Shown: piece by piece, positions 1-7,726 of the stretch | Layout of the letters: each line of letters opens with the position of its first letter | How positions within the stretch are numbered: position 1 is the stretch's first letter | Assembly: GCA_016840425.1 (NCBI GenBank) | Contig: JAEOSI010000102.1 | Coordinates: 1 to 7,726, forward strand | Reading direction: 5' to 3' | From: Candidatus Wukongarchaeum yapensis | GTDB taxonomy: Archaea; Asgardarchaeota; Wukongarchaeia; Wukongarchaeales; Wukongarchaeaceae | Length of the DNA: 7,726 nt | Notes under the pieces: generated by a model | Database searches by the model: none | Told to the model about the DNA's origin: nothing | What the model saw: only the letters and a program-made list of their open reading frames with translations | Made by a program: the position numbers and the translations under genes

Positions 1-17
1 GAGGGCTCTTAATCTTT

Positions 18-1265
18 TCAAGCGCCGAACTTTTTTGATCTATTGATCAGATCCAAGATTATGGGCATAACTTCTGTACCTTTTATTCTTCCAAGCATTC
101 CTTTGCTCATCTCTTTTTCAGTGCACTTTTCTGCGAAGTCTTGAAAAACTCTGAGAGTTGGACCCCACATGATTATGGGGGTGGGGTTGGCTGTGTGCTC
201 CGCTATTTCGGTGGAGGTTGTGTGGTCGCTAAGGATGACGAGAAGGGCTTTTGGAGGGATTTTGCTTAGAATTGTTTCGATCATTTTATCCGTTTTTTCT
301 AGGGCGGTTATTTTTGCTTTGTAGTCTTTGTCGTGGGACACTTCATCTGTTGCTTCTATGTGGAGTAGCACGAAGTCATGGTCTTTTAAAGCTGCTACTG
401 CTGCGTTGCCTTTCGCCTCATAGTTTGTATCTATGTAACCTGTAGCGCCTTTAACCTTTATAACGTTCATGCCTGTAAGATAACCGAGACCTTTTATTAG
501 CCCTATTCCTGCAATACATGCGCCTTTAAGCTTCCATTTTGAGTAAAAATCTTCAAGAACAGGGGTTTTTCCCGCACCCCTTGGCATAATGACGTTTGCT
601 GGAGACGTGTTCGCTTGTCGACGAGCAAGGTTTACAGGATGATCCTTTAACACTTCGTAAGTTTTTTTAACAAACTCGTTAACAAGGGCTGATGTTTTTT
701 TTGCTTCCGCATTAGTATTCTCAGGTCTTGCTTCAAGGAGTTTTTTTCCCACTTCCCCTGGATCAACGTCAGAAACATAGGGTGAAAGATCATCACCCCT
801 CAAAACTAAAACACATCGATAATCGGCGCTGTTTCTAAAAATAAACTCTACTGATGGATCAGACAAGCTTATCCTTTCATTTATCACCCTTTCTAGTTCT
901 TCTGTACCTTCACGAATATAGTCTGCTGTACGGTTTATAAGCGTGAAATTCTCATCAACAGTTGCATAGTTGCATCGCAAAGAAATATCTCCAGTTTGTA
1001 AACTCAATCCCGTGCCAGCAGCTTCAATAGGACCTCTGCCAGTATAAACTTTATAAGGGTCATGCCCTAAGATAGCTAAATGAGCAGTATCTGAACCCGG
1101 AAGCTTGCCGGGGCCCAAAGAGTGAAGCAGCCCACACATACCTTCCTTCGCAATTTTGTGTATGTTAGGAATCTCTGCTACCTCGAGGGGAGTTTTTCCC
1201 TCTAGGGTAGAGAGGGGTCTGTCAGCCATTCCATCTATCACGATCATTAGGCATTTTCCTTGCAT
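18..1265 (-). CDS. apgM: 2,3-bisphosphoglycerate-independent phosphoglycerate mutase, archaeal type (415 aa)
   Basis: Motifs DGMADRP, GKTPLEVA, PGSDTAH (catalytic Ser), YTGRGPIEAAG, HIEATDEVSHD, SDHT and the C-terminal KFGA. Start moved from the track's TTG at 1361 to the ATG at 1265: it has a GGTGA SD 5 nt upstream and a TATA box further up, and the first 32 track residues precede the conserved N-terminus. Confidence 0.93.
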   Translation of the reverse strand: MQGKCLMIVIDGMADRPLSTLEGKTPLEVAEIPNIHKIAKEGMCGLLHSLGPGKLPGSDTAHLAILGHDPYKVYTGRGPIEAAGTGLSLQTGDISLRCNYATVDENFTLINRTADYIREGTEELERVINERISLSDPSVEFIFRNSADYRCVLVLRGDDLSPYVSDVDPGEVGKKLLEARPENTNAEAKKTSALVNEFVKKTYEVLKDHPVNLARRQANTSPANVIMPRGAGKTPVLEDFYSKWKLKGACIAGIGLIKGLGYLTGMNVIKVKGATGYIDTNYEAKGNAAVAALKDHDFVLLHIEATDEVSHDKDYKAKITALEKTDKMIETILSKIPPKALLVILSDHTTSTEIAEHTANPTPIIMWGPTLRVFQDFAEKCTEKEMSKGMLGRIKGTEVMPIILDLINRSKKFGA

Positions 1266-1270
1266 AAAAA

Positions 1271-1275
1271 TCACC
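1271..1275 (-). promoter_or_regulatory. Shine-Dalgarno GGTGA for apgM
   Basis: Minus strand reads GCGGTGATTTTTATG. GGTGA is complementary to the archaeal 16S 3' end. Confidence 0.7.
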
Positions 1276-1303
1276 GCAAAAACCAACGAAATAGAGCGGG
1301 ATA

Positions 1304-1311
1304 TATATAAA
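1304..1311 (-). promoter_or_regulatory. Archaeal TATA box (TTTATATA) of apgM
   Basis: Consensus TTTATATA lies 39-46 nt upstream of the ATG at 1265, implying a short leader that just contains the SD. Confidence 0.62.
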
Positions 1312-1351
1312 CAAATAATTAGATCGAAAACAGGGCTTTTAAATATTTCAA

Positions 1352-1376
1352 TAAAAAACAATAAAAATTAAGAAAG
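1352..1376 (-). terminator. Putative oligo-T terminator of the methyltransferase gene
   Basis: Minus strand reads CTTTCTTAATTTTTATTGTTTTTTA about 40-65 nt after the stop at 1419, within a pyrimidine-rich 3' region and upstream of the apgM TATA box. Confidence 0.4.
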
Positions 1377-1418
1377 ATAATAGGGGTTTAAGGTGGGGAG
1401 AAGATGGTTAAAAGGTTT

Positions 1419-2771
1419 TTAATGCTTTTTTCGGATTTTTGCTATGAAAAAGCCTTCGCAATTTATCTTATCAGGTAGTAATCTTTGAGCTTCAGGCATG
1501 TTAATAGCCGGTTCTCCTAAAAAGGGCTCTGTCCTTTCAAGGTAAAAATCGGGGTGGTTTTGCAGAAATTTCTCTATGATATCCTCATTTTCATTTTTAA
1601 TTATTGAACATGTAGAGTAAACGAGTGTTCCTCCAAGTTTTACTGCTTTTGATACGTGGTTTAAAAGTTTTATTTGAAGTTTTGATATCCACTTTGTGTA
1701 TCTTTTTGTTAATCTCCATTTGTTTTCTGGGCGTGAACCTATCGTCCCACTACCAGTACAAGGAGGATCTAAAAGGATTTTATCAAAAGTTGCTTTAAGG
1801 GGTAACATATTAGCGTCTGCAATTATGAGTGAAGTGTTTTTTACAGTGAAAAGTTTTAGTTTTTTATGAAGTTCTAAAGCCCTCCTTCTCCGTATATCTA
1901 TGGCCACTATACGTCCCCTATTTTGCATTAATTGAGCGATGTGGGTTGTTTTTCCCCCAGGTGCAGCACAAGCATCTAAAACATCATCCTCTGGACTAGG
2001 TTTAAGGACGTGGGACACAAGGGTTGAAGCGAAATCTTGTATGAAAAATAAACTTTCTTTATACCCTTTAACCCTTGGCAGAGGTACTTCTGTTTTAACC
2101 ACATTAAAAACGTCGAGCAAAGGTGTTTTCTCTAACTGCATTCTGTGATCCATTTCGAGAAAAGTATCAGGGCTTATTTTAAGCGTGTTGACCCTTATGG
2201 TTCTTTTTGGAGGTTTTCCAAGGTTAGACATTATGGATTTTGCCCGCGCTTCTCCCCAAACTTCTATCAAATGTTTTACAAGCCATTTTGGCATAAAGTA
2301 TTCCAATGCAAGGACATCATAACGATCCGATGTATTTTCAATTATGGTGGATGGTTGTATTTTTTCTATCCTGCGAGCTAAAGCGTTGATAAGTTGTTTA
2401 TCTTTCTCCTCCATATTTTGTCCTATTGAAACTACGGCCTCATTGGTTGCCAAGGCAGCGGGAACATTTTGAATGTGCATTTGGTAAGTTGCAACCCTCA
2501 AAACATTCAACATAAAAGGATTCAAATCTTTTAATGATTTATTGTTTAAAACTTCTTTTATTATCCTGTCTAAAACGTTTCTCGCTCTGAGAGTTTCAAA
2601 AACAAGGGCATGAACTGCAGAATGAGTTTTCCAGTCTGATATGGCAAATTTTTCAGCCACTTTTTTAATAGCCTGGCGAGCAGATAAACCGCTACCGATT
2701 AACTCGAGACTTTCGGCAGCTATAAACTCCCGGTTAACAGCGTTTTTAATGCTTACCCACTCCCTGTTCAT
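1419..2771 (-). CDS. rsmB: RsmB/NOP2/Sun family RNA cytosine-C5 methyltransferase with N-terminal NusB-like domain (450 aa)
   Basis: SAM-binding motif DACAAPGGKTTHIAQ, motif IV DPPCTGSG and motif VI VYSTCS, with both catalytic Cys present. NusB-like N-terminus (LVFETLR..NVLDRII, LRVATYQM, ATNEAV). Whether the substrate is 16S rRNA or tRNA cannot be determined from sequence. No SD precedes the ATG, so the transcript may be leaderless. Confidence 0.9.
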   Translation of the reverse strand: MNREWVSIKNAVNREFIAAESLELIGSGLSARQAIKKVAEKFAISDWKTHSAVHALVFETLRARNVLDRIIKEVLNNKSLKDLNPFMLNVLRVATYQMHIQNVPAALATNEAVVSIGQNMEEKDKQLINALARRIEKIQPSTIIENTSDRYDVLALEYFMPKWLVKHLIEVWGEARAKSIMSNLGKPPKRTIRVNTLKISPDTFLEMDHRMQLEKTPLLDVFNVVKTEVPLPRVKGYKESLFFIQDFASTLVSHVLKPSPEDDVLDACAAPGGKTTHIAQLMQNRGRIVAIDIRRRRALELHKKLKLFTVKNTSLIIADANMLPLKATFDKILLDPPCTGSGTIGSRPENKWRLTKRYTKWISKLQIKLLNHVSKAVKLGGTLVYSTCSIIKNENEDIIEKFLQNHPDFYLERTEPFLGEPAINMPEAQRLLPDKINCEGFFIAKIRKKH

Positions 2772-2858
2772 ATATAATAGATAAATACAAAAGATAAAAT
2801 AAACATTACGATTGTAAGATAGGAAAATGGGAAACCCTATTAGGTGGAGGCATCTTGT

Positions 2859-3680
2859 TTGGCGACGATGAAGGAGGTGGTCGAGAAGATAGAAGGACTA
2901 TTTTCTCACCACCTTGAAAGACCTATCGGGATCCAGATAGGGGATATTTCGAAAAATGAAATGGAAAAACAAAAGATTTTAAACTGTACTGTTGCTTACG
3001 CCGTTGATCGTGTTTCTGTAACTGAAACACTAAAAAAACATGCAAACTTACTAATACACTACAAAGAGTATAGAAACATGTTTTTGGGCGAAAAATTAAA
3101 CCTCACGAAAGCTTTGATACGGAAAGGTGTCAATCTCTACGCTTTAGGAAAGGCTTTTGATAACGTTAAAAACTTCGGACCCAACACCGATATCCTACAA
3201 AACATGCTAAAAGCGGAGATACAAGAACCAATAATTGCTCAAAATGAGAATAATGTGATAGGTTACGTTGCAAAACTATCTGCACCCACTAATCTTTACG
3301 AAATAGCTACTACTCTAAGTAAAAATATTGGGGAGAACTCCATCATACAAACAGGAGAGAGAAAAAAAGAAAAATCAATAGATTTACTTGCAACCATCAT
3401 AGGATATTCAATAAATTCTGAAATAGTTAATAAATTGATGAAAATTTTAGACAAAGCTTCCCAAGGACTTGCAATAATAGCTTCAAAAATAGGGTATGAG
3501 GAAGCAAATGATCTCCTCAACATAGGAGCAAATATAGTAAAAATAGAGGAACAACCAGCAATAAGTTTGAGCCTAAAAAGGCTTGCAATGAACCTAGATC
3601 TCGAACTAAGATCTTTAGAGGCTAGAGCTTATTACGTCGAATCAGAACGCCTACTTTTCCCCTTCACAGAGAAAGAATAA
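2859..3680 (+). CDS. Divergent NIF3/DUF34 (YbgI-like) fold protein, probably lacking the dinuclear metal site
   Basis: Family-like segments occur in the correct order: GIQIG, ANLLIHYK, KALIRKGVNLYA..AFD, GPN..L..ML, IGYVAKL..P..LYEI, LATIIG, IIASKIGYEEA...GANIVKI. Likely start is TTG at 2859, 8 nt after GGAGG (2846-2850); the open frame begins at GTG 2844 and an ATG at 2868 is also possible. Confidence 0.68.
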   Translation: MATMKEVVEKIEGLFSHHLERPIGIQIGDISKNEMEKQKILNCTVAYAVDRVSVTETLKKHANLLIHYKEYRNMFLGEKLNLTKALIRKGVNLYALGKAFDNVKNFGPNTDILQNMLKAEIQEPIIAQNENNVIGYVAKLSAPTNLYEIATTLSKNIGENSIIQTGERKKEKSIDLLATIIGYSINSEIVNKLMKILDKASQGLAIIASKIGYEEANDLLNIGANIVKIEEQPAISLSLKRLAMNLDLELRSLEARAYYVESERLLFPFTEKE

Positions 3681-4782
3681 AACTAGGATCAGGATCTTGA
3701 GAAAAGGCTTCGTATTCAAGAAAAGTTTTCCAAACCTCGTAACAATCACAAACCGCACCAAGCATTTCTGGATCTTGGTTTAAACTTGTTTTTCTTATAG
3801 CTTGTAAAACCTTTTTATCGCACTTGCCACAATTGTGGGATCCTCTACTTTTTCCTCCTGCAACAGGGTCACAAATAATTCTGTCGACATCGCTTTTTAT
3901 TTTGTTAAAGCTTTTTTTCAAAACCTCTATTATGCTCCAAAGCCAAGGGGGACGATAACTTTTATTTTTCCAAAGTTTTTCAACTAATGTGCCTGATTGA
4001 ACGTTACAAGGATTAAAAGATATGGATTTTGCCCCTACTTTTGAGGCGTCTATTGCCGATTTTATAGCGTCATTTATAGCTTCTTTTTCTGATAAAAAGG
4101 GTGGTTTAATCAAAATGTAAGCTTTTACGCGTGCCTCTCCGTCAATGATTTCATGCACAACTTTAGAAAAATCTTGGAAAGAAAAGCCTTTATTTATACA
4201 CCTAGACCTTACAATATCGTTACTGGTTTCAAGACCTATTCCTACTTCCAGGGTCTTTCCATTTAGGATGTTTACTGTTTCCTCTATTTTTTCTGATGTT
4301 ACATATTCAGGACGGGACTCAACAACGACTTCTGATACATTTTTATACGTAGAGATAGTTTCAAAGATTTTTTTCTGTGCTTCTTTTGAAAGCTCGGACT
4401 CATCAAAGAAACTGCCACTAGTGAATATTTTTAAAGCTTCAAACTCTTTGTCAAGGTTGTTTTTCAAAGTTTTCTCAAACTCGTATACAAGTTTTTCACT
4501 ATCGCATACACTTTTAGCACCATATTTTACTGCGTCGTTTATGTAACCGCACATAGAACAGCCGCCGCTTTTTGAAAGAGCCCATGAACATCCCTTTGTT
4601 GGTAAAATAATGGTTAGAGCCTTTCCAATACCTTTCAATAAACGATCCTGTTCTATCCAATATTTAACGCTTAAAACTTCTTTCTTCTTAATCTTTGATA
4701 AGTGATAGCTTCTTATAGCTTTGATTTCGTTAGAGAAATCGGGATCTTTTAGGCTTCTTGTCTCAAAATTTTTTACTGACAT
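3664..4782 (-). CDS. raSEA: Archaeosine biosynthesis radical SAM protein RaSEA (TIGR01210-type, 372 aa)
   Basis: IILPTKGCSW...GGCSMCGY, KIFTSGSFFD, VESRPEY, IGLETSND, YILIKPPFLSEKEAI, YRPPWLWS and C-terminal RGSHNCGKCD...CDC. Lies 2 nt downstream of arcS on the same strand. Confidence 0.92.
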   Translation of the reverse strand: MSVKNFETRSLKDPDFSNEIKAIRSYHLSKIKKKEVLSVKYWIEQDRLLKGIGKALTIILPTKGCSWALSKSGGCSMCGYINDAVKYGAKSVCDSEKLVYEFEKTLKNNLDKEFEALKIFTSGSFFDESELSKEAQKKIFETISTYKNVSEVVVESRPEYVTSEKIEETVNILNGKTLEVGIGLETSNDIVRSRCINKGFSFQDFSKVVHEIIDGEARVKAYILIKPPFLSEKEAINDAIKSAIDASKVGAKSISFNPCNVQSGTLVEKLWKNKSYRPPWLWSIIEVLKKSFNKIKSDVDRIICDPVAGGKSRGSHNCGKCDKKVLQAIRKTSLNQDPEMLGAVCDCYEVWKTFLEYEAFSQDPDPSFILSL

Positions 4783-4784
4783 TT

Positions 4785-6752
4785 TTAGGTTTCATCCTGT
4801 TTATTTTTGCGTCTTATCCGCACAGCAGGACCCTTCTTTGCCATCACCATCTGTTTACCGCTTAAAACAGCTTTTCCCACGGCTAAAATGCGCCTATCTT
4901 TATTCACGATAAAAACTTCATCTTGGGGTCTTATTTGCTTATCAGCTTCAGATACGGCGACACAGTAAAGTGTTCCTCCCTCTATCTTATTACCATCAAA
5001 TTCCACGAAATAAAAACCTTTTTCAACCAACTTCTCTCCCCCCAAAAAGGTTAGGGCAAGTAAACCGTCCTCAGGGACAAGAGTGGCAACTTGTGCGTTA
5101 TTTATAAAAAACCGTTGAACACGGGGATAATTTCCCTCAACTTTTATTCTCATACTTGGGGGGAGGAGAATGTTTCCCACACCACTTCCAAACTGAAAAT
5201 CAGCAATCATCCTACCCCTGCCTATATGAAAAAGATTAGGATTAGAAACAGCATTATTTCGATCTTTTAAAGCCTCGTATACTGCACTTTTTAGCCTTTT
5301 TAAAGAGCCTTCAGCCTTCGGAGATTCACCGTTTAAACAGGTAAATTCAACATCTCTACTCAAATAATCTGACGCCTCCCTAACAATTTCTGCATAAACC
5401 CCATCAACGTGAGCAAGAAAATGGACATCTTCCCCAAAATTGCTCAAATAATTGCCCATTACTTCGGTTACTGTCTTTTTTTCTTCCCAGTCCCAATGCC
5501 CCGTCACCGGTATTTCATACTTAGAAGCAGGGTAAGTCAGTTCAAGCTCCCTTGGAACAACTCCCAAGGGAGAAGTTAAGATGATCTCGTGTACCATTTT
5601 GATCTTTTTCCTTGCTCCTCCTTTTATAGATCGAAGGAAAAACTTGTGAGACTTTGAAAAAGAGTAGGGTTTTCTAGCAGAACATGGCAAAATCACGACG
5701 ATTTTTACATGTTTTGGAGGCTTACACCGTTCAATAATTCTTTTTCTCCATCGTTTAACCATAGGACGATAAAGAGAATCTGAACTAGAGCATAAAAAAA
5801 CAGACTTACGACGAACTGGAATAGCCTCTTCTACTTGACTGGAATAATTTGAATCACGATCAAGAATGCGAAGCGCCCCCTTAATAGAGGGTGAGGCGTG
5901 TGTTATTGCCTCCACGCTTTCCCTGAAAACCTCTCCTCGGATATCCTCTCTGATCGATCTTATCTCGCTCTTATAAACCGAAAGATTGTGGGCAAGTAAA
6001 AACTCAAAAATTTCCTCTCTACTATGTTTAAAATCTGCATTTAGGTCAAAATTTTCACAATGAGTACAAGGACATGGAAGCTCCTTCAACCCTTTAAAAT
6101 CAAGGACTTTACTAAAAGTTAAGTAATTTTTTTGACTTGCAGCAATATATGCGACGGAATCATCAAAAATGTCCACTCCGAGATAGGAAAGAAAACGCAT
6201 AAAATAAGGAGGGATAAAGGAGCTTAAATGGAGGACGGAATCGGGGGTGCAGATGTTTTTAATAACGCCAACTATTATATCAATCATTTTACGAGGATTC
6301 TTTAATAAACTAGAAACTCTTTGAAGTATAAAATACCTTAAACCTAATTTAACGGCTTCTTTTAGAAGATAAGAAATTTTAGAAGGCTCTAAATTACAAG
6401 GTACGGGAAAAGCTAAATCTTGAGCATCAAATAACTTTTTTTCACAAATTAAATTCTTTACAAGGTTCAAAAGATTAACAACGTCTCCCTCGAAATTTAG
6501 AGAAGGAATAGTATACAAAAGGTCTGAATTTTTTTCGGTCTTAATTAAGGCGGGTGAGGAAGATCTAAAATTTTGAGGAATTAGTACTTTTAGGGGGTTT
6601 TCTGAATCATCTCCTACCCTCCATAGATTTTCAAAAATCGATGGATGAGCAATACAAGGCGTCAAAAAACTGTTTCTATTTAAGTAAATCTTACCGATTC
6701 TTGCCAATCCATCCAATTTATGTGCCTCAAAATAAAAATCCTGAGAGCTCAA
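4785..6752 (-). CDS. arcS: Archaeosine synthase ArcS (TgtA2): TGT-like N-terminal domain with Zn site, catalytic domain and C-terminal PUA domain (655 aa)
   Basis: Signature PCSARKPYSFSKSH matches PCx3KPYx2Sx2H. Also DGLARIG/TP N-terminus, GVDIFD, CPCTHC...HN zinc site, TSPLGVVPRELE, YEIPVTGHW, and PUA segment ADKQIRPQDEV..AVGKAVLSG. TTG start preceded by GGCGG. Confidence 0.92.
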   Translation of the reverse strand: MSSQDFYFEAHKLDGLARIGKIYLNRNSFLTPCIAHPSIFENLWRVGDDSENPLKVLIPQNFRSSSPALIKTEKNSDLLYTIPSLNFEGDVVNLLNLVKNLICEKKLFDAQDLAFPVPCNLEPSKISYLLKEAVKLGLRYFILQRVSSLLKNPRKMIDIIVGVIKNICTPDSVLHLSSFIPPYFMRFLSYLGVDIFDDSVAYIAASQKNYLTFSKVLDFKGLKELPCPCTHCENFDLNADFKHSREEIFEFLLAHNLSVYKSEIRSIREDIRGEVFRESVEAITHASPSIKGALRILDRDSNYSSQVEEAIPVRRKSVFLCSSSDSLYRPMVKRWRKRIIERCKPPKHVKIVVILPCSARKPYSFSKSHKFFLRSIKGGARKKIKMVHEIILTSPLGVVPRELELTYPASKYEIPVTGHWDWEEKKTVTEVMGNYLSNFGEDVHFLAHVDGVYAEIVREASDYLSRDVEFTCLNGESPKAEGSLKRLKSAVYEALKDRNNAVSNPNLFHIGRGRMIADFQFGSGVGNILLPPSMRIKVEGNYPRVQRFFINNAQVATLVPEDGLLALTFLGGEKLVEKGFYFVEFDGNKIEGGTLYCVAVSEADKQIRPQDEVFIVNKDRRILAVGKAVLSGKQMVMAKKGPAVRIRRKNKQDET

Positions 6753-6792
6753 TAAAACACAGCCGCCAAAAAAATAGAAAAGAAAGGATAAT

Positions 6793-6804
6793 AATAACGT
6801 TATT
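6793..6804. promoter_or_regulatory. Perfect 12-bp palindrome AATAACGTTATT upstream of arcS, candidate operator
   Basis: Self-complementary sequence 41-52 nt upstream of the arcS start, immediately followed by GTAA-TAAG-TTAC (6805-6816). Confidence 0.35.
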
Positions 6805-6821
6805 GTAATAAGTTACCTCTT

Positions 6822-6840
6822 AAAAAAGATAGAAAGAAAG
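6822..6840 (-). terminator. Putative oligo-T terminator after the Pro-rich orphan gene
   Basis: Minus strand reads CTTTCTTTCTATCTTTTTT 31-49 nt after the stop at 6871. Confidence 0.4.
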
Positions 6841-6870
6841 TTTAAGAGTTTCTAAATAACTTTCGTTTTT

Positions 6871-7422
6871 TTAGATTTCTTCGAGTTTTTTAAGGGCTTT
6901 TAATATTTCAGAACGTTCATCATCAGCCCCTTCGACTCCAAACTCTGGAAAAGTAGGCGATTGGGGAACAGGTGTTTCAGGCTCCGAAGTAGGAGGTGTA
7001 GATGGTGTGGCAGGTTTTGTATCCATAGAGGGGGGAGGAACAGTGGGGATAGACGGCGAAGTTGTAGACGTGGAAACAGAAGGAGTTGTCGATACAGCGG
7101 GGGAAGGTTTCACTTCGGGCGCAGGAACGGTAGGGAGAGGAGCAGGTACTTCAGGCACAACACCTACCTCTGAGGACGGTTCTTTTACCATAGTTTCTCG
7201 TGGCGCTAAGGTAACAGGGGGATAGATTGATGGCTTTTTTTCTGATTTTTCAAAAGTGATCATCCTTTGTTCTAACTCGGAGAGTTTTGACTCTAACCTG
7301 CTAAGCCTCTGATGTATCTCTTTAAAAGCTCCTTTACTAGCTTCGGAGAAAATTCTTAGGGTTTCAAGCATTTTCTGGGCCAGTCTAGAATCTATTTCCG
7401 TTTTTTCTTTTTTCTTTCCCAT
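6871..7422 (-). CDS. Hypothetical protein (183 aa): N-terminal helix and coiled coil, Pro/Ser/Thr-rich linker, acidic patch and C-terminal amphipathic helix
   Basis: ATG with GGTGG SD 9 nt upstream (7432-7436). Regular heptad F33-I36-L40-L43-L47-L50-M54-F57. 28 Pro in residues 64-159. Ends EGADDERSEILKALKKLEEI. No family recognised. Confidence 0.85.
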   Translation of the reverse strand: MGKKKEKTEIDSRLAQKMLETLRIFSEASKGAFKEIHQRLSRLESKLSELEQRMITFEKSEKKPSIYPPVTLAPRETMVKEPSSEVGVVPEVPAPLPTVPAPEVKPSPAVSTTPSVSTSTTSPSIPTVPPPSMDTKPATPSTPPTSEPETPVPQSPTFPEFGVEGADDERSEILKALKKLEEI

Positions 7423-7487
7423 TTAAATACGCCACCAAAAACTGAAAAATAAGAAGAAAGTGAATTGTGAAAACAAATTCTAATTAT

Positions 7488-7512
7488 TATGTACCTACTA
7501 TCCTAGTACATA
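7488..7512. promoter_or_regulatory. Inverted repeat TATGTAC-N11-GTACATA, either an operator or a terminator hairpin
   Basis: 7-bp perfect arms, extendable to 9 bp with one bulge, in the 117-nt gap between two co-directional genes. An adjacent T7 tract lies on the minus strand at 7512-7518. Confidence 0.4.
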
Positions 7513-7539
7513 AAAAAATTTTGGTTTCATTCTATGATG

Positions 7540-7726
7540 TTAACTAATGCGTTTAATTTTTGGCTTAATGTTAACAGGATAAATTTTCACATTAGTGCCC
7601 TTTTGCCCCTTGTAACGAAGGTTAAAATCGGATATTTCACAATTTGTAGCCTCCAATTTACGCGGTATGTGAAGAGGCGTGGAACAGGCAAAAAAACGAA
7701 GGGCAGGATCAAAAGGAAGCCAGCCG
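7540..7726 (-). CDS. Partial CDS (3' end, 61 aa) of a probable transglutaminase-like (Cys-His-Asp) domain protein
   Basis: Frame open from the window edge (7725) to TAA at 7542-7540: GWLPFDPALRFFACSTPLHIPRKLEATNCEISDFNLRYKGQKGTNVKIYPVNIKPKIKRIS. GWxxxDP matches the motif carrying the triad Asp of transglutaminase-like domains. The rest of the gene is outside the window. Confidence 0.58.
   Translation of the reverse strand, partial: GWLPFDPALRFFACSTPLHIPRKLEATNCEISDFNLRYKGQKGTNVKIYPVNIKPKIKRIS

Follow-up and report, generated by a model that had tools for sequence, protein, structure and literature searches.

Proteins of the NIF3/DUF34 family are widely conserved and their function is unexplained. 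HcgD, one of the archaeal members, has been proposed to act as an iron chaperone. In the main comparative study of the family, the dinuclear metal site is reported to be highly conserved, a role as a metal chaperone or insertase is proposed, Y-H is reported at the first ligand pair in eukaryotes, and HcgD structures are described as solved in oxidised and reduced active-site states (PMC8469502). A further activity has been recorded for MJ0927, which in vitro binds DNA in both single- and double-stranded form (PMC4163360). Among bacterial members, YqfO has an intact dinuclear site and a PII-like insert. In Firmicutes its gene clusters with that of TrmK, and COG2384 (trmK, tRNA m1A22 methyltransferase) takes 6th place in the ranking of COGs clustered with COG0327 (PMC8469502, Table 3). 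The locus described here resembles the yqfO-trmK pair in that a NIF3 gene is found beside an RNA methyltransferase gene, but the neighbour is of the RsmB/NOP2 type rather than TrmK. The terms "degenerate", "non-catalytic", RsmB, and COG0144 are absent from the main family study (PMC8469502). No description of an Asgard NIF3 protein without a metal site was found in the literature, and the only publications found to name Asgard together with NIF3, one paper with its preprint, concern a thyX neighbour.

The window (the whole stretch of DNA that was analysed, 7726 nt with about 38% G+C, from an Asgard archaeon) opens with a minus-strand gene for an archaeal cofactor-independent phosphoglycerate mutase (apgM, 18-1361; profile searches), followed on the same strand by the gene for an RsmB/NOP2-type RNA m5C methyltransferase (1419-2771; PF01189 at 3e-54 and NF011494 at 330 bits against a cut-off of 319), the product of which combines a NusB-like N-terminal domain with a methyltransferase domain. 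Divergent from the RsmB-like gene is the NIF3/DUF34-like coding sequence (2859-3680 on the plus strand, within the frame 2844-3680), identified from its open reading frame and PF01784. The short AT-rich spacer between the two genes (2772-2858 on the ORF map) measures 72-96 nt; it is 95% conserved in four loci and presumably holds the promoters of both genes. Convergent with the NIF3-like gene is the gene for RaSEA, the archaeosine radical-SAM subunit (3664-4782, minus strand; TIGR01210, 375 bits), and the 3' ends of the two overlap by 17 nt, an arrangement also present in G008 and G002. Upstream of RaSEA lies ArcS, encoding the archaeosine synthase alpha subunit (4785-6752, minus strand; NF040592, 444.8 bits against a cut-off of 440), and the last open reading frame encodes a Pro/Thr-rich orphan of 183 aa (6871-7422, minus strand). 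The NIF3-like gene is its own transcription unit in the window. Searches of the window gave no tRNA or Rfam match, and a scan whose models are bacterial and unsuited to archaea detected no promoters or terminators. DNA with at least half of the window's sampled words is present in sequencing runs of 11 studies, with no RNA run among those listed.

The plus-strand frame 2844-3680 is open for 278 codons and offers three in-frame starts, GTG at 2844 (278 aa), TTG at 2859 (273 aa), and ATG at 2868 (270 aa). A Shine-Dalgarno-like GGTGGAGG (2843-2850, plus strand) lies 8 nt ahead of TTG 2859, and GGAGG is kept in four orthologous loci. Gene calls of 270, 273, and 277 aa occur in public protein clusters, the 273-aa call, which seems to be that of the window itself, fitting TTG 2859. 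Residues are numbered below on the 278-aa translation unless stated otherwise.

The first-pass annotation had proposed that this frame encodes a NIF3/DUF34 homologue, and profile and fold comparisons bear this out. PF01784 matches residues 9-234 with 36.2 bits (cut-off 23.4; E 6.6e-9), the alignment spanning profile positions 3-218 of 256, while the C-terminal quarter is covered by hhalign and by an Asgard profile alone. The latter, built from eleven canonical Asgard NIF3 proteins and without the query, matched the ORF at 6e-16 in an unfiltered whole-genome search. The NCBIfam equivalog model for the dinuclear metal center protein (TIGR00486, YbgI_SA1388) scored 26.9 bits against its threshold of 130.55. 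An AF2 model built with a 26-sequence family alignment (pLDDT 86.6, pTM 0.86) shows the two-domain alpha/beta NIF3 fold. Its top 18 matches in the PDB are chains from solved structures of NIF3 proteins (TM 0.67-0.76, prob 1.0), all 30 of its Swiss-Prot matches are NIF3, and the best matches in the two databases together reach TM 0.67-0.77; these include YbgI (TM 0.76/0.83), HcgD/MJ0927, SA1388, SP1609, XynX, and TTHA1606. The bacterial proteins YbgI (1NMO/1NMP), TTHA1606 (2YYB), and SP1609 (2FYW) thus share the NIF3 fold with the window protein (TMq 0.76/TMt 0.83 to 1nmo_A), and YbgI and other bacterial NIF3 proteins are also of similar length and belong to the same Pfam family. When only six close orthologues were supplied the pLDDT fell to 35; because AF2 confidence depends on an alignment with canonical members, the fold evidence is not independent of homology. 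A homodimer is predicted for the window protein with a score of 0.45 (best of three controls 0.00), contact agreement of at least 91%, and partner pLDDT of at least 84. As a yardstick, 20 of 30 one-chain pairs with solved structures attained the mark applied, as did 1 of 23 proteins solved as single chains, and the pass may reflect likeness to solved NIF3 dimers.

It is at the metal ligands that the window protein departs from the described systems. The alignment of the Asgard NIF3 family, used as a profile, matched MJ0927 at 9e-46, and this match to MJ0927/HcgD anchors the ligand register to solved structures. Ligand positions were mapped with MAFFT (26 sequences), with L-INS-i (31 sequences), and with hhalign, which compared the query clade and the canonical proteins as profiles (prob 97.3, E 2e-11), and the three methods agree. 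In all three, the family His-His pair is replaced by Y73-K74 (3060-3065, plus strand, as are the features that follow), which H72 precedes (3057-3059; the three codons together 3057-3065). At the HxxxD of the YxxHxxxD motif stands G102...D106 (3147-3161; codons 3147-3149 and 3159-3161), with the His lost and the Asp and Y99 kept. The Dxxx(T/S)G(E/D) motif is replaced by LAIIASK (3468-3488; MAFFT, hhalign, and L-INS-i), and the HxxxE ligands by E236...I240 (3549-3563; MAFFT and hhalign; codons 3549-3551 and 3561-3563). The earlier proposal that four of five metal ligands are replaced and the Asp kept therefore stands, with the same mapping in three alignments, and its residue numbers (H72, Y73, K74, G102, D106, E236, and I240) proved exact.

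In comparison with solved and Swiss-Prot NIF3 proteins, with which it shares 12-20% identity, the window protein has had HH, H, H, and E replaced and has lost DxxxTGE. One solved counterpart is HcgD/MJ0927 (4IWG, 3WSD-3WSI), a NIF3 of equal size from archaea and the best profile match of the Asgard NIF3 alignment; HcgD/MJ0927 retains all ligands, whereas the window protein cannot form its site. We infer that a His-rich, canonical dinuclear metal centre cannot form in the window protein, which would therefore not be a YbgI/HcgD-type metalloenzyme or metal chaperone. D106, E235, E236, and Y73 could hold one hard metal ion. The public annotation of an orthologue as "Nif3-like dinuclear metal center hexameric protein" carries a phrase, "dinuclear metal center", that is misleading for such ligand-stripped proteins. 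The pI of the window protein is 6.9, near neutral, and a pI/charge scan gave no nucleic-acid-binding signal.

The loss of ligands is real, but it is not peculiar to this one gene; a series of eroded NIF3 proteins extends across Asgard archaea and was missed on first reading. Among the first 26 Asgard sequences the full HHHDHE set occurs in only two families (f3 and f15), and the other type-A copies show from one to six ligand replacements. Some genomes carry a second type of NIF3, whose ligands are intact. Examples are G009 and, from the order to which the window's genome belongs, G002; the window's genus does not have this type. Within the group of families in which the gene is linked to RsmB, and with the ligands written in the order H1 H2 H3 D H4 E, the strings run from HHHDHE in f15 through HHHLRE in f8, HYHDSE in f10, HRHAQE in f12, and YHHL(H/Q)E in f13 to YKGDEI in f1, the window's own family, and then to YDPTYI in f30, YTPTLA and FTPITI in f29, LFDLLT in f23, and VLSVFL and similar strings in f4. 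Most copies in f29, f30, f23, and f4 retain none of the six ligands, and two f4 copies (G071 and G025) retain a His at H4. Total His counts, which need no alignment, are 1 in f30, 2-3 in f29, 3-4 in f1, and 6-11 in f15. On the RsmB tree, strongly degenerate NIF3-like forms appear in at least three separate places. Because the ligand set grades from intact through partial to none within this one linkage group, the loss is widespread in Asgard archaea, and the window gene is one stage of a repeated or progressive erosion.

The two ends of this series frame the window gene. At one end, the canonical f15 gene (G028/G049) occupies the same position, divergent from the RsmB-like gene, and encodes a protein of the same length that can be aligned with the window protein from end to end, although the two are about 20% identical and differ in ligands (HHHDHE against YKGDEI) and in His content (6-11 against 4). 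The window gene is the positional orthologue of canonical Asgard NIF3. At the other end, the copies in f4, f23, f29, f30, f6, and f5 and the Ranarchaeia protein MHA1916915.1 have, like the window protein, lost most or all ligands in an intact ORF; most are single copies, and those of f4, f23, f29, and f30 are RsmB-linked. They differ from the window clade in their replacement residues, and no specific sequence relationship to it was detected.

Within this series the window clade is isolated. A word-indexed search of 5.8 billion clustered proteins returned close orthologues only (81-97% identity for the NIF3-like protein), to which a profile of degenerate members added only 262-aa proteins of the G002 type. 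Exhaustive phmmer against 1.84 billion representatives found one true distant relative at E<=0.001, P0009, a Ranarchaeia NIF3 with 24% identity that is itself partly degenerate (ligand string HLGEYV). P0008, another candidate relative, is a repetitive protein and its match spurious. A clade profile run against 301 Asgard genomes recovered just the genus itself (G000 and G001); some further weak hits, L037-L040, are not NIF3. Single-protein phmmer gave no match among PDB sequences, which were reached only with the family profile. In the NIF3 tree the stem of the window clade has a length of 2.6 changes per site, and the clade belongs to an 11-row group (SH-aLRT 96) made up entirely of proteins with degenerate sites, a grouping for which long-branch attraction is possible.

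What has persisted through this divergence is the neighbourhood. The flanks of RsmB orthologues at 38 loci in 17 families were searched with Asgard NIF3 profiles, and a NIF3-like gene lies within 2.6 kb of RsmB at 23 of the 38, directly adjacent at 21. The linkage occurs in ten families (f1, f4, f8, f10, f12, f13, f15, f23, f29, and f30), which are related to one another and do not represent ten independent events; the RsmB-like gene of f13 is shorter and more distant (4e-43). The complete gene order of the window (RsmB<- ->NIF3-> <-RaSEA<-ArcS) recurs in f8 (G008). In f4, 8 of 8 genomes have the NIF3-like gene directly upstream of RsmB on the same strand, at a distance of -9 to 62 nt, whereas the window pair is divergent; the co-directional pairs indicate that adjacency survived a change of orientation. 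It also outlasted a sequence divergence to below 20% identity. RsmB orthologues without an adjacent NIF3 gene are found in f7, f16, f18, f21, f24, f27, and f28, and NIF3 without this RsmB in f3, f6, and f9, so neither strictly needs the other.

Detection bears on how such distributions are read. A Pfam search found NIF3 in only 2 of 27 f4 genomes and missed the window's own gene too, and the f4 copies were detected only with Asgard profiles. Calls of NIF3 absence in Asgard genomes that are based on Pfam are unreliable. The co-occurrence of NIF3 (Pfam) and RsmB across genomes at first looked negative, partly owing to this miss, and is still not strict.

On balance, we consider the window gene to encode a NIF3-fold protein that lacks the dinuclear site and works through binding, its probable partner being the RsmB-like enzyme or its RNA. 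The tie to RsmB is proposed from synteny, since ten Asgard families have kept the two genes together through the decay of the metal site. Eroded copies lie beside an RNA methyltransferase gene in many Asgard lineages, so that whatever keeps them in place does not depend on the metals. The first-pass annotation had also suggested a scaffold or an RNA-binding cage, and the conserved RsmB neighbour lends the RNA variant of that proposal a measure of indirect support. The two-domain fold and the dimer contact would be retained, and the protein would most probably serve as an oligomeric partner or platform for the neighbouring methyltransferase or its RNA substrate, with K74, near D106 and E235/E236, perhaps filling the former metal pocket through a salt bridge. 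The clustering of yqfO with trmK and the DNA binding of MJ0927 may be taken as a loose precedent for a binding role related to nucleic acids.

It is possible, if unlikely, that the protein has instead become a different enzyme, in which Y73, K74, D106, E235, and E236 form a new active site that works either independently of metals (Tyr/Lys/carboxylate) or with a single hard metal (Mg, Mn, or Ca). All five residues are invariant in six orthologues, but in so shallow a set about 74% of positions do not vary at all, and five-site invariance says little. A change of function would fit the long stem (2.6 changes per site) and the purifying selection that came after it. A common new site is nevertheless not seen, as f4, f23, f29, and f30 have unrelated, mostly hydrophobic residues at these positions, and the predicted dimer interface includes the former ligand positions K66/E67 and E228/Q229 (270-numbering), so that K66 and E228 of the supposed site would lie in a subunit contact.

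Selection bears most directly on a second alternative, that the gene is a functionless relic which drifts under weak constraint and stands beside RsmB by inheritance only. Four orthologous loci with 81-90% protein identity share the neighbourhood of the window, and pairwise Nei-Gojobori estimates, for which the pairs are not independent, gave a dN/dS of 0.23-0.43 for the NIF3-like gene, against 0.19-0.25 for the RsmB-like gene, 0.15-0.27 for RaSEA, and 0.11-0.15 for apgM. The value for the NIF3-like gene is the highest of the four genes compared, and some relaxation is possible; it is also significantly below 1, the synonymous excess being significant in every pair (p 2e-4 to 3e-7), and no frameshift or stop was found in about 20 cluster members or in the 4 loci. 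The NIF3-like gene is maintained under purifying selection, as the first reading of its intact ORF had suggested. The extreme divergence of the protein, with P0009 alone at E<=0.001 among 1.84 billion representatives, and the several Asgard families that show no NIF3 with the Pfam model would be in keeping with decay. Against this, the apparent absence in at least one such family (f4) is a Pfam miss, and adjacency to RsmB survived both the change of orientation in f4 and the fall below 20% identity. A relic of this kind is distinctly improbable.

We give very little credence to the view that the ligands have merely shifted, with H72 or other His or Glu residues entering the pocket and the protein still dinuclear. 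H72 lies one register before the HH position, and D106 and E235/E236 lie close to where the site once was. Yet three alignment methods agree on the register, and H72, which the first-pass annotation had already noted as one register off, is variable, with Asn in its place in P0003 and in G001 and Cys in P0006. The window protein has only 4 His in all and the G001 orthologue 3, and the only two that are invariant among orthologues, H23 and H66, are outside the ligand motifs, neither at a ligand position.

The last alternative, in which the protein would be a non-catalytic, regulatory subunit of mixed hexamers with a canonical NIF3 paralogue, as had been suggested at first, has next to nothing to commend it here: G002, from the window's order, carries a degenerate copy together with an intact second type, and G009 has the intact type while other f9 genomes carry a degenerate copy, but no second NIF3 of either Asgard type was found in the window's genome (92% complete, 277 contigs; searched with Pfam, a second-type query, and an unfiltered six-frame HMM) or in the sister genome G001 (87% complete). 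A link to NIF3L1 through the eukaryote-like Tyr at the first His was also considered and rejected, no eukaryotic sequence having appeared in the exhaustive search or among the top fold matches.

The reading favoured here, a NIF3-fold protein that acts by binding without its dinuclear site, has consequences for a family whose function is unexplained. The window offers natural knock-outs of the metal site that are under selection as the genome's only family member, and it adds a graded series of erosion among positional orthologues in Asgard archaea. An RsmB/NOP2-type neighbour does not figure among the associations known for NIF3, and a metal-independent function could be tested directly with a few recombinant proteins. 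A more general proposal, and for the present a rather doubtful one, is that the Asgard NIF3-like protein is a metal-independent partner of RsmB/NOP2-type enzymes, whether as an adaptor, an RNA platform, or an assembly factor. Were this true, the dinuclear site would be dispensable for the role of RsmB partner, and at least this branch of NIF3/DUF34 would have its conserved role in the modification of RNA or the biogenesis of ribosomes, not in the insertion of metals.

In the NIF3 proteins of one Asgard family (f13; loci L013, L014 and L019), the first ligand pair is Tyr-His, not His-His, and the same replacement of His-His by Tyr-His is reported for eukaryotic NIF3L1 (PMC8469502). The first ligand position of the window protein is likewise occupied by Tyr. 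Some Asgard genomes carry a second NIF3 type, encoded at L025 1372-2226 in genome G009 and at L024 in genome G002 (G002:C10), with a different N-terminus, a Pfam match confined to positions about 25-250, and ligands (HH, H, D, H, E) that are intact or near-intact. In G002, this second type occurs in the same genome as a degenerate copy of type A, the type to which the NIF3-like gene of the window belongs, and a degenerate type-A copy is also present in other genomes of f9, the family of G009. A search for the second type in the genus of the window did not find it.

Beside the NIF3-like gene, arcS and raSEA, both archaeosine genes, lie close together as a pair on the minus strand (window 3664-6752), with 2 nt between them. 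The raSEA and NIF3-like genes are convergent in the window, their 3' ends overlapping by 17 nt, and RaSEA is likewise convergent with NIF3 in G002 (family f2). The gene order RsmB/NIF3/RaSEA/ArcS recurs in one distant Asgard family, f8, where the archaeosine pair of genome G008 (L041 8798-11877) is the counterpart of that in the window.

Among relatives of RsmB, the orthologue adjoining NIF3 in genome G010 of family f10 (L043; G010:C275:6319-7587) has two in-frame TAA codons within the match; recoding, decay into a pseudogene or a faulty assembly could explain them. A second RsmB/NOP2-family paralogue, more distantly related, is encoded in the genome of the window, G000 (G000:C91:3282-4592; 36% identity, 214 bits).

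Two further genes of the window lie on the minus strand. An orphan of 183 aa (6871-7422), which combines an N-terminal coiled-coil-like part with a long Pro/Thr/Ser-rich stretch, was assigned to no family in searches of Pfam and NCBIfam; orthologous loci carry a conserved counterpart, a 178-aa ORF, in the corresponding position. The phosphoglycerate mutase gene (18-1361) was delimited as a mechanical ORF from a TTG start, which places approximately 33 extra residues ahead of the homology; the homology begins at residue 34-36. Gene calls for its orthologues give 409-418 aa, which probably puts the actual start close to position 1256-1265 of the window.

At the locus of the Ranarchaeia NIF3 (P0009), a distant relative of the window protein, an IS605 OrfB/TnpB-like gene called as two pieces (L033 6962-7897) lies immediately upstream. 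One Pfam-based genome search overlooked the NIF3 gene of the window itself. Pfam-based searching also recovered NIF3 in only 2 of 27 genomes of family f4, whereas a diverged NIF3-like gene adjoins RsmB in all eight f4 genomes checked (8/8). Asgard-trained profiles are needed before the NIF3 family is called absent from Asgard genomes.

Follow-up and report, generated by a model that had tools for sequence, protein, structure and literature searches.

A predicted coiled-coil protein of Heimdall-group Asgard archaea with a proline-rich arm and a C-terminal helix resembling that of a Roadblock protein

The window analyzed here, a stretch of 7,726 nucleotides, codes on its reverse strand (6871 to 7422, stop codon included) for a genuine protein of 183 amino acids, P0001, which is the short form of an uncharacterized protein family of Heimdall-group Asgard archaea. 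Judging from its sequence and that of its relatives, we propose that P0001 may act as a scaffold in the manner of RomR and offer a Roadblock-type end helix as a ligand, a reading to which we give close to an even chance. Two lines of evidence carry this proposal: the terminal helix is kept throughout the family, down to its exact end, and the best counterpart of this helix elsewhere in the genome is the C terminus of a Roadblock protein.

The gene was delimited by its open reading frame and translation, and the layout of the product was predicted with AF2. The N-terminal part is a long α-helix (residues 3 to 61; 7240 to 7416, reverse strand) with a pLDDT above 90 over residues 11 to 50, which presumably forms a coiled-coil or oligomerization head. 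It is followed by a disordered arm rich in Pro, Thr, Ser, and Val (residues 62 to 165; 6928 to 7239, reverse strand), which has a pLDDT of about 45 to 55 and no secondary structure in the model. The C terminus is an amphipathic helix (residues 166 to 183; 6874 to 6927, reverse strand) that ends in ALKKLEEI-COOH, is modeled as helical over residues 166 to 182 with a pLDDT of about 90, and is the putative docking helix. This accords with the initial annotation, which had described a coiled-coil head, a disordered Pro-rich arm, and a terminal amphipathic helix, had put the Pro content of the arm at 29% (28.9% as counted over linker residues 64 to 160), and had seen no ESCRT-III core (Pfam gives P0001 no match). 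For the head, Pfam, NCBIfam, and a fold search returned nothing beyond generic coiled-coil matches. In the long form of the family (about 280 amino acids), the head is modeled by AF2 as a helical hairpin, whereas P0001 has one long helix; a fold search with the long-form model likewise gave only tied generic coiled-coil matches (Z, 6.2 to 6.6). Searches of Pfam, NCBIfam, and the ESM Atlas, and a search of PDB sequences with the tail, gave no match reaching the threshold.

P0001 had been taken for an orphan, but a profile search placed it in a family of 74 clusters, all of which are annotated as hypothetical and are without Pfam domains. Single-sequence and four-sequence searches had reached the genus only; the family was obtained by a six-frame scan of the phylum together with the profile search. 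Its members match each other pairwise through the head or the tail with profile probabilities of 90 to 96%, and hhalign aligned residues 20 to 63 of P0001 with the f10-form head. The family is restricted to Heimdall-group Asgard families and is single-copy in nearly all genomes. The tail was present in f8 (31/31), f1 (2/2), f7 (1/1), f10 (7/12), f11 (6/22), and f13 (2/12), and the remaining families (f14 onward, about 320 genomes) gave two weak matches only. No fused forms, that is, longer proteins with the family tail, were found. Proteins of about 180 amino acids in G009 and G008, whose genes are some 4 kb away from a cluster of Vps4 and ESCRT-III genes, matched weakly and were excluded from the family because their tail differs and is missed by the tail profile.

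All members share one plan, in which both ends are conserved and the Pro-rich arm between them is hypervariable in both length and sequence. The arm evolves neutrally, and the head and the end helix are the parts that are kept. Within the genus, 18 distinct sequences were compared, and dN/dS was computed against the congener; it was 0.48 for the whole of P0001, 0.02 for the head, which is almost invariant within the genus, 1.24 for the arm (residues 64 to 160), and 0.16 for the terminal helix. Across the family, A176, L177, and K178 are invariant, and 95/95 distinct tails stop exactly three residues past AL[KRE]x[LI], with the consensus ALK-x-L-E-x-[I/L]-COOH. As a separate observation, every family tail fits a class III PDZ-type ending ([DE]-x-hydrophobic-COOH).

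The Roadblock protein with a matching tail, P0090, is encoded at G000:C125:10588-11058 and ends in SERAELEAALKELEKF. It is an MglB/LAMTOR-like protein of the Robl_LC7/MAPKK1_Int type, and its neighbor gene (C125:9902-10492) codes for an Arf/Ras-family GTPase, a gene adjacency found in this genus only. A further Roadblock protein is encoded at C125:9388-9759. When the family tail was compared with the C termini of 6238 ORFs, P0090 was the top non-self match, scoring 32.3 versus 23.3 for the next (z, about 5.4); in the reverse comparison P0001 ranked first by a narrow margin (26.8 versus 24.0). Just two ORFs of the genome, those of P0001 and P0090, have an ending of the type AL[KR]x[LI][ED]x-hydrophobic. 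Besides, ALKELE-x-F-COOH is kept in Roadblock orthologues from four more genomes, by which the motif extends to three families beyond this one, and the Roadblock tail is preceded by a variable, sometimes Pro-rich linker. The Roadblock tail occurs in f8 (29/31), f10 (10/12), f11 (22/22), and f13 (12/12) and is almost nil elsewhere; these are the clades of the family tail, and because they amount to essentially one clade, the co-distribution counts as little more than one event in evolution. The similarity extends over about 8 of 13 to 16 positions of a short amphipathic helix, in which the Roadblock tails are Phe-ending and more acidic, whereas the family tails are Ile/Leu-ending and Lys-rich. 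The two kinds of tail need not have a common receptor.

The precedent for the proposed scaffold comes from Myxococcus xanthus, where RomR is a polarity scaffold for MglA, MglB, and MglC. In RomR, a REC domain is joined through a Pro-rich linker to a C-terminal helix, and this helix binds MglC, a Roadblock protein (PMC12719032). The C-terminal sequence of RomR resembles the Ct-helix of MglB, which binds an allosteric pocket of MglA (PMC6785124). P0001 is similar to RomR in that a folded head is followed by a linker that is Pro-rich and disordered and then by a C-terminal helix like a Roadblock Ct-helix. It is not a RomR homologue, since Pfam and NCBIfam detect no REC (receiver) domain in it and its head is a single helix. 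Furthermore, the head of the family is a coiled-coil helix or hairpin without detectable homology, the host is an archaeon, and the tail, whose docking is putative, is Lys-rich and amphipathic, not Glu-rich. With MglB, P0001 shares a short helix at the extreme C terminus after a disordered linker, an extension that P0090 has as well; unlike MglB, it has the tail only, without a Roadblock domain, and the MglB Ct-helices are D/E-rich versus a net charge of about zero here.

We envisage that the oligomeric scaffold would hold the end helix outward on a flexible polyproline tether, and that this helix would be the functional ligand, rather than the strings of the arm that look like MIM2 or YPx3L. 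It would dock where a Roadblock tail docks, either on a small GTPase, as the MglB Ct-helix does on MglA, or on a Roadblock dimer, as RomR does on MglC. A polyproline island of the arm, S-[IV]-P-x-x-P-P-P-S, may serve as a second, weaker ligand.

The gene neighborhoods are clade-specific. In this genus they hold transglutaminase-like and ArcS genes; in the window, the 3′ end of the transglutaminase-like gene lies upstream of the gene of P0001 and outside the studied feature (7540 to 7726, reverse strand, the ORF leaving the window), and the full gene, taken from the overlapping contig C16 and from G002, matches Pfam Transglut_core (E, 2.5e-18). The B clade has Rad50/Mre11 genes instead, and the long-form loci have a GT4/AglH-like gene and, 1.35 kb off, a UBC/UEV-fold gene. 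The family gene was never found next to GTPase or Roadblock genes and lies 12 to 40 kb from them when they share one contig. No ESCRT linkage was found in any clade neighborhood, and in two genomes with long contigs a distance of over 100 kb separates the family gene from those for ESCRT-III.

As an alternative to a tethered ligand, P0001 might be a structural, self-associating coiled-coil protein without any external ligand, in which the end helix packs on the head (as autoinhibition or as a three-helix bundle) or on further copies of the protein, with the arm serving as a mere spacer. The head and the tail are indeed the two co-conserved parts in all members, and both are amphipathic helices. 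However, the Roadblock protein has the same tail without such a head, and the tail is unchanged although the head has a single helix in the short form and two in the long form. Besides, an exact C terminus fixed in 95 tails argues for end recognition over a generic coiled coil. We consider pure self-association unlikely.

The initial annotation had instead seen in P0001 an IST1-like adaptor, itself not an ESCRT-III protein, that would recruit the MIT domain of Vps4 through MIM2-like motifs and a MIM1-like helix and be multimerized by its coiled coil. We regard this as quite unlikely; an ESCRT/Vps4 adaptor role is without positive support, as there is no gene linkage and the charge pattern of the tail is wrong for MIM1. 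The strings named in that annotation are all exact in sequence and position. VPEVP (residues 89 to 93; 7144 to 7158, reverse strand) and LPTVP (residues 96 to 100; 7123 to 7137, reverse strand) are species-specific 5-residue MIM2 cores, both within residues 85 to 102, VPEVPAPLPTVP. The near match IPTVP (residues 125 to 129; 7036 to 7050, reverse strand) lies in the conserved polyproline island SIPTVPPPS (residues 124 to 132; 7027 to 7053, reverse strand), and the YPx3L match YPPVTL (residues 67 to 72; 7207 to 7224, reverse strand) lies within IYPPVTL (residues 66 to 72).

The excess of these motifs above chance is modest. With the motif chosen after the sequence had been seen, two exact [LV]Px[VL]P matches were observed, where residue shuffles lead one to expect 0.155 (P = 0.012) and dipeptide-preserving shuffles 0.32 (P = 0.032); when I was also accepted, and under the same post hoc choice, there were three versus 0.2 and 0.5, respectively (P = 0.0015 and 0.0066). 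Elsewhere in the genome, Pro-rich stretches hold as many as three matches each. The claim of an exact MIM2 consensus stands for the 5-residue core but not for the 10-residue φPxφPxxPφP with its four prolines (Kojima 2016, quoted in PMC5840170), which none of the three matches fits. The published MIM2 regex demands a charged x (PMC8970359); VPEVP alone among the three core matches has one, and LPTVP fails because its x is Thr, which is uncharged. No T- or B-clade sequence matches the 10-residue consensus, and 7/114 family sequences match it elsewhere in the protein when Ala is counted as hydrophobic.

The initial annotation had asked whether the motifs are conserved islands and had stated that motifs no more conserved than the surrounding linker would speak against its reading. 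In the orthologue alignment, the exact forms of VPEVP and LPTVP occur in one species cluster only, and the hydrophobic anchors are gone in all sister species, where the counterparts are KPEVL, TPEIP, and QPEIS for the former and SPTVP and SPTVS for the latter. The two cores have 5/10 positions invariant versus 58% across the linker, and they lie in its fastest-evolving segment (residues 86 to 101; dN/dS, about 1.7). Thus, they are less conserved than the remaining linker, the very pattern that was said to speak against the adaptor, and we infer that they are by-products of linker composition. More widely conserved were the two elements to which the initial annotation had given the lowest rank: IPTVP, its near match, and the terminal helix. 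SIPTVPPPS is invariant in the 18 genus sequences and aligns with (V/I)PPVPLPPS of the B clade, and akin islands are SG-x-IP-x-PPK in the long form and IPPPPS in f7. IPTVP itself is kept in the genus; one other clade has it in the form VPPVP, and elsewhere it has decayed to IP-x-PP. Across the family, [IV]PxP is enriched (41 observed versus 14.7 expected). An EB1-type SxIP reading of the island was dropped because the Ser register is not kept. In some long-form members, (M/L)PEAP, which is loosely VPEVP-like, is found at a comparable place.

YPPVTL falls in a constrained segment (residues 64 to 85; dN/dS, 0.17) and is invariant within the genus; the nearest other clade has GLVKAVETS at the aligned place. 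As for the partners that such motifs would need, the genome does encode a Vps4 MIT domain and two ESCRT-III (Snf7) proteins, the latter on a different contig from P0001, and the Vps4 gene is truncated where its contig ends. The Bro1/ALIX profile PF03097 had no match in this 92%-complete genome, but the control search, which was matchless everywhere, makes this result uninformative. Bro1/Alix orthologues are reported as not identifiable in Asgard archaea (PMC11188069).

Several further points favor the Vps4 adaptor. One φPxφP island (IPTVP/VPPVP) is kept in two clades, (M/L)PEAPxxP(A/P)P of some long-form members fits the 10-residue MIM2 with Ala counted as hydrophobic, LP(T/S)xP and a terminal helix are also combined in Heimdall-group ESCRT-III tails, and it is known that the MIM2 motifs of Asgard archaea conform only in part to the eukaryotic consensus (PMC7240154). 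However, both exact cores are species-specific and neutrally evolving, 9/15 family representatives have no φPxφP, and the matches in P0001 miss the 10-residue consensus, the core alone binding only marginally in Sulfolobus CdvB1/2 (PMC5840170). Moreover, the family occurs in part of the Heimdall group only, whereas Vps4 is universal in Asgard archaea.

The terminal helix does sit at the extreme C terminus with the L-x3-L-x2-L spacing of MIM1 (I173, L177, and L180), but 95/95 family tails have Ala and Glu/Asp at the two basic positions of MIM1. The MIM1 consensus is reportedly (D/E)xxLxxRLxxL(K/R), which is said to go back to Obita and to Stuchell-Brereton in 2007, and its regex found no match among the family tails. 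The ESCRT-III tails of five Heimdall-group relatives have K/R at position 11, the second of these two basic positions, with a charge order opposite to that of the family tail, and a tail HMM run against all ORFs of the genome did not retrieve ESCRT-III tails. The principle that the basic residues of MIM1 form salt bridges with MIT is stated in PMC5840170.

As in the tails of IST1 and ESCRT-III proteins with MIM2/MIM3 and MIM1, a Pro-rich segment is followed by a terminal amphipathic helix, and an MIT protein is present in the genome; unlike them, P0001 has no ESCRT-III core, basic MIM1 residues, full MIM2, conserved cores, or ESCRT linkage. CdvA of Crenarchaeota also has a coiled coil, a disordered linker, and a tethered C-terminal ligand, its E3B peptide, which binds CdvB (PMC5840170). 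That peptide is a β-strand, whereas the putative ligand of P0001 is a helix; furthermore, P0001 has no PRC barrel, and the CdvA Pfam match was far below the threshold and came from one relative only. In the literature consulted on Asgard ESCRT components (PMC11188069), CdvA was not encountered.

It is very unlikely, in our view, that P0001 regulates actin in the way of Ena/VASP or WASP proteins, with a coiled coil that oligomerizes, an arm that recruits profilin, and a WH2- or Lifeact-like helix that binds actin. The parts would be at hand: profilin and actins are encoded in the genome, the arm has the enriched [IV]PxP and the conserved PPP island, and weak polyproline binding is reported for some profilins of Heimdall and Thor archaea, although the affinities measured for Asgard profilins are millimolar (PMC8410842). 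The tail I-L-K-A-L-K-K-L-E-E-I recalls Lifeact, V-A-D-L-I-K-K-F-E-S-I (a sequence confirmed from the literature), in its hydrophobic spacing and KK-x-E core, but the likeness is judged by eye only. The oligomerizing coiled coil, the Pro-rich arm, and the short amphipathic KK-x-E helix would be common features, whereas the domain order differs, EVH1 and FAB are missing from P0001, and the WH2 spacing (a helix, about five residues, and LKKV/T) is absent. In addition, the Pro runs are short, PPP is depleted versus shuffles (17 versus 31), genes for actin or profilin are not linked to the family gene, and the matching tail of the Roadblock protein is left unexplained.

An ESCRT-I- or ubiquitin-linked adaptor, binding a UEV domain through P(T/S)xP or using the tail as a UIM-like helix (hydrophobic-x-x-Ala), is hardly credible despite the invariant Ala176, the PTVP, PSIP, and PSTP strings of P0001, and the UEV-domain protein encoded in the genome. 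P[TS]AP is not enriched (5 versus 2.7; P = 0.14), PTVP is not conserved in the B clade, and the proximity of the UBC/UEV-fold gene in the long-form loci is the synteny of one family only, the UEV gene of this genome being on another contig (C109). The UIM consensus has a conserved Ser, and this Ser is replaced by Leu in every family tail.

These results advise caution with MIM2, PTAP, and YPxL-type motifs, which arise readily in the Pro-rich linkers of Asgard proteins and most of which fail an orthologue alignment. Asgard archaea have many small GTPases, Roadblock and longin proteins, ESCRT proteins, and actin regulators, but to our knowledge hardly any of the adaptors between these have been described. 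The scaffold proposed here might be one part of an analogue of the RomR-MglB-MglA circuit in Heimdall-group Asgard archaea, in which its copy of the Roadblock helix would either compete for an Arf/Ras-like GTPase (or a Roadblock platform) or deliver it; we put this forward tentatively, as a possibility on the doubtful side. The terminal motif common to the scaffold and the Roadblock protein makes for a concrete hypothesis, open to testing with peptides, namely, which protein reads the tail. If true, the circuit would add a layer of GTPase regulation peculiar to this clade among the archaea most closely related to eukaryotes, and it would be marked by the ending ALK-x-L-E-x-hydrophobic-COOH.

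We found that P0001, the 183-residue protein encoded at 6871-7422 (-), is not the orphan it had been taken for. Single-sequence searches returned genus members only; a profile of eleven members retrieved 74 clusters, all annotated as hypothetical and none with a Pfam domain. Clusters of named source were assigned to Heimdallarchaeota or Heimdallarchaeaceae, except for one Thorarchaeota and two unspecific labels, and a homologue with 82% identity carries the label Candidatus Hodarchaeota. When 400 genomes of the phylum were scanned in six frames, full-length relatives of similar size (25-32% identity) emerged, together with proteins of about 280 to 300 aa that match through their last 100 residues; by hhalign, the head or the tail connects these groups with 90-96% probability. 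In the long form, two head helices and an island, ERDVSPISKEVSG-x-IP-x-PPK, are conserved, the ending SAELFGEAVSGDKAELLKALKKLEDL is invariant, and the linker is hypervariable in length and sequence. With two exceptions, the tail profile matched one gene per genome. Matches covered one family completely (31 of 31 genomes) and five neighboring families in part; from f14 onward, the remaining families (about 320 genomes) gave just 2 weak matches. The protein family is uncharacterized.

Some features of the loci were also recorded. The window end (7333-7726) overlaps contig C16 (G000:C16:1-394) of the same genome, G000, with 97.2% identity over 394 nt, a sign of strain heterogeneity or of a split assembly; the remainder of the upstream transglutaminase-like gene is on C16. 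At the Heimdallarchaeaceae long-form loci (L047:7399-8052 (+) and equivalents in L048 and L049), the order of ABCE1, a 218-aa UBC/UEV-fold gene, a small membrane protein, a GT4 (AglH-like) glycosyltransferase, and the family gene is kept, and a distance of 1.35 kb separates the family gene from the UEV-fold gene, which is encoded on the other strand.

The adaptor-like architecture proposed in the initial annotation is upheld, as is the importance of the terminal helix. AF2 predicted a helix at residues 166-182 of P0001 and 275-287 of the long form, and the tail is near-invariant, with Ala-176, Leu-177, and Lys-178 unchanged. The arms range from about 40 to 180 residues, yet in each of the 95 distinct tails the protein ends exactly three residues past AL[KRE]x[LI], and this fixed distance points to recognition of the chain end.

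When all 6238 ORF ends of G000 were compared, anchored at the C terminus, the best non-self match to the family tail was P0090 (C125:10588-11058; 156 aa), the product of one of ten Roadblock genes, which ends SERAELEAALKELEKF and matches Robl_LC7 and MAPKK1_Int. It scored 32.3, versus 23.3 for the next (mean, -13.3; SD, 8.4), and P0001 was again first in the reverse comparison, by a narrower margin (26.8 versus 24.0). A million residues of G000 contain seven occurrences of AL[KR]x[LI][ED]x-hydrophobic, of which only those in P0001 and P0090 are at a C terminus. Roadblock orthologues in four other genomes, adding three further families to that of the window, retain an ALKELE-x-F ending, preceded by an extension that varies and is Pro-rich in some cases; the clade distribution of the Roadblock tail is that of the family tail. 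In the window's genus, the P0090 gene is the immediate upstream neighbor of an Arf/Ras-family GTPase gene and is also next to a second Roadblock gene; the GTPase adjacency was not seen in the other lineages.

Besides, the family gene and the tailed Roadblock gene share a contig in two families of genomes, about 33 to 40 kb apart in f8 (G017, G021, G035, and G043) and about 12 kb apart in f11 (G067-G069, G078, and G079), with the distance conserved within each; this loose linkage is probably synteny and not an operon. At the f8 loci (L099:551-1378 (-) and L100:2018-2854 (+)), two genes follow the tailed Roadblock gene, one for a conserved 276- to 278-aa protein and one for a coiled-coil protein of about 175 aa; neither protein has a Pfam match. 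In f16, which lacks the putative scaffold, a 239-aa Roadblock-like protein (L011 and L015; G124, G121, and G123) combines a Pro-rich linker with an internal helix, ...DEKGAIFEALRALGLEDM.... At L010, a Rab-like GTPase carries a Pro-rich linker and, C-terminally, a helical domain. Outside the window, G000:C215:830-1684 (+), flanked by metabolic genes, encodes an N-terminal transmembrane helix, a coiled coil, an acidic linker, and a similar but nonterminal helix, ...SEMLKALKRLKGFMETE; the protein resembles weak matches in Odin-like and other genomes, ending ...NEMLKELKRLKKLMTGMT.

The ESCRT-type strings of the initial annotation were all located correctly, in residues as in nucleotides: IYPPVTL (a YPx3L string) at residues 66-72 of P0001, the MIM2-like cores VPEVP and LPTVP at 89-93 and 96-100, and IPTVP at 125-129. 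For this motif, picked post hoc, the linker (residues 64-160; 28.9% Pro) contains two exact [LV]Px[VL]P matches versus 0.155 expected by residue shuffles (P = 0.012) and, a smaller excess, 0.32 by dipeptide-preserving shuffles (P = 0.032), or three versus 0.5 with Ile permitted (P = 0.0066). Up to three such matches also occur in other Pro-rich stretches of the genome. The observation is real, and its excess over chance is only marginal. A 362-aa ORF on contig C118 (stop-to-stop frame from near 2824, reverse strand) encodes a beta-rich N-terminal part, several EQPKKIERPLPTT(I/T)PEPVLPT(I/T)PEV repeats, and two C-terminal zinc ribbons; the repeats hold phiPxphiP-like strings, and thus such strings arise readily in the Pro-rich proteins of this genome. 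The published MIM2 consensus comprises ten residues, phiPxphiPxxPphiP, and Sulfolobus paralogues with its first part only bind the MIT domain marginally (PMC5840170). None of the three P0001 matches fits this consensus, and the published core regex, with its demand for a charged x (PMC8970359), accepts VPEVP alone.

Among eighteen distinct sequences of the genus, the head (residues 1-63) and the tail (residues 160-183) were nearly invariant, and VPEVP and LPTVP were limited to the window's species cluster, being replaced in sister species by KPEVL, TPEIP, or QPEIS and by SPTVP or SPTVS, respectively, with changes at the hydrophobic anchors. SIPTVPPPS and YPPVTL did not change. Against the congener G002, dN/dS was 0.02 for the head, 0.16 for the tail, 1.24 for the linker (residues 64-160), and 0.17 for residues 64-85, which include YPPVTL. 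The initial annotation asked for motifs conserved above the linker around them, and the tandem exact ones fall short: 5 of their 10 positions are invariant, versus 58% over the whole linker, and dN/dS is 1.7 for residues 86-101, which hold both. Across the family, 6 of 15 representatives contain phiPxphiP and 9 lack it, and the only recurring motif is the IPTVP-aligned island, which reads (V/I)PPVPLPPS in the nearest clade, IP-x-PPK in long-form members, and IPPPPS in one other family; the simpler [IV]PxP is enriched (41 observed versus 14.7 expected). Some long-form members carry (M/L)PEAPxxP(A/P)P at the arm start, a loose fit to the long MIM2 consensus that also resembles VPEVPAP of P0001; the arm may therefore contain a labile, low-affinity Pro ligand.

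With the exact MIM2 cores not conserved, the main evidence for an ESCRT-specific interpretation is gone, and we read these cores and the YPx3L string as incidental. As for ESCRT components, contig C143 starts with an MIT domain, part of a Vps4 gene truncated there, and two Snf7-family genes are adjacent. Bro1 was not found in the 92%-complete genome, by a search whose control was uninformative. Makarova et al. could identify no Bro1/Alix orthologue in Asgard archaea (PMC11188069), and the YPx3L string is thus without a known reader. The family tail has MIM1-like hydrophobic spacing, with Ala and Glu/Asp at the two basic MIM1 positions. ESCRT-III tails of five Heimdall-group relatives (like DLEAEIQKLRRKEED) are acidic and then basic, with K/R at position 11, as is the tail pattern of the 202-aa ESCRT-III of G000 itself, and the family-tail HMM did not retrieve ESCRT-III tails. 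In two genomes with long contigs, the family gene is >100 kb from the ESCRT-III genes. G000 also encodes a UEV protein, profilin, and several actins. P0001 might engage an MIT domain, actin/profilin, or UEV/ubiquitin, or associate with itself; all four readings are possible, at lower odds. At Heimdall-group ESCRT-III loci (L077-L086 and L002/L003), we observed that both paralogues end LP(T/S/D)x(P) and then an acidic-then-basic helix, e.g., DLEAEIQKLRRKEED or DLEAELASLKKKLSDDK; the G000 pair has no phiPxphiP core.

The architecture, conservation pattern, family, and shared tail with its distribution are direct observations; that the P0001 and P0090 tails have a common receptor, and what this receptor is, we only infer. 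In Myxococcus, the small GTPase MglA has an allosteric pocket to which the Roadblock protein MglB binds with its Ct-helix. RomR is built from a folded head and, past a Pro-rich linker, a C-terminal helix; its C-terminal sequence is similar to the MglB Ct-helix, and by its C-terminal helix it binds the Roadblock protein MglC (PMC6785124, PMC12719032). P0001 is not homologous to RomR but repeats its logic of head, Pro-rich linker, and Roadblock-like end helix, and RomR appears to be the closest functional analogue of the family. Because this precedent is repeated, we read P0001, by analogy, as an oligomeric scaffold presenting a Roadblock-type end helix: the oligomer would hold the helix out on a polyproline tether, with the tail as its main ligand and the SIPTVPPPS island as a possible second one.

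Follow-up and report, generated by a model that had tools for sequence, protein, structure and literature searches.

The gene at positions 6871 to 7422 on the minus strand of the window (the whole stretch of DNA analysed, 7,726 nucleotides) codes for a 183-residue protein that, judged by a chain of profile matches and by shared architecture, is a divergent member of an undescribed pan-Asgard family. This assignment is well supported. The family plan joins a putative coiled coil, a proline-rich arm and a C-terminal helix that probably serves for docking. A combined tail profile (A8), to which the target protein scores with E 4.8e-12, matches 257 of 400 genomes of the phylum. The family is absent from Pfam and no description of it was found in the literature searched.

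Gene organization and protein architecture

The target gene and the elements that surround it are all read on the minus strand and are organized as follows.

6871..7422, minus strand: complete coding sequence, 183 amino acids plus the TAA stop at 6871-6873 (ORF listing)
7240..7416, minus strand: N-terminal long alpha-helix, residues 3-61, likely a homo-oligomeric coiled coil (AF2 model, heptads); a basic GKKKEK start precedes it (sequence)
7174..7239, minus strand: conserved post-helix segment, residues 62-83, including YPPVTL (YPx3L-like), near-invariant within the genus
6946..7173, minus strand: Pro/Thr/Ser-rich disordered linker, residues 84-159 (pLDDT 37-52, omega ~2.1)
7102..7128, minus strand: linker island 1, VPAPEVKPS, residues 99-107, conserved in the Hod and Heimdall branches
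7030..7050, minus strand: linker island 2, IPTVPPP, residues 125-131, conserved in the Hod and Heimdall branches
6874..6945, minus strand: C-terminal module, residues 160-183, with a Phe box (EFG), an acidic stretch and the amphipathic helix RSEILKALKKLEEI
7432..7436, minus strand: Shine-Dalgarno-like GGTGG, 10-14 nt 5' of the ATG (read from the sequence; putative function)
6822..6840, minus strand: T-rich tract 33-52 nt past the stop, possible archaeal terminator (sequence; putative function)
7540..7725, minus strand: 3' end of the upstream transglutaminase-like gene, separated by a 117-bp gap (Pfam Transglut_core)

The AF2 model of the target, a monomer built on a 4-sequence alignment, has a helix at residues 3-61 (pLDDT ~97), disorder at residues 62-165 and a second helix at residues 166-182 (pLDDT ~91). 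The three-part architecture deduced earlier from the sequence is thus reproduced. The heptads from F33 to F57 are as the earlier note described them, with eight consecutive hydrophobic a/d positions (F33, I36, L40, L43, L47, L50, M54, F57), to which L19 and L22 add. The acidic EGADDE stretch is also present ahead of the terminal helix, and RSEILKALKKLEEI runs to the extreme C-terminus of the protein. Residues 64-159 (96 amino acids) are predicted to be disordered and contain 29% Pro, 16% Thr and 15% Ser; the longest proline run of the linker is PPP. The many PxxP units attributed to this region turn out to be at chance level, since 9 are observed for 7.7 +/- 2.0 in composition shuffles, 34% of which reach 9.

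Two short segments of the linker stand out by their conservation. P102, E103, V104, K105, P106 and S107 in the first island and I125, P126, P129 and P130 in the second show no variation throughout the Hod and Heimdall branches. VPAPEVKPS is possibly a remnant of an LPPAPKLPP element conserved in the phylum-wide soluble family (A9). The tyrosine and the motif of the YPPVTL segment are not kept in the Heimdallarchaeaceae branch, so that an ESCRT-type reading of its YPx3L pattern is unsupported. Motif scans of the target found no P(S/T)AP, PPxY, PIP box, HbYX, MIM2-like or strict MIM1 motif. Scans for bacterial-type promoters and terminators and TRF returned nothing relevant at the target. Long antisense ORFs overlap the part of the gene that codes for the Pro-rich region.

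Region-specific selection

The target ORF is a real gene under domain-specific selection, with strongly purifying selection on its two ends and a linker that drifts freely. Nei-Gojobori counts were obtained from one species pair, the target and its L003 orthologue (81% identity, same gene order). Codons 1-83 have 13.5 synonymous and 2.5 non-synonymous differences (omega 0.04) and codons 160-183 have 3.5 and 2.5 (omega 0.16). The linker accumulates 7.5 synonymous and 33.5 non-synonymous differences (omega ~2) plus a 5-codon indel. Omega is 0.48 for the whole gene and 0.23 for the neighbouring ArcS gene. The same pattern of conservation by region is repeated by 17 variants in public data, where 14 of the relatives are nearly identical variants and 3 more clusters have 79-82% identity. 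The orthologue is annotated by NCBI as a hypothetical protein.

That the ORF is spurious, or arises from a GC-rich stretch as an artefact of low complexity, has practically no likelihood. The length of the antisense ORFs in the Pro-rich region and the lack of a family match in Pfam and NCBIfam would fit such an origin. Purifying selection that differs by region, synteny and length kept in a second species, the Shine-Dalgarno-like site upstream and profile-level relatives throughout the phylum all argue against it.

Relatives of the Hod/Heimdall branch

Single-sequence searches with the target return close relatives only (79-100% identity). An exhaustive phmmer search with residues 1-85 against 1.84 billion representatives recovered only the cluster that holds the protein itself and a marginal match to one coiled-coil protein. 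Pfam and NCBIfam gave nothing significant on the target, their sub-threshold coiled-coil matches including Syntaxin-6 N (E 0.05) and CCDC53 (E 1.6), and the best ESM Atlas score for the target (0.78) is in the noise range. A wide fold search with VIA-align retrieved generic long coiled-coil helices aligned to residues 1-71 (Z<=6.2). Profile searches of PDB sequences (A4, A3, A7, A9) gave only coiled-coil, Pro-rich or designed-peptide matches.

Relatives first emerged when 400 genomes of the phylum, whose taxonomic families are designated here by f-numbers, were searched in six frames with a profile. The name Heimdallarchaeaceae is taken from the source annotations, and the label Hod for the target's own genus follows the nearest named genome, a 'Candidatus Hodarchaeota' MAG. 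The search returned weak matches with C-termini almost identical to that of the target. A first tail profile of 35 columns matches all 31 Heimdallarchaeaceae genomes (31/31, including HeimAB125_11730) and both genomes of the own genus (2/2), as well as f13 and f7, where the ORF is partial and ends at a contig edge. The carrier of the tail is nearly always single copy, a second weak match being found in two genomes. Matches of ~500 amino acids to this first profile in f22 are internal hits in an amidase and were discarded as false positives.

The relatives detected with the tail profile are 160-300 amino acids long and have the same plan as the target, with the tail always at the extreme C-terminus. 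Alignment by hhalign of the own genus (A1) with 22 Heimdallarchaeaceae members (A4) covers the 25-residue tail only (96%, E 4e-9). Between Hod and Heimdallarchaeaceae 13 of 15 tail positions are identical, and the N-terminal helices have diverged beyond profile detection. The Heimdallarchaeaceae soluble form has gained a second helix. The linker varies widely among lineages in repeat content and in length, the latter about two-fold. Of all parts of the protein, the terminal helix, whose lack of conservation would have counted against the earlier reading, is the one most conserved among lineages.

The gene has no neighbour that is consistent throughout the branch. The transglutaminase-like gene is complete on the overlapping contig C16/L004 and in L003 (Transglut_core E 2.5e-18 and 8.7e-18); together with ArcS and RaSEA it forms a neighbourhood conserved within the genus only. 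The Heimdallarchaeaceae gene neighbours code for an M28 peptidase and a GT4 glycosyltransferase, and the neighbours in f7 and f13 differ again.

A phylum-wide soluble family

The wider soluble family is present in one copy per genome and its members are annotated as hypothetical proteins (e.g. HeimAB125_11730, MFX0162351.1). Outside the lineages described above, its carriers have 200-240 amino acids and are found in f14, f17, f18, f21, f22, f28 and f29, and f2 has a fragment. Their common plan is an N-terminal helix, a short conserved hydrophobic motif, Gly/Pro-rich repeats and a tail with a basic end. The tail core, [RK]-x-E-[ILM]-[LM]-x-x-L-x-[KR]-L, is present in the target from R170 to L180.

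Residues 10-52 of the own-genus alignment A1 align by hhalign with residues 8-53 of A9, the phylum-wide soluble family (82%, E 1.1e-5). In profile comparison the N-terminal helix links the Hod/Heimdall branch to the wider family, a connection that is new here; a second link runs through the tail of the membrane-anchored family described below. The direct comparison of the Hod/Heimdall-branch tail with the A9 tail is weak (hhalign, 18%, E 1.4e-3), and membership of the target is for this reason based on the chain of matches together with the shared architecture. With this helix match and the distribution of the tail profile, the protein described before as an orphan takes its place in an undescribed family that spans the phylum.

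The Hod/Heimdall branch is divergent in several respects. The target lacks both the TLFSLLSGG-type motif and a Gly/Pro arm built of GPP-type repeats; its own arm is Pro/Thr/Ser-rich and has no proline run beyond PPP. GPP-type repeats are lost in the soluble proteins of the whole branch. The tail of Hod and Heimdall proteins has an acidic end, LE-[ED]-[IL], with a free carboxyl end, where the others have LKK-[IFL]-M followed by a few residues. This divergent branch with a charge-inverted tail is also new here. Because polyproline was lost and the tail end changed from basic to acidic, the branch may have another mode of binding, or serve as a regulator or competitor.

A gene coding for a protein of ~90 amino acids adjoins the soluble family gene in seven families. 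The profile of this protein (A10) detected it in two controls, genomes G189 and G304, with E 2.5e-41 and 1.6e-36, and did not detect it in 2 own-genus genomes, in 3 Heimdallarchaeaceae genomes or in single genomes of f4, f7 and f13. The tested genomes in which the ~90-residue gene went undetected belong to exactly those lineages where the membrane-anchored family described below occurs. From this distribution, the ~90-residue partner gene and the membrane-anchored carrier are apparently complementary, which is a further new point here.

Membrane-anchored carriers of the tail

Search of the target's own genome with a regular expression and with profiles identified a second carrier of the tail, of 284 amino acids (G000:C215:830-1681). 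This paralogue features an N-terminal transmembrane segment, a coil, an acidic/Pro linker and the tail, whose core differs from that of the target at 2 of 11 positions. The membrane-anchored family is present in 76 of the 400 genomes, distributed over f1, f4, f6, f7, f8, f9, f13, f30 and f33, and was found in none of the 135 genomes of f22. Its tail aligns by hhalign with the soluble Hod/Heimdall tail (60%, E 8.6e-5) and with the phylum-wide soluble tail (98.8%, E 7.5e-17). The carrier of the tail in f11 is a multi-pass membrane protein.

Since the same type of tail is found in one genome on a second coiled-coil protein that is anchored in the membrane, the tail is portable and probably a ligand. 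Its soluble and membrane-bound carriers are likely to recognise related partners. The family combines a helix predicted to oligomerise, a proline arm and a near-invariant putative docking helix that recurs on membrane-anchored proteins. In Hodarchaeota, which are placed nearest to eukaryotes, the module represented by the copy studied here appears to have evolved by loss of the ~90-residue partner gene, gain of the membrane-anchored carrier and inversion of charge at the tail end.

A probable modular adaptor with a putative docking helix

It is fairly likely that the target is a cytoplasmic modular adaptor in which an oligomeric scaffold presents a docking helix to a partner at the end of a flexible arm. 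The 59-residue N-terminal helix would oligomerise as a coiled coil. The proline-rich arm, variable in length, predicted to be disordered and drifting rapidly, would act as a flexible tether. The last 15-25 residues, formed by the Phe box and the amphipathic helix, are conserved and may be the docking peptide, and the partner that they contact would be external and slowly evolving. The idea of a single-helix ligand tethered to an oligomerising scaffold, put forward in the earlier note, is supported in these terms, oligomerisation and docking both being predicted. Whatever its partner, a single-copy family present in most Asgard genomes is a concrete candidate for a missing adaptor layer of these organisms.

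The tail could have no external partner and fold back on the coiled coil of its own protein or of the paralogue and so complete a helical bundle, in a structural or autoinhibitory role. It resembles an idealised designed amphipathic heptad, and could therefore simply join the packing of the coiled coil; its only look-alikes in the PDB are designed self-assembling amphipathic helical peptides. The tail pLDDT of ~91 in a monomer model points in the same direction, as AF2 could be packing the tail on the long helix. The evolutionary pattern makes such self-packing less likely, because the tail is kept unchanged on scaffold helices that diverge or give way to others. Between Hod and Heimdallarchaeaceae the tails are nearly identical and the N-terminal helix has diverged, and the same tail type is found on scaffolds with unrelated helices, including the multi-TM protein of f11. 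The fold-search alignments never cover both helices of the target, and a linker that varies about two-fold in length is not expected for a loop within one fold. A purely internal role of the tail is on these grounds quite improbable, and an adaptor that docks to an external partner remains the preferred reading.

The earlier note gave its proposal most weight for an Asgard or TACK host, and the genome analysed here, that of an Asgard archaeon of the Hodarchaeota (2.16 Mb, 92% complete, 38% GC), encodes actin, profilin, ESCRT-III and a MIT domain. The hints on the function of the adaptor point to the actin system only, and a MIT or ESCRT partner is a weaker candidate.

Comparison with ESCRT ligands and CdvA

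MIM1 motifs have the consensus [DE]xxLxxRLxxL[KR] at the C-terminus of proteins with the ESCRT-III (Snf7) fold and bind to the groove between helices 2 and 3 of the Vps4 MIT domain. The hydrophobic spacing reported earlier for the terminal helix is correct, I173, L177 and L180 occupying MIM1 positions 3, 7 and 10 (i, i+4, i+7). Positions 0, 6 and 11 are R170, A176 and E181, which puts R in place of an acidic residue, A in place of the conserved Arg and E in place of a basic residue, and Pfam detects no Snf7 fold in the target. With its three diagnostic charged positions wrong, two of them inverted in charge, and no ESCRT-III fold, membership in the MIM1 class was rejected. The likeness to the MIM1 tails of Vps2/24/46 is one of organization, an amphipathic C-terminal Leu/Ile helix preceded by a flexible linker and an acidic stretch. 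The MIM1-like motifs described in Asgard archaea are also Leu/Ile-rich C-terminal helices, reported only on Vps2/24/46 (PMC7240154).

The target might still be an ESCRT-linked adaptor, whose terminal helix would bind the Vps4 MIT domain in the manner of MIM1, or bind another ESCRT module, and which, as an analogue of CdvA, would recruit or regulate ESCRT-III and Vps4. Besides the MIM1 spacing and its Asgard counterparts, this would be consistent with the host's own ESCRT-III proteins, which end with an acidic stretch followed by an amphipathic Leu/Ile helix. The host MIT domain adjoins two Snf7/ESCRT-III genes (contig C143). In Heimdallarchaeaceae a gene for a UEV/E2 coiled-coil protein lies two genes from the family member. 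The genomic context at large argues against the link: no ESCRT cluster is found within 19 kb on either side in one complete Heimdallarchaeaceae genome and none is found near the target. The wrong MIM1 charges, the unconserved YPx3L and the absence of P(S/T)AP weigh on the same side.

CdvA of Thermoproteota shares with the target the succession of anchor, coiled coil, disordered linker and C-terminal partner-binding peptide, and its role as a membrane-proximal recruiter is paralleled by the membrane-anchored paralogue. A CdvA-like coiled-coil match is found on this paralogue (E 0.0023), but it is below threshold (18.4 bits for a cut-off of 30) and is given by only 2 of 13 family members. The CdvA coiled-coil profile (PF18822) has no match on the target at E<=10. 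The family has no PRC barrel, unlike CdvA, whose E3B peptide binds as a strand and not as a helix. Taken with the evidence on motifs and gene context, an ESCRT-linked adaptor is very improbable.

Comparison with actin ligands

The helices of WH2 domains, gelsolin, cofilin and Arcadin-2 dock in the hydrophobic groove of actins. WH2 motifs have an amphipathic helix with an LLxxI-type face, followed ~5-6 residues later by an extended LKK[TV], and bind G-actin in the cleft between subdomains 1 and 3. The WH2 profile (PF02205) did not match the target in a six-frame scan of the genome at E<=1, and no WH2 was found by hmmscan at E<=10 in the whole target, in its N-terminal part or last 39 residues taken alone, or in seven relatives. 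LKK[TVA] is absent from the target, which ends 6 residues past L177. WH2 membership was rejected on account of the missing HMM match and the wrong spacing; the LLxxI-type face of the helix is present (I173, L174, L177).

The resemblance to WH2 proteins is found at the level of design. In WAVE and WASH, as in the target, an oligomerisation helix, a Pro-rich region and a terminal amphipathic helix follow in this order; the target shares the I-L-x-x-L face, and its relatives have LKK-I/F. In contrast to WASP, WAVE, the VASP GAB and thymosin beta4, the target has no spacer, no extended LKKT/V and an acidic LEEI end. It also differs from WH2 proteins by the lack of acidic/Trp (A) and C regions and of WH1, EVH1 or SHD domains. 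The only WH2-like elements described in Asgard archaea are four-residue LKKT-like motifs of gelsolins (PMC9433394).

The main pointer to actin comes from f22. A divergent actin paralogue is located 0.15-3.3 kb downstream of the family gene, on the same strand, in 9 of 10 loci from five genera. The tenth locus breaks off within the first part of a gene of this kind; in the nine others (9/9) the two genes are co-oriented. Hod actin shares 43-46% identity with the divergent paralogue and 76% with the canonical actin of f22, which is located elsewhere in the genomes. The f22 relatives carry GGPPKAPP-type repeats that resemble the VASP peptide, which is bound weakly by Heimdall LC3 and Thor profilins (PMC8410842). 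The cytoskeletal link suggested before finds in these loci an indirect support, VASP-like repeats beside a divergent actin. Adjacency to actin genes is absent in the own genus, Heimdallarchaeaceae, f14, f17, f18, f21, f28 and f29, and no actin gene adjoins the target.

Regulation of actin in Asgard archaea is thought to depend mainly on profilins and gelsolins (10.1101/2025.11.30.690169), and a nucleation or elongation factor and a natural polyproline ligand of profilin have not been defined (PMC8410842). A specific form of the adaptor reading, tentative and on the unlikely side, is that the target regulates the actin system, its terminal helix docking in the hydrophobic groove of actin or of an actin paralogue and its coiled coil providing multivalency. 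Candidate partners are encoded by the host: profilin, a canonical actin (445 bits to Pfam Actin) and paralogues of actin. The co-oriented f22 loci with their proline repeats, the I173/L174/L177 face, similar to the LLxxI face of WH2 helices, and the precedent of Arcadin-2 (PMC5173319) argue in its favour. Against it, the Pfam WH2 profile is silent in the genome and on the target and its relatives, and the canonical LKKT/V spacing of 5-6 residues is not respected; LKK-I/F follows only 2 residues later in the relatives, within one predicted helix, and the target ends with LEEI. The target has no polyproline, synteny with actin is limited to f22, and the main text of a preprint on Lokiactin co-IP names profilin, gelsolins and an Arf GTPase but not the target family.

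A broader and somewhat more doubtful proposal extends this role to the whole family. The docking helix of all carriers would be a ligand for the groove of actin or of its divergent paralogue and the family an archaeal actin assembly or sequestering factor, with a proline arm that recruits profilin-actin and the Hod/Heimdall form as a derived regulator. If true, this family of actin factors would predate or parallel WASP/VASP-type regulators, and the Hod/Heimdall soluble form would work alongside a membrane-anchored carrier in the lineage closest to eukaryotes.

Arcadin-2 of Pyrobaculum calidifontis offers the best mechanistic analogue of the target, at the level of analogy. Its conserved C-terminal helix docks in the crenactin groove (PDB 5LY3) with a Kd of 31 nM, and this helix alone is the functional ligand (PMC5173319). 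As in the target, the short conserved helix is found past a non-conserved unstructured linker. Arcadin-2 relies on a Trp that the target tail does not have, and it is encoded in the arcade cluster beside crenactin, unlike the target, which is near no actin gene. Sequence similarity to Arcadin-2 was not detected by PDB profile searches, which are blind to its 17-residue peptide chain. In the family described here a tail peptide of only 25 residues makes the question of the partner directly testable.

Genes adjoining the soluble family

In genomes of the taxonomic family f22 the soluble family gene (coil, proline arm and probable docking helix) is followed immediately by a gene for a divergent paralogue of actin, which has 43-46% identity to the canonical protein; an LmbE-like deacetylase gene sometimes intervenes. 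Small Ras/Arf-like GTPase genes are found in divergent orientation next to the soluble family gene in family f21 (2/2 loci) and next to the membrane-anchored paralogue in the genus of the target (2/2); this neighbour was not seen in the remaining sampled lineages.

Neighbouring genes (L, loci examined; G, Asgard genomes; C, contigs)
L087:92-1213, minus strand, divergent actin paralogue of f22; also in L089-L095 and at G189:C1:673383-674456
L084:51-635, L096:2660-3211, L061:3-506 and L062:215-805, all minus strand, Ras/Arf-like small GTPases
L052:4909-5574, minus strand, UEV/E2-fold protein with a coiled-coil tail, 221 amino acids; also in L051
L082:2307-2570 and L088:861-1154, both plus strand, small protein of ~90 amino acids (alignment A10); others elsewhere

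The UEV/E2-fold coiled-coil gene, whose product has a Vps23/Tsg101-like architecture, is localized two genes from the family gene in Heimdallarchaeaceae and not inside any ESCRT cluster. In one metagenome-assembled genome of this group (G032) the family gene itself is split into ORFs of 141 and 121 amino acids, reflecting either a frameshift or stop codon or an error in sequencing.

L016:1495-2313, minus strand, split Heimdallarchaeaceae family gene

In seven families of Asgard archaea the gene for the ~90-amino acid protein adjoins that of the soluble family; it was not detectable in the lineages having the membrane-anchored family. The distribution is complementary, on only 10 genomes tested.

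Window positions 7333-7726 overlap G000:C16:1-394 of the same genome with 97% identity, C16 meeting the end of the window's contig. The overlap probably reflects strain variation or a split in the assembly. To the upstream context of the target, C16 adds a complete transglutaminase-like gene, a 257-amino acid hypothetical protein and an Ssb-like OB protein.

Other carriers of the terminal helix

G000:C215:830-1681 (L060), plus strand, membrane-anchored paralogue with a terminal helix nearly the same as that of the target
L083:1316-3034 (G067, family f11), plus strand, multi-pass membrane protein of ~570 amino acids

The f11 protein, encoded by 22/22 genomes of that family, has a proline-rich linker and then the shared helix at its end and is a third kind of carrier. 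The C215 paralogue features an amino-terminal transmembrane segment, a helix of the Y-x-x-G-E-I-S type that gives a CdvA-like match below threshold, a coiled coil and an acidic/proline linker. Its family gene adjoins rpiA in f1, f4, f8 and f30, and lies 3' of apparent A/V-ATPase subunit D and F genes, as judged on their amino-terminal sequences only, in Heimdallarchaeaceae and f4. In the membrane-anchored family (alignment A7), the juxtamembrane helices have a weak likeness (E 0.007) to a repeated helical unit of PDB 8whn_A ('Ribophorin 1 superfamily protein').
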